Below are positions 1-58,139 of a stretch of DNA of 58,139 nucleotides, in pieces. This DNA is from a virus, in IMG/VR virus record IMGVR_UViG_3300045988_055482, positions 1 to 58,139 of that record. One strand, given 5' to 3'. How positions within the stretch are numbered: the first letter of the stretch is position 1; the number at the start of each line of letters is the position of its first letter. The notes beneath the pieces are model-generated. The model was not told where the DNA came from. It saw only the letters and a list, made by a program, of their open reading frames with translations, and did not search any database. The position numbers and the translations under genes are program-made.

Positions 1-55
1 GTTCCAAAAGTAAATATATTTCTTCTGCCATCTTTCTTAGCAAAGTCGTATAGTG
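1..55. repeat. Terminal direct repeat: 1-55 is identical to 58085-58139 (closed circular contig overlap)
   Basis: The same 55-mer (gttccaaaagtaaatat...gtcgtatagtg) is read at both ends. It lies inside an ORF that stays in frame across the junction. Confidence 0.95.
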
Positions 56-563
56 CCTTACATCTTACACCAGTCCATTGACCAAGACCTACACCAATCC
101 AGTGTTTACCATCCACAAGATAACCTGCTTCATTTAGCTCAATATTTGGGTACATTCTGGAAAACTCATACCAACTACCAACAAGGTTCTCTGCTGTAGG
201 TTCATCTTTCATCTTCTCATAATCTCTTCCTGTGAGATAGTCTGTTTCATACCTCTTAGCTGTAACATTACTCTCAATACCAAAATAACCTATAATAGCA
301 GATACACCTTCAACTTTAGATTCAGGAATTTCTTTCTTAATAGCTTTCACAAACTGCTTAATTCTTCCTTGAACATCTTTAGATTCAGCTTCTTCTGTAT
401 CCTCTTCTCCATAAGGAGCACATGCTTTTGAGGTTGAAAGTGAGGATACATAGTCAAGAGCATAAAGGTCTGTTACACCACCTCTACGTTGCTTAGATTG
501 TTGAATAACCCTTGCCTTTGTCCTTGCTACTGAGTTTATTAGTTTTATATAATTGTTACTCAT
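1..563 (-). CDS. Tail-associated peptidoglycan hydrolase (phage tail lysozyme-like), N-terminal part. The gene wraps the junction and continues 58084->57400, 415 aa in total.
   Basis: ATG at 563-561 with GGAGGA at 572-567. My translation MSNNYIKLINSV...GLGQWTGVRCKALYDFAKKDGRRNIFTFGTQFKF runs in frame into MLSEEGL... of ORF 57400..58071. The GxGQWTG.R motif is typical of phage tail lysozyme domains. 563+685 nt = 416 codons. Confidence 0.7.
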   Translation of the reverse strand, partial: MSNNYIKLINSVARTKARVIQQSKQRRGGVTDLYALDYVSSLSTSKACAPYGEEDTEEAESKDVQGRIKQFVKAIKKEIPESKVEGVSAIIGYFGIESNVTAKRYETDYLTGRDYEKMKDEPTAENLVGSWYEFSRMYPNIELNEAGYLVDGKHWIGVGLGQWTGVRCKALYDFAKKDGRRNIFTFG

Positions 564-571
564 ATATCCTC

Positions 572-1849
572 CTATTGGTTTACTGTAATGTCTCTATCAC
601 TATAAAGAAACTTAGAGAGCTTTAGTCTTTGTATATGAGCATCACCCTCAGAGTATTCATCTGTAATGTGTGTCACAAAGAACCAATCGCTCAGCTTAAG
701 TATTTTCTCATAATACTTAGTACAAGCTGTAAGTTCCCATACTCCTGCATTGAGAGTAAACATCACCCTATCCCCTACAGACAATGATTTAGGCTTTAGA
801 GGCTCTACAGTGACACTATAGACTACTTTCCTACGAGAGTTAATTAAGCGCCTTATAGACGTTCTATAGAGCTGTTCTGTGGCTTTTAACCTATCTGAGT
901 CAGTAATCTCTCTGTTATTCTCTGCGATGGACTGTGTGTCATTATCTGTAACAGTACCCCAATACAATTCTCCTGCCTCTAAAGCAATACCCTCTTCATC
1001 CATTACAGCAAATTCATCACCAATAATTTCAGGAGCAAACACAGGGAGCTGAGGATAGTCATAAGACCTTTGTGAGTTTACCTTGTTACCTGTCTTAATC
1101 ACAGGAAATCCTTTAAGCATGAGTTTAGGGTTATGGAAAATATCTCTAAGAGTAAGAGAACTAGCACCACTATCTGATTTATCTGACATAGCCACAGCGA
1201 TGTTTACAGTGTCTTCATAGTTTTCCTCTACGTCATCAAGTGATACTAAGTTATTATACTCATTGATTAGGATGTCTCTCTTCTCTCCAAAGATACCAAA
1301 CTCAATCAAGTAAGGGTCTATTCTGCTTACCCTCCAATAAAGAGAAGTAGTCTTTTCACACACTTTAGTAAGGAACTCAAGGAATGTTTCATTAGAAAAC
1401 TCATACTCAATAAGGTTTTTCTCTGCATAGTCATCTAAGTAGGTTATCTTAAAATCATTCAGTAAGTCATCCTTGTGTTGCTCATTACTCCAATACCCCA
1501 TAGCTTGAGTTACAGCAGAGACTACAGAACGTGCTTTTACTGTTACGTTTGTAGGAAGTGTTCTCTTATCCAGTCTTCCAATAACATGTGAAGTTCTTAC
1601 CTGAACAGTCATTTCCTTAAAATTATTGGTCTTATCTCCTACATACCCTCTGTACACCCAATCATCTGTAGAAAGTACAATGTGGGAACTCCCTGTTAGA
1701 TGTTTAGTGTAGCTTATAGGCAAGGTAAGTGTGATAGAGGGAACTTCCATTAGAGAGTATTCCAAAGAGATATTTCCTAAGAAGTGGTCTTTTGGAATAA
1801 CCATTGAACCTAAACCAGAACGCTCTGTATTCTCAATATAACCAATCAT
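572..1849 (-). CDS. Tail tip / baseplate protein (Tal-like)
   Basis: 425-aa ORF two genes downstream of the tape measure, with ATGA overlap to the upstream gene. Function is inferred from position only. Confidence 0.5.
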   Translation of the reverse strand: MIGYIENTERSGLGSMVIPKDHFLGNISLEYSLMEVPSITLTLPISYTKHLTGSSHIVLSTDDWVYRGYVGDKTNNFKEMTVQVRTSHVIGRLDKRTLPTNVTVKARSVVSAVTQAMGYWSNEQHKDDLLNDFKITYLDDYAEKNLIEYEFSNETFLEFLTKVCEKTTSLYWRVSRIDPYLIEFGIFGEKRDILINEYNNLVSLDDVEENYEDTVNIAVAMSDKSDSGASSLTLRDIFHNPKLMLKGFPVIKTGNKVNSQRSYDYPQLPVFAPEIIGDEFAVMDEEGIALEAGELYWGTVTDNDTQSIAENNREITDSDRLKATEQLYRTSIRRLINSRRKVVYSVTVEPLKPKSLSVGDRVMFTLNAGVWELTACTKYYEKILKLSDWFFVTHITDEYSEGDAHIQRLKLSKFLYSDRDITVNQ

Positions 1850-2952
1850 ACTGTTACTCCCTCATAGTCAATGAACAAGCAAGCATTCTCACTTACTACA
1901 CCACTAACACTTACATTATTGATTCCCTTGTGAATATAAGGCATTTCATGGCACAGGGTTAATACTGATAGAGGTACTTCTTTATAGCTATACTCTAAAC
2001 AATCCCATGAAGTAGCATAGCGTATTTCACCTCTATAATTGGCTATAAGGACACCATCATACTCACCCTGAATCTTGTAGTCTACATCATTTATTCTAAC
2101 TATAGGGTCTTTAAATTTACCATCTAAGGCTATACTCCACTTGTGACTATCTAATACTGTATCAGAAATAAAACTACCACTCATAACCTCATTTACACAG
2201 TTATCACAGATAGAGTGCTTATAGTAATCTTTTAGAGACATTCCACACTTATTCTTAGAACAGTTATACACTACTCTCCATCTGGAATTACACTCATGGA
2301 AAAAGTCATTCATAATTTCAATGTTGTTCTGTGCTGTACACATATCAATCATTCCATTAATATCATCACAGTCATTCTCACAACATTCACAGATTAGGTT
2401 ACAATTTGGTAGACCATTACAACAATGTCTTGATTTACCCAGACAAGAAGCCTTCATGTCAAGGAAGTCGCAATTATTATAATCATCTAGGAAAGTTTTT
2501 GCATCATCAGCCTTATACCACACAGCTTCTGGATTGTCAAATTCTACTTTAAATACAAGATAGTCATCATCAGTCACAACCCAATCTTTACTTGCTTGTA
2601 TACTTGTTACATAGGCATTACACCAAATTAGTTGCAATCCTGTATTGACAGCCCATAGTTTACCCGGAGTTAAGAGTTGTTCAATGATAAAGTCATAGTG
2701 TGCTTGAATATGTTCCTCTGACCAATTATTAGTCCTAAGAGCAATTTTAAGTGATATTGTATTACTATCTATTAAGGATTTATTTGATACATTACCAACA
2801 TAAGAACCATTAGCAAAAGTGCGTGAGGTTTTACTCTCACGCAAACTAATGCTTTCAGTCTGCTCATCAATAGATTTTCTACCAAGGAACACTAGGTCAT
2901 TAAATTGGATGTAACGTCTAGGCTTTGAGAAGTTATCTCCACAGTTAAACAT
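1846..2952 (-). CDS. Distal-tail-protein-position gene with a very Cys-rich central insertion
   Basis: 368 aa, TAATG overlap with the tape measure stop. Central segment CLGKSRHCCNGLPNCNLICECCENDCDD...CTAQ...HECN...CSKNKCG...CDNC. Confidence 0.5.
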   Translation of the reverse strand: MFNCGDNFSKPRRYIQFNDLVFLGRKSIDEQTESISLRESKTSRTFANGSYVGNVSNKSLIDSNTISLKIALRTNNWSEEHIQAHYDFIIEQLLTPGKLWAVNTGLQLIWCNAYVTSIQASKDWVVTDDDYLVFKVEFDNPEAVWYKADDAKTFLDDYNNCDFLDMKASCLGKSRHCCNGLPNCNLICECCENDCDDINGMIDMCTAQNNIEIMNDFFHECNSRWRVVYNCSKNKCGMSLKDYYKHSICDNCVNEVMSGSFISDTVLDSHKWSIALDGKFKDPIVRINDVDYKIQGEYDGVLIANYRGEIRYATSWDCLEYSYKEVPLSVLTLCHEMPYIHKGINNVSVSGVVSENACLFIDYEGVTV

Positions 2953-5900
2953 TAAACATACCTCATTAACTTGTCTAGTCCAAACATACCATTTAGGTAT
3001 TGAGACTTATTGTCAATATTTTGACTAATTTGTGCGTTATTTGTGTTATATACATTGTTAATTATAGTTGATTTAGCAACACTTTGCAAGGCATTCACAC
3101 CAAACCTATTGAGGTTATTTAGGAAGTTAGTACCTAAACTATCAACAGCTTTCTTACGCAATACATATTCACCCGGAGTAAGCATAGTAGGCACAGTATC
3201 AGTGCCTTTTGGCTTCCAGTTAATCCCTACAGGAAGACCATTAGAGTGGTACTCAGGGATAAGCCCACCAGTGCTTTGGTAGATATTATCTCTTTCTTGC
3301 TCAGCTTGTCTTCTGTAGTTACTGAAAGCTCTTTGCTTAGCATTATTACCCTCAGCAGTAGCTTGAGCTACAGCCTCATCTAGTTTAGCTATAGTAGCAT
3401 CGATAGCCTTACGTGTTGCTGATTCAAGAGCTGTTATTCCTGCTGAGATACCTGCTGTAGCAATACCCGGAATATCTACTCCACCAATAATACCAGTACC
3501 TTCAAGGAATTTCTTCTGAGCATCTGATAGACCATTGGTAACAGAGAGTTTAAACTCATTGACACCATTCTTAAGACCTTCTGCGCTGACATCCTTGATA
3601 CCTGCTTTGTCAAGAAGAGCTTGACCTTCTTCAACCTTGAGTACACCATCTTTAATGAGCTTAGCTACACTTTCCTTAAAGGCATCAATTCTTACTTGAT
3701 TTTCCTCTGTTCTAGGTAGCTTAGACACAAAGTCAGCAGAATCCAGCATCTGGTTCAGTGTGTTAAGGTCATCCCACAGACCATTCTTAAGAATCTCAGT
3801 ATACTTAGTAGCAGTATCTCCAAGTTTCTCCTTAATGGATTCTGCAAGAGCTATAGTTTGTTGTTCTCTTGTTCCTCCTTGTAACTTACCTTGCTTAACA
3901 AGCTCAGTAGCCTTAGCAATTTGGTCAGAGACACTCATCTTCACAAACTCAGTTGTGTCAATTCCTGCCTTTTCTAATGCCTCTGTGATAGCCTTAGCCT
4001 TCTCACCATTGTTAGCAAAGTTTCTACTCTTAAGTACATTATCAATCTCATCTGAGATAGATGTAATATCCTTGAATAGGAAATCTACACCACTTTTAAC
4101 ACTAAGTTGTGCTTTGGTTAGTTGGGCTTTGTATGTATCAAGGTTAGCAGACTGCCTATTTGATTCCTCTTTTGTAAGAGTTTCTACAGCCTCAGCAACC
4201 TTGTTACCCTCACTATCCATAAACTCAACATATTTTTCACCAAGAGCAGATTTCACAAGTTGCAGTGATTGTAGAAGTCTAGCATCATCTTGAATACCAG
4301 ATGACTCTTTCAACTCTGACCAACTCTTAATCTTATCCCCAACCTTAACATAGAAATTCTCAATACCCTTAGGCACAGTTGCAGTCTTAATATTAAGGTC
4401 TCTTAGGGTAGATTCTAGGCTCTTACCTGTAGAGTTCTGTAATGAATCAATATAGGCACTTGCTGTAGAAAGACTCTTAGAGATACCACTACTTGAAGAA
4501 ATAGACTTGAAGAATGAGTTTCTAATATTGGCTGTTTCCTCAGCAAGTTGTTTCACAGAAGCCATATGACTTTCTAGTGTTTCTTTTGCTTGTACCTCAG
4601 CCTGTTTAGAAGCCTCTTCCTTAGCTAGTTTCTCTTGTCTAGCTCTTTCATCCTTCTGGTTATTAGCTCCTAGTATACCTGCAATAAATCCTGTAAGACC
4701 TCCAATACCTCCTCCTATAGCAGTACCAATACCGGGAATAAAGCTACCAATTCCTGCTCCTGTAAGTGCCCATGAGGCTGTATTACTTGCAATATTACCA
4801 AAATCTTTAAATCCTTGAGATTCATTTGAACCTTGTAGAGCATTGTTAGCTAAATCAAGACCAACTTGTGCCCCAAAGAAACCTAAGCCTTTCATATTAG
4901 CAGAATGTCTAGCATTATTTCTAGCAACTCTTGAGAACCCTGTAGTTGAGTTTTTAGCTACACGAGACATACCTGATAGATATGCTCCACCACTACCCAT
5001 GTTCCTTGAGGTAGTTCCTGCTCTCATAAGAGCATCAGAACCAAAAGCATTTGCTAGACCTAATGGGTTTACTTTACCACCACTCACAGCATTCATGGCA
5101 GTAGCCACAGTAGATAAACTATAGATAATATTAGTAGCCCATGATAGGAACTTAGTACCAATAAATCCTAGAATAAGGTACTTACCTAGTCCACCTAGAA
5201 GAGAAGCTACACCAGAGGCAAAGTTAGTCACAAGGGTAAAGAAGTCTAGTATCTTCTTAATACCACCCTCTACTGAATCACCAATAGAAACAAGAGTGCT
5301 CTTAATAGCTCCTGCAACAGCTTTTACAAAACCAATAACTGCTTGGAAGAATCTTTGTGCACTATTAGAAGCCAACGCAGAGATAGCTCCTTTGGCTAAT
5401 TCTACAATCAGAGGTTTAATACCCTCTACAATGCCCAGAATTGCGTTTCTTAGCCCCTCTAATGCTTTGTTTACTTGTCCTGCATTAAATGTACCAACTT
5501 GATTTACAATCGAGCTGAGAGCATCTATGACCCCTTTAAGAACGTTTGCAATTTCTTTGAAGATATTTGTTCTAGTAGCAATTTTAGTTACCACAGAAGA
5601 AACACTTTCCACAAAGTTCACAATAGAGTCAAATACACTCTTGAGAATGGATGGGTTTACAGACTTAATAATTGTATTGATTGCATTTGTGACACTTAGT
5701 AGTACATCAGTATATGCAGTAGCTCCTCCACTACTTACAGCTAGTTTAGCTAAGTTAGTATAGATGTCTACTACACCTCTAACTACTCTAGGGAATCCTG
5801 ATGTAATTAATTGAGTACCAATATCCACAATGCCCTTAGTAAGCTCTGATATGCTCTTCACAATTTCTTTTGTAGTAGTACCTAGCTCTCTACCTGTGGT

Positions 5901-7388
5901 GTTTAAGACATTCAACACAGATTTTGTAATGTCAAAGAACTCTTTACCTACATTAAGACCTTGCACACCACTCTTAAATGATGAAACAAACTTCTCAATA
6001 CCGTCTAGGAAAGACTTACTAAAGGCTAGGTTCCATGCAACACCAAAGTGGTTCACAGATTGAATAGTATCTCCAATAGCATTACCTAATTTAGTTACAT
6101 AGTCCTTAAACTTATCTGTACCTACAATATCTGCTATACCCTTGATAAAGTCTCTAGTAGCTACATACACACGGTTCAATGCTCCGGGTTTAGCATTACC
6201 ATCTTCATCAATATCATCAAATACAAGGAGGTTTGACAAAGTTTCTTTCAAGTTAGCAATCGCTTGTCTTGGTGTAATAATAGAGTTTACCAAACTTTGG
6301 AACGTGTCATCATTACCCAATCTGTTGACTATATCAAGGTATTCATCTGCTGAGATAAGTCTCTTCCTAGTAGCAGAAATAATAGAATCTTCCCCTTTAG
6401 ACTCAGCTAGTTTTTGTAGCTCAGCATTCAGTTTAGAAGCCCCTAGAGCAGACAAACGTTGACGAATGAACTTGTAGTCTTGTTGGTTTAGAACACCTGC
6501 GGCAAGCATCTGAGATGTTTGTTCTGTTACAGTCTTCATCCCCTCAATAGGGTTTTTAGTCTGTGCTAGAAGACCTGCATAACCTTTTACAATCTGCTCT
6601 GCATCCTTACGACCATAAGCAGTATAAGTAGATGCCTGCTCTAGCAAGTCTGTAGCATCAAACACAGTAGACTTACCATAATCACCAAGTCTCTTGATAG
6701 ACTTATTAGTAGTCTTCTCATCAAACCCTAGAGCCTGCATGTTGATACGATATACCTGCATAGCATCCCCAAGGTCATTGGATTCATTCTTAAGTTGCCC
6801 TATACTATTTCTGATACCATTAACACCACCAGAAACAAGACTACCTAGTGCTCCTTTAATACCATTACCAACTAAGCCCATAAGGTTTTTCTGCATATCT
6901 AAGATAGTGCTATTTAAGCTATTAAACACAGACAGCAAACCCTTTGCAGGAGCTATAGCACCAAGTTTAACCATTTGACTAGAAAGACCTACAGCAGAAC
7001 GAGTAACATCATCCACAGCTTTATGTAGGTTTCTCCATGATTGATAGTCTTGGTCTTTGACTTTAATATAACTAGAATCAAAGGTAGGTCTAGATGAGGA
7101 ACTAGTATTTGAACTTCCTTGAGAAGAAGATACATCACCCTTTGTTGAGCCTACTCTAATAGGCATACTTTCAATCTGTTTCTTAAGGGCTAAATAATCT
7201 TTTAGGGCTTTATCTGTGTTTATAATGAGGTTTACATTAAAAGAGAGCGAGGAAGTATTCTTCCCGCCCATCTTTCTTAGTTTCTTCTCAAAGTCTAACA
7301 CAGAATCCCTTAGAGCTGACACAGACTTTTGGGCTTTTTCAATTTCCTTTAAACCTGTAATATCAACCTTAATGGTTCTTACTGCCAT
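2952..7388 (-). CDS. Tail tape measure protein
   Basis: 1478 aa, the largest ORF. Ala/Gly/Ser/Ile-rich helical repeats, a Gly-rich hydrophobic block (GIGSFIPGIGTAIGGGIGGLTGFIAGILG), and placement between tail and baseplate genes. Confidence 0.85.
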   Translation of the reverse strand: MAVRTIKVDITGLKEIEKAQKSVSALRDSVLDFEKKLRKMGGKNTSSLSFNVNLIINTDKALKDYLALKKQIESMPIRVGSTKGDVSSSQGSSNTSSSSRPTFDSSYIKVKDQDYQSWRNLHKAVDDVTRSAVGLSSQMVKLGAIAPAKGLLSVFNSLNSTILDMQKNLMGLVGNGIKGALGSLVSGGVNGIRNSIGQLKNESNDLGDAMQVYRINMQALGFDEKTTNKSIKRLGDYGKSTVFDATDLLEQASTYTAYGRKDAEQIVKGYAGLLAQTKNPIEGMKTVTEQTSQMLAAGVLNQQDYKFIRQRLSALGASKLNAELQKLAESKGEDSIISATRKRLISADEYLDIVNRLGNDDTFQSLVNSIITPRQAIANLKETLSNLLVFDDIDEDGNAKPGALNRVYVATRDFIKGIADIVGTDKFKDYVTKLGNAIGDTIQSVNHFGVAWNLAFSKSFLDGIEKFVSSFKSGVQGLNVGKEFFDITKSVLNVLNTTGRELGTTTKEIVKSISELTKGIVDIGTQLITSGFPRVVRGVVDIYTNLAKLAVSSGGATAYTDVLLSVTNAINTIIKSVNPSILKSVFDSIVNFVESVSSVVTKIATRTNIFKEIANVLKGVIDALSSIVNQVGTFNAGQVNKALEGLRNAILGIVEGIKPLIVELAKGAISALASNSAQRFFQAVIGFVKAVAGAIKSTLVSIGDSVEGGIKKILDFFTLVTNFASGVASLLGGLGKYLILGFIGTKFLSWATNIIYSLSTVATAMNAVSGGKVNPLGLANAFGSDALMRAGTTSRNMGSGGAYLSGMSRVAKNSTTGFSRVARNNARHSANMKGLGFFGAQVGLDLANNALQGSNESQGFKDFGNIASNTASWALTGAGIGSFIPGIGTAIGGGIGGLTGFIAGILGANNQKDERARQEKLAKEEASKQAEVQAKETLESHMASVKQLAEETANIRNSFFKSISSSSGISKSLSTASAYIDSLQNSTGKSLESTLRDLNIKTATVPKGIENFYVKVGDKIKSWSELKESSGIQDDARLLQSLQLVKSALGEKYVEFMDSEGNKVAEAVETLTKEESNRQSANLDTYKAQLTKAQLSVKSGVDFLFKDITSISDEIDNVLKSRNFANNGEKAKAITEALEKAGIDTTEFVKMSVSDQIAKATELVKQGKLQGGTREQQTIALAESIKEKLGDTATKYTEILKNGLWDDLNTLNQMLDSADFVSKLPRTEENQVRIDAFKESVAKLIKDGVLKVEEGQALLDKAGIKDVSAEGLKNGVNEFKLSVTNGLSDAQKKFLEGTGIIGGVDIPGIATAGISAGITALESATRKAIDATIAKLDEAVAQATAEGNNAKQRAFSNYRRQAEQERDNIYQSTGGLIPEYHSNGLPVGINWKPKGTDTVPTMLTPGEYVLRKKAVDSLGTNFLNNLNRFGVNALQSVAKSTIINNVYNTNNAQISQNIDNKSQYLNGMFGLDKLMRYV

Positions 7389-7403
7389 ACTTTTCTCCTA
7401 TGG

Positions 7404-8759
7404 TTAAGCTACATCCTCAATGTTTCTACGGATTTCATAGAAGTTACCATTTTCATCACGAGAAACTGTGAATGAAAGTGATAGAGTAATTTCTCCCTCC
7501 GTACTGAACTCACGAGAATTTTCAGTGATAAGTACATTGTTGAATACATAGTATTCCTTAACACCACGAGTGTTTTCAACCATTTGTGTTACACGGAAGT
7601 GTGTATTGCGAAGTCGTTTGTCATTAGCAACAATCAACTCAACATCACGCTCACCATTGTAGGTAACAAGCATCTTTTCACCAATATACATTGGATTAAC
7701 AAGAACTGTACCTCTGTCATAACCATGATAACCTTGAGTAAGAGCAATGAACTCATCATCTTCCAACTCAACACCCGGTGATACAGGTAGGTTAGACATA
7801 TATGTGCAAGAACAACGGTCAGATGAGATTGTGATAGTGTTACAGTCTTCATAGTAAAGGTCTGGAATCACAAGTGAACCATACTTCTTACCTTCAATAG
7901 TAACTTCTTGAATCACAAAGCTATCTGTCACAGGAATACCACTTGTCATACGTTTAGACATTGATTGAAGTGGGTTCAACCAGTAGTCATTACATGATGT
8001 AGTAGTTGCTGTAATCTCTTTTGTAATCTCAATTTGAGACTTATCATACTGTCTACCAAAGCAACGAGCATCTGTAGCAGGTACAGAGACATTGTGGGTA
8101 AATGATGTCAAACATGAGAGCAATACATTAGAGAATTTACGCAACTCTGAACGGTCATTCACAATAGATGGACTTGAGAATCCAATATGACCTGTAAGCT
8201 CATCTTCTCCCTTATATGTAACTTCATAAGTAACCACAATACCATGGTCAGAAGGTTTCCAACCAGTACCTGTTTGTGTCATTACTTTTGAATCTGCAAA
8301 GTCTACTGTACGAAGGATGAATCCCGGAGTAGATGCAGTAAAGGTATAAGTGTACACATAAGAGTTAGTTTGTGCTGTATCAGGGAAATCTGACACAATA
8401 GCTTTAAACTCATACTTACCTGCTTTAGGAACATTGATATAAATCATGTTGAAACCTAGTGCAAAGTCATCTGCATCAGCTCTAACTTGGAACTTCACAG
8501 AGGCTTTCTTCTCAGCAGGGTTTACATAGAGAGTACCAGTGTTCAAACACTTAATAGGGTTACAGTTAATTTGGTCTTCTGGCACATCCTTACGAACATA
8601 CTGTACAAGAGTTCCTGATGGAATCTGTAGCTGTTTGTTAGTTTTCCAACGAACACAAGGGCGAATTTCTTCTGTGATAGACACAATGATTTTTGAGTCT
8701 TTATCTTGTGTGTTGTAACCATACATAGGATGTGACATATCTACGAAACAGTTAGACAT
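7404..8759 (-). CDS. Virion structural protein immediately upstream of the tape measure (possible major tail protein)
   Basis: 451-aa ORF abutting neighbouring genes. No motif recognised; role inferred from position. Confidence 0.35.
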   Translation of the reverse strand: MSNCFVDMSHPMYGYNTQDKDSKIIVSITEEIRPCVRWKTNKQLQIPSGTLVQYVRKDVPEDQINCNPIKCLNTGTLYVNPAEKKASVKFQVRADADDFALGFNMIYINVPKAGKYEFKAIVSDFPDTAQTNSYVYTYTFTASTPGFILRTVDFADSKVMTQTGTGWKPSDHGIVVTYEVTYKGEDELTGHIGFSSPSIVNDRSELRKFSNVLLSCLTSFTHNVSVPATDARCFGRQYDKSQIEITKEITATTTSCNDYWLNPLQSMSKRMTSGIPVTDSFVIQEVTIEGKKYGSLVIPDLYYEDCNTITISSDRCSCTYMSNLPVSPGVELEDDEFIALTQGYHGYDRGTVLVNPMYIGEKMLVTYNGERDVELIVANDKRLRNTHFRVTQMVENTRGVKEYYVFNNVLITENSREFSTEGEITLSLSFTVSRDENGNFYEIRRNIEDVA

Positions 8760-8993
8760 TTATTTCTCCTTTTTGTCTTGGTTTCCATTTTGTTCTTGCT
8801 TAACAACGGCAGGGGTTTGTGCTACTGGAGCATCTTGACCTCTACCTTGTTGAGGCTTTTTTGAGTCTTCCTCCACCATATGCTCACGTACACGAGACAT
8901 AGCTTGCATTTCAAGTCTACCCCCATGACGATTAGCAATCTCATTACGAGACATGAAGAACTCATTAAGGTTTAATGGTTGTTCAAATGCCAT
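8760..8993 (-). CDS. Hypothetical small late protein
   Basis: 77-aa ORF abutting the next gene. Charged, Gln/Lys-rich C-terminus. Confidence 0.55.
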   Translation of the reverse strand: MAFEQPLNLNEFFMSRNEIANRHGGRLEMQAMSRVREHMVEEDSKKPQQGRGQDAPVAQTPAVVKQEQNGNQDKKEK

Positions 8994-9004
8994 TATTTTC
9001 TCCT

Positions 9005-9577
9005 TTACTTACACGTAAATATTGAGAGAGTCACAGGGAAAGAAAACATTTCTACCTCATCTATAAGCTCATTAGAGAAATCCTCTGGGCATCCTATATC
9101 TAGCACTTTCACACTGATAGGTAGATACCATTTATCTAATGAAGCCACATCCTGAGCAAAGGTCTTTCTTTGTATGCCCCTCGGTGTTTTAACTTGGTGT
9201 ACCAACATATTCTTAATCTGGCAGTGTACCTCTTCTCTGTATTCTAGCTTACCCTCTGGAGTATTCTCAATACACACACGACCTGTTGGTGGGGTCACAG
9301 GAGAGTAATACACAGAAAAGTTAATAAACATTTTAGGGAAGCATTTTGAGCTATTATCACAGGTAATATCAATAGCTAAGAATGGGAACTCTACACCTTG
9401 ATTTAACTGAAAATGCTCTGATGTTCCTACATGCTTATTAAACTGCTCATCAAAGTTATTGTATCTTTTTCTAGGGTCTAGCTCATCTACATGGTCAGGT
9501 TGGATAAGATAATCAAGAACACCATAACCATACATTTGAAGCCATTTCTTAATGTTTATATACACAGCACTAATCAT
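9005..9577 (-). CDS. Hypothetical late structural/assembly protein
   Basis: 190-aa ORF with ATGA coupling to the upstream gene. Confidence 0.6.
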   Translation of the reverse strand: MISAVYINIKKWLQMYGYGVLDYLIQPDHVDELDPRKRYNNFDEQFNKHVGTSEHFQLNQGVEFPFLAIDITCDNSSKCFPKMFINFSVYYSPVTPPTGRVCIENTPEGKLEYREEVHCQIKNMLVHQVKTPRGIQRKTFAQDVASLDKWYLPISVKVLDIGCPEDFSNELIDEVEMFSFPVTLSIFTCK

Positions 9578-10056
9578 TTGGCTATTCTCCTTGGTATTTT
9601 AACTGTGTTCTTTCTACCTTGTACAGAAAGGTATTCTCTACCACTAGCTGTATCACTTGAGTTATATCTAGCTACACCTGCTCCTCTTCTTCCAGATGGT
9701 CTTATAGCCTTATATGTGCCAAAGAATCCACTTGTTGAGTCTACAAGCTGGTCTATTTCCCCTACAGTATCAAATGCTATGAATATGAATGGGAAAGCAG
9801 GGTATCTTGGATAACCCTTATCATGATAAACTCTTGTATAGTATCTATCCTTACCTCTTGCTGTAGGAGGAAAATCACTTCTATCACTGTACACAGAGAA
9901 ACCATCTGCTATCCTCTTCATCTTGATAGACCTAAACATTCGTCCTGTTTGAACAGAACCAGTGGCTTTGGCTTCTAGCATACCTGTAATAGTGAAGTCT
10001 ACAAACTCCTTAGAAAACTCAATGCCCTTCCAGTTATGAATATCAGTTGTGGTCAC
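9574..10056 (-). CDS. Hypothetical head-tail/tail protein
   Basis: 160-aa ORF in the connector/tail block. Translationally coupled. Confidence 0.6.
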   Translation of the reverse strand: MTTTDIHNWKGIEFSKEFVDFTITGMLEAKATGSVQTGRMFRSIKMKRIADGFSVYSDRSDFPPTARGKDRYYTRVYHDKGYPRYPAFPFIFIAFDTVGEIDQLVDSTSGFFGTYKAIRPSGRRGAGVARYNSSDTASGREYLSVQGRKNTVKIPRRIAK

Positions 10057-10543
10057 GAGTAATCACCCCCTGTAACTGTTTGATATAAGGTGAACATTCA
10101 AGAATAAGTTGCTCACTCTCACGAGGAATAAGTCTCTCTCCTGTCATCTTAATATCCCAACATCCGGGAAGTATTTCATAAGTTCTACAAGCTACAACTT
10201 TCCAGAATAGGTATCCTGAATCCTCAGGACAGCTAAACCTATTGCACCTTGTATTTATCCTTTGTAGAATATAATAACCATGCCTAATGTCTAAATCACA
10301 AGAATGTGATTGATTGTGTAAAGAGAAGTAGAATGTCTCTAACTGTCTTGAACCTTCCAGTCCATGAGTAGTAGTAGCATCACTATCAGCACCTCTTGAT
10401 GTAGGCATATGGTCTACACACTTAAGATGCTCAACCTCTTCCCACAAACATTTCATTACTTGCCTACTATTCTCATCATAAGTGGGAGTAGCAGTACCTT
10501 GTCTTAACACAAGGATTTCCTTATTATTCCAAGGGAGAGCCAT
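10043..10543 (-). CDS. Hypothetical head-tail joining protein
   Basis: 166-aa ORF, GGAGG-type RBS, positioned downstream of the capsid gene. Confidence 0.6.
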   Translation of the reverse strand: MALPWNNKEILVLRQGTATPTYDENSRQVMKCLWEEVEHLKCVDHMPTSRGADSDATTTHGLEGSRQLETFYFSLHNQSHSCDLDIRHGYYILQRINTRCNRFSCPEDSGYLFWKVVACRTYEILPGCWDIKMTGERLIPRESEQLILECSPYIKQLQGVITRDHN

Positions 10544-10553
10544 GATAACCTCC

Positions 10554-10856
10554 TTATAGGGTCATCTCATTGTCCGTATTGGTATATGTACTCTCCATGT
10601 TATCTGGAACTTCCTCAAATTGGTTGCGAATATTTCCATCTTTGTCTGTGTATTTTAGGTTCTTCAAATACTTACCTAGAATATCGTCTACTGGATATAC
10701 TTTGTCTTTTTCAAAGATATAAAGACGACCACTATAATAAGTACGATACACAGTCTTATAAGTCTCCACACCATTGATTGAACGTCCAGTACCACACTTT
10801 GAACAGCCATAAGAGCGTGACTCTCTAGCATATTCACCATTATATCTTACTAACAT
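10554..10856 (-). CDS. Hypothetical small late protein (CxxC)
   Basis: 100-aa ORF containing CSKCGTG. Confidence 0.55.
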   Translation of the reverse strand: MLVRYNGEYARESRSYGCSKCGTGRSINGVETYKTVYRTYYSGRLYIFEKDKVYPVDDILGKYLKNLKYTDKDGNIRNQFEEVPDNMESTYTNTDNEMTL

Positions 10857-11635
10857 TCTTTCCTTCTTCCAATGGTCAAATACATATTATCTGTGTAAAC
10901 CCTCTTACACAGTGATAGTGAACTTAAGGTTTGTAATGCCCATGTATTTATGAGCTTCACATAATACCTATCAATACTTGTTTGGTCTACTGTCCATTCT
11001 CGTACAATATAGTCTACTGATTTCTGCTTGAGAACAGCCCCTACAGCCAATCTATCCATATTAGCACACTCATCTAAAGTACCACAGTCATTCTGATAGG
11101 CAATAAAGATATTTAGGAAGTGACACATTGCATCATACACACAATCAGGTAGAGTTTCAGAGGTATAACCAGCTTCATAGTCAAGCACAAGTTTATACTC
11201 AGCTTCACACGAACAAGGGTCACAGCATTTACAGCAAGGACTTAGCTCATCAGTTACATTCACAAGGATTGTACCATCTACAAAAGACCAATTCCATTTA
11301 TCTGTACCTAGCTCATACTCTTCACGCTCAAGACCTTTTCTCTTGTGCATATACACCTTAAGTGTAGTGGGGTCAAAACCTTTCCAATAGTAAGGCTTAA
11401 CCTCCACCATAGCATCACACCCACAGAGGTGAAAACTCGTGAGTGGAATTACTTCATGTCTTAAGGCTCTTAGTATTGTCGAACATTCACCATCAGTCCA
11501 ACAGAGCAATCTAGCAAGGACACGGAGAAAGCTCTCCATGTACCTTTGCATAGTTGCACCATCATCACAGTCAAAACAACCACAACGTTCTTGAAGATTT
11601 TGAGTAATCTTAATTAGCTCAAGAGCTGGTTGCAT
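10850..11635 (-). CDS. Cys-rich head-completion/adaptor-position protein
   Basis: 261 aa directly after the capsid gene. Cys clusters RCGCFDCDD, HLCGCDA and SPCCKCCDPCSCEAEY. Confidence 0.55.
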   Translation of the reverse strand: MQPALELIKITQNLQERCGCFDCDDGATMQRYMESFLRVLARLLCWTDGECSTILRALRHEVIPLTSFHLCGCDAMVEVKPYYWKGFDPTTLKVYMHKRKGLEREEYELGTDKWNWSFVDGTILVNVTDELSPCCKCCDPCSCEAEYKLVLDYEAGYTSETLPDCVYDAMCHFLNIFIAYQNDCGTLDECANMDRLAVGAVLKQKSVDYIVREWTVDQTSIDRYYVKLINTWALQTLSSLSLCKRVYTDNMYLTIGRRKEC

Positions 11636-11646
11636 AACTTATCTCC

Positions 11647-12843
11647 TTATTTAGCAGGGATTGTAGCCATTGGGAATGGGTTAAGACCTGTAAGAAGACC
11701 TTGGATACGTTCAAATACCACAGCAGGGCAAGTTTGTTCAAGAGGAATGTTTGCCACAAGAAGGTGAGAGATATGTGAGTTAGTGTGTACCAAACCGAAG
11801 TTCTCATACTTGTCACAAATTGTTTCACATCCTTGACCAACTTGGTATTCAGTACCTTCTGTACGAACTGTGTGAATAGAAGATTGTGGTACAAACAAGT
11901 CATACTGAGTCAATGCTTCTACACGAGACAAGTCAATCACATAGGCTTCACCAGTCATTGTTTGCTCAAGGTCATAAGGCAAGTGGTAAGATACTCCAAA
12001 TGAAATACCTTTGAAGGTGATTGTTTCACCATTAACAGACCATCCTTGAGGAAGTTTACCATCTTTACCGGGAACAATTTCAGCTTTGATTCCACGAAGT
12101 GTAAGAGGGTGAACATAAATCTTATAGCGTGCTGATTGGTTATCCAATACATCAAGGTAGCAAGCAACTTGACGGAAAGCACCAATAACTGAACCAGAAG
12201 CATCAATAGGTGTTACACCCGGATGAGACATCATTTCAGCCACACCAGCAAACGGACGGAGACCTTGACCCTTGAAGTTAAGCATACCTTGAACAATGTG
12301 ACGTTGCACAATGAAGGCAAATGTGTACCAAGCCATGAATTGCTCAGCTTCTTCATAAGACATACCCAAACGTTGGAAGATGTTGATAAGGTCTCCTTGT
12401 TTGAAGTGCATCTTATCTTTCATCAAACGGTCAAGACGGTTTTCACAGTCCTTGAAGCAGAGGTAACGTACAGGAGTAGCATCACCAGTAGCTTGCATAG
12501 TAAATTTCTCAGTGAAACAGCATGAATCTGAATTATCTTTAGAGAAGTCTGGAGCTTTAGTTCCCCAAGTAAGACCTTCCATAATCCAGTCACCATTCTT
12601 AGCTTGTCTCAAAGCACCAAAGCTAGATTGCTCAAAGCGTTTAAGAATATCATTTACAAGCTCATCGCCCATACCAACTTCACGAAGAGAAGGTACAGCT
12701 TTTGACCAGTCACGAGAGATTCCAAAAGGAAGTTTACCATCTGTGTTAGACAAGTTCTCTGTTTTACCCAACTGAGCAACAGTTTGCTCATGGAGAGTAT
12801 CAATAGCTTCGCCTAACAAAATATCAAAATTTGTTGTACTCAA
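11647..12843 (-). CDS. Major capsid protein
   Basis: About 398 aa, directly after the protease/scaffold gene. I prefer a TTG start at 12843-12841, 7 nt after GGAGGA (12856-12851) and just past the upstream stop, over the track ATG at 12873. Confidence 0.65.
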   Translation of the reverse strand: MSTTNFDILLGEAIDTLHEQTVAQLGKTENLSNTDGKLPFGISRDWSKAVPSLREVGMGDELVNDILKRFEQSSFGALRQAKNGDWIMEGLTWGTKAPDFSKDNSDSCCFTEKFTMQATGDATPVRYLCFKDCENRLDRLMKDKMHFKQGDLINIFQRLGMSYEEAEQFMAWYTFAFIVQRHIVQGMLNFKGQGLRPFAGVAEMMSHPGVTPIDASGSVIGAFRQVACYLDVLDNQSARYKIYVHPLTLRGIKAEIVPGKDGKLPQGWSVNGETITFKGISFGVSYHLPYDLEQTMTGEAYVIDLSRVEALTQYDLFVPQSSIHTVRTEGTEYQVGQGCETICDKYENFGLVHTNSHISHLLVANIPLEQTCPAVVFERIQGLLTGLNPFPMATIPAK

Positions 12844-12844
12844 T

Positions 12845-13948
12845 TTATTGTCCTCCAAAACGAACTCGTCCAAAACGGTTCATTGGTTTTTCTTCTGTTT
12901 TAGTAGCTTTTTCTACAGTAGGGTTCGCTTTTTCAAGAATTTGGGATAGCTTAACAAGTTGCTCATCCAATTCAGATTCTCCTGCTTCTTTCTCAGCAAG
13001 TTTAGCTTTCAACTCATCTCTTTCCTTGATAAGACTTTCTTTCTCTGTAGTAAGCTGTTCAATAGCTTCAATAGCCTTTTCTAGCGCTGTAGGTTCACCC
13101 TTAGTCTCAACTACTTCTTCTGTAGCTTCCTCTGTAGCTGCTTCTTCAACAACTTCTTCAACAGTATCTACTACTTCCTCTTGAGTTACTTCTTCTGTTG
13201 TAACTTCCTCTGAAGTAGCTTCTTGTGTTCCTGCTGAAAGGTGAGCAAGCACTTTATCTAGCATTTCTTTTCTATTCAAGTGTTCTTCCTCATTTCGTTT
13301 AAGTAGTGAAGGCTCATACCCACCACTTTTAGCATTTCCGGGATTTCCCACAAAAGAGAATCCCATTAGTTCAATGTTGTCTGTGATAGGCACATCAACA
13401 CTTCCACCCTGCTCAACATTGTATACCACAAGTTTAGCATATTCCTCAATGTCATCATCTGTAAAATCTTTATCATACCACATGAACTCTGATGAAATAG
13501 CAAAAGGTTCATCTTGTAGAATAAGGTCTTTGACATTACTTAGTTCTAAATTCACATGAGGTTTAACTAGTAAGTCATATCTTCCAGATTCATCTTTTAC
13601 AAGTTTAAGGTCTGACTTCTTAAAATAACCTTCTCTCACAGGATAGGCATTAAGGTCTCTATGACCTGTAGATACATATCCCTCAAAAGTACCATCAATA
13701 CTGTCATACCACTTCTTGAGTGTACCCTTACAGATGTATAGTCTTATGGTGTTGTCTTGATATAGTATAGAACCTTCTGAAAGGAGAGTCATATACCCAT
13801 CATTGTTGTCTATTCTTTTCACAGACAATCTTTCAGCCTCTTTACTAGACTTAGTTAGATTCATCACAGAGTCTAAACTATCTTTTCTCTCCATATAGTT
13901 ATGGATTTCATCCATAATTCTCTCTGCAATCTGTGTCTTAATAGGCAT
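12845..13948 (-). CDS. Prohead protease / scaffold-like fusion protein
   Basis: 367 aa. The N-terminal half has protease-like segments (STGHRDL, LMGFSFVGNPGNAKSG). The C-terminal half is an acidic coiled coil (EEVTTEEVTQEEVV..., KESLIKERDELKAKLAEKEAGESELDEQL). Confidence 0.5.
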   Translation of the reverse strand: MPIKTQIAERIMDEIHNYMERKDSLDSVMNLTKSSKEAERLSVKRIDNNDGYMTLLSEGSILYQDNTIRLYICKGTLKKWYDSIDGTFEGYVSTGHRDLNAYPVREGYFKKSDLKLVKDESGRYDLLVKPHVNLELSNVKDLILQDEPFAISSEFMWYDKDFTDDDIEEYAKLVVYNVEQGGSVDVPITDNIELMGFSFVGNPGNAKSGGYEPSLLKRNEEEHLNRKEMLDKVLAHLSAGTQEATSEEVTTEEVTQEEVVDTVEEVVEEAATEEATEEVVETKGEPTALEKAIEAIEQLTTEKESLIKERDELKAKLAEKEAGESELDEQLVKLSQILEKANPTVEKATKTEEKPMNRFGRVRFGGQ

Positions 13949-14274
13949 TATTCAACAACCTCAAACAAATTATATTTTAGTTTTCTCACCTTCTTACCAC
14001 CACAAGAGGCACAGTATGAATACTCATACTTAACATTGTCTCTCTTAAGACCTGCTTCTGCTTCTGGTGTGAAAGGTAATTCCTCTGTAGCTTCCTTAAG
14101 ACTACCAAGGAGAACTTGGTCAGCAGTTTCATACCAACCTTCGCTCTCTTGGTTATTGTCAGGGTAAAATTCAAAAAACTTACGCTTATTCTGAATAATA
14201 CCTCCATCTGTTAGGAAGTTTACACGAACTACTAGGTCACGTTGGAGAAAGCGAGATACTCTAAACTTACTCAT
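13948..14274 (-). CDS. Hypothetical late protein
   Basis: 108-aa ORF, coupled on both sides. Carries a C-terminal CASCGG motif. Confidence 0.55.
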   Translation of the reverse strand: MSKFRVSRFLQRDLVVRVNFLTDGGIIQNKRKFFEFYPDNNQESEGWYETADQVLLGSLKEATEELPFTPEAEAGLKRDNVKYEYSYCASCGGKKVRKLKYNLFEVVE

Positions 14275-14401
14275 CTTCTGTTACCTTGACATCAGTGCCC
14301 TCAGTAATTTTAGATACTTCTTCTACTTCATATCCAAATTGCTTAGCACGGACTTCTCTAAGGTGTTCTGCGTAAGTTTTTCCAGTCTCTTTAACTTCCA
14401 T
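14267..14401 (-). CDS. Unlisted 44-aa ORF (MEVKETGKTYAEHLREVRAKQFGYEVEEVSKITEGTDVKVTEDE)
   Basis: Below the ORF-track cutoff. Its ATG overlaps the upstream stop (TAATG at 14403-14399) and its end overlaps the next start (ATGAGTAA). It fills an otherwise empty 126-nt gap. Confidence 0.5.
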   Translation of the reverse strand: MEVKETGKTYAEHLREVRAKQFGYEVEEVSKITEGTDVKVTEDE

Positions 14402-14685
14402 TATTTATCTCCAGCGTATGTGATAGGGAAGCCATAGCAATCCAATTCAGTATCCTTGAGGGTTACTTCCTTAGTAGTATAATTAAACTCATACTTATCG
14501 CCACAGCAGTAAGTAAATGACTTGAATTTCTTCTCAGCCACGTCAAAGTATTGAACCTGTTCTTGACCAACAACTACTTTACGTACTTGTGCCAAAATTG
14601 TTTCAGCTAGAGGTGAAGTAAATGTTTTAGCTTCTCCACCGACTGTAACAGTAAGATTCATTACTGGAACTTTAATTGTAGCCAT
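14401..14685 (-). CDS. Hypothetical small, probably abundant late protein
   Basis: 94-aa ORF with AAAGGAG RBS, directly downstream of a promoter-like element. Confidence 0.6.
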   Translation of the reverse strand: MATIKVPVMNLTVTVGGEAKTFTSPLAETILAQVRKVVVGQEQVQYFDVAEKKFKSFTYCCGDKYEFNYTTKEVTLKDTELDCYGFPITYAGDK

Positions 14686-14718
14686 GTAGGTACTCCTTTC
14701 ATTGAATGTTCTATATTT

Positions 14719-14746
14719 AGTATAACAAAAAAAGAGAGTTTATCAA
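14719..14746 (-). promoter_or_regulatory. Promoter-like element overlapping the terminator (TTGATA-16-TGtTATACT)
   Basis: Minus strand: ttgataaactctctttttttgttatact. The -35 lies in the terminator hairpin. Confidence 0.35.
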
Positions 14747-14751
14747 CTCTC
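14727..14751 (-). terminator. Rho-independent terminator inside the late arm
   Basis: Minus strand reads gagagtt-gata-aactctc followed by TTTTTTT. Confidence 0.6.
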
Positions 14752-14762
14752 ATGTCAAAAAG

Positions 14763-15335
14763 TTAGAATGTAATCTTTTCAATAACTTTTGCAGTACCAT
14801 TTTCCAAACGATACTTATTAATCAACTCCATAATTTCTTCCATAGCAGAAGTATCAAAAGTTGTATCAAAGTCATTTAGGAACTCATCCTCTTTAACGTG
14901 TACAATCCCACGAACCTCTGGTTTATTTTTTGCACCTTTACCAACTACATAGCCCACTACATAATTAGCATAAATGTGTCCAGAAGATTGTTCCATCAAT
15001 GCACGTTGGTCTACTACAAAGGTATATACTTTTTCCTCATCACCATTATCCAATGTTTGTGTTGAAACCTTAACACGATTGTCAAAAGCTACATCCACAT
15101 TCACAGCATATGATGTACGTGGTGTTCTAAGCATATTACCACTTGCACCAAAAGTAGGTACTTTTTGCGCTACATTCATTGTACCACCATTGATAAGTAC
15201 CTCTGCATCAAGGTCAGTAACCTCAGCATATTTTCTCAATGTGTATACAGGTTTTCCCGAACGTACATATTCAGGTGTAATCTTGCTTCTCTTCTCATCC
15301 AAGAATCCCAACACATCATTGATAATATTAGTCAT
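14763..15335 (-). CDS. Hypothetical late protein
   Basis: 190-aa ORF followed by a terminator. Confidence 0.6.
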   Translation of the reverse strand: MTNIINDVLGFLDEKRSKITPEYVRSGKPVYTLRKYAEVTDLDAEVLINGGTMNVAQKVPTFGASGNMLRTPRTSYAVNVDVAFDNRVKVSTQTLDNGDEEKVYTFVVDQRALMEQSSGHIYANYVVGYVVGKGAKNKPEVRGIVHVKEDEFLNDFDTTFDTSAMEEIMELINKYRLENGTAKVIEKITF

Positions 15336-15747
15336 TTAGTTTTCCTCCACTACGGTACATAGCTCTAAGACCATCTTTGCTTTCTTCTAGGTTAGCTTTC
15401 TGTTTCTCTACAGATAGTATCTCATAAACATAAGGAGAAGGCTTACCATAATCAGTTACATACTTACCTTGGGTTTCAGCATCCATATTTAGGTAATCGT
15501 TGTAAGAACTGAATGCTTTCTCATTCATTAGCCTTGCATATAGTACAGTAACATCAGGATAATACATTTTATCCATAATGTACTCATACTGCATACCATA
15601 CTCCTTACACAGAGTTAATGTCATTTCTTCTACATCATCTAGTTGTATAATTACAGCATCCTCATAAGCTAATCCTTTGTACTCATCCTTAGGCTTAATC
15701 TTACCCTGAATAACTGCCCAATTATACCTAACTAGATAACTAATCAA
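15328..15747 (-). CDS. Hypothetical late protein
   Basis: 139-aa ORF with overlapping starts and stops. Confidence 0.6.
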   Translation of the reverse strand: MISYLVRYNWAVIQGKIKPKDEYKGLAYEDAVIIQLDDVEEMTLTLCKEYGMQYEYIMDKMYYPDVTVLYARLMNEKAFSSYNDYLNMDAETQGKYVTDYGKPSPYVYEILSVEKQKANLEESKDGLRAMYRSGGKLND

Positions 15748-16285
15748 TTTGAAAAAATGAAGGATTATTTCTTAGTATATCTCCACAAGCATTAATCAAG
15801 GACATATCAGTAATGTACTCAGCTAAGTGTGAAGGCATCCCTAGAACCTCTACTACCATTTTCTCACAAGCATCAATGACATCATCATCAAACAATTCAT
15901 AGAGCTTAAACAAATCCTCTGGTGTGTATACTTCTGTACTTCCATCTTCTTTAAACTCAGTAAAGGCAATAGAAATCACAGAGGCATAATTACGAACCTT
16001 ACGAGCAATTCGAGGAGTGATGTACTTCTCTTTTGCTGTAATTTGCTGTACATAGGCTTTACCATCTTGTACAATTTCAGCACCCTCTGGAGCTTTACCA
16101 ATAATTGGCAACCACAGTGTCAATACATAGTCTTTAGGGGAAATACTTCCTACCTTTGTGCTATCCCCATTTAGCACAGAGTGTGTTTGTGTCTGAATAG
16201 CCACAGGTGCATCTGATTGGACTGCTTCTTGATGGCTTTCTTGTAATTTAGCCAGCTCATCAATGGTAAGAATCTTTGTGCTCAT
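15740..16285 (-). CDS. Hypothetical late protein
   Basis: 181-aa ORF downstream of the portal gene. Confidence 0.6.
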   Translation of the reverse strand: MSTKILTIDELAKLQESHQEAVQSDAPVAIQTQTHSVLNGDSTKVGSISPKDYVLTLWLPIIGKAPEGAEIVQDGKAYVQQITAKEKYITPRIARKVRNYASVISIAFTEFKEDGSTEVYTPEDLFKLYELFDDDVIDACEKMVVEVLGMPSHLAEYITDMSLINACGDILRNNPSFFQID

Positions 16286-16293
16286 TATATCTC

Positions 16294-17637
16294 CTATACA
16301 ATTAAATTTTTCTTCAAGTAGGCTTCTGCCATATTATCATCAATGTTCTTAAGTCTTTCATACACATCAAGGATATAAGTATCATTTTTGTAGTTATAAC
16401 TATTAGTGAACTCATAGCTATCAAACTTAATGTGTTCTGATAAACCAGTAGCATTCTGCAATAGTAGGACAATCTGACCTAAGAAATGGTCACGCATTGG
16501 TATAATAGTATTCTTCATTGCATTATCAATGATACTATATGTACCAATATTTGATACAGTCTTATTAAGGTCAAACAGTCTTGCAGGTACACCAAACATT
16601 TGACATACTATAGCAGGAACATATTGAGACAAGAAATCTAGGAAGTCTGTAGCCTTTGTATCACGCTCTAATTGCTCAAGATTTTGGAAGTTACCTGAAT
16701 ACACAATAGCATCATTAAACTCTGTTTCAGAGAGTTTCTCAGCAAAGGCATTCATATCCTCAATAATCTTCTTAGTACGCTCTTCCTTAGCTGTTCTTCC
16801 CATATCAAGCAACTCACCACCACTAAAGGCTGTTCCTTGCTCTACACTTTCCTCAATTTGCTCTTCAAGGGTATCCTTAGCTTGTAGGGCAATAGTACCA
16901 ATACCATTCCGTGAAATATCATAGTTCATACGGTTAAGTATGTTCAAGATAAGCTCTACACGTTTACGGTCTTTAAGCAAAGGAGATGCACAGAATACTT
17001 GAGAGGTATCTAGCCTTACACAAGCGAACTGTTCCTCTGTAACAACCATTACCTCATTCTCATAATCTTTAGGATTCTTGAAAATTTTTTGAATGTCATC
17101 CTCTGAGTAGTCACTAGCTACCCTTGGATTACCTGTTTTACGGTCATAAGGTGTTTGGTATATATTATTGTTCTTGATTAAGTAGGTCAATGTCTGTCTA
17201 ATTACAGGCATCTTAGGGTAATCAATAACACAAGCTAGAATATCTTTTGGATGCACTCCTACAAGACCTTCACCTGTATTAAGAAGACCATAATAACCAT
17301 ACTTTCTATAACCTTTAGCTACTTGCTTTAACACATCATAGTTGCGTTGACCATTAAAATTGTGACTATACAGATAGCTTCTTAGAGAATCATCTTTTTT
17401 AAAGTTATCTGTAGTAAGGTTATTAGTGAACATGTAGTTCACAATGTTATCTAAGATATAATCAACATCAGGTAAGTCAAGAGCTAACCTCTCAACATCC
17501 TCTAGCGTCTCATTGATTGGTGTTCCTCTAAACCCTGAACTTTGGAAAACTAACCTGTCCTTGTATTCAGCATTAAAGTACCTATCCATAGCACAAGAGC
17601 CACCACAGTCATCTTTATGACATTTTCCACAGCTCAT
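16294..17637 (-). CDS. Portal protein (with an N-terminal Cys knuckle MSCGKCHKDDCGGSC)
   Basis: 447 aa immediately after the large terminase with a 1-nt overlap. Call rests on size and position. Confidence 0.65.
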   Translation of the reverse strand: MSCGKCHKDDCGGSCAMDRYFNAEYKDRLVFQSSGFRGTPINETLEDVERLALDLPDVDYILDNIVNYMFTNNLTTDNFKKDDSLRSYLYSHNFNGQRNYDVLKQVAKGYRKYGYYGLLNTGEGLVGVHPKDILACVIDYPKMPVIRQTLTYLIKNNNIYQTPYDRKTGNPRVASDYSEDDIQKIFKNPKDYENEVMVVTEEQFACVRLDTSQVFCASPLLKDRKRVELILNILNRMNYDISRNGIGTIALQAKDTLEEQIEESVEQGTAFSGGELLDMGRTAKEERTKKIIEDMNAFAEKLSETEFNDAIVYSGNFQNLEQLERDTKATDFLDFLSQYVPAIVCQMFGVPARLFDLNKTVSNIGTYSIIDNAMKNTIIPMRDHFLGQIVLLLQNATGLSEHIKFDSYEFTNSYNYKNDTYILDVYERLKNIDDNMAEAYLKKNLIV

Positions 17638-19277
17638 TAAGAACCTCCAAGGTAGAATAATTCAGCCACATGAAGTGATAGAAGTACACTATCTAGTTCA
17701 TCTGGTGAGTGTTTTAGCAATTTCTTGATTTCAGATTTAGGACGAATCTTAACAAGTCTTTCCTCTGGTCTCTGCACCTCAGAAACAAAGGACATTTGGC
17801 GACTTATTGCATCCCATACTTTTCTTACAAATGTTACCCTTTGAGCTTCCATCATACCCCTTAACATTAAGTGCATTTCAGCACGTCTATTAGAAGCATA
17901 TTCAGCACTTGGGTCTTTAGCTATTACTTTAATCTCTGTAGGCTTACCGCCAAAGTTTATATCATACACAGGACATTTTAGTTGCCCACTTAACCTTCTC
18001 ATCTTCAAAGGCTGTACAATATGTGCTCCACCCCCAGAGTCAATTCCTATAGCTTTAGCATTAAGCCTATTAGCTATTGTGACAATCTTATTAACCACCT
18101 CAATAGCAGTTATACCATCAATCCACTCAGCAGGCTTAATATCCTGTGAATCTATCACAGTAAAATGATTCTTCTCATCAACAACAGATACAGTAACTTG
18201 AATGCTATCTGAACCCTTATAAGCACTATCCACACCAATAAAGTAATCTAGTTGTTTACCTACATGGTCAAAGCTATCTGAAATATCAGGGGATGAATCA
18301 AAGAATGATGAACGCTCTGTAGGAAATTCACACAATAGATTTTCTCTAATTGAGTCCTCTGTGATAGTGAACTGTGACCTCATAAGCTGTTCTTTAGTAT
18401 ACTTGATACTACCTTCTTCCATAGCTGTAACAACATCCAACCACATAACAAATTCATCATCTGCTAGGTCTTCATTTGTCATAAAGTCATAGAAGTTATT
18501 CAAAGAACGTGGGTTAGAGATTAGATACATAATGAGTTTACGACCATCATCTGATTCAAACTCTCTACGACCCATGTGACCAAGAGCAATAGGGGAAATA
18601 TCTGATGCTTCATCACCAAACATATTACCACCTCTACCAATGACATGTATTTTAGATGGGTCTGTAAAGTTAGAACCTGCTGACAATCCCTCTAGCTTAC
18701 CACCATTCCTAAATGAGAACCCCTCGCTAGAGAATGATGACAAACCTCTCTTCAAACGTTTATCCACAGCGGTTACATCCTTCTCATCAAAGGATAGCAT
18801 AGCCTTTACATCAGGGTGAGAGTTTACAAGAATCTCTCTTGCATGTTGAATGATAATACCAGAATACTCTTGTGTAGAACCTACAGCATAGCAATTATCA
18901 CCATCATAGGCAAAGTGATTAGACATAATACCACAGAGGAAAGATTTACCATAACGAGGAGTTGCTACACAGTAACCTGTTTTATACTTGCCACTAAGAA
19001 AAGCTCCAAATTGTACTGCTTGTGACCACCATAGCTCTATATTGAACTCTGATAGGGCTGTAGTGAACCCTAGCTTGTAATATTCTAGCTCTTTCTCAAA
19101 ACCTTCTCTTTCTCTGATAGTGTTACGCTTAAAGTGCTTAGGTATCTTACCCTTAACAGCATCTCTAAGCTCATCTTGAGGAGTTACTTGGTCTAGTAGA
19201 ATTGATAGCTTTTCTTTGTTTGATAATACCTTACGCTTTTGAGTAAGTAACCCAACATCTGCATCTTGGATGTGCAT
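17637..19277 (-). CDS. terL: Terminase large subunit
   Basis: Walker A ATPRYGKS and Walker B-like MFGDEASD, with a nuclease-like C-terminal half. I prefer the ATG at 19277, 8 nt after GGAGGAG, over the track start at 19322. Confidence 0.85.
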   Translation of the reverse strand: MHIQDADVGLLTQKRKVLSNKEKLSILLDQVTPQDELRDAVKGKIPKHFKRNTIREREGFEKELEYYKLGFTTALSEFNIELWWSQAVQFGAFLSGKYKTGYCVATPRYGKSFLCGIMSNHFAYDGDNCYAVGSTQEYSGIIIQHAREILVNSHPDVKAMLSFDEKDVTAVDKRLKRGLSSFSSEGFSFRNGGKLEGLSAGSNFTDPSKIHVIGRGGNMFGDEASDISPIALGHMGRREFESDDGRKLIMYLISNPRSLNNFYDFMTNEDLADDEFVMWLDVVTAMEEGSIKYTKEQLMRSQFTITEDSIRENLLCEFPTERSSFFDSSPDISDSFDHVGKQLDYFIGVDSAYKGSDSIQVTVSVVDEKNHFTVIDSQDIKPAEWIDGITAIEVVNKIVTIANRLNAKAIGIDSGGGAHIVQPLKMRRLSGQLKCPVYDINFGGKPTEIKVIAKDPSAEYASNRRAEMHLMLRGMMEAQRVTFVRKVWDAISRQMSFVSEVQRPEERLVKIRPKSEIKKLLKHSPDELDSVLLSLHVAELFYLGGS

Positions 19278-19911
19278 AAACAATATCTCCTCCAGTGTAA
19301 CTAAAGTCTTCCTCAATTCCAACAGAAGGTGCTACATTGGAGAAACTCTCCGTTACTGGAATTGTTGTACCATTCATAGCTAGACATATAGGGCATGTGT
19401 GTGAATCCCCTACACAGTTCCAAGTCTTTAAAATACTATTCTCTGTGATGATTTCAAATAGCTTAGCACTCTCTACAGAGGCTTTCTCAATACCCATTTG
19501 AATTTCACTTAAGGCAAGCCTTTCAAGATTACTCCTGAAGTCCTTAATAATATCTTCTAGCTTCACAGTATCCACAGAATCAATAACTTTTGCTCTTAGG
19601 TCTTGTGCATGAGCTTCAAGTATCTCCTTAAGCCTACCAAAGTTGCTTCTTGCAAAAGCTGAGGTATTAACACCATTTCTAAGCTCAATAACCTCTTCTG
19701 GCATTAGGTCAACACCTAAAGCATCCAAGATATAGTCAATTTCACCAAGGAACACCTCAGAGTACATATCCACAAGATAGCCAATCAAAGCATTCTCAGC
19801 ACTTTCATAATCACCCATATTAACCACAGAGATTACAAAGCCCTCAAGTAGCTCTGTTATCTCAGCATAGTGCTTTTCAAACAAATCCTCTCTAGGGCTA
19901 TGTGATGCCAT
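19231..19911 (-). CDS. Head morphogenesis protein (SPP1 gp7 / Mu F-like)
   Basis: C-terminal signature WNCVGDSHTCPICLAMNG...YAHPRCRCW. Confidence 0.7.
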   Translation of the reverse strand: MASHSPREDLFEKHYAEITELLEGFVISVVNMGDYESAENALIGYLVDMYSEVFLGEIDYILDALGVDLMPEEVIELRNGVNTSAFARSNFGRLKEILEAHAQDLRAKVIDSVDTVKLEDIIKDFRSNLERLALSEIQMGIEKASVESAKLFEIITENSILKTWNCVGDSHTCPICLAMNGTTIPVTESFSNVAPSVGIEEDFSYTGGDIVYAHPRCRCWVTYSKA

Positions 19912-20270
19912 TATTTCTCTCCAAAAAGTTCATCTAGCTTAGCTTTAGTGTAGTTCTTAAGCTCATCAATACCATCTTTGGTATCGTGATTCACATTCAC
20001 AGTAGTCTGAGTAGCCTTACCTTCAATACGGTCAGCCCATTCTTTACGCTCATAGCTATCCTCAAACGAAGCCATAATCTGCAACATAGCATTTCTAGCC
20101 ACAGGAGTACAAGGAGGAATTTGTGAATACACTTCAAATCCTACTTCACTAAGCAGTGTCTCATCAACATCAATAAGACCCCAACGCATTTGGTAAAGAG
20201 TGAGTGACTTTTCATCAAGCAAACTCAATTCTCTCATAGTCTCTGAATATAGTTTAGATTTTGTAGCCAT
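19911..20270 (-). CDS. Hypothetical protein, possible small terminase
   Basis: 119-aa ORF, the first protein gene after the tRNA cluster. Position only. Confidence 0.3.
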   Translation of the reverse strand: MATKSKLYSETMRELSLLDEKSLTLYQMRWGLIDVDETLLSEVGFEVYSQIPPCTPVARNAMLQIMASFEDSYERKEWADRIEGKATQTTVNVNHDTKDGIDELKNYTKAKLDELFGEK

Positions 20271-20296
20271 TATCTTTACCTTTCCAATAAATCAAA

Positions 20297-20369
20297 TACA
20301 CCCTCCAAGACTTGAACTCGGAGTATAGGAGTAGAAATCCTATGTGTTATCCAGTTACACCAAGGGTGC
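20297..20369 (-). tRNA. tRNA-Arg (anticodon UCU)
   Basis: Hand-folded 73-nt cloverleaf: GCACCCT TG GTGT AACTGGATA ACAC A TAGGA TTTCTAC TCCTA TACT CCGAG TTCAAGT CTTGG AGGGTGT A. There is a G1-U72 wobble. Confidence 0.8.
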
Positions 20370-20426
20370 ATATGGTGGGTATAACCACCATTTAGTATTC
20401 ACAGAAATGTGATACCTATCAACCAA

Positions 20427-20467
20427 AGTCCCCAGTCGGATTTGAACCAACGAATTATCCAAACACA
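20427..20467 (-). other. 3' half of a split tRNA-like gene (anticodon-stem 3' strand, variable loop, T arm, acceptor 3' strand, discriminator)
   Basis: Minus strand: tgtgtt TGGAT AATTC GTTGG TTCAAAT CCGAC TGGGGAC T. It begins 2 nt after tRNA-Cys. Its acceptor strand pairs 7/7 (one G-U) with the 5' half at 21287. Confidence 0.65.
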
Positions 20468-20469
20468 TA

Positions 20470-20542
20470 AGAGCGTAGAGGGATTCGAACCCCCGATAGC
20501 AAGGTTGCAGCTTGCGACCTTAGACCACTTGGCTATACGCTC
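20470..20542 (-). tRNA. tRNA-Cys (anticodon GCA)
   Basis: Hand-folded 73 nt: GAGCGTA TA GCCA AGTGGTCTA AGGT C GCAAG CTGCAAC CTTGC TATC GGGGG TTCGAAT CCCTC TACGCTC T. The U73 discriminator fits Cys identity. Confidence 0.85.
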
Positions 20543-21204
20543 AATATGAATGACTTAATCTCTTTACTCTTAATAGGTAAACCTCTTTTAGCTAACCACT
20601 TCCTATAGGCATTATCACTAATACCATACTTAGAAGCTAACTTTACAAGAGATTCTTTAGATAATAGGTCTTTGATAAGGTCTTCCCTAGTAGGTATATT
20701 CTTTGACTTTTCAGGTTTAAAACATTTAAGACATAGATTACCACTAGTTAAAACACCACAGATAGTACATTTATTCCTCTTGTTAGTCCACAAAGTAGAC
20801 TCTTTTGGAACATACTCTTCACCTTTGACGTACTTACTAGGAAGCATATCATTGTCAGTGATTCTGTAGTTAGACCTAGACCATTTTGTCAGTTCACCAG
20901 CTGTATTTATGTTATTCTGATTATCTTTAGGTGTAACCCTTCTGAGATTCAGATAATGATTATTCCGTTTATTACCATCAATATGGTCAATTTGTAGCCC
21001 ATCAGACTTATCAAAGTGACCTATATTTACCCAATAGCTTAGAAAATGAGCTGACCTATGAATAGTCTTACCGTTAACTCTAAGTCTATACATGGCATAA
21101 CCCCTTGTATTGATATAAGGCTTAAGTTTCTTAAGTCTATTACCAAATACACTGAATAACTCACCATACTCGTTTACAACATAATTTTCATTATAGTGAT
21201 ACAC
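20533..21204 (-). CDS. HNH homing endonuclease (free-standing)
   Basis: HIDGNKRNNHYLNLRRVTPKDNQNN motif, zinc ribbon CTICGV...CLKC, C-terminal HTH LASKYGISDNAYRKWLAKRG. GTG start. The last 10 nt, including the TAG stop, are the first 10 nt of tRNA-Cys. Confidence 0.85.
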   Translation of the reverse strand: MYHYNENYVVNEYGELFSVFGNRLKKLKPYINTRGYAMYRLRVNGKTIHRSAHFLSYWVNIGHFDKSDGLQIDHIDGNKRNNHYLNLRRVTPKDNQNNINTAGELTKWSRSNYRITDNDMLPSKYVKGEEYVPKESTLWTNKRNKCTICGVLTSGNLCLKCFKPEKSKNIPTREDLIKDLLSKESLVKLASKYGISDNAYRKWLAKRGLPIKSKEIKSFILSV

Positions 21205-21250
21205 TGCAACTGACCTCTATACTCTATTATTTGATTAAGTCCTTTATTTT

Positions 21251-21287
21251 TGTGTTTGGATAGCCTTACCAGCTTGGCTATGAGGAC
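21251..21287 (-). other. 5' half of a split tRNA-like gene (acceptor 5' strand, D arm, anticodon-stem 5' strand)
   Basis: Minus strand: GTCCTCA TA GCCA AGCTGGTA AGGC T ATCCA aacaca. It starts directly after the terminator U-tract. Confidence 0.65.
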
Positions 21288-21318
21288 AAAAACCTATGGA
21301 GCTAACCAACCCCATAGG
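21288..21318 (-). terminator. Rho-independent terminator
   Basis: Minus strand: cctatgggg-ttggttag-ctccatagg followed by TTTTT. Confidence 0.7.
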
Positions 21319-21369
21319 AAAAATTTCAAAGGAGGCGATTCTTATAGCGGAACTATAATGCACACAATG

Positions 21370-21398
21370 ATTATATCACAGAAATTATACTTTGTCAA
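21370..21398 (-). promoter_or_regulatory. Consensus sigma-A promoter (TTGACA-17-TGaTATAAT) at the head of the late arm
   Basis: Minus strand: tttgacaaagtataatttctgtgatataat. The -35 sits in the last codons of the resolvase gene. Confidence 0.65.
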
Positions 21399-21834
21399 AT
21401 GAACCAAGTCCAATTAGTATAGCTTCTGCTTCATCATCATTCTTCACAGAATATCCTTTGACAACACAGAGGTCTATAGCTTTCTTCTTTGCCTCTGCTC
21501 TTTTACCATTCAGGTGAAATTGTTTTCTCCAACTCGATGGAGTAACAAATACAATCTCAGAGTCTTTTACCTCTCTGATAACCATACCCTGAACAATACC
21601 TAGCATCACAAGAGTTTTCTGGTTTGAGATAACTTTCAATTCCTCAATTATGACTTTATCAAACTTCCCATACTTTTCACACAGGAGTCTAATAAACTCT
21701 GCCATATACTGACCTCTCACCAAAAAGTCTTTGTCATTTGACTTAATTGTGCCAAAATCCACAACAGAACCTGATTTTATCACACAGTATCCAGAACTCT
21801 TTGTAGACAAATCTAGTGCCAAAACTTTAACCAT
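21385..21834 (-). CDS. RuvC-like Holliday junction resolvase (Gram-positive phage type)
   Basis: N-terminal VLALDLSTKSSGY catalytic Asp motif and C-terminal NDDEAEAILIG. Confidence 0.8.
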   Translation of the reverse strand: MVKVLALDLSTKSSGYCVIKSGSVVDFGTIKSNDKDFLVRGQYMAEFIRLLCEKYGKFDKVIIEELKVISNQKTLVMLGIVQGMVIREVKDSEIVFVTPSSWRKQFHLNGKRAEAKKKAIDLCVVKGYSVKNDDEAEAILIGLGSFDKV

Positions 21835-21840
21835 GAATTA

Positions 21841-21869
21841 ATTATACCACACAGAGAAAATAATGTCAA
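21841..21869 (-). promoter_or_regulatory. Consensus promoter (TTGACA-17-TGgTATAAT) ending 6 nt before the resolvase ATG
   Basis: Minus strand: attgacattattttctctgtgtggtataattaattcATG. There is no SD between the -10 and the ATG. Confidence 0.6.
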
Positions 21870-21878
21870 TACTAAAAA

Positions 21879-22023
21879 GGTTATTGTCCCCATAAAATGT
21901 TTGCAACTTGTTTTGCGAACATTTTTTTGATGGACTTTAACTTAGTGAGATAGTCTCCTGTGAATATAAATATAATTAGTATAGAGTATATATATTATAA
22001 AGTATTCTGGTTATATCCACCAA
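21879..22023. repeat. Left copy of an inverted regulatory cassette (partner 29697-29850)
   Basis: Block 1, 21879-21931, matches the reverse complement of 29798-29850 at 52/53. Block 2, about 21988-22023, matches the reverse complement of about 29697-29733 with 1 mismatch. The centre has diverged. Confidence 0.85.
21894..21925. promoter_or_regulatory. 13-6-13 palindromic operator-like site
   Basis: aaaatgtttgcaa-cttgtt-ttgcgaacatttt, arms matching 12/13. The same site occurs at 29804-29835. Confidence 0.5.
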
Positions 22024-22145
22024 TTTGTTACATACTCTAATATCCTTATATCATTCTGTGTGATATATTTCCTTGATATACTGTGATATACTTAGCTATA
22101 TATAATATATATACTAGTATAAAGTATATAGTATATTAGGACTAG

Positions 22146-22162
22146 GGTTATTTCCACCAAAA
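22146..22162 (+). repeat. Third copy of the GGTTATTTCCACCAAAA box
   Basis: Identical to the reverse complement of 29696-29712. A variant, GGTTATATCCACCAA, sits at 22009-22023. It resembles a DnaA box at 7/9. Confidence 0.6.
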
Positions 22163-22196
22163 GGTTACATAATAGAAAATTTTTTACCCATACTCC

Positions 22197-22225
22197 TTGA
22201 CTTAATCAGCTCTGTGTGATATAAT
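22197..22225 (+). promoter_or_regulatory. Early promoter (TTGACT-17-TGaTATAAT)
   Basis: ccttgacttaatcagctctgtgtgatataat, 19 nt upstream of the ATG at 22244. Confidence 0.65.
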
Positions 22226-22243
22226 CTTCTGTGAGGTAGATTT

Positions 22244-23191
22244 ATGGACACAATTATTTTATGGCACTTTAACCAAGAGAAGAAAAAAAGAGGTACTATA
22301 TTTGCCACAAAAGATGAGTACCTATTAGCGCTAAAATTTGAACCAAGAGAACAAGTAGACCAAGACCTAAAGAGGCAAATAAAAGCCTTTATCAAATCAA
22401 GATATAAAGTATCTGTGCACCAACTTACCTACAGAGAAAAGCCACTTTATGCTGTGTGTAAGAAATTTGGAGGTGTAGAGGCTCTCTGTGAACAGCTAAA
22501 TATTAGTCAAGATATTCTGTGTGACCTTAGCTTTAACTTTATCAATCCACACATTAAGTCACAGCTCCTGATAGACTATTTGCTTCCTGTGCTAACTGAC
22601 CAAGAGTTTGCTAATTGGTTCTATTCCACAGTGTATAATTTATACAATGACACAAGAGAACCTTTAGTTTTCTTACCAGAGACTCTTCCACAGAGTTTCT
22701 ATGAGTGGTTAGCCAAAGATAGTAGGTACACAAAGCTAAATCCATTTATCACAGGTAAGTCAATTCCTAGTGGTATGATGATAGGTGATTATATCTATGA
22801 ACACAGAGATGAGTATAAACAAGTATATAATTCCTATTCCTATATGCTGAAAGACTATATACAGAGCCTAAGTGGTAAAGAGCCTATATACATTACCAAT
22901 ATCAAGCAGAGAACCACAGTAAGGCTTAAGAAGTATGGAGTTCTTATATCTCACAAGCTAGAGTCTATGGGGATTTACTATAAGTCCTATATTGGTATGT
23001 TCAATACCACATCACCTAAAATGACTAAGTATATAAAAACAATAGCTCAAGAGGTTGGATATGACCCTTATGATATGCTATATACAATAGTCCTTAACTC
23101 TGTAGAGTATTATGCCAAGAAGCCTAGTCATAAGCGTAATGTTACCACAGAATATCTAAGAGAACAGAAAATACACCTAAAGAGACTATAG
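22244..23191 (+). CDS. Early protein of unknown function
   Basis: 315-aa ORF directly downstream of the early promoter. RBS GAGGTAG. Confidence 0.65.
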   Translation: MDTIILWHFNQEKKKRGTIFATKDEYLLALKFEPREQVDQDLKRQIKAFIKSRYKVSVHQLTYREKPLYAVCKKFGGVEALCEQLNISQDILCDLSFNFINPHIKSQLLIDYLLPVLTDQEFANWFYSTVYNLYNDTREPLVFLPETLPQSFYEWLAKDSRYTKLNPFITGKSIPSGMMIGDYIYEHRDEYKQVYNSYSYMLKDYIQSLSGKEPIYITNIKQRTTVRLKKYGVLISHKLESMGIYYKSYIGMFNTTSPKMTKYIKTIAQEVGYDPYDMLYTIVLNSVEYYAKKPSHKRNVTTEYLREQKIHLKRL

Positions 23192-23214
23192 GATTATTCC
23201 TATGGTCTTTTATT
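23186..23214 (+). terminator. Weak terminator-like hairpin
   Basis: ctatagga-ttat-tcctatgg followed by tctttt. Confidence 0.4.
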
Positions 23215-23380
23215 ATTAGTAACATGTTTTTAAGTAAAATACTTGAGTGGTGAATGGGTGTATGGTAGTGTAGAGTTACTAACACGTTTTTTAATCAATT
23301 AGTTTGTTGGTGAATAGGCAAATTTTAGACATACCCATATATACTTGTTTTTTAATCGACCTTGTTCATTACCTATTTTT
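23215..23380 (+). repeat. Three degenerate direct repeats with 60-bp period
   Basis: GTAACATGTTTTTAAG...GGTGAATGGGTG (23218), CTAACACGTTTTTTAAT...GGTGAATAGGCA (23278), ACTTGTTTTTTAATCG (about 23342). A related GTAACACGTTTTTGA occurs at 41689. Confidence 0.6.
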
Positions 23381-23719
23381 AAATGCAATCTGTACCAATA
23401 ATACCTATAATATAATTGTATAATACCTAGCAATTTTAGACACATTGTCCAATTATTCTAAACACCTATAAATAGACAATATTGAACAATGTGTACAAAA
23501 TTGTACAGGGTATCCAAAAAAGTTTACATAAGTAAACCAACCTTCCTAAAACAATAAATTTCCCTATAATAACCTTACCTATATACATATATAAACTGTA
23601 CCCATACAATTTCTAAAAAATCATACTAAAATATAAAGACATATATTTTACTTAAATATTCCAGACTATAAAATCATAAAAATATTTCTTAAATTATATC
23701 ATTTTATATCATTTAACTC

Positions 23720-23747
23720 TTGACATCTACCTTAAAAATGGTATAAT
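23720..23747 (+). promoter_or_regulatory. Early promoter (TTGACA-16-TGgTATAAT)
   Basis: cttgacatctaccttaaaaatggtataat. Confidence 0.6.
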
Positions 23748-23797
23748 AGACTTATAGAAAATATATCACAAATATATCAAATAATGATAAAAAACTC

Positions 23798-23826
23798 TTT
23801 ACAAAATGATATAATTGTGCTATAAT
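23798..23826 (+). promoter_or_regulatory. Early promoter (TTTACA-17-TGcTATAAT)
   Basis: ctttacaaaatgatataattgtgctataat, in tandem with the promoter 78 bp upstream. Confidence 0.55.
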
Positions 23827-24037
23827 TAAACTATAGAAAACGTGAGACAATCATATCAGACTATGCTTTCAGTTAAAAGCCTCATCTATAGCATGAAAAA
23901 CTTTTCTGAACTAGCTTGAAACATTGTAAAATTCAGACATTCTATAATACAAGTATATCAAGATTGAAAATATATAGCGCTTGTGTTCATTCATTAATAA
24001 ATAAAATCAAAGGAAAAGGTTAAATAGGTATATAACC

Positions 24038-25066
24038 ATGACAAAGATAGAAAAAGTTGATTTTAAAGGACAATTTTCATATAAAGTCCTAGTTGAGAAA
24101 TATTTTGATATTGAATTTATCATAGGGGAAAACGCACCTAAACTATCTAAACAGCTTTCAAAAGCTGGTAAAGATTACACAAATGAAGAGCTACAAGCTT
24201 TTCAAGAGCTTCTAAATGCTGTTTTTAATGGTGAAAAAGAGGAAAGCTATAGATTTAAATTCACTAACATTTTACCAAACTATGAAGAAATTGACGATTG
24301 GGCTTTTGATGGCTCTTGTAATTCTCAAGGAGGATGTGGACAAGCTACAAGTTTTGTATTAAATACACTAGAAGAAGCTAGATACTGTTATATTTATGAT
24401 ACATGGGATGACCCTTCAGCAAGATTTTACTATGTTCAAGACCGCAATGGAGTTCTTGGTGTTGCTGACATCTATTGTGATAATGGACATGGATATTATC
24501 TTGCTTCTCAGATTCTTCTTTGTGTTGCTTATGGTAAGAAATTAGCTGACTTTGTGAAGTATGAAGATAAAATTGTATATATGACAAATGATTCTGGTTA
24601 CTGGTCAAACCTGTCAGCAGATAGCTATAGTCATTATGTAACTGGTGAAATTGAACCTATTGAACCTTATGAATGGGTTATTAATGATTTTAACGAATCA
24701 ATTGGATTGGTATATAGTGAAAATTTAGGAGAATACATAGATACAGATAATGAAAACTATGTGTATTGTATTAACATTGAAGATTATGAGTACTACGATA
24801 AAATTACAGTTTGTGACTATTGTTGTGAATGTGTAAGTTTTAGAGGTGATTTTCTTAAAACAAATGATGGAACTATCTTCTGTTCTGATGATTGTGCTTC
24901 TATTGACTATATTTACTCAGATTATGATGAAGAATGGATTTATCGTGAAGAGGCTTCTGAGTGTGCTGACTGCTATAATATCTTTATTTCAGAGAATGGT
25001 GCATGGGGTTCTGATGATGAATTTTATTGTCATGACTGTATACATGACCACTTAGAAAATGACTAG
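24038..25066 (+). CDS. Early protein, paralog A of an unknown family, with C-terminal Cys-rich zinc-ribbon-like repeats
   Basis: Shares NAPKLSKQLSKAG..YT.EE.Q.F and DWAFDGSCN blocks with ORF 26875..28428. C-terminus reads CDYCCECV...FCSDDC...CADCYN...YCHDCIHD. Confidence 0.7.
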   Translation: MTKIEKVDFKGQFSYKVLVEKYFDIEFIIGENAPKLSKQLSKAGKDYTNEELQAFQELLNAVFNGEKEESYRFKFTNILPNYEEIDDWAFDGSCNSQGGCGQATSFVLNTLEEARYCYIYDTWDDPSARFYYVQDRNGVLGVADIYCDNGHGYYLASQILLCVAYGKKLADFVKYEDKIVYMTNDSGYWSNLSADSYSHYVTGEIEPIEPYEWVINDFNESIGLVYSENLGEYIDTDNENYVYCINIEDYEYYDKITVCDYCCECVSFRGDFLKTNDGTIFCSDDCASIDYIYSDYDEEWIYREEASECADCYNIFISENGAWGSDDEFYCHDCIHDHLEND

Positions 25067-25166
25067 ATGTTTAGAAATAGACATTTGGGAATCTTTTACT
25101 ATCTCTTAACCTAAACAAAAAGAGTATAGCATATTTTTAGGAGGTACAGAAATTAAGGTACTGAAA

Positions 25167-25430
25167 TTGTTGGGATATAGCCTTGTAATTTTATATATCG
25201 GCTTGTGGATTGGTATGATATATATAGAGAATACACAACCAAAATTAGAAGACTATACAGAGCAAATAGGGACTGACTTATATAGAATTAAGCACAATAC
25301 TGTATTAAGTAAATATATTAAATATGGTAAATACTGTTTAGCTGTATATGATAGAATCGAAGGTGAGGTCATTGTCTATGAAGTTGATTTTGACGAGTGG
25401 AATCAATATAGCTTAGGAGACTATTATTAA
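25167..25430 (+). CDS. Small membrane protein
   Basis: 87 aa with an N-terminal hydrophobic helix LGYSLVILYIGLWIGMIYI. Start uncertain: the AGGAGG RBS lies 22 nt upstream of the track TTG start. Confidence 0.5.
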   Translation: MLGYSLVILYIGLWIGMIYIENTQPKLEDYTEQIGTDLYRIKHNTVLSKYIKYGKYCLAVYDRIEGEVIVYEVDFDEWNQYSLGDYY

Positions 25431-25564
25431 GCCTCTAGTAAGGTTTTAAGCTATAGGGGTATAATCATACTAGGAACTATTTAAAACGCACTAGAGAGCC
25501 TCCTATGTCTTTCTAGGGGCTTTAGGGGTATTTTCGCTTTATTATAGACTAAGGAGGAATTAAA

Positions 25565-25759
25565 ATGGAATTAATTGCAGAAAATGGTACAAGATTGCTA
25601 ATTAATGATAATACTATTGAGATTTTTGGGGATATTTATATCAAGGCAGAGGCTCAAGCTGTATTTTATGATAAGGATTCTAACTTTGATTATGCAATCA
25701 CAAAAATGTTTAAAATTTACTCTTATTATAAGCATGGAAAATTGAGGGATTCCTTTTAG
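25565..25759 (+). CDS. Hypothetical early protein
   Basis: 64 aa with a strong RBS, TAAGGAGG, 7 nt upstream. Confidence 0.6.
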   Translation: MELIAENGTRLLINDNTIEIFGDIYIKAEAQAVFYDKDSNFDYAITKMFKIYSYYKHGKLRDSF

Positions 25760-25766
25760 AGGAATT

Positions 25767-26015
25767 GTGGGACAGATTATGAGTATTGTAGTATATAATA
25801 AGAAAAAGTCATTGAAAAATCTTTGGAAAGACACTAAAAAGTCTCAAATCACAAATGAAATTCTTGATAATTTCATGATTGAAATATTTGTCATGTATAG
25901 TTATGACAATCTATCAGAGCCTCCCTTTAAATTAGGTAAGGATTTACAAAAAGCTTTAGATTTAGGGTATAACACAAAGTTTTATTATATTGATAAAATT
26001 CTAGGAGGTGTATAA
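25767..26015 (+). CDS. Hypothetical early protein
   Basis: 82-aa ORF. Stop overlaps the next start (TAATG). Confidence 0.55.
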   Translation: MGQIMSIVVYNKKKSLKNLWKDTKKSQITNEILDNFMIEIFVMYSYDNLSEPPFKLGKDLQKALDLGYNTKFYYIDKILGGV

Positions 26016-26350
26016 TGGTATTTAATATAGGTGATATTATAAGATGTAGTACTAATAAGTATGAAATCACTTCATATAAGCGACCTTGTGAAGTTGTGAA
26101 TATACTAAACAAAGAGTTTATTGATGTTAGGTGTTTGGATGGTGATGGAAGTTTATTTGAAGTGTATACGGAATTGTTTGAGTTAGTACCTAAACATGAG
26201 ATTCTACATAAAGATATGTATGTAGAAGATGAACATGGAAGAAAGTATAAGTTTATAAAATATGAAGTAAAAGGTATAAGAGTAGAAAATATTTTGGAAT
26301 ACACTTTAAGATACGATAACATAGTATATAAAAAGCAATTTGTAGTATAA
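26015..26350 (+). CDS. Hypothetical early protein
   Basis: 111-aa ORF with RBS AGGAGG. Confidence 0.6.
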   Translation: MVFNIGDIIRCSTNKYEITSYKRPCEVVNILNKEFIDVRCLDGDGSLFEVYTELFELVPKHEILHKDMYVEDEHGRKYKFIKYEVKGIRVENILEYTLRYDNIVYKKQFVV

Positions 26351-26516
26351 AGAGGCATAGTTGGGTAAATTTAAAGAAGGAGATTGGGTTCGGAGTATAG
26401 TACATCTTTGTAAGATATGTAATAGAGAAAAGAAACAAGATAAATAGTTGTTTAGAAAGTATCCTTTTTGAAGACATAATGTACAAATCAGGTTTCATAG
26501 TGTAGGAGGTAAGTTA

Positions 26517-26861
26517 TTGTTAGCAAATTTAACAGGACATAACATAGACATTGTGGATAAGCAAGGGAATATTATTAAAACTCTATTTCCTTGTGATAAA
26601 GAAGAGCCTTTAAGGGCAGAAGTTAGCTTGAGAAGGAAGCGAAAAATTGAAGGAATCAAGCTGACAAAGTTATCCTATACCTCAAACATAACAGAACGTA
26701 AAATGCAGGAATTATTAAGGAATTATGATGGAATCATAGTCTCTAAGATAACAGCAGAGTGTTTGAGGGATTTAGGATATATTGAAAACGTGTATATCAC
26801 TGGTAGAAAATTCTATAAACATGGTAAGTTTATAGGTGTTAAGGAATTATGTGTTTTGTAG
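26517..26861 (+). CDS. Hypothetical early protein
   Basis: 114 aa, TTG start 8 nt after AGGAGG. Confidence 0.55.
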   Translation: MLANLTGHNIDIVDKQGNIIKTLFPCDKEEPLRAEVSLRRKRKIEGIKLTKLSYTSNITERKMQELLRNYDGIIVSKITAECLRDLGYIENVYITGRKFYKHGKFIGVKELCVL

Positions 26862-26874
26862 GAAGAAAACCAAA

Positions 26875-28428
26875 ATGAAATTAAAATCAGTTAAAAAAGA
26901 ACTTAAGGAAATGTTTAGAGACTCACTTTTGACCACAGCAGAATGGGAGTCACTTGTTGAAGAATCTAAAACAAACAAGGAACTAGAAGCTAAACTAAAT
27001 GAAGCACAGGAACAGTTTAAGTCTATCACAGATGGGAACTATGAATCAGATGATTTTGCTACTAGTGTTAAGTCTTTAAACGGTGCTGTAGACTTTGCAG
27101 AGGTTCTGCGTGGTTGGGATATTGTGGAGAAAATCCGTGAATATCAAGACATTTATAAAATGGGGTATACCTTTAATGATGAGTATTTTGTCTCTCCTAT
27201 CCCTCTAGTCCTAGTAAGTCTTGACCCTGAAAGAATCCTTATGAAAAGACCAGAAAAATGGTATGGGGATAACAAGGATAATCTTGTCAAGCTATTGGAT
27301 AAGCTCATTATGCGTGAGAATCTGAAAGGTGATGAATCAGGTAAGAAAGTCACTAAAGAGCCTCTAAAGGACTTTATCAAAAAGAACTCACTTGAAAAGT
27401 ACCCTAAAATTATTTGCTACTATATGCAAAAAGAAGGGGTATTTCCTAGACAAGATGGGTTTGAAAAGGCACTTAAGCCATATCAGGAATATATTAGCAA
27501 AAAATTTGACAAGGCTATTTTGGAGCACAATCCTAACCTTAAAAAGTTCACCTATGCAAGTATGGTCAAAGATTATTTTGGACTTGTGCTAGATGAATCA
27601 CAAAATGCACCTAAGTTAGCTAAACAGCTCAAAAAAGCAGGAATTAGCTACACAGACAAAGAAATCCAACATTTTGGAGAAGTCAAAAATTGGTGGGAAG
27701 ATTGGAATTATAGTAACTTCTCCACTATGAATAATAAATTGTTCAGAGTTCGTGATTTGTGGGTAGATTATGCAGATTTTGAAATTCCAGCACTTGTGGA
27801 TAAATGGGCTTTTAATGGTTCGTGCAATAATTGGTGTAGTGGAGCAGGAGCAGATACTCACCTTGTACTAAAACACTTTGGGTTCAATTATCTCAAATGT
27901 TACTCAACTATTATCAATAATAATGGAGAAGTATCTCTTTGCCCTTCTATGCGTACCTATTTTTACAAGGATTCTAGTGGAGAACTAGGTCATGCAGGAA
28001 CTTATGCTGACTTTGAAGGAAAACGAGCTAAAGCCTGCTATGAATTTACAACTACACTACTTTGTATTGTGTTTAACCGTAAAATTGATGATTTTTCTAA
28101 AATCTCAGGCATGGATATTAGTTGTGATAACTACAGAGATAAGAATAACAACTATATCAATTTCTGGGCTAACCAAGCAATAAATGACTATGCAAAATGG
28201 GGTACAGCAGAAGTATTTTCAAAATTTGATAATGATGACATGGATGATTATAGAGAAACTCATTTTAGTCTAACATACACTATCAATAATGAATTAACTC
28301 CTAGTGAACGATGTAGTCTACTATACACACATACAATCTATTCTGGTTATGTGCTCAAAAGTGCGACTAAACAATCAGGTCACCTTGTGTTAAATGCACT
28401 TAAAGACCTACTAAGCACAAATTACTAA
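26875..28428 (+). CDS. Early protein, paralog B of the same unknown family as 24038..25066
   Basis: NAPKLAKQLKKAGISYTDKEIQHF and DKWAFNGSCNNW blocks. I prefer ATG 26875 (MKLKSVKK), which lies after the upstream stop, over the track start at 26836. Confidence 0.7.
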   Translation: MKLKSVKKELKEMFRDSLLTTAEWESLVEESKTNKELEAKLNEAQEQFKSITDGNYESDDFATSVKSLNGAVDFAEVLRGWDIVEKIREYQDIYKMGYTFNDEYFVSPIPLVLVSLDPERILMKRPEKWYGDNKDNLVKLLDKLIMRENLKGDESGKKVTKEPLKDFIKKNSLEKYPKIICYYMQKEGVFPRQDGFEKALKPYQEYISKKFDKAILEHNPNLKKFTYASMVKDYFGLVLDESQNAPKLAKQLKKAGISYTDKEIQHFGEVKNWWEDWNYSNFSTMNNKLFRVRDLWVDYADFEIPALVDKWAFNGSCNNWCSGAGADTHLVLKHFGFNYLKCYSTIINNNGEVSLCPSMRTYFYKDSSGELGHAGTYADFEGKRAKACYEFTTTLLCIVFNRKIDDFSKISGMDISCDNYRDKNNNYINFWANQAINDYAKWGTAEVFSKFDNDDMDDYRETHFSLTYTINNELTPSERCSLLYTHTIYSGYVLKSATKQSGHLVLNALKDLLSTNY

Positions 28429-28448
28429 AATTAAAGGAGAATCACACT

Positions 28449-29570
28449 ATGAATTACACATTTATCGACGTACTAACAAAAACTCAATCAGAAATGTTTT
28501 CATGGCTACCTAGTGTACTACTTGACTATGGATACACAGATTTAAAGGTCACAGACTATATGATTATGGCAATCAGTCCTAAGAAGAATCAGCCTTGTCT
28601 TGTGGCTCACCTAGATACAATCAACACAAAGCGAAAGACCTATAACTACGGAAGCTATTACCAAACTTACTCAAATGTTAGCACAGCTACGAGCACAGAA
28701 AAAGAACGTACTCCAGAAGTTCAGGATATTCTAGTTACAGATAAATATATCTTACTATCTCCAGAATGTAAGTCTACCATCCAATGTTTAGGTGCTGATG
28801 ACCGTGTAGGAGTTAAAACTATCCTAGATATTCTTGAGATGGGTCTCAGACCTCATATTCTCTTCACTACAGACGAGGAAGTGGGTTGTGTAGGTTCTCA
28901 TAAGGCAGTGGATGAAAATGCATTAGAAGAGCTTAGAGAGGCTTCTATGCTTATCCAGATTGACAGAGGTGTTCATGAATCATCATGGCATGAAATGGTG
29001 ACCTACAGTTTTGACCCTAAGAGTCATCCAGAAATCTTTGATAAGTTAAGGGAAACTTACACAATGGCTACAGGTTCTTACACAGATGTTACTGTATTAG
29101 GGCCACACTTAAACAAGCCTATCGTGAATGTATCTGCAAGTTATATGAATGAACACCACACAGATGAATTTATCAATCTAGAGGCTTATGAGTATAACAC
29201 ACAAGGGCTTATCAAGTTCATTGAATGGGCAGAATCACAAGACACAAGCAAATGGAAATGGAATGCTAAGCACGTTCCACCAGTTAAACCGAAAACTAGT
29301 CCTACTAACTTCCCTCCTAAGTTTGGAACTATTCGTCCTAGCTTGTGGAGTAAAAAGGGAGGATATGCTAGTGCTGAAACCTACTTCAAGGAAATGAATA
29401 AATCAAAATTTATTAATTGTGAAGATACCTTTGAAAAATACATTGAAGAAGGTTGGGAAGAAGAAACATTACTTGATTCACTAGACCTAGCCTACTCACT
29501 AGGTGCTGAAATCTACAACTTATGGCAACTTAAGTACATTCTTGAAGGAAAAGTATACAACCATATTTAA
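28449..29570 (+). CDS. M20/M42-type (peptidase-T-like) zinc metallopeptidase homolog
   Basis: Metal-ligand motifs in order: VAHLDT, LGADDRVG, FTTDEEVGCVG. RBS AAAGGAG. Confidence 0.6.
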   Translation: MNYTFIDVLTKTQSEMFSWLPSVLLDYGYTDLKVTDYMIMAISPKKNQPCLVAHLDTINTKRKTYNYGSYYQTYSNVSTATSTEKERTPEVQDILVTDKYILLSPECKSTIQCLGADDRVGVKTILDILEMGLRPHILFTTDEEVGCVGSHKAVDENALEELREASMLIQIDRGVHESSWHEMVTYSFDPKSHPEIFDKLRETYTMATGSYTDVTVLGPHLNKPIVNVSASYMNEHHTDEFINLEAYEYNTQGLIKFIEWAESQDTSKWKWNAKHVPPVKPKTSPTNFPPKFGTIRPSLWSKKGGYASAETYFKEMNKSKFINCEDTFEKYIEEGWEEETLLDSLDLAYSLGAEIYNLWQLKYILEGKVYNHI

Positions 29571-29580
29571 ACACAAAAAG

Positions 29581-29607
29581 AGGGATAGCTAATTTGCTAT
29601 CCCTTTT
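29581..29607 (+). terminator. Rho-independent terminator ending the early module
   Basis: agggatagc-taattt-gctatccct followed by TTTT, preceded by an A-run. Confidence 0.75.
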
Positions 29608-29696
29608 AAGGTGTTTATGTATTTCACTTATAAGTATAGCACATGTAGGAAAATATCACAAGTAAATTACACTAAAATAATCAATTATGTATTGTT

Positions 29697-29850
29697 TTGG
29701 TGGAAATAACCAGAATACTTTATAATATATATATTAGGTATAAGGTTATTACCATCAATTAGTTACATAAATAGGTACTCTTTCACTATCTTCTTAAATC
29801 AAAAAAATGTTCGCAAAACAAGTTGCAAACATTTTATTGGGACAATAACC
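29697..29850. repeat. Right copy of the inverted regulatory cassette (partner 21879-22023)
   Basis: See the left copy. Contains the palindrome at 29804-29835 and the ttttggtggaaataacc box at 29696-29712. Confidence 0.85.
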
Positions 29851-29868
29851 ATTTTCTACTTTTAGGTA

Positions 29869-29897
29869 TTGCATTATACTTTTCTTTGTGGTATAAT
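29869..29897 (+). promoter_or_regulatory. Promoter of the replication module (TTGCAT-17-TGgTATAAT)
   Basis: attgcattatacttttctttgtggtataat. Its sequence also resembles the resolvase promoter at 21841-21869. Confidence 0.6.
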
Positions 29898-29933
29898 AGT
29901 ATTACCAATAAATTAGAAACAGAGGTGTAAACA

Positions 29934-30830
29934 ATGTATTTTAAGGTTTATCTTGAAATGTTCAAACAACAGGAACTCAAGAATCTCACAGATATTTTCT
30001 TGTATAGCTTCTTGTGTGCTTTTGCAAAGGAAGGAGAGAATAAAGTCTATTCTCACTACACCAATCAACAATTAGTTGATATTTTTGGGTGTACTCATCA
30101 GACTATCTCCAATTCTGTGACTAGACTTGAGAAGTTAGGTCTTGTGAAGCGTTTTGATGATACAAGATTTAGCTATACAAATGGTGATTTTTACTGTAAA
30201 CGAACTCTTGTGACTGATACAGAATTTTTCAACAAGTATGCTGTGGAAGACTATATTTCTGTGAAAAGTCATTGGCTTACAGAGTGGAAATTGCCTATTC
30301 GTGCTGTACAGCTTCTTGGTATCTTCTGGTCAGCTTACTTCAAAAGAGGTAAGAGTATGACACTATATACAACATCACATGACCTCATTGACCTTATGGG
30401 AAATGTAAACTATCGTACGTATATTAATAATCTAAACTTATTGAAAGACTTAGGGTTAATTACAGAGCTTACACCTAAAAATAAACATGAAAAAGAATTT
30501 TTCCTTTCTGTGAAATATCTAGGTGATGATGTAAGTCCAGAAGAAGTTATAGAAGCTGTTTCTGTGGAGGATAAAGCACAAGATAATAAAGGTTCTGTGG
30601 GAAAGTTTAACACACTTCTTAAGTGGGCTAAGAGATACTTGAGAAGTAAGTCAAGTAAGGTAGTCAACAAGATTCTAAAAGTATTAGACCCTTATATCAC
30701 TGTGAAGAAGTCACTAGAGCCTTTGTGGCAAGTATTTAATTTTTATGAACGTGCCAATATTAGAGCTATGATTCCAGAAGATGCAGACCCTAGAGATGGT
30801 TACTTTGTTCAAGGAGAGGGTTATGCCTAA
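29934..30830 (+). CDS. Winged-helix replication initiator/organizer-like protein
   Basis: wHTH segment YTNQQLVDIFGCTHQTISNSVTRLEKLGLVKR. It is the first gene of the replication module. Confidence 0.5.
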   Translation: MYFKVYLEMFKQQELKNLTDIFLYSFLCAFAKEGENKVYSHYTNQQLVDIFGCTHQTISNSVTRLEKLGLVKRFDDTRFSYTNGDFYCKRTLVTDTEFFNKYAVEDYISVKSHWLTEWKLPIRAVQLLGIFWSAYFKRGKSMTLYTTSHDLIDLMGNVNYRTYINNLNLLKDLGLITELTPKNKHEKEFFLSVKYLGDDVSPEEVIEAVSVEDKAQDNKGSVGKFNTLLKWAKRYLRSKSSKVVNKILKVLDPYITVKKSLEPLWQVFNFYERANIRAMIPEDADPRDGYFVQGEGYA

Positions 30831-32592
30831 GAATAAGTTTGTAGAATTATTACAGCGTAACTTTGGTGAGAAAGACCTTGTGAATTTTGGGGTAAATAAG
30901 AAATTTTACCTTGAACGTAAAATCAAGGAAGACCCTGAGTTTGAGGATAGATTCAGTCGTGACTTTGAACAAGCAAAGCACTTTGTGAAGCATATAGGTA
31001 CACAAGTTAAAGCTCTAAGAGACAAGTATGACCTATACATATCTTTCACTCCTACAGGAGGCAAAGAGCGTAAGAAGAATAATGCACAGGATACCTATAT
31101 CATTGCACAAGATATTGATGGAGCACCTATCCCTACAGACTTACCTCCTAGCTATTTTTGGGAAACAAGCCCTAATAAGTATCAAGGTGTATGGATATTA
31201 GATAATAAGGTAAATCCACAAGAGCATGAGATTCTGTGTAGAAAACTTGTCAAAAAATATGGATTTGACCCTTGTGGTGTGGATATTGTACACTTATACA
31301 GAATTCCTAGCACAGTGAATCACAAGTATGCTACAGACTTTAAAGTAAGTGGTCTACAAGGTGAAGGAACTGTGTATCGTAAACGTGACTTCATGAAACA
31401 CCTTGAAGATGTGGATATTACTTCCAGAGCAGTTGTGGAAAATGAAGAAATTGAGTATGTTAATCTTGACCTAGATGCTGTTTTAGAAGAATACAATGCC
31501 TTTAAGGAATTTACTCATGAATTAGCTGTGGATAGGTCAGATTGGGCTTGGAAATTAGAGCAAAAGATGATTATGAATGGAGCTTCTAAGGAAGATGTGA
31601 AATTTGTACTCTTAAATGCACCAGATGGAAAAGCTAAGTTCACAGAAGAGACTGTAGATGCTGAGGTAAATAGAGCCTTTGCCAAAAGTGAATCACTTGC
31701 AGAAGAATCTGAGGAAGAGGTAGAACTTATCACAGAATTAACTAGCAAGATGAGTATTGAGGAACAGGGTGGTAAGTCTATCAAAACTGTTTCTAAGAAG
31801 GGTAAAAAGCGTAAGAACAAGTTTAATATTGTCAGAGTTGATGAGATTGAACCTTTTGACCCTACTGACTTCTGGTTGATTGAAGACTTCTGGGAGAACG
31901 GTTCTGTGGGTATAATTGGAGCACCTTCTAAGTCATTCAAGTCTACATTTGCTTTGAATCTTGCTTGTGCTGTGGCTACTGGTAAGCCTTTTGATGGACG
32001 TAAGGTTAAACAAGGTGCTGTGTTGATTATCCAAGGTGAGAATAACTTGTCTATGGAACAACATAAGATTTATGCTGTGACAGGTTGTGAAACTCCTCCA
32101 CCTATCTACTTTGTGGATGATAATATCACTATGGAACAGGTCTATCGCTTGGAGAATGACATAAGAGAATTAGGTGTTAAATTACTCATAATTGACCCTA
32201 TGTACCTCTTGTTTGGTAGTGGTGATATAAATAGACACCAAGACATTGTAGAACGATTAGAGATGCTCACAAGGCTTTCTAAGAATACAGGTTGTGCTGT
32301 GATGCTTATTCACCACAGTAGAAAGTTGGAACGTGGAGCTAAGATTACAACCTCAGATATGTATGGTTCTGCCTTTATTGAAGGTTGGTATGAGTCTATG
32401 ATTCTCCTACAGCGTAAGTCAAATAACTCTAGCACAATGACTACTTATTTTCGTAATCATAAGTCAGGTGATGTATATGACCTTGTGGTAGATGATAACA
32501 TGGGATGTAGAGTTTTTTCCCGTAAGGGGGAAAGTGCCTATGATGCAGAGGAAGCTGACTTTTCTGTGTTAGGGGGTGATGGAGATGAGTAG
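30823..32592 (+). CDS. Primase-polymerase / RepA-like (AAA_25) helicase fusion
   Basis: N-terminal IAQDIDG prim-pol-like segment. C-terminal Walker A GAPSKSFKST, LIIDPMY and HHSRK. The ATG at 30823 follows AAGGAGAGGG. Confidence 0.65.
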   Translation: MPKNKFVELLQRNFGEKDLVNFGVNKKFYLERKIKEDPEFEDRFSRDFEQAKHFVKHIGTQVKALRDKYDLYISFTPTGGKERKKNNAQDTYIIAQDIDGAPIPTDLPPSYFWETSPNKYQGVWILDNKVNPQEHEILCRKLVKKYGFDPCGVDIVHLYRIPSTVNHKYATDFKVSGLQGEGTVYRKRDFMKHLEDVDITSRAVVENEEIEYVNLDLDAVLEEYNAFKEFTHELAVDRSDWAWKLEQKMIMNGASKEDVKFVLLNAPDGKAKFTEETVDAEVNRAFAKSESLAEESEEEVELITELTSKMSIEEQGGKSIKTVSKKGKKRKNKFNIVRVDEIEPFDPTDFWLIEDFWENGSVGIIGAPSKSFKSTFALNLACAVATGKPFDGRKVKQGAVLIIQGENNLSMEQHKIYAVTGCETPPPIYFVDDNITMEQVYRLENDIRELGVKLLIIDPMYLLFGSGDINRHQDIVERLEMLTRLSKNTGCAVMLIHHSRKLERGAKITTSDMYGSAFIEGWYESMILLQRKSNNSSTMTTYFRNHKSGDVYDLVVDDNMGCRVFSRKGESAYDAEEADFSVLGGDGDE

Positions 32593-33058
32593 TTGTTATA
32601 AAGGATTGCCTTGGGTTGAATCTGTGATAAATGATGAAAGTGTACCTCGAGAGGTTAAAGTATTCATAAAGTTATTTCATGAAGAAGTAAAGGCAAGGAA
32701 TACATCTATATGTGGATATGTGGAAGAAACTATGAAGGGTATAGTAAGCCCATCAGCAGTGCTTAAGAATCTTAAAAGAGGTTCATTACCACCTATATAT
32801 TGTTTGAGATATTTAGACTTCTTGAAAGAGTCTGAGAAAGATTATCTTGAATGGTATATGGTGAATAAAGACCATGTAACTATAAATAAATATAGGAAAA
32901 ATGATGTAGGTCATATCTTTGCTAAATGGGAAGGTAAATCTTATCCTGAGACAGCATTAAGATTCTCTCCTAGTAAGGAAAATAAATATATTAGACGTAT
33001 GAGACGTAAATATCAAGCTCTTAACTATTTACAAAGAGCATATGAATTGGGGGTATAG
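32576..33058 (+). CDS. Hypothetical protein
   Basis: 160-aa ORF. The start is ambiguous (GTG 32576, ATG 32579 or ATG 32585). Confidence 0.55.
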   Translation: MMEMSSCYKGLPWVESVINDESVPREVKVFIKLFHEEVKARNTSICGYVEETMKGIVSPSAVLKNLKRGSLPPIYCLRYLDFLKESEKDYLEWYMVNKDHVTINKYRKNDVGHIFAKWEGKSYPETALRFSPSKENKYIRRMRRKYQALNYLQRAYELGV

Positions 33059-33059
33059 T

Positions 33060-33266
33060 ATGGCATTATTGACATTTGGTACAAACCCAAGAAAGAATAT
33101 GAGTTTAAGTTACAGAGATGTGATAGAACTAGATAAAATAGAGAAAGTCACAAAGCTCATGAAAACTCAATATGGTTCTGTGATGATATACTGTGGGCAA
33201 GAGATGAAAGGATTCTATAATGGAACGGTAGGGAGTCTTGTTAGAGGTTTGGGGTGGAGTAAATGA
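33060..33266 (+). CDS. Hypothetical small protein
   Basis: I prefer ATG 33060, which follows GGGGGT and lies after the upstream stop. ATGA overlap with the polymerase start. Confidence 0.5.
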   Translation: MALLTFGTNPRKNMSLSYRDVIELDKIEKVTKLMKTQYGSVMIYCGQEMKGFYNGTVGSLVRGLGWSK

Positions 33267-36200
33267 TTAATACTATAGACATCTCAAGACCTGTATGCTT
33301 GGATATTGAGACTACTGGACTAGATAGACACAGAAATGAGATTACCTCTATCCAGATTGGTTATACTCATATTGAAACAGGTGTATACACAAGAAAGTTC
33401 TTTGATTGGGTTAAACTAGGAACTAAAAGGCAAAGAGCACTTCTCAGAAAGCTCAAAGAGTGTAAGTTAGTAACTCATAATGGGAAGTTTGACTTGCTTT
33501 TCCTTTATGTTAAGACAGGTATAGAGCTTAAGTTATGGATTGACACTCTTGTGCTTGCTCATGTGTGTGGAGAGGAAGAGCTTGGTCTTAAACCTTTAAC
33601 AGAGAAGTATTTTCATGTTAAGTATGATATTGCGAAGGAAGCTAAGGTAGGTAAAATCACAGAAGCATTCAAGGCTTATGGTCTTGATGATGTTCTGTAT
33701 CCAATGAAACTATTGAAGATTTTCCAAAAGAAAATTGCACGCTATGACTTGCTTAAGGTGTTCAAGCATGAAATGAGAGCTTATAAAGCTTATTATGAAA
33801 TTGAAAAAGGAGGAGTTCCCATAAGTCCTAGAAGACATGAGGTACTTGAAAAACTCCAAAAAGACCTGAAACCTTACACAGAGAAACTATTGACTTATGG
33901 GGATATTAACTGGAACTCTAATGCACAAGTAGCAAGTATTCTCTTTGCACCTAAAGATGAACCAGTTTATGATGAACAAGGTGAGAGATTACCTAATACT
34001 TATGCTGTAGTAGATGTTAAGGGTAAGGTTATTGCTGAGTTTAATGAACGTAAAGAAGCCAATGCTCACAAGAAAGAACATGGTATTGATGGAAAAGTCA
34101 AGATTGTTAAGCATTATCTTCCTGTGGTTATTGGTTATGGTCAAGGACTTGAAGTAATTGAACGTACAAAATCTGGTGCACCTTCTGTTGGTGTAGATAC
34201 TCTTGCTAACTATGTGGGAAATGATTGTGTAGATACCTTGCTTGAATATAAACGTATATCTAAATTGATTACCTTTATTGAGTCATGGGAAGAGCTTCAA
34301 GTAGATGGTAAAATATATCCTAGTTTTAATATCACAGCTAGGACAGGAAGGACAACCTGTAATAACCCGAACCTTAGAAACGCTGGGGGTTCGTTAAACC
34401 CTGTGAAAACGGTGAACGCTGAGATGCCAACACCGTGTCAAGCCTAGTTGAGATACTAGGAAGATGTAACGACTAAGAAATGCCTGGAGCAGAGTAACAC
34501 GAGCGCAGGGATTGGTTAAATACCAATATGAGATAGTCTGAACTTGTGGGAATTGAACCACAAGAACTATAGGATAAAGAGCCTATAGGATAACATGGCA
34601 TGTCAGCAATGTCCACAAGATAGTTATGTTAGAAACCTTATTGAAGCTAGACCCGGTTGGAAGCATTGTGAAGTGGACTTCAGCCAGTTAGAACTACGTG
34701 TAGCTAGTTGGTTGTCTGGTGACATAAATATGCAACATGCTTATCAATCAGGTAGTGACTTGCATAGTAAGACTACAGAGCTCCTTTTTGGTGATACTAG
34801 TGAGCTAAGTCATGATGAGCAGAAGAGATTAAGAACTAACTCTAAGGCCTGTTTTAGTGGAGATACTGAAATTCTTACTATGAATGGATTTATACCTTTT
34901 AGTGAGTATGATGGTGTAACCCCTGTGGCTCAAGTAGATAGAGATACACTAAGTATGGATTTTGTTAAACCTCTAGCATTTAAGTGTATACCTAATCAGG
35001 AGGTTATGGAGCATTGTGATGCTAATGTGTCTATAAAGTGTACTTTAAATCATAGATACTGGTTGCTTAGAAATAAAACTAAGTCTGAGGTAGGTGAGTT
35101 CAAAGACTTGAAATTACTAGGTGATTCTAAATTAAGTTGGGTTAAAGGTGCATATTTAGATTTTAAACCTAAATTAAGTGTAGATGAGACTAGGTTTTTA
35201 TGTATGTGTGTATCTGATGGGCATTTTATAGAGAACAAAACAGTTCATAATGCTGTAACTTTTACTTTTAGGAAAAAGAGAAAGTTTGATAGATGTATCT
35301 CTATACTTAATTCTCTTAATTTACCCCACAATGCAACGTATAGAGATAACTATAGACATTATGTAGTCTATGTGTATAGTAATAAACTAATAGATTTACT
35401 GTACAAGTATACAACTAAGGATAAAAACCTTATATGGGATAATATACATGATATAGACTTTAATGCTTATGTTGAAGAATGCTTGTATTGGGATGGTCAT
35501 TATACTGAGAATAAAGGGGCTAATTTCTTTACTACTCAAGAGCAAACCTCTGATGTAATGCAGTATATGTTTTTTGTACTTGGGATAAAGGTAAATAAAG
35601 CTGTACATCATGATAAGAGGGGTGGAAGGTCTACTGGTTATAGACTTAATATACCTATGACTAGGGGAAGAAACCATTTATGTAGAATGTTACCCTCAAA
35701 AATAGATATATCAGTAAAATCTATTGAGGATGTCTACTGTGTACAAGTACCAAAAGATACAATAGTTTTAAGACGAAACGGTAAAATAGTAGTTTTACCT
35801 AATTGTAACTTTGGGTTCCTCTATGGTATGGTAGCAAAGACTTTCCAAAAGTACGCTATCGGATATGGTCTAGACCTTACACAAGAGGATAGTGAGAAAA
35901 TCCGTGCTGATTTCTTTAAAGCCTACCCTAGATTGCTTGTGTGGCATGAAGAGTGTAAGGAATTTGCTAGACAACATGGCTATATAGAATCGCCTATTGG
36001 AAGAAAAAGATGGTTTGACAACATTAATAGCAGAGACTTTAGAAAGCGTTCTGCTGATGAAAGACAAGCTATCAACTCACCAGTACAAGGATTTGGTTCA
36101 GACTTGTGTACTAGTGCCTTAGCTGATATTGTTTTCAGTAAAGAGCTAGACCACACAAGATTCAATGTACTAGGCTCTGTGCATGATGCAATTCTCTTTG

Positions 36201-36340
36201 AGATAATGGATGATTATGTAGAAGAACTAGTGCCTAAGTTAAAATATATGATGGAACACCCCTCTATTATTGATGGTATGGATGTACCTATACCTCTTAT
36301 AGCAGATGTGGAGGTTTCTCAATCATGGGGAGGACATTAA
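33263..36340 (+). CDS. Family A (Pol I-type) DNA polymerase with 3'-5' exonuclease domain, interrupted by an intron and an intein
   Basis: Exo I CLDIETTGL and Exo II NGKFDLLFL. TGRTTCNNPNL | QQCPQ rejoins across 34375-34602. Motif A is VDFSQLELRV. Motif B, RTNSKA|C|NFGFLYG, is split by the intein. Motif C is SVHDAI. Proposed mature coding: 33263-34374 + 34603-34849 + 35804-36340. Confidence 0.85.
34375..34602 (+). mobile_element. ORF-less group-I-like intron (about 228 nt) in the polymerase gene
   Basis: Exon 1 ends in U and the intron ends in G. An internal guide candidate GGGGTT (34386-34391) pairs with exon AACCTT. Multiple hairpins: acggtg/caccgt, cctagt/actagg, attggt/accaat, cttgtgg/ccacaag, ctatagg/cctatag. 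Boundaries are good to 1 nt either way. Confidence 0.6.
34850..35803 (+). mobile_element. Intein (318 aa) with a LAGLIDADG homing endonuclease domain, in Pol motif B
   Basis: Starts CFSGDTEILT. Block B is CTLNH. Dodecapeptide-like FLCMCVSDGHF and VEECLYWDGHY. Ends IVVLPN followed by the +1 Cys of CNFGFLYG. Confidence 0.8.
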
Positions 36341-36810
36341 TGCACCTATATGATAAACCTGCATACTTGAAGAGTAAATATCAGCTATTAAGACAACTTA
36401 ATAGAGAGTGCTTCCAAGCTGACCCTGAGAAGTATTGCAGAGAACAGATTGACTATGACCCTAACTATGAATTAGGTGTTGATGGTCAAGAATATGTAAT
36501 GGGTAAATTTATAAAAGGTATCCGATACTTGAATAGAACATACAAGCTAAAACTACCACAGTTTCCTAGCTATGATGAGATGTATAAGCTAAACTTTAGA
36601 CTTCCTGCTAAGATAGACTTTGCTGTGAAGTATATGGTTGCTACTACTCATTTAAAAACTCAGTATGTTTCACATAATATAGCATTTACCTATGCTGTGA
36701 GTGATACCAATGAGAGATTGGTTATCCATTATCCTAGACAAACACAAGATATGATTGACTATGCTAGATTCATTATAGCTAATGGGTATAGAGAATATGT
36801 ACGCAGTTGA
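36340..36810 (+). CDS. Hypothetical protein
   Basis: ATG 36340 overlaps the polymerase stop (TAATG), 6 nt after GGAGGA. Confidence 0.6.
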   Translation: MHLYDKPAYLKSKYQLLRQLNRECFQADPEKYCREQIDYDPNYELGVDGQEYVMGKFIKGIRYLNRTYKLKLPQFPSYDEMYKLNFRLPAKIDFAVKYMVATTHLKTQYVSHNIAFTYAVSDTNERLVIHYPRQTQDMIDYARFIIANGYREYVRS

Positions 36811-36982
36811 TGAGTATTTTGATGGAAAACTTGTAGAAGAGCATTTGTTTCTAACTTGTGAAGGAGCTTATGCCTTCTATGAGCGTATGTTTAATAGAAC
36901 AAAATCTACATACTATGTTAGGTATGAATTTAGAGGTTTAATACATGACAGTAAACAAGAACAGCTCAGTTGGTATTACTGA
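36782..36982 (+). CDS. Hypothetical small protein
   Basis: 66-aa ORF. Start uncertain (36782 or 36797). Confidence 0.45.
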   Translation: MGIENMYAVDEYFDGKLVEEHLFLTCEGAYAFYERMFNRTKSTYYVRYEFRGLIHDSKQEQLSWYY

Positions 36983-37445
36983 GGACATTATCACAAATAT
37001 TATGCACCTTGGGGCTAGTGAGTATCATCTTGAAATCCTTATCCGTAAGTATGAAGACCAGATTAAGTTCTGGTATAATATAGACAATCCTGAGATTCAA
37101 ACAGAAGAAGATAAGATTGCTATCTTTGACACAAAGGATAAGGTGAATCAGATTACTATGACCCTACAACAGGTCACAGAAGAGCGTAGAAGAGCCATGA
37201 CACTGCTTAAATCACAAGCTAATGATAATGGTAACCCTGACCTTTGGTGCTTGTTAAAACACGTTCTCGTGGCTGTGATAACGTCATTTGAAGCATGGCA
37301 AGTAGACTTTGCTAATGATATGGTAAAATTTGTATTCTTGGAGCAATCTCGTGTGGCTAATCAAGTATTGGCTATGTTCTTAGGGTATGAAGTAACACCT
37401 TGTAGTGCTTGCTTAACTGACCAACTCAAGGAAGATGGAAAATAA
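36945..37445 (+). CDS. Hypothetical protein
   Basis: 166-aa ORF followed by a terminator. Confidence 0.6.
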   Translation: MTVNKNSSVGITEDIITNIMHLGASEYHLEILIRKYEDQIKFWYNIDNPEIQTEEDKIAIFDTKDKVNQITMTLQQVTEERRRAMTLLKSQANDNGNPDLWCLLKHVLVAVITSFEAWQVDFANDMVKFVFLEQSRVANQVLAMFLGYEVTPCSACLTDQLKEDGK

Positions 37446-37447
37446 TT

Positions 37448-37476
37448 TGAGAAATTTTAAAAATTTCTCATTTTAT
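37448..37476 (+). terminator. AT-rich terminator hairpin
   Basis: tgagaaattt-taa-aaatttctca followed by TTTTAT. Confidence 0.55.
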
Positions 37477-37479
37477 CTA

Positions 37480-37508
37480 TTGACAAATATCAGAATATAG
37501 TATAGAAT
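37480..37508 (+). promoter_or_regulatory. Promoter (TTGACA-17-TAGAAT)
   Basis: attgacaaatatcagaatatagtatagaat. Confidence 0.5.
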
Positions 37509-37559
37509 AGTATATGTAGTAAAGTATTGGATAATAAAATAGAATTTGTGGAATGATTT

Positions 37560-38138
37560 ATGAGTAAATATATAGGTTCAAATTTGAGAGTGCTTGGTAG
37601 CACAAGTATAGTAGGTGCAGATAGAGAACAACATGATTTTTATGCGACTGAACCAAAAGCGGTGGAATTACTATTAGAGGAGGAACAGTTCCAACAGAAT
37701 ATTTTAGAGCCTTGTTGTGGTCTTAACCATATAACTAATGTTCTTAGAGAAAATGGTTACCAAGTAACTACTTCTGACTTCATAGATAGGGGTGTAGGAG
37801 CAGAAGTTAAAGACTTCTTTGACTATACATGTTGGAATGGGGATATTGTGACCAATCCTCCATATTCACAGGCGTTGAACTTTGTAGAGCATAGTTTAAA
37901 TATTATTGAAGATGGTTGTAAAGTTGCTATGTTTTTAAAAATTCAATTTTTAGAGGGTAAGAAGCGTAAGGAATTTTTCAAAAATTACCCACCTAAATAT
38001 ATTTATGTAGCTAGTGGAAGGTTGCGTTGTGCCAAAAATGGGGAGTTTGAATCTTATAAAAGTTCTCCTGTATGTTATGCTTGGTTTATTTGGGAAAAAG
38101 GTTTCCAAGGAGAACCTTCTGTTAGGTGGATAAATTAA
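37560..38138 (+). CDS. Orphan DNA methyltransferase (NPPY type, N6-A or N4-C)
   Basis: SAM-binding ILEPCCGLNH and catalytic DIVTNPPYS. 192 aa. No adjacent restriction gene. Confidence 0.7.
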   Translation: MSKYIGSNLRVLGSTSIVGADREQHDFYATEPKAVELLLEEEQFQQNILEPCCGLNHITNVLRENGYQVTTSDFIDRGVGAEVKDFFDYTCWNGDIVTNPPYSQALNFVEHSLNIIEDGCKVAMFLKIQFLEGKKRKEFFKNYPPKYIYVASGRLRCAKNGEFESYKSSPVCYAWFIWEKGFQGEPSVRWIN

Positions 38139-38153
38139 GTAAGAGGTAAAGAT

Positions 38154-38846
38154 ATGAAAGAACAAATTTTAAAAAGTCTTAATACTATGAGTAAAGCTCA
38201 GTTAAGTAAAGAGATTGGTATTTCAACTTATGCAATTAACAAACTTATTTCTGATGATTTGGAAACTATCAATCCTGATTGGAAAGAAAAACTAGATTCT
38301 TACTATGGTTCTAAAGAGGAGACTGAAATAGAAAAACCTCACAAAGGAGATAGAGTAACCTTATCTATTGAATTGCCTAATCTTTCACAAGAAGAAATTA
38401 AATTCTTTAATACACTCCATATTGGTAGCGTGAATGAAAAAATTAGTACACTTGGGTATATTAATTATGTCTTTTTATCAAGCTCAAGATACAGACAAAA
38501 CTGGTTTATTAGACTTGCAAAGGATAAGAAAGCTGATGAGGTAAATGACCTTATTAAACGATTAGGTCTAGCTGTTCTTTGTGGTAAGTACAAAGAGACA
38601 GAACAAGAAAAGACTTATGTAATTAAGCTACCTTCTGAGCATTACCTGTGTAAGTACGATAATGGCGACATTGGATGGTCTGTAGAACCTAACATATACA
38701 CAGTAGTGTCTCAAGATAAAAGTGAACTAGAGAGTTCTTATCCTGAGTATAAAGAGTTTATTGTGGAACAAGCTGTACTAATCAAACCTTATAATAGAAA
38801 GACTAGAGGATTTAATATCAGTGAGCGTATTAGGAAGAAGAATTAA
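38154..38846 (+). CDS. HTH-containing protein with a DUF1642-like C-terminus
   Basis: N-terminal MSKAQLSKEIGISTYAINKLI. The C-terminal YVIKLPSEHYLCKYDNGDIGW resembles the C-termini of the two ORFs that follow. Confidence 0.55.
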   Translation: MKEQILKSLNTMSKAQLSKEIGISTYAINKLISDDLETINPDWKEKLDSYYGSKEETEIEKPHKGDRVTLSIELPNLSQEEIKFFNTLHIGSVNEKISTLGYINYVFLSSSRYRQNWFIRLAKDKKADEVNDLIKRLGLAVLCGKYKETEQEKTYVIKLPSEHYLCKYDNGDIGWSVEPNIYTVVSQDKSELESSYPEYKEFIVEQAVLIKPYNRKTRGFNISERIRKKN

Positions 38847-39240
38847 GGAATTAAGACTACAGAACAGCATGACACAGATGCAACTAGCCAAGAAGCTAGG
38901 GTATAAAGGTAACTCTCTTGTGGCAGGTTGGGAATTAGGTAAGAATTATCCCTCTGCAAGTAGTATTAAGAAGTTGTCAGAGATTTTTGACACAGACCTT
39001 ATGAAGTATGTAGGGAAAGAAACTCCTGAAATACTTTTTGAAGTAGCTAAGACTATTAAAAAAGGTAGGGAGATGGGTAAGTCCTTTGTGGATGTTGTTA
39101 AGAAGTTAGAAAAGAAAGGGCTAATAAATGAGGAAAATCAGGAAAGTATTTTTAAAGCCATCCTTGATTATAAGTGGGTTGTGTCTACTAGCAGTAGGAT
39201 TCCTTCTTCACACGAATATGAGGATGCAAGCAAAGATTAA
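38821..39240 (+). CDS. XRE-family HTH transcriptional regulator
   Basis: RIKELRLQNSMTQMQLAKKLGYKGNSLVAGWELGKNYPS is a typical HTH_3 segment. Confidence 0.7.
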   Translation: MSVLGRRIKELRLQNSMTQMQLAKKLGYKGNSLVAGWELGKNYPSASSIKKLSEIFDTDLMKYVGKETPEILFEVAKTIKKGREMGKSFVDVVKKLEKKGLINEENQESIFKAILDYKWVVSTSSRIPSSHEYEDASKD

Positions 39241-39369
39241 TGAATTAGATGAGTCTGTAAAGACTCTCAAAAAAGATTTGAACCTAGAACAAACTCAGCG
39301 TAAGGGTGAGGATTATTCACTAGGAATGAGGTTTGATACACTTATTTACTATAGCAAAGGATGTCAGTG

Positions 39370-39993
39370 ATGGTATATGATAGTGGTAAATACAAAATAA
39401 CACTTAAGAAGGTAATTAGACGAATAGAAGGCTTAGATGAGTCTTCTAAGACTGAATGGGTAGTAAAAATTTTAGACAATCTTGGATGTGATGTTATGTC
39501 AAAAACATACTGTGATGGGTACAGACAAGGAAGATTTGATGAAGCTATGGAATGTAGCACACCTAAAGTAGAAATCCCTGCTTATGTATCCCATTGGATT
39601 GAATATTGTAAAGCTACGAATATAAACCTAGTGAATGCTCTTAAAGTGTTGAATGTTCACCTATACAACTATGCTAGAATGGCTGATTCTGATAAGCTAA
39701 GAAGTTATCTATCATCAGATAAAAACCAAGAGAGCTTTATTGTTGCTTGGATTAACGGATATTCTGTTAAGAAGGAAAAATACTACTATGTAGCTGTACC
39801 TGTTGAGCATGGTAGATTTAGACGGTTGTATGTGCTTGCTAATGGTAGTGTAGCATTAGGAGACCATAACTATGAGTCACTTGAACTACTAAAGAAGCAC
39901 TCAAGACAAGCTACATTTCAACTCACAGAGAAGTTGATTAAAGACTCCCCTTTATCATGGGCTTGGCAGTTTGCTAAGGAATTGGAGGATTAA
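39370..39993 (+). CDS. DUF1642-like protein (paralog 1)
   Basis: PAYVSHWIEYCKATNINLVNAL parallels PYYIARYIDYCKEYKLTILGAF in the next ORF. Start is 39361 or 39370. Confidence 0.6.
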   Translation: MVYDSGKYKITLKKVIRRIEGLDESSKTEWVVKILDNLGCDVMSKTYCDGYRQGRFDEAMECSTPKVEIPAYVSHWIEYCKATNINLVNALKVLNVHLYNYARMADSDKLRSYLSSDKNQESFIVAWINGYSVKKEKYYYVAVPVEHGRFRRLYVLANGSVALGDHNYESLELLKKHSRQATFQLTEKLIKDSPLSWAWQFAKELED

Positions 39994-39994
39994 T

Positions 39995-40429
39995 ATGCAA
40001 ATGAAGGAGAAGATACCTTATTATATTGCTAGGTATATTGATTATTGTAAGGAGTATAAATTAACTATTCTAGGTGCATTTGACCCTATTGGTGACTTTG
40101 GTGAGGATTTACTTACTACATACAAGGGAGATGTTCAAAAGTGTTTGAGATGGGTAAAGAATAACTCAAATAGATTTGCTAGTGCTTGGGTTAATGGTTA
40201 TTATGAGATTGCACCCTTTAAATACATTGTAAAAGTTAATAATGTTGGCAATTCAACTAAGGTACTTAAATACAAATCAGATACAAAGGAATGGTTTTTC
40301 GGTGCCGATTGTCTAACTGAAAATTCTTTTATACGAATGGAGCATGCAAGACAAGAACTTGCTGATGCAGGTTTTGATTGGGTATTCTTCTGTGATGGAG
40401 TATCTATTGAGGAGGTTTATGATGAATAG
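39995..40429 (+). CDS. DUF1642-like protein (paralog 2)
   Basis: ATG 39995 lies 5 nt after GGAGGA and just past the upstream stop. Confidence 0.6.
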   Translation: MQMKEKIPYYIARYIDYCKEYKLTILGAFDPIGDFGEDLLTTYKGDVQKCLRWVKNNSNRFASAWVNGYYEIAPFKYIVKVNNVGNSTKVLKYKSDTKEWFFGADCLTENSFIRMEHARQELADAGFDWVFFCDGVSIEEVYDE

Positions 40430-40877
40430 TATTGTAGAAGCATTAGCCAAAGCTCTAAATGTATCTGTTGATGGTATCTCTGAGCTTCTAGGAAATATTA
40501 AGGATAGTACACCTCAACTATATGAGCAACTTGTAAGAGAGTGGACTTATTGGACTGTTATGGGTAAACTATCTGGAGCTATGTTGATTATTACTGGTAT
40601 ACTAATGGCTTATACTCTTATTTTTAGATATAATCTTGAAGTAGACACTGATTGCATTAATCACAAGGATGTACCAAATGGATTTACCGTATACCAGTAT
40701 GCAAAGTACCTTACACAAAAGCGTGTTAAGGAAGCTAGTAAAACATTTGGATGGTTATTCACAGGTATAATTCTATCAGTTATCATATCTATGTTGTTAG
40801 GAATATCTAAGTACCTATTAGCACCAAACTATTCATTCCTTTTGAATGAAGTATTACCAAAACTAGTAAATAAATAG
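40419..40877 (+). CDS. Membrane protein
   Basis: ATG 40419 follows GAGGAGG. Two hydrophobic helices: GAMLIITGILMAYTLIF and WLFTGIILSVIISMLLGI. Confidence 0.6.
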   Translation: MMNSIVEALAKALNVSVDGISELLGNIKDSTPQLYEQLVREWTYWTVMGKLSGAMLIITGILMAYTLIFRYNLEVDTDCINHKDVPNGFTVYQYAKYLTQKRVKEASKTFGWLFTGIILSVIISMLLGISKYLLAPNYSFLLNEVLPKLVNK

Positions 40878-40885
40878 GGGGAATA

Positions 40886-41692
40886 ATGAGATTTAGTGTA
40901 TCAAGAGTAAATACTTACCTAGAAAACCCTTGGGAACACTGGTGTAAGTATATAGCTGAATACAAGGAACTACCTGACCCTAAGCGAACCAAGTACATGG
41001 ATAGAGGTACAGTATTCCACACAGCTATGGAACTATTGGCTGACCACAAAGGGGACTTATCACTTGATAAAGTAAAGAATATGGCTCTTGATGTACACAA
41101 GCACTCACCATTCTGTGATGAGGCTCGTGAGACAGGTATTATCGCTATAGAACGCTATCTAAGTGAGGGAGATACTGTAGACTTCTCTAAAATCATTGAG
41201 ACTGAGAAGAAAATTGAACTTACACTCCCTAATGGTCATGAGTTCATTGGATATATTGATGCTGTGATTGACAATGGAGATGGTACTGTATCTCTTATTG
41301 ACTATAAGACATATAGTGAAGCTCCACAAGAGGATAAGATGAAATATAGCCTCCAAGCTAATATGTACATGGAAGTCATGACAAAGTTAGGGTACAATAT
41401 AAAAGACTTTTCTTTTGAGTGTGTAAACCCTAAGAAAGTTCTAAAAGGTAGAGCCTATAAAGTAAAGAGAATTAAGTTCTCTTATAACAAGTACCGTGGT
41501 GAGGATATGTTTGAGCAATTCTGTGAGATTACTACAATGATTGGTAAGAACCCTAATTTGCGTATGTATATCCCACCTACTAAAAGACAACCTAATGTGT
41601 ACGATTATTTCTATAAGGTGTATATTGGAGATGTAACAGAGGATTTAGATGATTTTGTTGAAAAAAATTTTAAAAATCTCTTGACAAGGTAA
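40886..41692 (+). CDS. PD-(D/E)XK (RecB/Cas4-like) exonuclease
   Basis: GTVFHTAME, GYIDAV and LIDYKT motifs in the expected order. Confidence 0.65.
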   Translation: MRFSVSRVNTYLENPWEHWCKYIAEYKELPDPKRTKYMDRGTVFHTAMELLADHKGDLSLDKVKNMALDVHKHSPFCDEARETGIIAIERYLSEGDTVDFSKIIETEKKIELTLPNGHEFIGYIDAVIDNGDGTVSLIDYKTYSEAPQEDKMKYSLQANMYMEVMTKLGYNIKDFSFECVNPKKVLKGRAYKVKRIKFSYNKYRGEDMFEQFCEITTMIGKNPNLRMYIPPTKRQPNVYDYFYKVYIGDVTEDLDDFVEKNFKNLLTR

Positions 41693-41709
41693 CACGTTTT
41701 TGATAAACT
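41681..41709 (+). promoter_or_regulatory. Promoter-like element (TTGACA-17-TAAACT)
   Basis: cttgacaaggtaacacgtttttgataaact. Contains the TAACACGTTTTT motif also seen at 23279. Confidence 0.35.
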
Positions 41710-41775
41710 ATAATTGTGGTGGTAGAGATAATCACTTTAAACCCTCTACAAAATAAATTTAAGGAGGTTAGCAAA

Positions 41776-42081
41776 ATGGCTAACAACACAGAACTACTTA
41801 TTGCACTCGCTCAAGCATTGGGAGTTGAACTTCCTAATGCTCAAACAGAAACTACAGCTCCTGCTGAACCACTATACATTATTTATGTAGGTAAGAAACC
41901 ACGTCGAGTTAAAGCCCCTTACATTGCTATTAATGCTAATGGAGAGCTTTCTGGATTCACAGAAGAATCTGATGTGCTTGGTTGTGGTACTGACAAGATT
42001 GGTAAATTCACTCTTGCTGAAATTAAAGAACGTTTCCCTCAGTTTAACCATGAAGCATTCTTGGTTAAAGTAGAAGACTAA
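41776..42081 (+). CDS. Hypothetical protein
   Basis: ATG 41776 lies 8 nt after AAGGAGG. I prefer it over the track start at 41716. Confidence 0.6.
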   Translation: MANNTELLIALAQALGVELPNAQTETTAPAEPLYIIYVGKKPRRVKAPYIAINANGELSGFTEESDVLGCGTDKIGKFTLAEIKERFPQFNHEAFLVKVED

Positions 42082-42127
42082 GTGTTTATGGGCTACATGG
42101 ATAGTCTGTGTAGCACTTTTATAATGT

Positions 42128-42610
42128 ATGGTTAAATTTATCTGGGCACAAGATAAAAGAGGTACTATTGGTAACAATGGGAAACTCCCTTGGTCAAACA
42201 AGACTGAACTAAACTATTTCAAAAACCAGACTACTGGTGGAGTAGTAGTGATGGGTTTATCCACATGGAAGTCAATAGGTAACAAACCTTTTAAGAATAG
42301 ATTGAACATTATCCTTACAACTAAGGACGAAATTGAAGGATATGATGATGAGAATGTATACATTGCAAACTCTGTAGAGGAAGTCTTACAGTTTGAGAAA
42401 GAAACTGATAGAGATGTTTGGATTATTGGAGGAGCAATAACATTTAAAGCATTTGAGCCGTTCTGTGAGGAAGCTATAGTTAGTACCATTGATGGTGATT
42501 ACACTGGAGATACTTACTATACTGATTTGAAAGATAGACTCACAGAAAATAAGGTAGTAGTAACAATGGAAGGTGAAGGCTTCACTGTGAAGCATTATAG
42601 GTTGGTATAA
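42128..42610 (+). CDS. folA: Dihydrofolate reductase
   Basis: IWAQDKRGTIGNNGKLPW, VVMGLSTWKSIG, NRLNIILT and WIIGGA motifs. Confidence 0.8.
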   Translation: MVKFIWAQDKRGTIGNNGKLPWSNKTELNYFKNQTTGGVVVMGLSTWKSIGNKPFKNRLNIILTTKDEIEGYDDENVYIANSVEEVLQFEKETDRDVWIIGGAITFKAFEPFCEEAIVSTIDGDYTGDTYYTDLKDRLTENKVVVTMEGEGFTVKHYRLV

Positions 42611-42915
42611 TGGGTGATTTTGTAATTATTGGATTTGTTGTACTTCTTACATTAATAGCTTTTCTAGTAGGTACTGTTCTTAATTTAAAAGAAAAGGTAA
42701 AGGACTGTGACAATTATCAATACACCATAAGTTTTCTTAAGGACAAGTTAGCTCAACGTGATATTGATGGTGAGAGAAACTTCAAGGAACTTGTAGGGGG
42801 AATTGATGGAGTAACTTCTGTGTCTCTCGCATCTAAGCGTTATGTAGAGCTTCTAAAAGCTGAGAATGACCTTGCAGAACTTAAAGAGAAAGTTAGGGAT
42901 TTAGACAATGAGTGA
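42610..42915 (+). CDS. Small membrane-anchored coiled-coil protein
   Basis: N-terminal FVIIGFVVLLTLIAFLVGTVL. ATG overlaps the DHFR stop. Confidence 0.55.
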   Translation: MGDFVIIGFVVLLTLIAFLVGTVLNLKEKVKDCDNYQYTISFLKDKLAQRDIDGERNFKELVGGIDGVTSVSLASKRYVELLKAENDLAELKEKVRDLDNE

Positions 42916-42996
42916 TAACCTATTTACTTTATTAGATAATGCCTTATTTGTTATCTTTGTCCTTGGTATATTGTATATTATCAATAAGGAGGATAA

Positions 42997-43368
42997 ATGA
43001 AAGAAGACATTGTACAACCTAAGCGCTACACACAAAACAACCTTGAATGTTGGGATTTCTGGACTAAAGCAGGTCTGAACCCTCTTGTAGCCTCTGCTGT
43101 TAAGTATGTGTGGAGATATAAATACAAGAACGGCTTAGATGACCTTAATAAGGCTAAAGTGTTCTTAGAGAAAGCAAAGAAGGAAAAGGATTGTGTATAC
43201 TACACTGGAAAAGATTACTCCTTGAATAAGTGTGATTTATCTGATATGAGTAGTCTACAAATTGACTTCATTGATTTTGCTACACACACAACAAGACCAG
43301 AATCCTACCTAATGACTATTGATGCTATGCTACTAATACTTTATAGAATGATGGATGAGATAGATTAA
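42997..43368 (+). CDS. DUF3310-like protein
   Basis: PKRYTQNNLECWDFW...AVKYVWRYKYKNG..DLNKAKVFLE pattern, recognised from memory of this phage family. Confidence 0.5.
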   Translation: MKEDIVQPKRYTQNNLECWDFWTKAGLNPLVASAVKYVWRYKYKNGLDDLNKAKVFLEKAKKEKDCVYYTGKDYSLNKCDLSDMSSLQIDFIDFATHTTRPESYLMTIDAMLLILYRMMDEID

Positions 43369-43378
43369 GGGGGATAAG

Positions 43379-43882
43379 TTGACTAAGACAGAACTATTTT
43401 TATTTTTAGCAGTTGACTTATGCTTTGTGATAATATTAGTTTTATCACTACATAAGAAAAAAGTTAAAATTAAGTATCATGATGATGAGGTTAGTCCTAT
43501 CAAGAATATTAGTGTAGGTGATTGGATTGACCTAGCATCTAACACAGAGGTTAAGTATAAAAAGGGAGATACAGTTGTTATTGACCTAGGAGTAGCTATG
43601 GAATTGCCTCATGGTTTTGAAGCTCATTTACTACCTCGTTCAAGTACATTCCAAAACACAGGATTGATTCTCACGAATAGTATGGGTATCATTGATAACT
43701 CATACTGTGGAGATAATGACTATTGGTGTGCTAAGTTCTATGCCACAAGAGATGGAGAGATTGAAAAAGGGCAACGCTTACTTCAATTCAGAATTGTGGA
43801 GAATCAGCCAACTGTACTCTTTAGTAAAGTAATGCACCTAGGTAATGCTGACCGTGGTGGTTATGGCTCTACAGGTAAATAA
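43379..43882 (+). CDS. dut: Trimeric dUTPase with an N-terminal hydrophobic extension
   Basis: GDWIDL, LLPRSS, GIIDNSYCGDND and C-terminal RGGYGSTGK motifs. TTG start after AAGGGGGA. Residues 5-24 (ELFLFLAVDLCFVIILVLSL) form the hydrophobic extension. Confidence 0.8.
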   Translation: MTKTELFLFLAVDLCFVIILVLSLHKKKVKIKYHDDEVSPIKNISVGDWIDLASNTEVKYKKGDTVVIDLGVAMELPHGFEAHLLPRSSTFQNTGLILTNSMGIIDNSYCGDNDYWCAKFYATRDGEIEKGQRLLQFRIVENQPTVLFSKVMHLGNADRGGYGSTGK

Positions 43883-43890
43883 GGAGTAAA

Positions 43891-44634
43891 ATGAAACTCA
43901 AAAAACTAAACAAGATTAAGCTACATACAATGACAACTTTATATGGTGCTCCCGGCTCAGGAAAATCTAGTTTCATTAATACATTACCGGGAAGTGTATT
44001 GATTATTGATACAGACCGTGGACTTGCCTCTGTGGAACAAGATGAACGTTTCTCTGTGGCAGAGTGTACCTCATATGCAGATGTTATCGAAGCTCTTACT
44101 TATGCTAAGGACTTTGATAGTATTGCTATTGACCACTTCACAAATGTACAAGAGATGTGTTATAAAGAAATTATGGGAACTAATAATGTCAAGAAAATGC
44201 TTATTAACCACTATGGTGAAGCATCTACACGATTAAAAGCCCTTGTGGATGAATTGGTAGACTTATCTTATCAAGGAAAGAATGTCTATGTAATTTGTCA
44301 AGAGAAGAATGTGAATATTGAGGATGCAGTAGATGAGAATGTTCCATCACAAACAATTCCTAATTTAATGGACAGTGTGTCTAAATATATCACAGCATCT
44401 TCTCGTATTATTGGTCATACAGAACGTGTAACTAAGTCTAAGATTGTGAAGGGTGAAAAGAAAGTTAAGGATTTCTATCAAGTACGATTTGCAGGTAATC
44501 CTATCTATACACTCAAGGTCACACGTAAACCGGGATTAGTTATTCCAGATACAATGGTAAATGCTACATGGGAAGCTGTTGTTGGATTAACTGATGGCTC
44601 ATCACAAGAAAAACTTAAAGGAGATAAGGAATAA
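43891..44634 (+). CDS. Sak4-like / AAA_24 RecA-fold ATPase
   Basis: Walker A LYGAPGSGKSSF and Walker B-like LIIDTD. Followed by the usual small acidic partner gene. Confidence 0.65.
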   Translation: MKLKKLNKIKLHTMTTLYGAPGSGKSSFINTLPGSVLIIDTDRGLASVEQDERFSVAECTSYADVIEALTYAKDFDSIAIDHFTNVQEMCYKEIMGTNNVKKMLINHYGEASTRLKALVDELVDLSYQGKNVYVICQEKNVNIEDAVDENVPSQTIPNLMDSVSKYITASSRIIGHTERVTKSKIVKGEKKVKDFYQVRFAGNPIYTLKVTRKPGLVIPDTMVNATWEAVVGLTDGSSQEKLKGDKE

Positions 44635-45050
44635 TGGGTCTTATTACTATGAATCCAACAAAGCGTGAGGACTTTACATATGAGGAAGGACGCTTTGAGG
44701 CAAGTATTCAAGCAGTAGAGCAAACAGTTTCTCGCTCAAATTTGGAAATGCTTAAGATATCTCTTAAGGGCAATTTTGGTAAGAATGCTCCTAAGACAAT
44801 CACAGCATTTATGTTGGATAATAAGATTGGACGTGAACAACTCTACAACCTACTATATGCACTAGACTTACATAAAGAGGTACAAGTAGATACTGATGAA
44901 CTTGAAGGTAAGTATGTTGGTATTGTAATCAAAGAAGGAAAACCTTACAATGACAAGCCATCTTGGAATGTTGTTGACTACTTCCCTCTTGATGCAGATA
45001 CAGATGATGATGTGGATGTAGATACAGACGATTGGTCTGATGCAGAATAA
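44634..45050 (+). CDS. DUF669-like putative ssDNA-binding protein
   Basis: 138 aa with an acidic tail DADTDDDVDVDTDDWSDAE. Coupled (ATAATG) to the ATPase gene. Confidence 0.5.
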   Translation: MGLITMNPTKREDFTYEEGRFEASIQAVEQTVSRSNLEMLKISLKGNFGKNAPKTITAFMLDNKIGREQLYNLLYALDLHKEVQVDTDELEGKYVGIVIKEGKPYNDKPSWNVVDYFPLDADTDDDVDVDTDDWSDAE

Positions 45051-45361
45051 GTAAACAGGGTAGTGACTGATTAAACTATACTAACATAAAGGAAAATAGT
45101 TTCTAATTAACACTCAGTCACTCCCCTCATAGAGGTGGCAAGAGGTTGCGTTTTCACTGATTTACCATTCCTTTCTCCACTTGCCACCTCTATGAGGGGA
45201 AACCCTCTCATGATTTACTTCTATTTATTTGCTATACTTTCTGGGAAGGTTTACCCTTCCTAGATGCACACAATAGGAAACTTTACTAGCCTTCTTGTGA
45301 TTTTCCTTATATGTTTCCTTTTACATTAGCCCCTATTGTGTGTGTCTAGGAGGGATAAAAT
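45051..45361 (+). other. Highly structured 311-nt intergenic region
   Basis: Perfect 20-bp inverted repeat 45123-45142 / 45180-45199. A 12/13 stem at 45058-45070 / 45114-45126. An 11-bp stem at 45267-45277 / 45332-45342. A competing helix gaggg-gaaa-ccctc at 45194-45207. Confidence 0.7.
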
Positions 45362-46261
45362 ATGATAACCTTAGATGGATTCAAAAATTATATTCTACTT
45401 CGTAGAGATGCTTTTGAGTATAAACATGACTTGAATGAGCTTAAGAAGAACCCTTTGTATAGGAAACACTTTCCTAATAACCTGAAATACTTAGATGATA
45501 CTTCTCAAACTCTTATTAGAACTTTGAATAATCATCCTGTACCTCTTAGAGATAAGTTGCTTACTGTTCTTGTGTACCGTGTTGTAGGTGATAAAAAGGT
45601 CGTTAGACGCTATGCAAACAAGAAGGGGGTCTATACCCTTAAGGAGCTAGAAAAACTCGCTACAGCGCTTAATAAGGACTCTCTGAGGCTCTTAAATAGA
45701 TACTCTACTCCACTAGCAAGAAAAGGTATAACTGGTCTTAGTAGAGGTGAGTTTCTCTTGGCTGTATCCTGTGACTTCTTAGATAAGTTGCCAAAGGATA
45801 ACTTCTACAAGTGGAAGATTTCTGAAATAGCTAGACAGTTTGTGGAGTTTGAGAAGGTGTATGGCATCAAATATGCAATGGCTTATCAATTAGCTTCTGA
45901 TATTAGTTATATTAATGAGCTTAATGTTAAAGTGGACTTTATCAAGACTATTCCTGAGAATGTGAGGGAAATGTTTTCTTATATAGCAGGAAAGCCTTAT
46001 AGACTTAAAGATTATGAGAAATTTACCTATGAAATGATGGATTGGTATAGTAAGCAAGAGTTTCTTGAGAATAAGGAGAGATTAGTTCTACCTCATGACA
46101 TTACACAGATGCTTATTGGTTATAGGTACTACTCAATGAGTTCAGGAGTTATATCAAGGTTTAGACAAGAAAAGAAACCAAAAAACCTCACAAGAGGTAT
46201 TGTTATTGCAAGGAGCATATATGACTTTTACACACAAAGTATGGGTACTAAAGAGGATTGA
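45362..46261 (+). CDS. Hypothetical protein
   Basis: 299-aa ORF, RBS AGGAGGG. Confidence 0.65.
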   Translation: MITLDGFKNYILLRRDAFEYKHDLNELKKNPLYRKHFPNNLKYLDDTSQTLIRTLNNHPVPLRDKLLTVLVYRVVGDKKVVRRYANKKGVYTLKELEKLATALNKDSLRLLNRYSTPLARKGITGLSRGEFLLAVSCDFLDKLPKDNFYKWKISEIARQFVEFEKVYGIKYAMAYQLASDISYINELNVKVDFIKTIPENVREMFSYIAGKPYRLKDYEKFTYEMMDWYSKQEFLENKERLVLPHDITQMLIGYRYYSMSSGVISRFRQEKKPKNLTRGIVIARSIYDFYTQSMGTKED

Positions 46262-46442
46262 TGAGCTAGGTAATTGCTATCACACCATAGAGGTAAAGAA
46301 CTACAACATGAGAAATAAGTTCATTAGAGAATGGCTCTGTGATGAGAGAAATTACACAAGAACAAATGAGGGCGATGTAGAGATTATCCTTAAACGAAAT
46401 GGAGAGGAGTTATGGTTTTATGAAGAACACAAAGAAGACTAA
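46221..46442 (+). CDS. Hypothetical small protein
   Basis: ATG 46221 lies 5 nt after AAGGAG. It overlaps the upstream gene by 41 nt. Confidence 0.45.
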   Translation: MTFTHKVWVLKRIDELGNCYHTIEVKNYNMRNKFIREWLCDERNYTRTNEGDVEIILKRNGEELWFYEEHKED

Positions 46443-46704
46443 ATTGTCTCCAGAGGAAGCCTCTGATAAGTATATTGAGCTAGAGAAACTACACAGAGAG
46501 TTATCAGATAAGATAGAATTAACTCCTGACTATAGGAAACAAACAGCTTTGAGGAAGAGGAAGAAGAGAATCAGAGCTGAACAGAACCTCTTATACCCAT
46601 ATATGGTTGGTACTGGTTATGTTACTTACACAGAACAAGTGTTAGGTCTAAAGGGTAATCAAGCTCTATATGGAAGGTATATAAGAGGAATAGGTAAGAA
46701 ATAG
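46420..46704 (+). CDS. Hypothetical basic protein
   Basis: MKNTKKTKLSPEE... with KRKKRIRAEQ. Start is 46399 or 46420. Confidence 0.5.
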   Translation: MKNTKKTKLSPEEASDKYIELEKLHRELSDKIELTPDYRKQTALRKRKKRIRAEQNLLYPYMVGTGYVTYTEQVLGLKGNQALYGRYIRGIGKK

Positions 46705-46713
46705 GAGGTCTAT

Positions 46714-47151
46714 ATGGCTTTTATTGAACTAGAGGAACTCAGAAGACTATCTAAGAAGGGTATATATTTTCCTAACCAAAGACCTGTGGATACAACCTTG
46801 TTTGGGCATAAGTGTTCTGTGTATGGTTTCTTAAGAGATGGTGAACCTAATCTAATGATAGTTTCACATAACCGTGCTGATGGGTTTCATAGTGGTTGGA
46901 AGGATATTAATCATAGGAATATGTTGGCTAATAGATGTTATGAGATTCCTTATAGAGGTCAAGTAGTTTTCCTAGAGGATTGTTTATTTAATTATGTTAA
47001 TATTGGCCTAAATTACTGTGGCACAGAGTTCATTTATGATAGGGATGGTAATATGTCAGGGTTTATTTACCCTGTTAAGTTATTTAGTAATGGTGACCTT
47101 CATGCTTTATTTGTGTCAGAAACTGTATGTAAGGGAGTGCTTATAGTATGA
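46714..47151 (+). CDS. Hypothetical protein (member of a small paralog set)
   Basis: RBS AGGAGG. C-terminal GFIYPVKLFSNGDLHALFVSE resembles GYVFPIKTVFSDGSPHYEMLFISD in the next ORF. Confidence 0.6.
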   Translation: MAFIELEELRRLSKKGIYFPNQRPVDTTLFGHKCSVYGFLRDGEPNLMIVSHNRADGFHSGWKDINHRNMLANRCYEIPYRGQVVFLEDCLFNYVNIGLNYCGTEFIYDRDGNMSGFIYPVKLFSNGDLHALFVSETVCKGVLIV

Positions 47152-47453
47152 ATGATTTAGTTAGGATTGTAAAAGAGAACTTACCATGTAATGTGGAGTT
47201 AACACAGAAACCTTATAAGGTGAGTTTAAGTAAGGAAATGGTTTATATCCATAATGATGTAGGTTATGTATTTCCTATTAAAACTGTTTTTAGTGATGGA
47301 AGTCCTCATTATGAAATGTTGTTTATATCAGATAAACAACATAGTATTTTTCATAGTGCCTCATCATTATTTGGTGTACTTGTGAAAGAATTAGATAAAA
47401 GATGTTATTGGGTAAATGGAAAAGATATATTTAAGGAGGTGTTCACTGTATGA
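47148..47453 (+). CDS. Hypothetical protein (paralog set)
   Basis: 101 aa, ATGA coupling. Confidence 0.6.
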   Translation: MNDLVRIVKENLPCNVELTQKPYKVSLSKEMVYIHNDVGYVFPIKTVFSDGSPHYEMLFISDKQHSIFHSASSLFGVLVKELDKRCYWVNGKDIFKEVFTV

Positions 47454-47746
47454 GTAATAAAGAATATGTGTTAAGTGTCATAAAAGATAAGTATATTATA
47501 ACAAAACCTCCTGTAAGAGCTATACTTACCCAATACTTAACTAAAACTAAGCATAAAGGTTTTTATGTAGAGTTTAAATCAAATTATAGGCCTGATTACA
47601 TCTATAGGTTATTCATTAATGATACTGTAGGTTATAAATACTTTCATAATGCACCAAATGTGCTATGTGTACCTGATATTGAAGATTGTTTATGGTTTAA
47701 AGAATATTATGATAAAATTAAAATAATTGAAGGACTATTTATTTGA
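47450..47746 (+). CDS. Hypothetical protein (paralog set)
   Basis: 98 aa, ATGA coupling, RBS AAGGAGG. Confidence 0.6.
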   Translation: MSNKEYVLSVIKDKYIITKPPVRAILTQYLTKTKHKGFYVEFKSNYRPDYIYRLFINDTVGYKYFHNAPNVLCVPDIEDCLWFKEYYDKIKIIEGLFI

Positions 47747-47755
47747 GGTGATAAA

Positions 47756-48045
47756 ATGTTAAATCATCAAGATGAGTATATAAGTTAATAAATGAAAAGT
47801 TTGGTATAGTAGGTAAACCAAAAGTAGCTACATATAAATGCTATGGTTGCACTGAGTATAGGGGCATTGTGGTTGAGCTTCATGGATATGATACTAATTC
47901 AAGATTAATATTTTTAGCAGACAACCAAATGGAATGCTTTCATAGATTAACTTCAGAATTGGATAGTGAACATCTGCCTTGTTGTGTATGGATTACTAGA
48001 TACACTGATAACTACCTAGATATACACAGAGGATTTTATATATAA
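47756..48045 (+). pseudogene. Frameshifted fourth paralog of 47450..47746
   Basis: ATG 47756 after GAGGTG gives MLNHQDEYIS, then a stop at 47786. The -1 frame is open from 47776 (VYKLINEKFGIVGKPKVATYKCYGCTEYRGIVVELHGYD...HRGFYI, stop 48045). The joined product parallels MSNKEYVLSVIKDKYIITKPP... Confidence 0.55.
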
Positions 48046-48048
48046 AAT

Positions 48049-48075
48049 AAAAAGAGCCAATTAAGGCTCTTTTTA
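48049..48075. terminator. Bidirectional terminator between the convergent arms
   Basis: aaaaagagcc-aattaa-ggctcttttt. Flanked by an A-run and a T-run. Confidence 0.7.
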
Positions 48076-48903
48076 TTTTTGTTCTTGATTCTCTGTGAAC
48101 TTAAGGCAATCAGGTAGGTCTTTACCTTCTACAATAGGTACATACTCTACTTTAAACTGGTGAAGTCTAAATACACCGCTTGCAGAGTTATCTGGAACTA
48201 CTCTTACCTTTATATATTGACCTTTAGGTACTATAATGGTATCACTCATTTCCATAGCACCATCTGTAACACCCATCATTTGCCAATGCACAGAACGTTG
48301 CTTAAGCATATCTGTGGTATAGGATTCTCCACTGTGATAAACTACAATCTGCATTGTGTTATCTTCACTGGCTTTTAGTGTAGTACCATCAGCACACCAT
48401 CTTAGAAATACTCTATACTGTCTATCTGTGAGTCTTCTTCTTTGGTCATCATTCTCAAAGTCTACCCCTGTAGTAGAATCCATATATAGGGAAACCTCAT
48501 ATTCTTTAGTGATAGAAGTATAGAATGTAGAAGATGATACAGCAGAGTTACGAGAATAGTTTGTGTGAACTTTACCCATATCTCCAATAGAGGCTACATA
48601 TTCACCCATACACTGTACCATATCCCACAATGCACAGATATTCTCAATATAGTGATTAAGTTGGCATGTGAGTTTTCTCAATAGTGAACCAAAGAACTTA
48701 GGATTGTAGCACTTCTGTGAATCTGCCATACAAGCATATCTACCAATACCTTTATTATTCTCATCCACAAGACCATCACAGTCAGCAATAGGAATATGGT
48801 CACAGTCACAGCTATCATACCAGCAATGCTTTTCAGCTTTATCTTTATAACTTGTAAGAGAGGCTTCATTTAATCGTGTATCTTTATTATCAATGTAACT
48901 CAT
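48073..48903 (-). CDS. Cys-module distal tail / receptor-binding candidate
   Basis: 276 aa. CWYDSCDCDHIPIADCDG...YACMADSQKC...LTCQ...ICALWDMVQC. Confidence 0.55.
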   Translation of the reverse strand: MSYIDNKDTRLNEASLTSYKDKAEKHCWYDSCDCDHIPIADCDGLVDENNKGIGRYACMADSQKCYNPKFFGSLLRKLTCQLNHYIENICALWDMVQCMGEYVASIGDMGKVHTNYSRNSAVSSSTFYTSITKEYEVSLYMDSTTGVDFENDDQRRRLTDRQYRVFLRWCADGTTLKASEDNTMQIVVYHSGESYTTDMLKQRSVHWQMMGVTDGAMEMSDTIIVPKGQYIKVRVVPDNSASGVFRLHQFKVEYVPIVEGKDLPDCLKFTENQEQK

Positions 48904-48911
48904 AATAACTC

Positions 48912-49928
48912 CTAAACTGTATCTAACCTAGAATATGAATTTGATGGGTAAGGGTTTTTCTTGCTCAGTGTTCTTCCATAAGCAAACATACCGAATCTAA
49001 TGTCAGTAATATTAAACGTAATAAACCCTTTTTCCTCACTACCTACTTTTAGAGGTATTTTGGCTTGTTCCATTGAGTCAATTTCACCTTTACTTAGTTT
49101 GTGCATATACTGTGTTACTTTAAAATCAACAACTTCATAATACATAAGGTATGCTTCAATATGAATACTACACTTACCTTGGTTATCCCAATCAGTTGTA
49201 TAAACAAATCTTATTGAAACACCATCATCTAAGGGGTATTCATAATTGTTAGAAATTGATTCTTTGGTAATATCAAGTTTAATTATACGATTATTATTAC
49301 GAGTATAAGTGTTACTAATAGTAGAGTCTTTATGTTTTACTTCATATATACAATCAAACTCAAGAATGGATACTCCTATATCTGAAGCTGGAACAGTTCC
49401 ATCATTTTTAACCCCATAATAGTTGTTACCACTAACATCGTTGAATAAAGTATTAGGTGTAATTCTAATAAGGTTTCCTACAACATTGCTACTAGAAGTA
49501 TCATAAGGATATTGAGAAGCAGTTTTTTCTCTATAATCCTCATGCTCTAATTTGACTACTCTTTCCTTGATACCACTAGAGTCATTTAATGGCAGAACAA
49601 CAGAGTTACCATCAGATATTTTAAGGATATTGTTTTCTAAGGACAATGTTTGGTTTTTAGCTATAACTTTACTAGAGATAACATTATCATTAGTTATTGA
49701 AATACCATCTCCAGCTTTATAGGTTCTTCCTTGACCATTCACTTGAAGCCATTCAGCTCTATCAGGAGATAAAGCATAGAGGTTTCCATCTGGTGTTCTG
49801 TATAAATGGTCATAATCACCCAAGAAAGGGTCAGGCAATACATCCACAGGAGCAATCCAAGTATCTTTACTTGCTAGACACTCACTACAGAATGTTTTAG
49901 GGTTTCCCCCACAAGAATAGCAACTCAT
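48912..49928 (-). CDS. Tail fibre-like protein
   Basis: N-terminal MSCYSCGGNPKTFCSECL. QTLSLENNILKISDGNSVVLPL matches QTLSLEGNTLSISNGNSVELPT in the 578-aa fibre. Confidence 0.55.
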   Translation of the reverse strand: MSCYSCGGNPKTFCSECLASKDTWIAPVDVLPDPFLGDYDHLYRTPDGNLYALSPDRAEWLQVNGQGRTYKAGDGISITNDNVISSKVIAKNQTLSLENNILKISDGNSVVLPLNDSSGIKERVVKLEHEDYREKTASQYPYDTSSSNVVGNLIRITPNTLFNDVSGNNYYGVKNDGTVPASDIGVSILEFDCIYEVKHKDSTISNTYTRNNNRIIKLDITKESISNNYEYPLDDGVSIRFVYTTDWDNQGKCSIHIEAYLMYYEVVDFKVTQYMHKLSKGEIDSMEQAKIPLKVGSEEKGFITFNITDIRFGMFAYGRTLSKKNPYPSNSYSRLDTV

Positions 49929-49929
49929 A

Positions 49930-50172
49930 TTATCCTCCTTTTAGTTTATCTAATTCTTTAGTAAGCCAATCAATTTGTTTGATTAGGTTTTTGTTAATGC
50001 ACCACTGTGAGTAGGCAAATTTGGCTGTCTGGTCTACAATTTCACACATTTGGCTATCCCTGAGAACTAGAGCGTGCATTTTTATTTTATCATCATTCTG
50101 TACTAAGAGTGATTGGCAAGCTGTCTTACCAACTACTATATCTTCACACTGACAGTTTACACAATCTGACAT
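49930..50172 (-). CDS. Small protein consisting of the Cys module alone
   Basis: 80 aa. MSDCVNCQCED...ACQ...QMCE...QWC plus a short coiled coil. Confidence 0.55.
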   Translation of the reverse strand: MSDCVNCQCEDIVVGKTACQSLLVQNDDKIKMHALVLRDSQMCEIVDQTAKFAYSQWCINKNLIKQIDWLTKELDKLKGG

Positions 50173-51474
50173 TTATTTCTCCTTAAAACAGTCAAAGTCA
50201 CAATCGAGAAGGCCACACTTCTTAATTGGGGGTAGAGGTCTTTCAGGAATATGTAAGTCTAGCACTTCACCTTTGAAAGTGTTACCAAAGAACTCCATAA
50301 CATAATCTGAACCATCTGGTGTTTCACCATATTGTTTACCTGCATCAGGATGTCCTCCTAGAATCTCAAAGTCAAGCACAGTACCAATACCTGCAAAAAG
50401 CATTGAGCCAACAGGTATAGAAGATTCATTTGATACACTATTACCTGATATGTTATTGAAGTATCCTGAACCATATTGACCTATATCAGCACCATTAGGA
50501 ATCTTAAAGATTGTTTGGCTATTATTAAACTTAACCAAGAAACCTTGATGATAGTCAATATCATTTACTACACATACAATCATAAGGTTTAAGGGTATTC
50601 CCTCATCATCTGTAAAAGTAAAGCTACCCTCTACTCGATATAGGTGGAATATGTTAAAGGCAATACCTCCTGTAGAGCTATACACAGTGATAGATTTAGC
50701 TGATTCATAATCATGGTCATAGAATGTATGAGCATCTGAGCGAATATGGAAGTTTTTAATCTTAACCTCTACATTGACATTCTTACCTGTAGTTGTTTTA
50801 GCTACATGGTTTAGTTTAACCTTTACTCCGGGTTTTAAATCACTACCTACAAACTTGGTAAGAGGATTATCCCCAAACCCAATTCCACCAACAACATAGT
50901 CAACATCATCCTTAGATGTAGCAAAGGAGAACCCTGAGTAGTAATCATAACTACCTCTACCAGATTCCTTATAAGTTCCTGATAGATAAATTCCATCTTT
51001 AGCCTCTGTGGTAGAATCCTTCTTAATTTGTTCTAGTCTTGCTGTATTCTTATTGAGGATTCTAATTTCGTCATTATATATCTCTTTAGCTTTCTTATAT
51101 ATAACATCTATGGATTCATCTTCTCTAAAGGTTATTTCTCTTAAGCGTTTGACTTTCTCTCTATTTCTCTTAGAGGTAATGTCATTAATCACATCCATAG
51201 TGTTATCCATACAGTGTTGAGCTTCACAGACCTTTTTAATCTTTTTCTGTATCATTGTGATTCTATCTATTGTCTGACACAAAGTTGCTATGAGTTTTCT
51301 TGAATGACAATAGATATGACTGATACCTTTTTCTGTGTTACTTGTGATATAGCACTGTTCTGAGTCTCTTACAATATCTCCTGAACGTTTGATATTCTCT
51401 ACTGACCTATTAGATTCACACCAGTTAAGGTCTAGGAGTTTATCATCACACTTACAATTACATGAACCTGACAT
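50173..51474 (-). CDS. Cys-module distal tail / receptor-binding candidate
   Basis: 433 aa. MSGSCNCKCDD..NWCE...EQCY...IYCH...LCQ...VCEAQHC. Confidence 0.55.
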   Translation of the reverse strand: MSGSCNCKCDDKLLDLNWCESNRSVENIKRSGDIVRDSEQCYITSNTEKGISHIYCHSRKLIATLCQTIDRITMIQKKIKKVCEAQHCMDNTMDVINDITSKRNREKVKRLREITFREDESIDVIYKKAKEIYNDEIRILNKNTARLEQIKKDSTTEAKDGIYLSGTYKESGRGSYDYYSGFSFATSKDDVDYVVGGIGFGDNPLTKFVGSDLKPGVKVKLNHVAKTTTGKNVNVEVKIKNFHIRSDAHTFYDHDYESAKSITVYSSTGGIAFNIFHLYRVEGSFTFTDDEGIPLNLMIVCVVNDIDYHQGFLVKFNNSQTIFKIPNGADIGQYGSGYFNNISGNSVSNESSIPVGSMLFAGIGTVLDFEILGGHPDAGKQYGETPDGSDYVMEFFGNTFKGEVLDLHIPERPLPPIKKCGLLDCDFDCFKEK

Positions 51475-51482
51475 AGTACCTC

Positions 51483-52322
51483 CTAGCAGTTTTCACAATC
51501 AATAACACACCCCTGTGTAGAGGTAAAGAATCCAATAGAGATTGTATTTGTAGTCTCTGTATCTACCCAAGAGTCAAAGAATTTGAATAGTTCAATATTA
51601 TTGACACCTGCTGATGCAGAGTATTTAACGTCCTTATTGATGATAATTTCTCTTACATCCCCTGACCAAGCTAAAGCAGGGTCATAGCTCTTCTCAAAGA
51701 CTTTCTCTCCATCTAGCTTAGACACAGAGATGATAGCCTCATTGATAAATCTACCTTTCTTACCTACATATGAGATATTAGAGAAAGTAACTTTATCAAT
51801 GTGTGTTTTAATATCCCCAGTCTTCTCTAATGAGGTTGTATAGTGTACTTTACCTGTGATTGTACCTTCACCTTGAGAAGTTCCATTAGCATATTTATCC
51901 CACTTAAGTTTAAATGAACCATCTTTGTTAATATCAACTAACTTAACTCTTCCAGAAGACATTACTTGCTTCATAGAAATAGCTATATTCTCCACAGTAG
52001 TTCCCTTTAAGAGCCCTAGAATCTCTGTTAGCTGAGCATTCTGACAATTAGCTGTTGAACAAAGGCTATCTACTTTTCTCTCTAAACAATCTACTGCTTT
52101 AAGAATATAGCATACAAAGTTTATGATATTTGTAAAAACACACCAGACAGCATAAAATGCTTGTCTGATGGCTTCTTGTACATTACACCATTCTGAAACA
52201 GAGATTTTACGCATTGCTGGTCTGATTTTAATGTCATTTAGTTCATATAACTTAGAGCAATTCTCTAGAGAAGGCTCAACTTTTTCACATTCACAGTTCT
52301 TGCTCAAACAGTTATTTGACAT
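51483..52322 (-). CDS. Cys-module distal tail / receptor-binding candidate
   Basis: 279 aa. MSNNCLSKNCECEK...ENC...EWC...VWC...VCY...DCL...LCSTANC. Ends QGCVIDCENC. Confidence 0.55.
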   Translation of the reverse strand: MSNNCLSKNCECEKVEPSLENCSKLYELNDIKIRPAMRKISVSEWCNVQEAIRQAFYAVWCVFTNIINFVCYILKAVDCLERKVDSLCSTANCQNAQLTEILGLLKGTTVENIAISMKQVMSSGRVKLVDINKDGSFKLKWDKYANGTSQGEGTITGKVHYTTSLEKTGDIKTHIDKVTFSNISYVGKKGRFINEAIISVSKLDGEKVFEKSYDPALAWSGDVREIIINKDVKYSASAGVNNIELFKFFDSWVDTETTNTISIGFFTSTQGCVIDCENC

Positions 52323-52327
52323 ATCAG

Positions 52328-52531
52328 TTACTCATTTTCTTTGTTATACTTAACACTTGAGATACCAATAAGAGTACCTAGTAAAGCGTTAAAAGCAGTC
52401 ATAATTACGATAGTTGTGGTCATGTCATACCCTAGTTGCACACCTACAATATTCACAAAAGTGATAATAGCAGGAAGGGCAATTAGCACAACATACTTAA
52501 GAATATCATATACTTGATTAGATAGTTTCAT
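52328..52531 (-). CDS. Holin (Dp-1 holin-like, 67 aa, two TM segments)
   Basis: YVVLIALPAIITFVNIVGV and TTIVIMTAFNALLGTLIGI, with a charged C-terminus. Confidence 0.6.
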   Translation of the reverse strand: MKLSNQVYDILKYVVLIALPAIITFVNIVGVQLGYDMTTTIVIMTAFNALLGTLIGISSVKYNKENE

Positions 52532-52544
52532 AGTTTATACCTCA

Positions 52545-54281
52545 TTATTTCTTAAAGATACCTGGGATGTTGATGATAATACGTTTATTAAAGATATTGG
52601 AATCAGTTGTAGCATACATTCTTATTACATTAGCTCCCTTATCTACCCAAATAGATGTAGAAACATCTCCTACCCATACTTGAGACTCAATAAGCTCAGC
52701 AGGTTTAGGGGCATTAGCAGGGAGATTAGCAATAACAAATCCTTGACCAACAGCCTTAAGAATCTTAAAGTCTACCTTCAAGATACCTACACCTGTGCTA
52801 CTAGAATAAGTAAGAGTGATTCTAGGAGACCTATCTGTGTCAAAAGTACCTTCTTGAACAATCTCTCTATTAGTAAAAGTTCCTCTATAGACTGTAATAT
52901 CAGTTGCTTTAGCTTCTTGCTTAGTAACAATGTCATTGACTTCCTCTTTAGTGTAAGTTTTAGACTTGTCATAGTAGTTCTCTAAAGCACCATTGATATT
53001 TACATTGTAAGTGTTAGCATCCTCTGTCTCAGTGTGAGTTACAATAACACCTTCTGAATCAGAAGTAACCTTAGTAGGCTTAGCTGTAGAGGCTGTAGGA
53101 AGCTCCACAGAGTTTCCATTAGAGATGCTTAAGGTATTTCCTTCAAGGGATAATGTTTGCTTGTCTTTAGACTCAAGAGCAATAAGTCTAGCTTCATTAT
53201 TTACCCTGATTTCACTAATGTCATGTAAAGCACTAGCTACAGAGCTACCTAAGTCATGCACCTCTTCCTTAAGCTCTGTGTCATTATACACAGTATCTTT
53301 GTCAGGCTTGTTTTCTAAGGCTTCCACTCTATTTCTAAGGGCAGTATCATCATAAGCCACAGAAACAGTATCATTGTCGGTAAACTCAACTTCCTTATTG
53401 TCACCATTGACCATAGTGTAAGTAAGTTTTACTGTGTTACCTTCTCTAGACACACCAACATTAGATACAAAGTTGTCAGTCTTACCTTCTAGTGTAGTGA
53501 CTCTTTCCTTCAAAGCACTATCGTCATAGACTGTATCCTTATCAGGCTTTTCCTCAAGGTTATGGATACGTTCTTCAAGGGCTGTATCTTTCTCTGCAAG
53601 GTCATTTGCTTTACCTTCTAGAGTAGTTACTCTACCTTTTAGTTCTGTATCATCATAGCTAGTTCCTTGTGGTCTTTCCTCTAAGGCTGTAATCTTGCTC
53701 CTAAGCTCACTATCGTCATAGATAGTATCTTTGTCAGGTTTCTCTTCTAAAGCTGTAATACGAGCGTCTGTGTGCGTTCTGAGAGCAGTTAAGTCATTCT
53801 CAACTCCTTGGATTGCACTTTCATTAGCTTTGATACCTTGTTTAACTTCTGTATCATCATAGATAGTGTCCTTATCTGCCTTACCTTCTAGAGCTACAAC
53901 TCTATCAGTAAGGTCAGTAAGCTTACCATCTTGCTCTTTGTCTTTGTTTTCAAGTTCTTTCAAAACATTTGCAAGAGTTTCATTGGTTTTTACTGTAAAT
54001 GTTACATCACCATTTTCATTAAGGGTTTCCTTTTCCACAGTGATATAACCTTCACCAAGAACACTAACAACTTGAGGAGTGAGGTCAATAGCATCATAAC
54101 CTGTTCTATCAGGACGAAGTACATAAGCCTTCTTGTCTTTACCATCACCTTCTTTAGGAATAATGTAAATATAATTAAGGTCAGCAGTCTCTTTAGAAGG
54201 AAGTTCATTTACAACCTTAACAATAGAGTCACGTTTTACTAACTCTTTTAAGCATTCAACCTCAATTTTTACCTTAGTCAT
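52545..54281 (-). CDS. Tail fibre with a repetitive coiled-coil shaft
   Basis: 578 aa. Five or more repeats of LE(E/G)K.DKDT(I/V)YDD(S/T)(E/A)L(K/R). Confidence 0.7.
   Translation of the reverse strand: MTKVKIEVECLKELVKRDSIVKVVNELPSKETADLNYIYIIPKEGDGKDKKAYVLRPDRTGYDAIDLTPQVVSVLGEGYITVEKETLNENGDVTFTVKTNETLANVLKELENKDKEQDGKLTDLTDRVVALEGKADKDTIYDDTEVKQGIKANESAIQGVENDLTALRTHTDARITALEEKPDKDTIYDDSELRSKITALEERPQGTSYDDTELKGRVTTLEGKANDLAEKDTALEERIHNLEEKPDKDTVYDDSALKERVTTLEGKTDNFVSNVGVSREGNTVKLTYTMVNGDNKEVEFTDNDTVSVAYDDTALRNRVEALENKPDKDTVYNDTELKEEVHDLGSSVASALHDISEIRVNNEARLIALESKDKQTLSLEGNTLSISNGNSVELPTASTAKPTKVTSDSEGVIVTHTETEDANTYNVNINGALENYYDKSKTYTKEEVNDIVTKQEAKATDITVYRGTFTNREIVQEGTFDTDRSPRITLTYSSSTGVGILKVDFKILKAVGQGFVIANLPANAPKPAELIESQVWVGDVSTSIWVDKGANVIRMYATTDSNIFNKRIIINIPGIFKK
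53246..53921 (-). repeat. In-frame tandem repeats encoding the fibre shaft
   Basis: ALEGKADKDTIYDDTEVK, ALEEKPDKDTIYDDSELR, ALEERPQGTSYDDTELK, NLEEKPDKDTVYDDSALK and ALENKPDKDTVYNDTELK in the translation. Confidence 0.7.
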
Positions 54282-55275
54282 TATTTTCTCCTCTATGTAA
54301 TTTAACTACACCATTATTATTCACAGTGAATGTTCCACCTGTAACCATTACACCATCTTTATCTAGGTAGTACCAACCATCAGCACCTTTAACCATGTGG
54401 TCAGTCTTCATGTCACCTTTATCTGCATCAAGGTAGTACCATTTGTCATCATCCTTAAGCCAGCCAGTCTTCATAGCTCCACCTTTAAGGAAGTAGTACC
54501 ATTTGCTGTTAATTTTCTTCCAACCATTTTCTACCATAGCTCCATTATCATCTAGATAGTACCATGAGCCATCTGTGTGTTTTAACCACTTGTTAGCATA
54601 CATATAGCCACTACCATCAAAGTAGTACCACACATCATTAATCTTAGACCATTTGTTTTTAGGGTAAGAACCATCTGCATATTGATACCACCATCCTGTG
54701 GAATTTTTCTTCCACCCTTCAGTAATAGTAGTATCTTCAAGCATATCTTGGACTGTGCTTCCCATAGATTGATAATGTTTAATCTTAGCAATAGCATAGT
54801 CTCTAAGACTATTATTAGTTCCTCCATGAAGGGCTAGTGAACGAGCAGGACATGAAGTGCTTGAAAACTCATTGTGGAACTTAATATTTGAGTAGTTAGG
54901 AGTATCTCCATAATATGTCATATCCTCAGCTATTTGTCTAAGTACCATATTCTCATTTGCAAGAAACTCAGCATCCGTAGTACCAAACTGTTGACACACT
55001 TCATAGCCAATAGAGTTCATGTTACCATCATAGTTAGCTGTTGACCAAGAACAATTATAAGTATCTTCTACTCTAGCAATAGTGTATCTATTGATATAAT
55101 AGTGAGCAAATCCCTTATCAGCTTCATCATTATCATATCGTGATTGAAGCCAATCAATGTATTTTTCAGGAGACATTCTTCCTGCATCATTGTGCATGAT
55201 GTAATACTTGGGCTTTTCAGTAGGTCTTCTTCCTGCAATACCTTGGAAGATAGACTTATTTATTATGTTTACCAT
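54274..55275 (-). CDS. Endolysin: N-acetylmuramoyl-L-alanine amidase (Amidase_2) with a choline-binding repeat domain
   Basis: YYIMHNDAG...GYEVCQQ...HNEFSSTSCP, then about 6 repeats of GW.K....WYY(F/L)...G.M. ATG 55275 lies 7 nt after GAGGAG. Confidence 0.85.
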   Translation of the reverse strand: MVNIINKSIFQGIAGRRPTEKPKYYIMHNDAGRMSPEKYIDWLQSRYDNDEADKGFAHYYINRYTIARVEDTYNCSWSTANYDGNMNSIGYEVCQQFGTTDAEFLANENMVLRQIAEDMTYYGDTPNYSNIKFHNEFSSTSCPARSLALHGGTNNSLRDYAIAKIKHYQSMGSTVQDMLEDTTITEGWKKNSTGWWYQYADGSYPKNKWSKINDVWYYFDGSGYMYANKWLKHTDGSWYYLDDNGAMVENGWKKINSKWYYFLKGGAMKTGWLKDDDKWYYLDADKGDMKTDHMVKGADGWYYLDKDGVMVTGGTFTVNNNGVVKLHRGENND

Positions 55276-55603
55276 GTTTACTCTCCTCAATTAGCTTTTC
55301 CTCTAACTTTTTATCAAGACCATGAATATAGTGATTACCTTGAAGTACATCAAAGTATTCTTTCACAATAGGTCTAGTCATTTCCCATTTCTCTTTTGCA
55401 GTAAACTCTGTAGCATTGTAAATCTGTAGGTACTCAGTACGAATACTTGAACGTTTTGTACCTTTAGCCATATCCATCAACTGTGCTCTCTTGTTATTTA
55501 ACATTACTACTCCAAGACCACAAGCTGTTGTAATGAGTAAGGTTAAAGCAGAAAGTATTGATTGGTCTTCTACTAGCTTTAGAATTAATTTCTCAATTCC
55601 CAT
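55256..55603 (-). CDS. Membrane protein, possible second holin
   Basis: One TM segment, ILSALTLLITTACGLGVVML. ATG 55603 follows the upstream stop. Confidence 0.45.
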   Translation of the reverse strand: MGIEKLILKLVEDQSILSALTLLITTACGLGVVMLNNKRAQLMDMAKGTKRSSIRTEYLQIYNATEFTAKEKWEMTRPIVKEYFDVLQGNHYIHGLDKKLEEKLIEESKHGKHNK

Positions 55604-55604
55604 A

Positions 55605-55829
55605 TTATTGTGGAACACCTCCCCTTACTCTAGGAGGTTCTGTCTCACCGTGTAGGAATTTTTTTACTTCTTCACAAGTGATTTCTACAGCATCCTCATC
55701 TCCACTACAACTAGGACATTGACCTTTTAGCATTTCACAAGTTGCCTTAGGAATTGGTGAATAATGTTTATCCCAGTTAATGTACTCTACACCACAGGTT
55801 TTGTCTTCTTCTGCCAATTTATATACCAT
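55605..55829 (-). CDS. Small Cys-containing protein
   Basis: 74 aa. KTCG...ATCEMLKGQCPSCSG...ITCEE. Confidence 0.5.
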   Translation of the reverse strand: MVYKLAEEDKTCGVEYINWDKHYSPIPKATCEMLKGQCPSCSGDEDAVEITCEEVKKFLHGETEPPRVRGGVPQ

Positions 55830-55831
55830 AT

Positions 55832-56908
55832 TTACCTCACATAAACATCAAAAGATGTCTTATCATTTGTAGTGTACACCTTACCTTTAAATCCAAAAGG
55901 TGTATTATAAGTTGCACCTATTACTTCTCCATATGCTTTAGGAGCAGATAACACAATATTACCATCTCCATCAGATAAGAACCCATAGGCATTGTAACCT
56001 AGCCCTAATACCTTAACATTCTTAGGAAAAGAGCTTCCAGATGAGTAAGTCCACTCAAAGTTAGCCTCTTTAATTCTCCCTAGAGAGATAAGCTGAGCTA
56101 ATGAGTAAATCTTCTGTGTACCTGATTGGTCAAGTCCATCAGATGTTTTATCTGGGAATGAATCATAACCATTAGGCGTTTGATACCTCTTCTTATCCTC
56201 TTTCCTAGGTGTAGTAGAATAGTCATCTAGCTTCTTCACACAAGACACAGGTATGTAAGCCACAGAACCATCATATTTATCATATATGAGCCATTCTCCA
56301 TTAATCTTACCTGATACCTTATTACACTTGAAGAAAGTTTCCACAGTTGTACTATCAGAAGGGGATTTAACACCCTCCACCTTATCACAGATGATTTCAA
56401 AGAAATCCCTAGCAATAGTCTTTTCTGTTTCTTTTGCATTACCTACTAGAGCACCATCAGAACTTAAAGGCTCATAATTGTCTTGACTCTTTATACGAAC
56501 AATTCTGTGTATAGTATTACCATAACCATAAATAGCTCTTCTATGTTCAATAACACATTGACCCTGATAGTTTTGTTCAATAATTAAGGCATTAGACAAG
56601 TCTCCACCACCATACACAAATGTATGACCATATACAGTGCCATCTCCTCCACCGGGTTCAGTAGTTGAGAATATATCTCCAACTTTTAGAACCATCCCTG
56701 AGGTATAAGGTATAACATCAGCCCATTGGGAAATATCTCCCCTAGTACCTATTTCATTACCATTACCCCATAACTCAAACCCAAATTGGCTAGAGACATA
56801 TAATACTAAGTCTACACACTGGTATGGGTTATCAGGTGGTTGAGGGTAATTATCATAATCAAGACATTGTCCTACATATTGTTGGGCTATCTTATAAGCA
56901 TTTATCAT
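55832..56908 (-). CDS. CHAP-domain peptidoglycan endopeptidase
   Basis: Catalytic Cys in PYQCVDLVLY, His in VYGHTFVYGG, then IIEQNY. Has a 200-aa C-terminal domain. Confidence 0.75.
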   Translation of the reverse strand: MINAYKIAQQYVGQCLDYDNYPQPPDNPYQCVDLVLYVSSQFGFELWGNGNEIGTRGDISQWADVIPYTSGMVLKVGDIFSTTEPGGGDGTVYGHTFVYGGGDLSNALIIEQNYQGQCVIEHRRAIYGYGNTIHRIVRIKSQDNYEPLSSDGALVGNAKETEKTIARDFFEIICDKVEGVKSPSDSTTVETFFKCNKVSGKINGEWLIYDKYDGSVAYIPVSCVKKLDDYSTTPRKEDKKRYQTPNGYDSFPDKTSDGLDQSGTQKIYSLAQLISLGRIKEANFEWTYSSGSSFPKNVKVLGLGYNAYGFLSDGDGNIVLSAPKAYGEVIGATYNTPFGFKGKVYTTNDKTSFDVYVR

Positions 56909-56919
56909 ATTAATTATAC

Positions 56920-57198
56920 CTAAATTTCATCATCTAGTAAACTCAAACACAAGTAAGTAAGGTATGTGAAGTCATAGAAGAACTCCTCTTTTCCGAGGTA
57001 AATTCTATTAGATTTTCTGTCACAGATAACCTCTTTGTCCTCTACTTGAAGAGCAAAATCAGCAGTGTGGATAAACTCATGAGCACCACCAACATCATTG
57101 CTGTGAATAAGTTGTCTGACAAATTGTTCCACAATGTCCTCAGCAATCATTCTATTCTGCATACGTTGAACAAGGTCTTTTCTAATAACTTTAACCAT
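56920..57198 (-). CDS. Hypothetical protein
   Basis: 92-aa ORF overlapping neighbouring genes. Confidence 0.55.
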   Translation of the reverse strand: MVKVIRKDLVQRMQNRMIAEDIVEQFVRQLIHSNDVGGAHEFIHTADFALQVEDKEVICDRKSNRIYLGKEEFFYDFTYLTYLCLSLLDDEI

Positions 57199-57394
57199 CT
57201 ATCTCCATCTTCCTCTCTACTTCTTTGAGTTTATATTCTAACCAGTATATTTCACTCTTGAGCTTCTCATTAGCAATAATAGACTGATAATCAGTAGGGT
57301 GGTTATCTATGTGCTGTTCTAACTTAAACTGTTTTGATTCTCTGTGAACCTTTCTCAGATAAGTATTCTTATAAGTTCCATATAAGCTCATCAT
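57191..57394 (-). CDS. Hypothetical protein
   Basis: 67-aa ORF, RBS AGGAGG. Confidence 0.55.
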   Translation of the reverse strand: MMSLYGTYKNTYLRKVHRESKQFKLEQHIDNHPTDYQSIIANEKLKSEIYWLEYKLKEVERKMEIDG

Positions 57395-57399
57395 TCCTC

Positions 57400-58139
57400 C
57401 TAGTTAATGTGACTATACTTTAAAAAGTTTCTTAATGTAACTTTAGCTTCTCCTAAAGCATACACAGTGAATACCTTCTCTCCTGCGCTGAATAAGGCAT
57501 CACGCTGAGCATTGTTAAGATACCAAGCACAATACATAAGGTCATAACCCTCTAGGGGTTTATTATTAGGAAATATACCTTCACCACTTGAGTCATCACC
57601 TATCCAGTTACATCCCCATTGTCTTCTAAAGATTCCTGTAAGGTCTATCTCAGAGGTATCTCCTGTATGCTCATTTGTAGCTGATACTACTAAGTGAACA
57701 TCTGTAATAGGGTTTACTCTACCACCATCACACCCCCCTTTATCTTGCTCCACAACAAACTTTAAGAACCATCTCTGGAATCTATCTAGGTCAGATGGAA
57801 CAAGCACACGGAAAGAAGCCGATTTAGAGTTCTTATTAATAGGAACTACAGATTCAGGGTCTCTCTTATCATCTTCCTTAGATGCCTCAGTTCCATCTAG
57901 CACAGTCTTAATGAAGTCCTTATGCTTGTTAGCAAAGTCAATACGTTCTTGTAGCTTATTACCGGGTACACCACCCCAATCGGCTAGGAAACGTGCTGTT
58001 AGCTCAGAAATACCATTACTACTTGTTGCTACCTCTTTGACTACATTATTAAGTCCTTCCTCAGAAAGCATAAACTTAAACTGTGTTCCAAAAGTAAATA
58101 TATTTCTTCTGCCATCTTTCTTAGCAAAGTCGTATAGTG
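57400..58139 (-). CDS. C-terminal part of the junction-spanning tail-associated peptidoglycan hydrolase (see 1..563)
   Basis: The frame stays open upstream of the track ATG at 58071 to the window edge and joins 1..563 in frame. Confidence 0.7.
   Translation of the reverse strand, partial: LYDFAKKDGRRNIFTFGTQFKFMLSEEGLNNVVKEVATSSNGISELTARFLADWGGVPGNKLQERIDFANKHKDFIKTVLDGTEASKEDDKRDPESVVPINKNSKSASFRVLVPSDLDRFQRWFLKFVVEQDKGGCDGGRVNPITDVHLVVSATNEHTGDTSEIDLTGIFRRQWGCNWIGDDSSGEGIFPNNKPLEGYDLMYCAWYLNNAQRDALFSAGEKVFTVYALGEAKVTLRNFLKYSHIN

Follow-up and report, generated by a model that had tools for sequence, protein, structure and literature searches.

The segment between positions 21398 and 21288 (minus strand) of the window, as we call the whole stretch of viral DNA analyzed here (58,139 nucleotides), is best explained as the promoter and structured 5' leader of the first leftward operon, which contains tRNA-Cys, tRNA-Arg(UCU) and the packaging genes; we give this reading a probability of roughly 0.55. 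As judged from related loci, the design common to the family seems to be a hairpin set close before a tRNA, and the U-run terminator appears as a feature of some lineages, including that of the window. The same comparison indicates that the leader is not a late switch of the lambda Q type.

The ends of the window overlap by 55 nt, which makes it a circular assembly, and the minus-strand arm, reaching from 21.4 kb across the junction to 48.07 kb, therefore does run about 31 kb. This arm carries the genes for an HNH endonuclease, two tRNAs, a MuF-like protein, the large terminase, the portal, an adaptor, the tape measure and lysis. The earlier note had described about 31 kb of tRNA, packaging, head, tail and lysis genes downstream of the promoter; the gene content was confirmed, and the length holds by virtue of the circular assembly. 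Replication and nucleotide-metabolism genes are located on the plus-strand arm. The endolysin combines an amidase domain with choline-binding repeats, on which account the host was judged to be a mitis-group Streptococcus. The nearest isolates found by tblastn with the terminase were Lactococcus P087-group phages (24% identity of the large terminase), and no comparable layout was found in the region upstream of the terminase in that group. In searches against isolated phages, megablast returned no match and blastn only a 104-nt endonuclease match.

The coordinates of the features are collected in Table 1. The proposed σA promoter is a perfect consensus match, with 12/12 hexamer positions plus the TG and a 17-nt spacer ending in TGa, and it overlaps the final codons of a RuvC-like gene. 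With one mismatch or fewer allowed, the motif TTGACA-N14-TGNTATAAT was found at 5 sites in the window, compared with a mean of 0.13 in dinucleotide shuffles, and none of 100 such shuffles gave 5 sites. The perfect TTGACA-17-TGaTATAAT promoter proposed earlier is thus confirmed far beyond chance, and it is present in all 42 relatives described below. Intergenic promoters with the TG and at least 11/12 hexamer positions number five, two leftward and three rightward, and all of them lie within 21370-23826, the genome's divergent control region. A sixth match of this quality (2540-2512) is located inside the tape-measure ORF. From the promoter geometry we infer a transcription start near 21363.

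Table 1. Features of the leader region and the leftward arm in the window
Feature	Positions	Strand	Remarks
Upstream unit	21385..21869	minus	perfect promoter 21869-21841 and RuvC-like resolvase gene 21834-21385
σA promoter, extended -10	21370..21398	minus	TTGACA 21398-21393; TGaTATAAT 21378-21370, with TATAAT at 21375-21370
Predicted transcription start	21363, +/-2 nt	minus	7 nt past the -10 hexamer, from promoter geometry
5' hairpin HP1	21342..21358	minus	7 bp, UUAUAGU-UCC-GCUAUAA, predicted fold
CU box CGCCUCCUUUG	21327..21337	minus	single-stranded in the predicted fold; core CUCCUU 21334-21329
Terminal hairpin HP2	21293..21318	minus	CCUAUGGGGUU-GGUU-AGCUCCAUAGG; 11 bp, loop GGUU
U5 run	21288..21292	minus	terminator tail in the window's lineage and linker to the tRNA
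Resident tRNA-Cys, 5' 25 nt	21263..21287	minus	acceptor 5' strand and D arm; matches the intact L001 tRNA-Cys except for D-loop differences
Inserted HNH cassette	20456..21262	minus	807 bp; interrupts the resident tRNA-Cys
Cassette 12-bp inverted repeats	21262-21251, 20467-20456		TATCCAAACACA and TGTGTTTGGATA
HNH endonuclease ORF	21204-20533	minus	within the cassette
Cassette tRNA-Cys	20542-20470	minus	the cassette's own copy, intact
Resident tRNA-Cys, 3' 26 nt	20428..20453	minus	T arm and acceptor 3' strand
Cys-Arg spacer	20371..20427	minus	conserved; two hairpins, the second abutting tRNA-Arg
tRNA-Arg (UCU)	20296..20370	minus	
First late ORF	19911..20270	minus	119 aa; 25 nt past tRNA-Arg; followed by the MuF-like gene, large terminase and portal
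Terminator-promoter composite	14719..14751	minus	GAGAGUU-GAUA-AACUCUC and U7, overlapped by extended -10 promoter TTGATA-16-TGtTATACT

The earlier note had seen no other consensus promoter at the head of the arm; this does not hold, as a second perfect promoter on the same strand lies 470 bp upstream, before the RuvC-like gene. The ATG of this gene is only 6 nt past the -10 hexamer, and a leaderless mRNA is therefore predicted. Transcripts from this upstream promoter would also enter the leader and HP2.

A start near 21363 yields an RNA of 76 nt ending at 21288, in agreement with the RNA of about 76 nt with an anti-Shine-Dalgarno sequence that had been proposed; the latter corresponds to the CU box of Table 1. 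The predicted fold of a 79-nt RNA consists of a stem-loop, the unpaired anti-Shine-Dalgarno sequence and a terminator stem-loop. HP1 includes a -10-like TATAGT (21357-21352, about +7 to +12), and its 11-mer ATTATAGTTCC is common to groups A and B of the relatives (Table 2). A 9-bp hairpin with UUUUU had been placed about 50 nt past the start at 21318-21288; the hairpin and the U-run were found there, with the stem extended to 11 pairs (2 of them G-U; -14.6 kcal/mol) and the distance from the predicted start corrected to about 45 nt. With a stable G+C-containing stem followed by a U-run, HP2 and U5 have the sequence features of an intrinsic (Rho-independent) terminator, and they are comparable to the conserved terminator at 14751-14726 (a stem of -8.0 kcal/mol and U7). 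The leaders fold better than shuffled sequence, with z values from -2.2 to -5.2. Rfam covariance models at the gathering threshold detected only the tRNAs in the window, and nothing credible appeared at lax E-values of up to 10 for the leader or up to 1 for five relatives.

A search of IMG/VR with the RuvC-like protein as query retrieved 43 loci on contigs of up to about 65 kb, with identities of 59-97% over the best-matching segment, and 42 of these loci include the region downstream of the gene. In all 42, TTGACA-17-TGnTAnnnT is located at the 3' end of the RuvC-like gene (the spacer is 16 in L041); the -10 hexamer agrees with TATAAT at five or six positions in 41 of them and at four in L040. 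Downstream of the promoter, tRNA-Cys is present in 42/42 relatives and, within the stretch fetched, at least 28 have tRNA-Arg(UCU) as well. The order RuvC-like gene, promoter, leader, tRNA-Cys, tRNA-Arg is conserved among the relatives, and in most of them the first late ORF begins 20-25 nt past tRNA-Arg. The leaders are 77-125 nt long, save for one deletion variant, the 53.8-kb relative L029, which keeps the promoter and only 26 nt of leader, without a hairpin; the leader is consequently not essential.

Table 2. Groups of leaders, linkers between hairpin and tRNA, and terminator index
Group	Members	Hairpin-tRNA linker	Terminator index
A	window, L001-L005	UUUUU	about 27-30 (window about 27)
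B and B'	L006-L015, L043	UUUU (B)	5-6 (B); L014, 20
C	L016	UUUAU	31
C'	L017, L031	GAUAU	-12
D	L018-L040 (L038 divergent)	UCCCUCU; L038, UUAU	-34 to -46
E	L041		

Every leader of groups A, B and C has HP2, and its nine consensus pairs are formed in 100% of the alignment cells (ten distinct leaders). Three pairs show compensatory double changes, and the observed covariation score was reached in 0 of 500 shuffles; in slid controls, pairs were formed in only 36-54% of the cells. At the corresponding position, group D has another hairpin of equal stability. Throughout groups A to D the hairpin ends 3-7 nt before tRNA-Cys, and the base directly before the tRNA is U in every hairpin-ended leader and in every Cys-Arg spacer. 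The terminator index in Table 2 is a heuristic, in which a positive value predicts a terminator and whose formula reportedly comes from d'Aubenton-Carafa et al. (1990). In groups C' and D, which together comprise 24 of the 42 relatives, the promoter, the hairpin and the synteny are kept but neither the U-run nor the terminator score is. Owing to the loss of the U-run in about half of the lineages, their hairpins score as non-terminators, and no other terminator-like site was found in the group D leaders. A covariance model of box and hairpin detected exactly one copy per genome in groups A-C, always at the leader. Neither groups D and E nor other parts of the phage loci nor nine host rrn loci gave a match.

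Within the leader, conservation is highest in the CU box. CTCCTT is invariant in 13/13 distinct leaders of groups A, B and C, with varying flanks, and is the only sequence-invariant part in these groups. The CUCCUU core resembles the 3' tail of 16S rRNA (the anti-Shine-Dalgarno sequence), and exact runs of 6-12 nt shared with the host 16S tail GAUCACCUCCUUUCU are present in every group, the longest (12 nt) in L002. In the predicted folds, the box is an unpaired, single-stranded linker in groups A and B and pairs with an adjacent GAGGA in groups C and C'. In group D leaders, it is found both in a hairpin loop and in the 3' tail. The family-wide feature of the leader thus appears to be an anti-Shine-Dalgarno look-alike. 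The opposite possibility, a plus-strand gene with AAAGGAGG as its Shine-Dalgarno sequence, was rejected: group A has no start codon at a workable distance, and the sole TTG of group B is only 2 nt from GGAG.

Directly 3' of the U-run lies the beginning of the tRNA-Cys gene and not a late gene. Compared with the intact tRNA-Cys of L001, the resident gene of the window has lost its anticodon arm to the inserted cassette. Neither L001 nor L005 has the cassette, nor do most relatives of groups B and D, and it looks like a homing endonuclease that breaks the tRNA gene and supplies a spare copy. L015 has the same cassette at the same position in a different tRNA-Cys allele, and L018 and L038 have variant cassettes with different yet still complementary repeats. 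In every group, the Cys-Arg spacer has a stable hairpin 1-4 nt before tRNA-Arg, with compensatory changes and without a U-run, so that a closely abutting hairpin is found before every tRNA in the family. A candidate promoter in this spacer (TTGATA ... AATACT) was rejected. The spacing of its hexamers is not constant (17 nt in group A, 15 nt in groups B and C), which makes the motif part of an RNA structure with two hairpins and a promoter unlikely.

No promoter with at least 10/12 hexamer positions was found between 21288 and the terminase gene. As there is no other promoter for the tRNA, HNH, terminase and portal genes, read-through of the hairpin is obligatory. Further along the arm, a terminator with a 7-bp stem and U7 is fused to an extended -10 promoter (14746-14719), with the -35 element invariably placed within the loop of the hairpin. 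In 50 related loci the composite has been conserved; compensatory changes occur in its stem, and the variants of its -35 element are TTGATA, TTGTCA, TTGCTA, TTGACA and TTGACT. Here the tRNA-packaging unit would end, and a head-gene unit under its own σA promoter would begin. Such a layout suggests that transcripts are meant to stop and restart here under host σA, which would hardly be expected if a terminator-proof polymerase were loaded where the arm begins.

Taken as a promoter and leader, the region would work as follows. Host σA RNA polymerase would start near 21363 at the consensus extended -10 promoter and make a leader of about 76 nt with the 5' hairpin, the exposed CUCCUU box and, only a few nucleotides short of the tRNA, the stable terminal hairpin. 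Because the lineage of the window has U5 after HP2, partial termination is expected there: HP2 and U5 would stop part of the transcripts coming from the leader's own promoter and from the RuvC-like gene upstream. In this lineage HP2 is probably a leaky terminator that also ends the RuvC-like transcripts. The remaining transcripts would read through into the tRNA, HNH, terminase and portal genes, and the module at 14751-14719 would then take over for the head genes. Termination would free a short, hairpin-ended leader RNA, and where a relative has tRNA-Cys intact, the same RNA would be freed by RNase P cutting at the 5' end of the tRNA. In the window, this second route would need tRNA halves about 0.8 kb apart to pair, and the split of the tRNA after the hairpin therefore makes release by RNase P uncertain. 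Partial termination, RNase P release and a role for the freed RNA are all steps that we infer from the sequence. Small RNAs are known to be cut from tRNA precursors, for instance spacer and trailer fragments and the stable RNAs of the T4 tRNA cluster. The leader resembles these in being co-transcribed with tRNAs, in having its boundary at an RNase P site and in carrying its own protective hairpin; it differs in being a 5' leader with a conserved anti-Shine-Dalgarno-like box, and in having its end set by termination in some lineages.

It is important to mention that a consensus promoter that leads into a terminator would be wasteful, except where read-through is controlled or the short RNA has a function of its own. 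Additionally, a plain leader leaves the conserved CUCCUU box without a role. The second possibility, that the short RNA is itself the product, a trans-acting phage riboregulator of the csRNA layout that pairs with host or phage ribosome-binding sites, we consider tentative and on the whole unlikely, and it is compatible with the promoter-leader explanation. Host csRNAs have a stem-loop, an unpaired anti-Shine-Dalgarno sequence and a terminator stem-loop, and range in size from 51 to 202 nt (PMC3091779, PMC4507080). With about 76 nt, two stem-loops around the unpaired anti-Shine-Dalgarno sequence, a 3' terminator stem-loop and the same host group, the leader of the window is alike, and this type of layout is common to groups A and C. 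The mitis-group csRNAs share this architecture, csRNA-like sequences occur on streptococcal mobile elements (PMC3091779), and the choline-binding lysin points to a mitis-group host. The invariance of CTCCTT in groups A-C and the match to the host 16S tail in every group also argue for such a product, as do the perfect promoter and a 3' hairpin that would stabilize the RNA however released; moreover, the 5' end of the L041 leader has the csRNA nonamer AUCCUAAAA.

The features that define csRNAs are nevertheless absent from the window. The CiaR-activated promoter has TTTAAG-N5-TTTAAG ending 10 nt upstream of the -10 hexamer (PMC3091779), whereas the corresponding sequence here, TTGACAAAGTATAATTTCTGTGA, lacks the TTTAAG repeat, and a TTGACA -35 element stands in its place. 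The linker GAAUCGCCUCCUUUGAAAUUUUU contains neither a CAU anti-start codon next to the box nor the nonamer [A/C]UCCUAAA[A/C], which among the leaders is found in L041 only. The leader is furthermore joined to a tRNA operon and has no similarity to csRNAs in sequence or to any Rfam family. Against a regulatory product also speak the duplex energies with all phage start regions, which reflect generic Shine-Dalgarno pairing and single out no specific target, the predicted pairing of the box with GAGGA in groups C and C', and the fact that such an RNA would also strike the strong Shine-Dalgarno sequences of the phage itself. The sRNA alternative, which the earlier note had raised, thus fits the comparative data better than a Q switch but lacks what makes a csRNA. 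A more specific version, somewhat more doubtful, is that the leader is a very highly transcribed phage mimic of the 16S rRNA 3' end, of about 76-125 nt and freed by termination or RNase P, the exposed CUCCUU of which would pair in trans with Shine-Dalgarno regions in the manner of csRNAs. As a variant, the leader could be a decoy for factors acting on the 16S 3' tail.

Regulated read-through, the first possibility, was the core of the lambda PR'-tR' interpretation with which the region had been introduced, and we regard it as improbable. Transcription from a constitutive promoter would, early in infection, end efficiently at HP2 and U5 until a phage early product enabled read-through into the tRNA and late genes, whether by acting on the DNA like Q, on the leader RNA like N, or as a protein that binds RNA polymerase. 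Part of this interpretation stands. The promoter is conserved, the order of promoter, short RNA and terminator is present, the hairpin scores as a terminator in the lineage of the window, and read-through is needed for the tRNA and packaging genes. The TATAGT of groups A and B is placed like the σ-dependent pause elements at Q-dependent promoters. The strong σA promoters are all at 21.4-23.8 kb, with terminator-like sites on both long arms, and several early proteins belong to no recognizable family.

The remainder is not supported. Despite having the promoter, the hairpin and the synteny, the 24 relatives of groups C' and D are without a U-run or terminator score, L029 is without the hairpin altogether, and the TATAGT is missing from groups C and D. 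The promoter spacer is unconserved between the groups, which leaves no candidate for a Q-binding element. Among 44 ORFs scanned against Pfam and PHROG (36 on the early arm or in the control region, all of at least 75 aa), there was no antiterminator, sigma factor or late activator, and no match to the Q, N, sigma, ArpU or RinA families; two family-less early proteins beside strong promoters have no PDB relative by sequence. The gene just upstream is a plain, full-length RuvC-like resolvase. The σA-type promoter of the head genes, fused to a terminator, fits termination and restart better, and instead of one late operon under one promoter, as in a Q module, there are the additional promoter at 21869-21841 and the module at 14751-14719. 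By inspection, no conserved alternative pairing was seen in the group A and B leaders; a switching antiterminator UUAUAG-CUAUGG, which is feasible in group A, is impossible in group B.

Known systems help to delimit this comparison. The likeness to lambda PR'-tR', with its 6S RNA and Q, consists of a constitutive consensus promoter, a short RNA predicted to end at an intrinsic terminator tens of nucleotides further on, late genes beyond it, and a -10-like element in the early transcribed region (groups A and B here). The differences are that no Q homologue or conserved Q-binding element was found, that the U-run is lost in half of the relatives, that the hairpin is tied to a tRNA gene, and that a second promoter lies upstream and a conserved σA restart inside the arm. 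The short RNA StxS of Stx phages is made from a PR'-tR'-like layout (PMC7547250), and by the same token a by-product RNA could itself be functional here. HK022 put, Bacillus EAR, Tn916 canT and pLS20 conAn are cis-acting RNA antiterminators of mobile elements (PMC11658703). They are similar in that a structured RNA directly follows the main promoter in a long operon on a Gram-positive mobile element, with terminators downstream. However, those RNAs are larger or differently folded and are located upstream of the terminators that they suppress, whereas the structure here includes the terminator-like hairpin, shows no sequence similarity to them and is dispensable (L029).

A far less probable reading takes the CU box as a boxA-like loading site for host NusB and NusE (S10), which would make the polymerase more processive through the untranslated tRNA region and the long operon. 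CUCCUU corresponds to what we take to be positions 3-8 of Aquifex boxA. The numbering assumed here for the Aquifex element, with U8 and G9, is consistent with PMC3177189. Mitis-group rrn leaders, when compared, read promoter, hairpin and then AAAGACCUUUGAAAACUG, with GACCUUUGAAAAC as the host boxA, and the box of the window shares a 9-nt run CCUUUGAAA with them in the same order of hairpin and box. The general resemblance to rrn leaders (boxB-boxA-boxC) and lambda nut sites likewise covers a strong extended -10 promoter, a hairpin and a pyrimidine-rich single-stranded box before untranslated stable-RNA genes. Nevertheless, the identification of the CU box as boxA was rejected, since the match with the host rrn leader is good in group A alone; in the other groups it covers 4-5 nt, and all groups are closer to the 16S tail. 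The conserved G of boxA position 2 is missing, a terminator-like hairpin follows the box, and the other long arm has no second copy. Furthermore, the main target of rrn-type complexes is Rho, a factor that streptococci are not known to possess.

With the promoter-leader explanation, the tRNA and packaging genes of this family would depend on one conserved host-type promoter and on a leader without a match in Rfam, whose best-conserved part imitates the anti-Shine-Dalgarno end of 16S rRNA. The terminator of the window would be a lineage-specific form of the wider hairpin-before-tRNA design. These are uncultured phages of mitis-group streptococci, with genomes of about 55-65 kb and no close isolate. 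Regulated read-through, if it occurs, would give them a late switch of a kind unusual among streptococcal phages. Should the leader be a 16S mimic, the RNA could damp Shine-Dalgarno-dependent translation of host mRNAs, for example those of competence or defence genes, and the RuvC-like resolvase, the first leftward gene with its predicted leaderless mRNA, would escape this damping. A leader RNA that acts in trans would be a phage counterpart of the csRNA regulators of its host.

The tRNA-Cys gene downstream of the leader, a predicted RNA of ~76 nt, is split in the window by an HNH endonuclease cassette, and the same arrangement was found in the related phage loci L002, L003, L004, L015, L018 and L038. 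Both borders of the cassette are formed by 12-bp inverted repeats, whose sequence varies from one cassette variant to another; they are perfectly complementary in the window, L004, L015, L018 and L038, and not in L002 and L003. The cassette carries an intact tRNA-Cys of its own (see the table) and looks like a homing element supplying a spare copy of the gene that it breaks. The spacer between tRNA-Cys and tRNA-Arg is almost identical in leader groups A to C, with a variable loop length, and may be a stable processed RNA.

Positions of the features in the window
Feature	Positions	Strand	Remark
Endolysin, amidase domain and choline-binding repeats	55290-54274	minus	
~52-nt repeat, two copies	21881-21932 (+), 29850-29797 (-)		inverted orientation
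Units of two proteins under other strong promoters	23720-25066, 22197-23217	plus	
AT-rich stretch	21940-22190		between divergent promoters
Consensus promoter and ATG of RuvC-like resolvase gene	21869-21834	minus	
Resident tRNA-Cys gene	21287-20428	minus	split by insert
HNH endonuclease cassette	21262-20456	minus	in place of resident tRNA-Cys anticodon arm
Cassette-borne tRNA-Cys	20542-20470	minus	intact
tRNA-Cys/tRNA-Arg spacer	20427-20371	minus	57 nt; two hairpins
Intrinsic terminator (U7) fused to extended -10 promoter	14751-14719	minus	

A natural deletion variant of the leader is provided by L029 (IMGVR_UViG_3300045988_046618, 53.8 kb), in which the promoter is retained and just 26 nt of leader precede tRNA-Cys, without the terminal hairpin and without the HNH gene. 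The leader of the most distant relative, L041, has no stable terminal hairpin, and near its 5' end it contains AUCCUAAAA, the conserved nonamer of the csRNAs (CiaRH-dependent small RNAs of streptococci). An additional tRNA of L041, at 1742-1807, was found by Rfam and not by ARAGORN. In group D (e.g. L020), CTGATA-TACTAAT-TATCAG forms a perfect inverted repeat around the -10 hexamer of the leader promoter, and GGGTT...AACCC flanks the -35 hexamer. These elements may be operators, and may point to repressor control in this lineage.

Upstream of the leader, the -10 hexamer of the RuvC-like gene lies exactly 6 nt before the ATG in groups A to D (29 relatives), and no Shine-Dalgarno sequence was found at the gene start in this same set; the two features together predict a leaderless mRNA. 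Each copy of the ~52-nt repeat holds a 12-bp hairpin followed by seven T in a row, and from its position would be expected to stop antisense transcription. Within the AT-rich stretch, GTGATATA motifs recur, and two 15-nt segments (21985-21999 and 22101-22115) form a perfect inverted repeat. This stretch may be the site of the physical genome ends, because many relatives have contigs that stop 70-530 nt short of the RuvC-like gene, on its upstream side.

The terminator-promoter fusion directly precedes the presumed scaffold and capsid genes. Its -35 hexamer sits inside the terminator loop, and the composite is kept in 50 related loci (L177-L226), with compensatory changes in the stem.

The two proteins encoded behind other strong promoters have no detectable relatives. 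One, of 315 aa, is the only gene product of its unit, which has a strong terminator of its own. The second protein, of 342 aa, is acidic and cysteine-rich; its gene follows tandem promoters, and the 5' UTR exceeds 200 nt. Finally, the domain composition of the endolysin places the host of the phage in the pneumoniae/mitis/oralis group.

Follow-up and report, generated by a model that had tools for sequence, protein, structure and literature searches.

An intein at the same site as the one studied here is known from Lactococcus phage KSY1, whose DNA polymerase I (NC_009817, gp096) is annotated as 'intein-containing DNA polymerase I'. In both cases the insertion point lies in motif B of the polymerase (...AKA-C...N-CNF(G/S)..LYG), and both inteins contain CFSGDTEILT, T-x-x-H, VYCVxVP and Cys+1. 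Alignment to known inteins and PolA sequences leads to this annotated same-site intein, which matches that of the window (the whole 58,139-nt stretch of viral DNA that was analysed) end to end with 26% identity (BLASTP, E 5e-23). The KSY1 intein ends in Gln-Gly-Asn, the family norm, whereas the window intein ends in Leu-Pro-Asn. Both LAGLIDADG Asp-Gly pairs are lost in KSY1, and thus its nuclease is probably dead, while the window intein keeps both. KSY1 also provides the top PolA match by tblastn, with the two host polymerases just 33% identical.

The best solved relative of the family, covering the whole splicing domain, is the AceL NrdHF-1-1 intein, which is likewise of phage origin (PDB 6zgq; Hoffmann et al. 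2020, PMC7891396). It is the best match of the family profile in the PDB (E 8.9e-16), which also retrieves the KlbA, DnaX, RadA, DnaE and RecA inteins; its pairwise similarity to the window intein is weak (E 5e-4) and confined to the N-terminal half. AceL NrdHF is naturally split, has no endonuclease and resides in NrdF, whereas the window intein is contiguous, contains a LAGLIDADG domain and resides in PolA. The two share (S/T)65-x-x-H68-R69, a hydrophobic residue other than Trp at B:12 and a Cys at F:4 followed by ..VP.., and neither possesses a block-F His or a penultimate His. The differences lie in Ala1, Thr144-Gly145-Asn146 and Ser+1 of AceL, as opposed to Cys1, Leu-Pro-Asn and Cys+1 in the window. 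AceL NrdHF splices fast with its Gly-Asn ending, the G145H substitution abolishes activity, and Arg69 hydrogen-bonds the C-terminal scissile carbonyl (PMC7891396). This residue is matched by Arg69 of the window intein, and Cys297 of the latter aligns with Cys124 of AceL NrdHF, where it is the essential branch-point nucleophile.

PI-SceI (Sce VMA1), PI-PfuI and Tli VMA are class 1 inteins with the same architecture and fold, a HINT domain with a two-motif LAGLIDADG domain. Like the window intein they have Cys1, T-x-x-H, a terminal Asn, Cys+1 and an insertion in a conserved active-site motif, but unlike it they carry Asp at F:4 and end in His-Asn, and the identity is 11-15%. Many phage inteins have no penultimate His and nevertheless splice to completion; in mycobacteriophage inteins it is replaced by Gly, Lys or Ser (Pro in the window), splicing is complete, and a restored His slows it (PMC5050341). 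An example is the Bethlehem gp51 RDF intein, a phage class 1 intein of a DNA-metabolism protein which ends in Gly-Asn (Kelley et al. 2016, PMC5050341); the likeness to the window intein noted here is one of features. Classical class 3 inteins (WCT; MP-Be DnaB, Msm DnaBi1), for which a phage origin has been proposed (PMC2807308, PMC4031507), share Cys F:4 with the window intein. However, their N-terminus is without a nucleophile, and they show Trp at B:12, Thr at G:5, a His-Asn ending and mostly Ser/Thr at +1 (PMC2807308), none of which is seen in the window.

The phage described here is uncultured, with a genome of ~58-60 kb, and its relatives come from human gut metagenomes. When the polA region was compared by megablast with 50,697 phage records, the sole match was a 33-nt stretch due to chance, and therefore there is no close cultured relative. 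In all relatives looked at, polA is broken into fragments by gene callers. Without a 228-nt intron and the 954-nt intein, polA of the window is a single gene of 632 codons (631 residues and the stop). The features of the gene, together with one further ORF, are the following:

33263-34374, plus strand: polA exon 1, the 3'-5' exonuclease domain followed by the N-terminal polymerase part
34375-34602, plus strand: probable group I intron of 228 nt with no ORF, splitting polA at NPNL-QQCPQD
34603-34849, plus strand: N-extein, inside polA exon 2, from QQCPQD through DFSQLELRV (motif A) to RLRTNSKA (first half of motif B)
34850-35803, plus strand: predicted intein of 318 aa, Cys1-Asn318, a HINT splicing domain split by a LAGLIDADG homing-endonuclease domain
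35804-36340, plus strand: C-extein, from CNFGFLYG (second half of motif B) via motif C to the stop codon
20533-21204, minus strand: HNH_3 ORF, adjoining tRNA-Cys

Exon 1 matches the Pfam families DNA_pol_A_exo1 (4.9e-15) and DNA_pol_A (4.6e-9), and DNA_pol_A is also matched by the N-extein ORF and by the C-extein (1.1e-47). The exteins show 83% and 84% identity to positions 261-504 and 510-1060 of the uninterrupted allele L087, respectively. The insert consists of exactly 318 codons, CFSGDTEILT...GKIVVLPN, without a stop, and the codon after it encodes Cys; the translation agrees to the residue with the preliminary description, which gave a 318-aa insert running from CFSGDTEILT to VVLPN and followed by Cys. 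Its deletion yields ...RLRTNSKA-CNFGFLYG, an intact PolA motif B. The insertion point falls in the O-helix, at the junction that corresponds to Ala759-Ile760 in E. coli Pol I, so that splicing has to come first before the protein can work as a polymerase.

The following elements were located within the intein, including the TxxH of block B and the two dodecapeptide motifs that had been noted earlier:

34850-34879, plus strand: block A, CFSGDTEILT, with the N-terminal nucleophile Cys1 at 34850-34852
35030-35065, plus strand: block B, SIKCTLNHRYWL, with Thr65 (B:7), His68 (B:10), Arg69 (B:11) and Tyr70 (B:12); TxxH is T65-L-N-H68 at 35042-35053
35165-35704, plus strand: LAGLIDADG homing-endonuclease domain, ~residues 106-285, with approximate limits
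35192-35227, plus strand: LAGLIDADG motif 1, RFLCMCVSDGHF, ending VSD123G124
35468-35503, plus strand: LAGLIDADG motif 2, YVEECLYWDGHY, ending YWD215G216
35729-35776, plus strand: block F, DVYCVQVPKDTIVLRR, with Cys297 at F:4 (35738-35740)
35783-35806, plus strand: block G, KIVVLPN and Cys+1, with Leu316 (G:5), Pro317 (G:6, 35798-35800), Asn318 (G:7, 35801-35803) and Cys+1 (35804-35806)

Cys1, TxxH, the terminal Asn and Cys+1 of the class 1 signature are present, whereas the penultimate His and the F:4 Asp of standard inteins are absent, the latter position being occupied by Cys297. In an alignment of eight sequences (A1), all ten residues of block A are invariant, as are D123/G124 and D215/G216; Asp123 and Asp215 are presumed to be the catalytic residues of the LAGLIDADG domain. 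With a probability of roughly 0.8, the insert is read from its sequence as a functional, mobile 318-aa intein, made of a HINT domain and a single-chain LAGLIDADG endonuclease and placed in motif B of PolA.

The site is found both empty and filled. The L087 allele, with ~84% nucleotide identity, contains neither the 954-nt block nor the 228-nt group I intron, and its DNA aligns to positions 34603-34846 and 35806-36356 of the window, skipping the insert. At the DNA level the site is empty in L087 and L004 (...TCTAAGAGT-GCTAACTTTGG...) and filled in the window, L001, L005 and L006. The alleles P0009-P0016 are empty as well, and motif B of such intein-less relatives reads RTNSKS-CNFG[FY]LYG (P0013, P0016) or RRTQSKS-ANFGFLYG (P0009, P0010, P0012). 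The earlier claim that removal of the insert restores RTNSKA-C-NFGFLYG is thus borne out by the translation, by the intein-less relatives and by the L087 DNA. Because alleles 87-93% identical lack the insert, an alternative raised in the preliminary description is excluded, namely that this polymerase clade has a conserved domain here which is no intein.

In most relatives examined, either this site holds an intein of one of three types or motif A contains an intein. The three types are 31-35% identical to one another, reside in polymerases 91-96% identical and differ in C-terminal chemistry (Gly-Asn, Pro-Asn and Pro-Gln); their presence at one site in near-identical polymerases indicates horizontal exchange. 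The intein and extein trees are discordant. Compared with P0003, the inteins are 33% and the exteins 93% identical, whereas compared with P0001 the values are 79% and 71%; the L001 copy is 81% identical in its intein nucleotides and 68% in the flanking C-extein. The Pro-Asn type was found only in the window, P0001, P0002 and the fragment P0008, and among the 80 family loci of an IMG/VR scan none was of this type. A six-frame search revealed no second intein of the same family elsewhere in the window.

The family profile matches 7999 proteins at E<=1e-3, in unrelated hosts which include ribonucleotide reductase (RNR), helicases, P-loop proteins and PolA; tblastn similarity to phage RNR inteins reaches E 9e-14. 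Cys1 is present in all 183 aligned copies, Thr/Ser at B:7 and His at B:10 in 196/196, and Cys at F:4 in 196/198; P0131 and P0144 keep Cys1 and have Ser or Gly at F:4. The family has M/V/I/L/C at B:12, where the window has Tyr70, and mostly Thr (71), Ser (44) or Gln (34) at G:5, where the window has Leu316. At the penultimate position, G:6, 170 of 181 copies have Gly, three have Pro and none has His, and two of the three Pro copies terminate in Gln instead of Asn. Position G:7 is Asn in 162 copies and Gln in at least 9, and Cys, Ser or Thr follows at +1. The two LAGLIDADG motifs keep their Asp in 177 and 182 copies and their Gly in 173 and 155, respectively. The preliminary description was right about the penultimate Pro, but the His against which it was measured is not the reference in this family; the true oddity of the ending is the change from Gly to Pro, which is rare in the family. 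The invariant F:4 Cys297, which had been passed over, is the more unusual residue.

Curated models score near noise on the insert alone (Pfam LAGLIDADG_3, E 0.066; NCBIfam intein_Nterm, E 0.12); a LAGLIDADG_3 domain is on record for P0003-P0005. The single PHROGs match of the insert is to a 'PhoH-like' family (E 1.5e-4), presumably through an intein-bearing member. A phmmer search of the PDB with the single intein sequence gave nothing meaningful. The best Foldseek matches in the PDB are the TliVMA, PI-SceI and PI-PfuI inteins (E 5e-11 to 1e-7, probability 1.00), followed by I-DmoI (E 1.5e-7, TM ~0.6 on the target); the AF2 model of the intein has a pLDDT of 68, with values below 50 at residues 56-61, 66-104 (most of block B) and 271-289. 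The earlier identification of a LAGLIDADG intein in PolA motif B is upheld by the KSY1 alignment, these intein matches and the presence of the splice residues. Between the window intein and a second copy, both ending in Leu-Pro-Asn, dN/dS is 0.15 at dS 0.82, and the HINT and endonuclease parts are both under purifying selection (dN/dS 0.12-0.18 at the same dS).

Splicing, endonuclease activity and homing, all of which we infer for the window intein, would proceed as follows. The first thioester with the N-extein would be formed by Cys1 or Cys297; in the reading adopted here splicing would start at Cys1, and Cys297 would be an essential helper or relay in place of the usual Asp. The acyl group would be handed to Cys+1, the intein would be freed by cyclisation of Asn318, and an S-to-N shift would restore ...TNSKA-CNFGFLYG.... 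Since the whole family lacks the penultimate His, Asn cyclisation would take place without it, and by analogy with AceL NrdHF it is most likely assisted by Arg69 (B:11). Pro317 would be a tolerated substitute for the family Gly and would not disable the intein. The endonuclease would cut the intein-less polA of co-infecting relatives, and repair would copy the intein in; such endonuclease-driven homing would explain three very different types at one site, and the discordance of the intein and extein trees and the dN/dS of 0.15 of the endonuclease domain speak for it indirectly.

A less likely alternative is that splicing is of class 3 type despite Cys1, which would then be dispensable or serve in another role. 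The F:4 Cys is conserved as strictly as Cys1, and AceL NrdHF, the only characterised relative, is proven class 3. Its signature of Ala1, Met at B:12, Cys124, Thr-Gly-Asn and no block-F His fits the family, in which M/V/I/L occur at B:12 and the ending is (T/S/Q)-G-N. AceL NrdHF is 35-36% identical to Cys1 members, one of them at the same NrdF site, and the Ala1 members P0237 and P0222 are nested among Cys1 members, so that the family can work without Cys1. As a precedent, some WCT-triplet inteins that retain Ser1 or Cys1 reportedly splice by the class 3 route, a finding said to be that of Tori and Perler in 2011. However, the conservation of Cys1 without exception and the intact T-x-x-H are as expected if Cys1 is used, and P0131 and P0144 have dispensed with the F:4 Cys and not with Cys1. 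The window intein itself has neither Trp at B:12 nor Thr at G:5 and is followed by Cys+1, and classical WCT structures are absent from the PDB matches of the profile at E<=0.1. Membership in classical class 3 is rejected, as F:4 Cys is the only one of four sequence criteria to agree, and the other three fail.

It is also conceivable, though doubtful, that these inteins form a large phage-borne lineage with Cys1, F:4 Cys and a (Gly/Pro)-(Asn/Gln) end, in which the acyl group is relayed from Cys1 through Cys297 to Cys+1 or either Cys starts the reaction. If true, the redundancy of Cys would free individual members to do without Cys1 and turn into class 3-type inteins by a path separate from that of the classical WCT clade, with AceL NrdHF and P0237 (NrdF site) as examples of this loss. 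The Pro-Asn and Pro-Gln endings would then reflect continued drift of a C-terminal active site from which His catalysis has gone entirely.

Less probable still is attenuation, a question raised in the preliminary description, in which Pro317 slows cyclisation of Asn318 and acts as a post-translational brake, making maturation of the polymerase delayed or conditional. Pro is rare at this position, a literature search for penultimate Pro in inteins returned nothing relevant, and the penultimate residue shifts the splicing rate of phage inteins either way (PMC5050341); cyclisation may therefore be reduced or conditional. Cys1, Cys297 and Cys+1 could in principle also allow redox-sensitive splicing, as is reported for the Msm DnaB intein (PMC6195587). 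On the other hand, Leu-Pro-Asn is kept across dS 0.82 at dN/dS 0.15-0.18, and Leu/Ile-Pro-Gln is fixed in another intein type, in six IMG/VR phage genomes. A slow-maturing replicase would be costly to a phage, and no compensating second polymerase was noticed in passing. An attenuated intein is unlikely, given the dN/dS of 0.15 relative to the other Pro-Asn copy and the interruption of an essential active-site helix of the polymerase.

That the insert does not work at all is highly improbable, whether as the decayed remains of an intein in a defunct polymerase gene or as a domain native to the clade that does not splice. In favour are the weak scores of the curated intein models, the same-site intein of P0102, which has Gly-Pro at its end where Gly-Asn is usual and is possibly dead, and the loss of both DG motifs from the KSY1 copy. 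Against it, the window copy has an uninterrupted ORF and retains every splice residue and the Asp of both LAGLIDADG motifs, closely related alleles lack the insert, relatives sit in many unrelated proteins, and the dN/dS of 0.15 argues against a pseudogene.

The Pro-Asn intein is a rare twist on a large known family that never uses His-Asn; it is largely ordinary, and nothing known so far about the principles of inteins is altered by it. The polA site, with three intein types and empty alleles in near-identical polymerases, is a clean natural experiment and good material for the study of homing, intein replacement and Asn/Gln cyclisation without His. Point mutants of Cys1 and of the F:4 Cys, the latter held in common with a class 3 relative, would be informative on the origin of class 3. 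A compact intein that tolerates Pro beside the scissile Asn could also interest protein engineers.

The probable group I intron of the same gene matches Rfam Intron_gpI (RF00028) with 40.6 bits (E 6e-9) when a local segment of 601 nt is scanned; this falls short of the gathering score of 50, and the match is absent from the scan of the whole window. Owing to a shared T, the ends of the intron may be off by 1 nt. The intron lies at the same codon in every relative examined for element load, and the 228-nt stretch is absent at NPNL-QQ from L087, P0009 and P0085. It ends 247 nt before the intein, in keeping with the distance of about 250 nt given earlier for two selfish elements in one gene, and the third homing gene placed at the tRNA locus is indeed there, as the HNH_3 ORF beside tRNA-Cys. 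To call the phage a hotspot for homing elements is fair, but this is not special to it: its relatives carry the intron and inteins too, and dense loads of both have already been described in gut phages (PMC7886860).

The insert in the family A DNA polymerase gene (polA) occupies positions 34850-35803 on the plus strand. Its 318 stop-free codons translate as CFSGDTEILT...RNGKIVVLPN and are directly followed by a Cys codon (+1). It lies inside an open reading frame (34595-36340) whose flanks match Pfam DNA_pol_A at 1.1e-47. The sequence reads as follows.

Block B: T65-L-N-H68, plus strand
Two dodecapeptide motifs: RFLCMCVSDGHF and YVEECLYWDGHY, plus strand
C-terminal end of the intein: Pro317-Asn318, then Cys+1, plus strand

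The CFSGDTEILT start, the TxxH of block B, both dodecapeptide motifs, the VVLPN end and Cys+1, all named in the preliminary description, are each present. The boundaries it proposed are exact to the base, both by translation and by alignment to L087. In this short contig polA is uninterrupted, and three blocks of it match the window at 83-86% DNA identity.

L087 16-248: window 34130-34362
L087 261-504: window 34603-34846
L087 510-1060: window 35806-36356

Compared with the L087 allele, the window thus has two insertions, an intron and the 954-nt insert. Deletion of the insert gives RLRTNSKA-CNFGFLYG, restoring motif B (RTNSKA-C-NFGFLYG) as had been claimed, and intein-less relatives read alike at the equivalent site, RTNSKS-CNFG[FY]LYG or RRTQSKS-ANFGFLYG. 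The interrupted motif is the O-helix, R-x-x-x-K-A^x-N-F-G-x-x-Y-G (a caret marks the junction), and the insertion point presumably falls between Ala759 and Ile760 of E. coli Pol I. Because the insert splits this helix, the unspliced protein cannot be a polymerase.

Curated profiles barely register the insert alone, with scores near noise (Pfam LAGLIDADG_3, E 0.066; NCBIfam intein_Nterm, E 0.12), so that its identification had to rest on relatives. Among 5.8 billion proteins searched, seven polymerases proved to carry an insert at this position. Two of these inserts are 78-79% identical to that of the window and share the ending VVLPN; three, ending SIQGN, are 31% identical, and two, ending TILPQ, 31-32%. 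In the alignment of the eight same-site inteins, Cys1, the entire CFSGDTEILT, Thr65, His68, Asp123-Gly124, Asp215-Gly216 and Val-Tyr-Cys-Val at 295-298 are invariant. The profile of this alignment has 7999 matches at E<=1e-3 among 1.84 billion representative proteins, 184 of them at E<=1e-30. The family segments are embedded in large proteins of many kinds, and their junctions fall in recognisable motifs, which include PolA motifs, DE^CH helicase boxes, P-loops and ribonucleotide reductase (RNR). Matches by tblastn to GenBank phages lie in RNR, primase/helicase, RtcB and other genes of Staphylococcus, T5-like, Vibrio and Bacillus phages. The best PDB matches of an AlphaFold model made from the same alignment (pLDDT 68, pTM 0.54) are full-length LAGLIDADG inteins, TliVMA (E 5e-11) and then PI-SceI and PI-PfuI, after which comes the free-standing enzyme I-DmoI.

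The tblastn search also matched the DNA polymerase of Lactococcus phage KSY1 (L003 1274-3961, gp096), annotated as "intein-containing DNA polymerase I". Its intein occupies the identical site, TIAKA^CFSGDTEILT...VYCVNVP...VSIQGN^CNFSLLYG, and aligns end to end with the window insert (E 5e-23). The window intein keeps both LAGLIDADG Asp-Gly pairs, whereas the KSY1 intein has lost them (...FTTRYGQT, ...FKDFGHL), and its endonuclease, unlike that of the window, is therefore probably inactive. The same-site KSY1 orthologue, the family profile and the fold matches bear out the earlier assignment of a LAGLIDADG intein in PolA motif B. On sequence and model evidence, the insert is identified as an intein with a LAGLIDADG homing-endonuclease domain, orthologous to a known intein at the same site. 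The element belongs to a known family at a known insertion site and carries a single rare change, Pro in place of Gly as the penultimate residue.

The family signature is C-[FYLV]-x-x-D-T-E-[IV]-L-T ... T-x-x-H-[R]-[M/V/I/L] in the N-terminal part and V-Y-C-V-x-V-P-x-G ... R-R-N-G-K-x-x-[IV]-[T/S/Q]-G-N^C/S/T in the C-terminal part.

Residues at intein block positions, counted in about 190 copies from the best 150 representatives aligned to the profile
A:1: Cys 183/183
B:10: His 196/196
F:4: Cys 196/198
G:6 (penultimate): Gly 170/181; Pro 3; Gln, Lys, Cys, Ser and Met 1-2 each; His 0
G:7 (last): Asn 162; Gln at least 9

Pro in place of the usual His, as the ending was first described, is the wrong comparison, since G:6 in this family is mostly Gly and never His. 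The family has given up His entirely, and in the clade of the window intein Pro has taken the place of Gly. The three Pro cases are the window type (Pro-Asn), the P0006 type at the same site (Pro-Gln) and P0184 (Pro-Gln), an unrelated PolA intein at a PN^CQN site. Among 80 family loci in IMG/VR, 67 end in Gly-Asn, six in Pro-Gln, four in Lys-Asn and none in Pro-Asn, three loci not being aligned to their ends; by these counts the Pro-Asn ending is truly rare. A literature search found no description of a penultimate Pro in an intein. One further same-site PolA intein, P0102 (residues 72-385), ends ...VSIQGP^CNFGFIYG; Pro replaces the terminal Asn, which makes cyclisation impossible, so that either the copy is dead or its sequence contains an error.

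Attenuation of the intein by Pro-Asn, which had been suggested, is improbable. Between the window intein and its counterpart in contig L001 (P0001), dN/dS is 0.149 overall at a dS of 0.82 (0.12 in the N-terminal HINT part, 0.15 in the endonuclease domain and 0.18 in the C-terminal HINT part), and both copies end TTA CCT AAT. This low ratio with the kept ending, the interruption of the O-helix and the finding of no second intein of the family in the window all argue against attenuation. A quantitative effect of Pro on the splicing rate is possible.

The profile of endonuclease-deleted family members has as its best PDB match the split AceL NrdHF intein, of phage origin (6zgq, E 8.9e-16), with the whole splicing domain covered. 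The next matches are far weaker (Mja KlbA, 2e-5; Spl DnaX, 4e-5), and this profile's PDB match list contains no classical class 3 DnaB intein. Cys1-bearing family members are 35-36% identical to an AceL fragment (E about 1e-14), and one of them sits at the same NrdF RDE^ site. AceL NrdHF splices by the class 3 route, with Ala1 and, at F:4, Cys124 as the essential branch point; its B:12 is Met, not Trp, it lacks both C-terminal-site histidines and it ends Thr-Gly-Asn. G145H kills it, with a predicted clash with Arg69, a residue that hydrogen-bonds the C-scissile carbonyl and whose R69A mutation slows splicing (Hoffmann et al. 2020, PMC7891396). The block B and F positions of AceL NrdHF and the window intein correspond one to one, the latter having Thr65, His68, Arg69, Tyr70, Cys297, Pro301, Leu316, Pro317 and Asn318.

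In standard inteins F:4 is Asp, and Cys there is the class 3 hallmark (PMC2807308; PMC4031507). The F:4 Cys beside a retained Cys1 is the more unusual feature of the window intein, missed in the preliminary description. Class 3-like splicing of this intein, as in its AceL relative, is doubtful: by sequence criteria it is not class 3, because Cys1 is retained, B:12 is not Trp, G:5 is not Thr, and the +1 residue is Cys instead of Ser/Thr. Splicing would start at Cys1, with Cys297 acting as a helper or relay. Across the family either nucleophile seems to suffice; Ala1 occurs in a few members (P0237, P0222), and two keep Cys1 without the F:4 Cys. The Cys1 and Cys-F:4 arrangement common to the family is mechanistically interesting and only partly explored.

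P0237 (residues 523-829) is a full-length Ala1 intein at the NrdF RDE^ site, which also holds the split class 3 AceL NrdHF and several Cys1 members, P0237 being about 34% identical to each; this suggests loss of Cys1 within an orthologous group. P0176 (53-370, then 371 onward) and P0222 (553-875, then 876 onward) each have a tandem of two family inteins at a single site, PNDLH^...GN^C[YL]..DTEILT. The upstream intein has Lys or Ala instead of Cys1, and Cys1 of the downstream intein serves as its +1 residue.

Pairwise identities at the motif B site
Window and P0003: extein 93%, intein 33%
Window and P0006: extein 91%, intein 35%
P0003 and P0006: extein 96%, intein 43%
Window and P0001: extein 71%, intein 79%

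The histories of intein and host gene disagree. At the nucleotide level the window and L001 are 81% identical in the intein and 68% in the adjacent C-extein. The site is empty (AAGAGT^GCTAAC) in L004, from a phage of the same synteny group, whose polA exon-2 product (P0012) is 93% identical to the window exteins. The +1 residue of empty alleles is Cys in P0013 and P0016, and Ala, Thr or Met in P0009, P0010, P0012, P0021 and P0027; a Cys at a site that holds no intein may be the trace of a lost intein or of co-conversion during homing. G+C content is slightly lower in the intein (29-33%) than in the exteins (36-39%). The discordant histories, the empty alleles and the intact catalytic Asp under purifying selection point to an active homing endonuclease and to a site where inteins have been exchanged or replaced repeatedly.

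Two further elements had been proposed, an intron in the same gene and a third homing gene at a tRNA locus, and both find support.

33263-34374, plus strand: polA exon 1, ending ...TTCNNPNL; exon 2 resumes QQCPQD
34375-34602, plus strand: probable ORF-less group I intron, 228 nt
20533-21204, minus strand: HNH_3 endonuclease ORF, 223 aa (Pfam E 1.2e-7)
20296-20370 and 20470-20542, minus strand: tRNAs at the HNH_3 locus

The intron, missing from L087, P0009 and P0085, scores 40.6 bits (E 6e-9) in a local Rfam scan, below the gathering score of 50, and is therefore missed by a default scan; the first stem of the Rfam alignment (34319-34343), which lies in exon 1, is probably spurious. The same codon is interrupted in all four relatives examined, not always by the same intron. 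L005 has the intron of the window, L001 (5093-5821) and L004 (4121-4858) a longer one encoding a LAGLIDADG protein of ~243 aa (Pfam E 1.8e-8 and 9.4e-7), and L006 (4694-4900) a third variant, so that one splice site hosts at least three intron variants.

In related phages the intein family has a second polA site in motif A, directly before the catalytic Asp (E^CD[LYF]SQxELRV). Copies there are P0029, P0054, which ends Cys-Gln, and P0075, and those of L033-L035, L042-L047 and L054 (match 3001-3960). Further PolA sites in other phages are NFG[VI]^CYEQ, where the inteins end Lys-Asn, PN^CQN and NLQN^C. The NLQN^C or PN(L/I/F)QN^ site is the motif that holds the intron in the window. Carriers of the NFG[VI]^CYEQ and PN(L/I/F)QN^ sites are L048, L049, L052 and L082 (match 3001-3912/3954), L061, P0163, P0219 and P0244.

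The end of the HNH_3 ORF overlaps tRNA-Cys(gca) by about 10 nt, with tRNA-Arg(tct) just downstream, and the ORF is probably a free-standing homing endonuclease. No close cultured relative of the phage was found; the contig of one relative bears the label human gut metagenome, and gut phages rich in introns and inteins are known from earlier work (PMC7886860).

Follow-up and report, generated by a model that had tools for sequence, protein, structure and literature searches.

In the antigen I/II (AgI/II) adhesins of streptococci, such as SpaP, SspB and BspA, the head sits at the tip of a helical stalk and the chain runs back next to it; this stalk is made by alpha-helix/PPII intertwining. The 'appendage' proteins of the podophages Cp-1, Cp-7 and SOCP (in Cp-7, ORF16 and ORF17), as well as an 824-aa protein of Enterococcus phage EF62phi with its downstream 244-aa protein, have domains in common with relatives of the sequence described here. 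In the branched multi-RBP systems, for example TSP1-4 of CBA120 and gp63.1/gp66 of G7C, several tailspikes carry common N-terminal adaptor domains. PblA/PblB of SM1 and the Ig-like Hoc capsid decoration ('adherence to mucus') are structural proteins from phages of mucosal bacteria and also act as adhesins to host-derived ligands. Here we compare these systems with a five-gene cassette located in a window of 58,139 nucleotides (the whole stretch of DNA analysed) from a 58-kb uncultured siphophage.

All five ORFs listed in the earlier note were found at the same positions, all on the minus strand, as are the features within them described below. They are the last genes of the late operon and lie beyond the lysis genes at the end of the late arm, as had been stated: a Dp-1-type holin gene (52328..52531, minus strand; Pfam Phage_holin_Dp1, E=8.8e-13; PHROG 881 holin, E=3e-22) is directly upstream, and an endolysin gene with Amidase_2 and choline-binding repeats (54274..55290, minus strand) is further upstream. 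The interval between the two is occupied by a gene for a 578-aa fibre-like protein of coiled-coil repeats (cc578; 52545..54281, minus strand). The endolysin gives a clue to the host, probably an oral streptococcus of the mitis group that bears choline. At the other end, 3' of g276, the cassette is closed by a strong bidirectional intrinsic terminator (48044..48079, unstranded), which overlaps the g276 stop codon at the point where the early (plus) and late (minus) arms converge. GGAG-type ribosome-binding sites were found at four of the five cassette starts, and no clear one in the sequence upstream of g279.

The earlier note had proposed that four of these genes share a Cys module, and the pattern C-x(1-4)-C-x-C-x(7-9)-C-x(21-23)-C-x14-C(-x9-C) is indeed present in g279, g433, g80 and g276. 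The spacing regex matched exactly these four among the 287 stop-to-stop ORFs of the window; when any one of the module proteins was shuffled 100,000 times with its composition preserved, no more than 12 shuffles matched. The N-termini of g279 and g433 matched each other by BLASTP with E=5e-6, and phmmer cross-matches among members of the g80, g279 and g433 families ranged from 1e-5 to 1e-10. An HMM from which all sequences of the g276 family had been left out detected the g276 of the window with its cysteines aligned (E=2.5e-6), and in hhalign the g276 and g433 families matched each other with E=2.8e-5, confined to the module; by these values the Cys spacing is significantly conserved. Some non-Cys positions of the module, N29, I33 and W60 (g279 numbering), are conserved too. 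Judged from these sequence comparisons, the four are paralogues that have a single undescribed, Cys-rich helical module in common. As the earlier note had suspected, it matches no described family in Pfam, NCBIfam or PADLOC, nor any PDB sequence, and the search against PHROGs gave a weak match to just one family, the function of which is unknown.

The module starts with a C-x(n)-C-x-C knuckle loop at its N-terminus, continues as a helical hairpin and has a long helix with more cysteines. In g279 (279 aa; 51483..52322; cysteines at 5, 10, 12, 22, 46, 61, 71, 79, 88, 93, 272, 276 and 279), for which the AF2 model has a mean pLDDT of 84.7, it covers aa 1-105 (52008..52322; module HMM E=2e-31), with the predicted knuckle loop at aa 1-18 (C5, C10, C12), a helix at 19-42 (C22) and the long helix at 45-105 bearing C46, C61, C71, C79, C88 and C93. 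The module is followed by a beta-sandwich head of the BspA variable-domain type (aa 113-267; 51522..51986), which scores 31.4 bits with Pfam BspA_v (PF18220; cut-off 25, E=2e-7) and, by Foldseek, matches PDB 5dz8 (E=1.5e-10; TM on target 0.75). The fold of this head also resembles a 253-aa SOCP protein of the Cp-1/Cp-7 ORF17 type in BFVD (E=1.5e-6). The protein ends in a CxxxCxxC tail (C272, C276, C279; 51486..51509). Since the g279 gene of many relatives encodes just 120 aa, namely module plus tail without a head, the head can be regarded as an insertion.

The second protein, g433 (433 aa; 50173..51474; AF2 mean pLDDT 84.4), has its module at aa 1-112 (51139..51474; C5, C7, C9, C19, C41, C56, C66, C83, C88), followed by a helix (aa 122-152) and a V-like beta domain (aa 157-395), together at 50290..51111, and then by a Pro-rich return segment (PERPLPPIKK) and a CxxxxCxxxC tail (C420, C425, C429; 50176..50289); one further cysteine is at position 301. 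The family profile matched the SspB V domain (PDB 2wd6) with E=1.3e-6 over aa 130-413, in an alignment that extends into the flanking helix and Pro segment; g433 thus corresponds to the unit of helix, V domain and Pro segment in SspB/SpaP (2wd6, 3ipk, 6tzl). Foldseek found S. mutans AgI/II A3VP1 (3ipk, E=1.8e-8) as well as 6tzl and 4igb, and 3 of the 19 family members matched Pfam GbpC (best 3.6e-24). P410, P413, C420 and C429 are invariant in the family, and aa 401-420 are modelled with pLDDT of about 87-91. The claim that the C-terminal regions are unrelated therefore holds at sequence level, in so far as the V domains of g279 and g433 belong to different Pfam families, but both are recognisably of the antigen I/II type.

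Of the two remaining module proteins, g80 (80 aa; 49930..50172; cysteines at 4, 7, 9, 19, 43 and 58) is the module alone, as had been described, though without C7. It is the short form of a family of 154-199 aa, the long members of which also have a coiled coil and a C-terminal domain of the Cp-7 ORF16 type. In g276 (276 aa; 48073..48903; cysteines at 27, 32, 34, 42, (58), 65, 80, 90, 98, 170 and 266) a 26-aa N-terminal extension precedes the module (aa 27-115; 48559..48825), after which comes a C-domain that is unassigned (aa 116-265; 48109..48558). It is the most conserved member of the cassette, with an identity of 0.80-0.87 and 94 clusters that are all at least 55% identical.

A C-terminal tail of three cysteines is common to g279, g433 and the g276 of relatives; the window copy of g276 has lost two of the three. 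Among 210 unique modules, the helix cysteines C8-C10 are nearly always accompanied by the tail, and loss of C4 was seen only where C7 was also lost. Proximity of the tail to C8-C10 and of C4 to C7 is suggested on the basis of this co-occurrence and helix geometry only.

The fifth gene, g338 (338 aa; 48912..49928), does not contain the Cys module, and at 1.8% cysteine against a background of 1.7% it is not Cys-rich overall, contrary to the description of five Cys-rich genes. Its different Cys knuckle was correctly recognised as such: an N-terminal CxxC-x7-CxxC (49878..49922) with invariant C3, C6, C14 and C17. This knuckle is followed by a conserved N-domain of about 70 aa and then by a C-terminal domain that varies; family members have between 338 and 797 aa, with an identity of 0.76 for the N-terminus versus 0.49 for the rest. 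Fibre-type motifs (YKAGDGISI, QTLSLENNILKISDGNSVVLP) are present, and PHROG 20172 was matched with E=5e-4.

The four paralogues hold fixed order and positions in the cassette of about 50 related phage contigs of ~60 kb. Mean pairwise identity among relatives is 0.77 for the module versus 0.59 for the head in g279, and 0.61 versus 0.46 in g433. The idea of a shared domain with swappable heads is therefore borne out as to the more conserved module, but the fixed order shows that the array is not freely swappable. In relatives, the domain that ends the Cp-7 ORF16 'Appendage' protein (C-terminal; motif SGAW..GNINLFGG..ENDLAGG) is joined to the module or to the zinc knuckle of g338; it is also seen in proteins of S. 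equinus phages that are annotated 'tail fiber protein'. The genes that follow encode homologues of the 'Appendage' protein ORF17 of Cp-7 (E=1.6e-77 in locus L079); the 'Appendage' labels are depositor annotations. The Cp-7 proteins differ in having no Cys module, and ORF16 and ORF17 have no cysteine at all. No Cp-7-type domain was found in the window itself, where g80 is truncated, the g338 C-terminus is different and the ORF17 homologue is absent, so the link to fibres rests on the relatives. Relatives also match Pfam GbpC and BspA_v, and MucBP occurs in them as well. The tail of g279 and g433, the identifiable heads and the fixed cassette in about 50 contigs had escaped the earlier note.

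We lean, by a modest degree, towards the reading that the four Cys-module paralogues and g338 serve as accessory fibres or adhesins of the virion, with a stalk that metal or disulfides hold in place. In the extended form (g279, g433 and the g276 of relatives), the chain exits the long helix, forms the head and returns as the three-Cys tail, which may be pinned onto the three extra helix cysteines via metal coordination or disulfides; the head would then be inserted at the tip of a stalk clamped by cysteines. Because the host cytoplasm is reducing, any disulfides must form after release from the cell. The heads are a BspA-V-type beta-sandwich in g279, a helix plus V domain like those of SspB, SpaP and the glucan-binding protein GbpC in g433, and an unassigned domain in g276; g80 has none, and in g338 a zinc-knuckle N-domain on a fibre-like body takes the place of the Cys module. 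The conserved modules would serve to dock or assemble the proteins, perhaps with each other, and the variable lectin-like heads would bind carbohydrate or glycoprotein, such as streptococcal cell-wall polysaccharide, plaque glucan or salivary glycoproteins. That they belong to fibres or bind receptors, as the earlier note had suggested, is plausible in view of the Cp-7 fusions in relatives, but its other suggestion, depolymerase heads, does not agree with lectin-like adhesin V domains.

The likeness to the AgI/II adhesins lies in the head at the end of a helical stalk and in the chain returning alongside. However, the present proteins are phage-encoded, have, judged from their sequences, no signal peptide, LPXTG anchor, A or P repeat arrays or AgI/II C-terminal domains, make the stalk from a Cys-rich module and a Cys tail, and carry heads just 11-24% identical to solved V domains. 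With the branched systems of CBA120 and G7C, a comparison made for its logic only, the cassette shares adjacent genes in which a common conserved assembly domain is joined to divergent binding domains, but their heads are enzymatic tailspikes whereas those of the cassette are lectin-like and the shared unit is Cys-rich and helical. PblA/PblB and Hoc belong to domain families different from those of the cassette proteins, and are compared as parallels in role.

An alternative, which we consider unlikely, is that the proteins are not virion parts but late-expressed soluble adhesins freed at lysis, which would coat surviving streptococci, debris and oral surfaces in an ecological or 'moron' role. 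The genes do follow the holin and are the very last of the late operon, and the heads are bacterial adhesin domains (BspA_v and SspB/GbpC-type V, with MucBP in relatives). Because signal peptides are not evident in the cassette protein sequences, release would depend on lysis, and PblA and PblB of S. mitis phage SM1 reportedly reach the bacterial surface after phage-mediated lysis. However, PblA and PblB are themselves tail-fibre-like proteins, and soluble and virion roles are not exclusive. The module of relatives, moreover, is fused to Cp-7-type appendage domains and adjoins an ORF17-type appendage gene. Fibre-like genes (cc578, and a collagen-like protein gene in L079) flank the lysis genes on both sides, so that in this phage group the structural region does not stop at the lysis genes, and 'beyond lysis' marks no boundary. 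Nor is the cassette set apart: the terminator scan found none between holin and cassette, and no promoter separates them.

It is also improbable that the module is only a self-oligomerising, for example trimerising, stalk stabilised by metal or disulfides, in which case the proteins would be independent homomeric fibres docking otherwise, with no shared docking site or heteromeric hub. Such a stalk would suit a module that is mostly a long helix and is followed by coiled-coil segments in many family members. In L079 the module is internal, placed C-terminal to the V domain; it is N-terminal in the four window genes, as had been noted, but this sequence arrangement indicates that it is not simply an N-terminal anchor. 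On the other hand, the headless 80-aa and 120-aa proteins fit assembly or adaptor subunits better than independent fibres, and the four paralogues stay together in about 50 genomes. Finally, a shared Cys spacing arising by chance or composition among Cys-rich proteins, to which the non-significant BLASTP of g80 against g276 alone might point, has practically no probability left, being refuted by the HMM, hhalign, regex and shuffle statistics (matches in at most 1.2e-4 of trials) and by the conserved non-Cys positions.

A motif, QTLSLEGNTLSISNGNSVELP, is common to cc578 and the g338 family.

The five last late genes, which lie 3' of the holin gene on the minus strand and are here named by protein length, are g279 (51483..52322), g433 (50173..51474), g80 (49930..50172), g338 (48912..49928) and g276 (48073..48903). 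All five ORFs were found at these positions, as read in the earlier note, and their Cys spacing is as it was described there. g279, g433, g80 and g276 share a Cys-rich module with the pattern C1-x(1-4)-C2-x-C3-x(7-9)-C4-x(21-23)-C5-x14-C6-x9-C7, which is composed of a knuckle loop, a helical hairpin and a long helix. C1 to C7 are all present in g279, g433 and g276, and C1 to C6 in g80. Among the 287 ORFs of the window only these four matched a regular expression of the spacing, and for any one of the four proteins no more than 12 of 100,000 residue shuffles did so. The N-termini of g279 and g433 matched each other by BLASTP (E=5e-6), and phmmer with the window g80 or g279 as the query retrieved proteins of the other families with E from 1e-5 to 1e-10. 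The outlier is g276, which showed no significant BLASTP match to g80. When g276-family sequences were kept out and an HMM was made from g279, g433, g80 and a diverse set of relatives, it found the window g276 at E=2.5e-6 with every Cys aligned, and hhalign of the g276 and g433 family alignments gave E=2.8e-5, the match being confined to the module. The alignment and HMM check proposed for the N-termini showed the Cys spacing to be significantly conserved, far beyond chance; non-Cys positions of the module are conserved as well.

The product of g338 has a knuckle of its own, unlike the module, as had been noticed: an invariant N-terminal CxxC-x7-CxxC, with C3, C6, C14 and C17 unchanged in 7 diverse members, which is a putative zinc ribbon or knuckle. 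Outside this knuckle its Cys content is at background, so that g338 is not a Cys-rich protein as had been supposed. The statement that the module matches no described family held for Pfam, PDB, NCBIfam and PADLOC: the module profile gave only coiled-coil noise against PDB and Pfam, and nothing was found in NCBIfam or PADLOC. The sole database trace of the module is a weak match of g279 to a PHROG of unassigned function.

A feature overlooked in the earlier reading is a C-terminal Cys tail, as g279 ends in CVIDCENC and g433 in CGLLDCDFDC. The extended form of the module, with C8 to C10 and a three-Cys tail, is full in g279 and lacks C8 in g433. The window g276 has C8 and one tail Cys only, where its relatives have three, and g80 has neither an extra helix Cys nor a tail. 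In related phages the g279 gene often encodes 120 aa, consisting of the module directly followed by the tail; the ~160-aa head of the window g279 is thus an insertion between the two. In 210 unique module sequences, which are mutually related so that the counts are not independent, C8 to C10 are almost confined to those with a Cys tail. Four patterns predominate: all ten Cys with three tail Cys (56 modules), C1 to C8 with three tail Cys (24), C9 and C10 with two or three tail Cys (19), and C1 to C7 with no tail (about 70). C4 is lost only in modules where C7 is also lost. From this co-occurrence we infer that the tail may fold back onto C8 to C10 and that C4 may pair with C7. The cysteines may bind metal or form disulfides: metal is favoured by the strictly kept C-x-C and by the zinc knuckle of the adjacent gene, and disulfides could form after release, in the oxidising environment of the mouth.

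The AlphaFold2 model of g279 (pLDDT 84.7) comprises a loop (aa 1-18), a helix (19-42), a long helix (45-105) and a beta-sandwich (113-267), followed by the tail. Residues 131-256 scored 31.4 bits (cut-off 25, E=2.1e-7) against Pfam BspA_v (PF18220), the V domain of group B streptococcal AgI/II, and Foldseek aligned the sandwich with the BspA variable domain 5dz8_B over 131 columns (E=1.5e-10, TM on target 0.75, rmsd 2.3). In BFVD the same model found an SOCP ORF17-type protein at E=1.5e-6, a likeness at fold level only, and virome records automatically named 'Adhesin protein', 'MucBP domain-containing protein' and 'Glucan-binding protein C'. In the g433 model (pLDDT 84.4) the module, with its long helix at aa 40-112, precedes a second helix (122-152) and a beta domain (157-395), after which the chain returns as a Pro-rich segment that is extended and placed with confidence. 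The g433 family profile (A4) matched 2wd6, the SspB V domain, at E=1.3e-6 over aa 130-413, the preceding helix and the following Pro segment included. The best Foldseek hit was 3ipk, the A3-V-P1 fragment of S. mutans AgI/II (E=1.8e-8), followed by SspB and Sgo0707, with 6tzl at 7e-7. By both profile and fold, g433 resembles the V domains of the SspB/SpaP/GbpC type. The window g433 did not match Pfam GbpC (PF08363), which was reached by 3 of the 19 aligned g433 relatives and by more distant proteins from the same gene cassette of two related phages, L079 and L080. V-domain lectin heads are used by oral streptococci to colonise teeth and mucosa. None of the other features of whole AgI/II adhesins (signal peptide, A and P repeats, C-terminal domains, LPXTG) was visible in the cassette sequences, which start with MS..C and end in Cys tails; since only the V-type head is in common, the cassette proteins are not members of the AgI/II adhesin family proper. 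For the C-terminal domains of g276 and g338, the family profiles found nothing significant among PDB sequences.

A search of IMG/VR with g276 retrieved 73 loci, and the g433 and module searches retrieved many metagenomic proteins on contigs of about 60 kb. In about 50 loci spanning the region the gene order is fixed: holin, g279 family (120-304 aa), g433 family (~430 aa), g80 family (80-199 aa), g338 family (338-797 aa), zero to two module-less proteins (242-468 aa) and g276 family. The shortest version of the cassette is that of the window. Within families, conservation was 0.77 in the module versus 0.59 in the head for g279 and 0.61 versus 0.46 for g433; for g338 it was 0.76 in the N-domain versus 0.49 in the body, and in g276 it was even throughout (0.80-0.87). 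In proteins that bear the module, coiled coils and fibre-type motifs commonly follow. When 1.84 billion representatives were searched exhaustively with a profile, 187 representative clusters were obtained at E<=1e-3; these are a mixed set, many matching the module and others only the Cp-7-type C-terminal domain or the g433 C-terminal columns included in the profile. HMP-type sample identifiers suggest that the clade was sampled from humans, probably from the mouth. Some g276-family contigs (P0250, P0253, P0254) are about 120 kb long, twice the genome size; they are probably not larger phages but circular genomes that were duplicated head to tail in assembly. A set of 185,579 species-representative bacterial genomes, scanned twice with alignments of two module sub-families, gave no confirmed match to the module, so no prophage copies were seen and no host is named directly. 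Against 50,697 phage records, the cassette plus 20 kb of the late arm had no megablast match and g279 and g433 no tblastn match. As the large terminase is only 24% identical to that of Lactococcus P087-group phages, there is no cultured relative to lend proteomics.

The relatives connect the cassette with appendage proteins of podophages. Long forms of g80 and g338 in relatives end in an SGAW..GNINLFGG..ENDLAGG domain, which is also the C-terminus of Cp-7 ORF16 (labelled 'Appendage') and its Cp-1 and SOCP homologues, of S. equinus podophage proteins annotated 'tail fiber protein' and of an 824-aa protein of Enterococcus phage EF62phi. Some cassette proteins that lack the module are homologous to the product of the next gene in Cp-7 (ORF17, 'Appendage') and EF62phi. 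The C-terminal domain itself (SGAW..GNINLFGG..DG.SFIRTN...TENDLAGG; 70 aa; PHROGs 17155 and 7547) forms the end of proteins as long as 1282 aa in L001, L003, L025, L079 and others; in relatives its gene is regularly followed by an ORF17-type gene. The two look like a conserved two-gene appendage unit common to streptococcal and enterococcal podophages and these siphophages, a unit absent from the window. By gene content the window itself does not belong to the Cp-1/Cp-7 appendage type: the cassette genes by which relatives match Cp-7 ORF16 or ORF17 encode elongated versions of g80 and g338 and proteins of 331-468 aa without the module, all of them absent from the window; ORF16/ORF17-type domains are present in L001, L003, L025, L079 and other relatives. 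In L079, a more distant phage of the same synteny, a 474-aa protein consists of a GbpC-type V domain, then the Cys module, then an ORF16-type C-terminus. The genes after it encode, in order, a homologue of ORF17 (E=1.6e-77), a Zn-knuckle protein and a homologue of g276 (E=1e-120). The description of the module as an N-terminal unit therefore fits the four window proteins and fails in L079, where the module is internal. Just before its holin region, L079 also encodes a Pro/Lys-rich 66-aa protein with a CCC triplet (1559..1759), adjoining a 515-aa collagen-like fibre protein with GxY repeats.

A 55-bp identical direct repeat is found at both ends of the window (1..55 and 58085..58139), and joining the ends restores a 415-aa gene; the window is thus a complete circular assembly of ~58.08 kb (about 58,084 bp). 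The 415-aa product is homologous to the Cp-7 tail protein ORF18, and its counterpart in L001/L003 carries Pfam Phage_lysozyme2. On the minus strand, the late genes extend from ~22000 to 1 and continue from 58139 to 48073, and the early genes occupy the plus strand up to ~48045; a bidirectional terminator with a 15-bp stem (AAAATAAAAAGAGCC-AATTAA-GGCTCTTTTTATTTT; 48044..48079) marks the exact point where the two arms converge. The lysis region, on the minus strand, holds an Amidase_2 endolysin with choline-binding repeats (54274..55290), a 578-aa protein (52545..54281) and a Dp-1-type holin (52328..52531). From the choline-binding lysin we infer that the host is a mitis-group streptococcus. The 578-aa protein has about six coiled-coil repeats (DKDTIYDDxxLK..V..LE.K) and shares the motif QTLSLEGNTLSISNGNSVELP with the g338 family; as it stands between endolysin and holin, the lysis genes are embedded among fibre-like genes. 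Further wall-degrading candidates are a 358-aa CHAP-domain protein (55832..56908, minus) and a protein of 425 aa (572..1849, minus) that matches PHROG 21524, 'tail protein with lysin activity'. The latter and a 368-aa protein (1846..2952) are taken as distal tail proteins.

On architectural and comparative grounds, the cassette is most simply read as coding for accessory virion fibres or adhesins, with lectin-like heads on a Cys-clamped helical stalk. The conserved modules would serve in assembly or docking and the variable heads in binding; phage receptor-binding proteins are known to combine a common assembly domain with binding heads that diverge. The main rival, less probable but still plausible, is that the cassette is a set of adhesins released at lysis; it is weakened by the tie of the cassette to Cp-7-type appendage domains and by the fibre-like genes that, in these phages, flank the lysis genes on either side. 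The depolymerase heads suggested earlier were rejected, since no enzymatic fold or family was matched and both assigned heads, those of g279 and g433, are lectin-like. A defence or anti-defence role of the module found no support, the NCBIfam and PADLOC searches being empty. Going further than accessory fibres, the four modules might co-assemble on the tail into a single hetero-oligomeric hub that is held together by metal or disulfide cross-links and shows several host-derived adhesin lectin heads at once (BspA-V and SspB/GbpC-V, with MucBP in relatives), a proposal that we regard as rather improbable. If it were true, an oral streptococcal phage could attach not only to its host but also to plaque glucan or to surfaces coated with salivary glycoproteins, and the virion would bear a copy of the bacterium's colonisation toolkit on a new kind of Cys-clamped stalk.

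In the literature we found no description of a Cys-rich module with a tail clamp, nor of phage use of antigen I/II-type V domains; similarity to GbpC, adhesins and MucBP had already been picked up by automated virome annotation. The module represents a new domain family, a widespread Cys-rich stalk absent from database descriptions, in a large clade of uncultured phages of ~60 kb. These phages carry homologues of the V domains of host adhesins and, if the proteins are virion-borne, would offer a concrete and testable case of adhesion by bacterial adhesin domains. A head inserted between a helix and a back-clamping Cys tail could be a reusable display scaffold for engineering. Annotation would also gain, because many virome records call these proteins 'hypothetical' or, misleadingly, 'Glucan-binding protein C'.

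Among the early genes, a 299-aa protein (45362..46261, plus) gave a weak, sub-threshold match to the helical domain of 5-hmdU DNA kinase (E=0.005). In relatives, dUTPase and DHFR are encoded nearby, which may hint at nucleotide or DNA modification.
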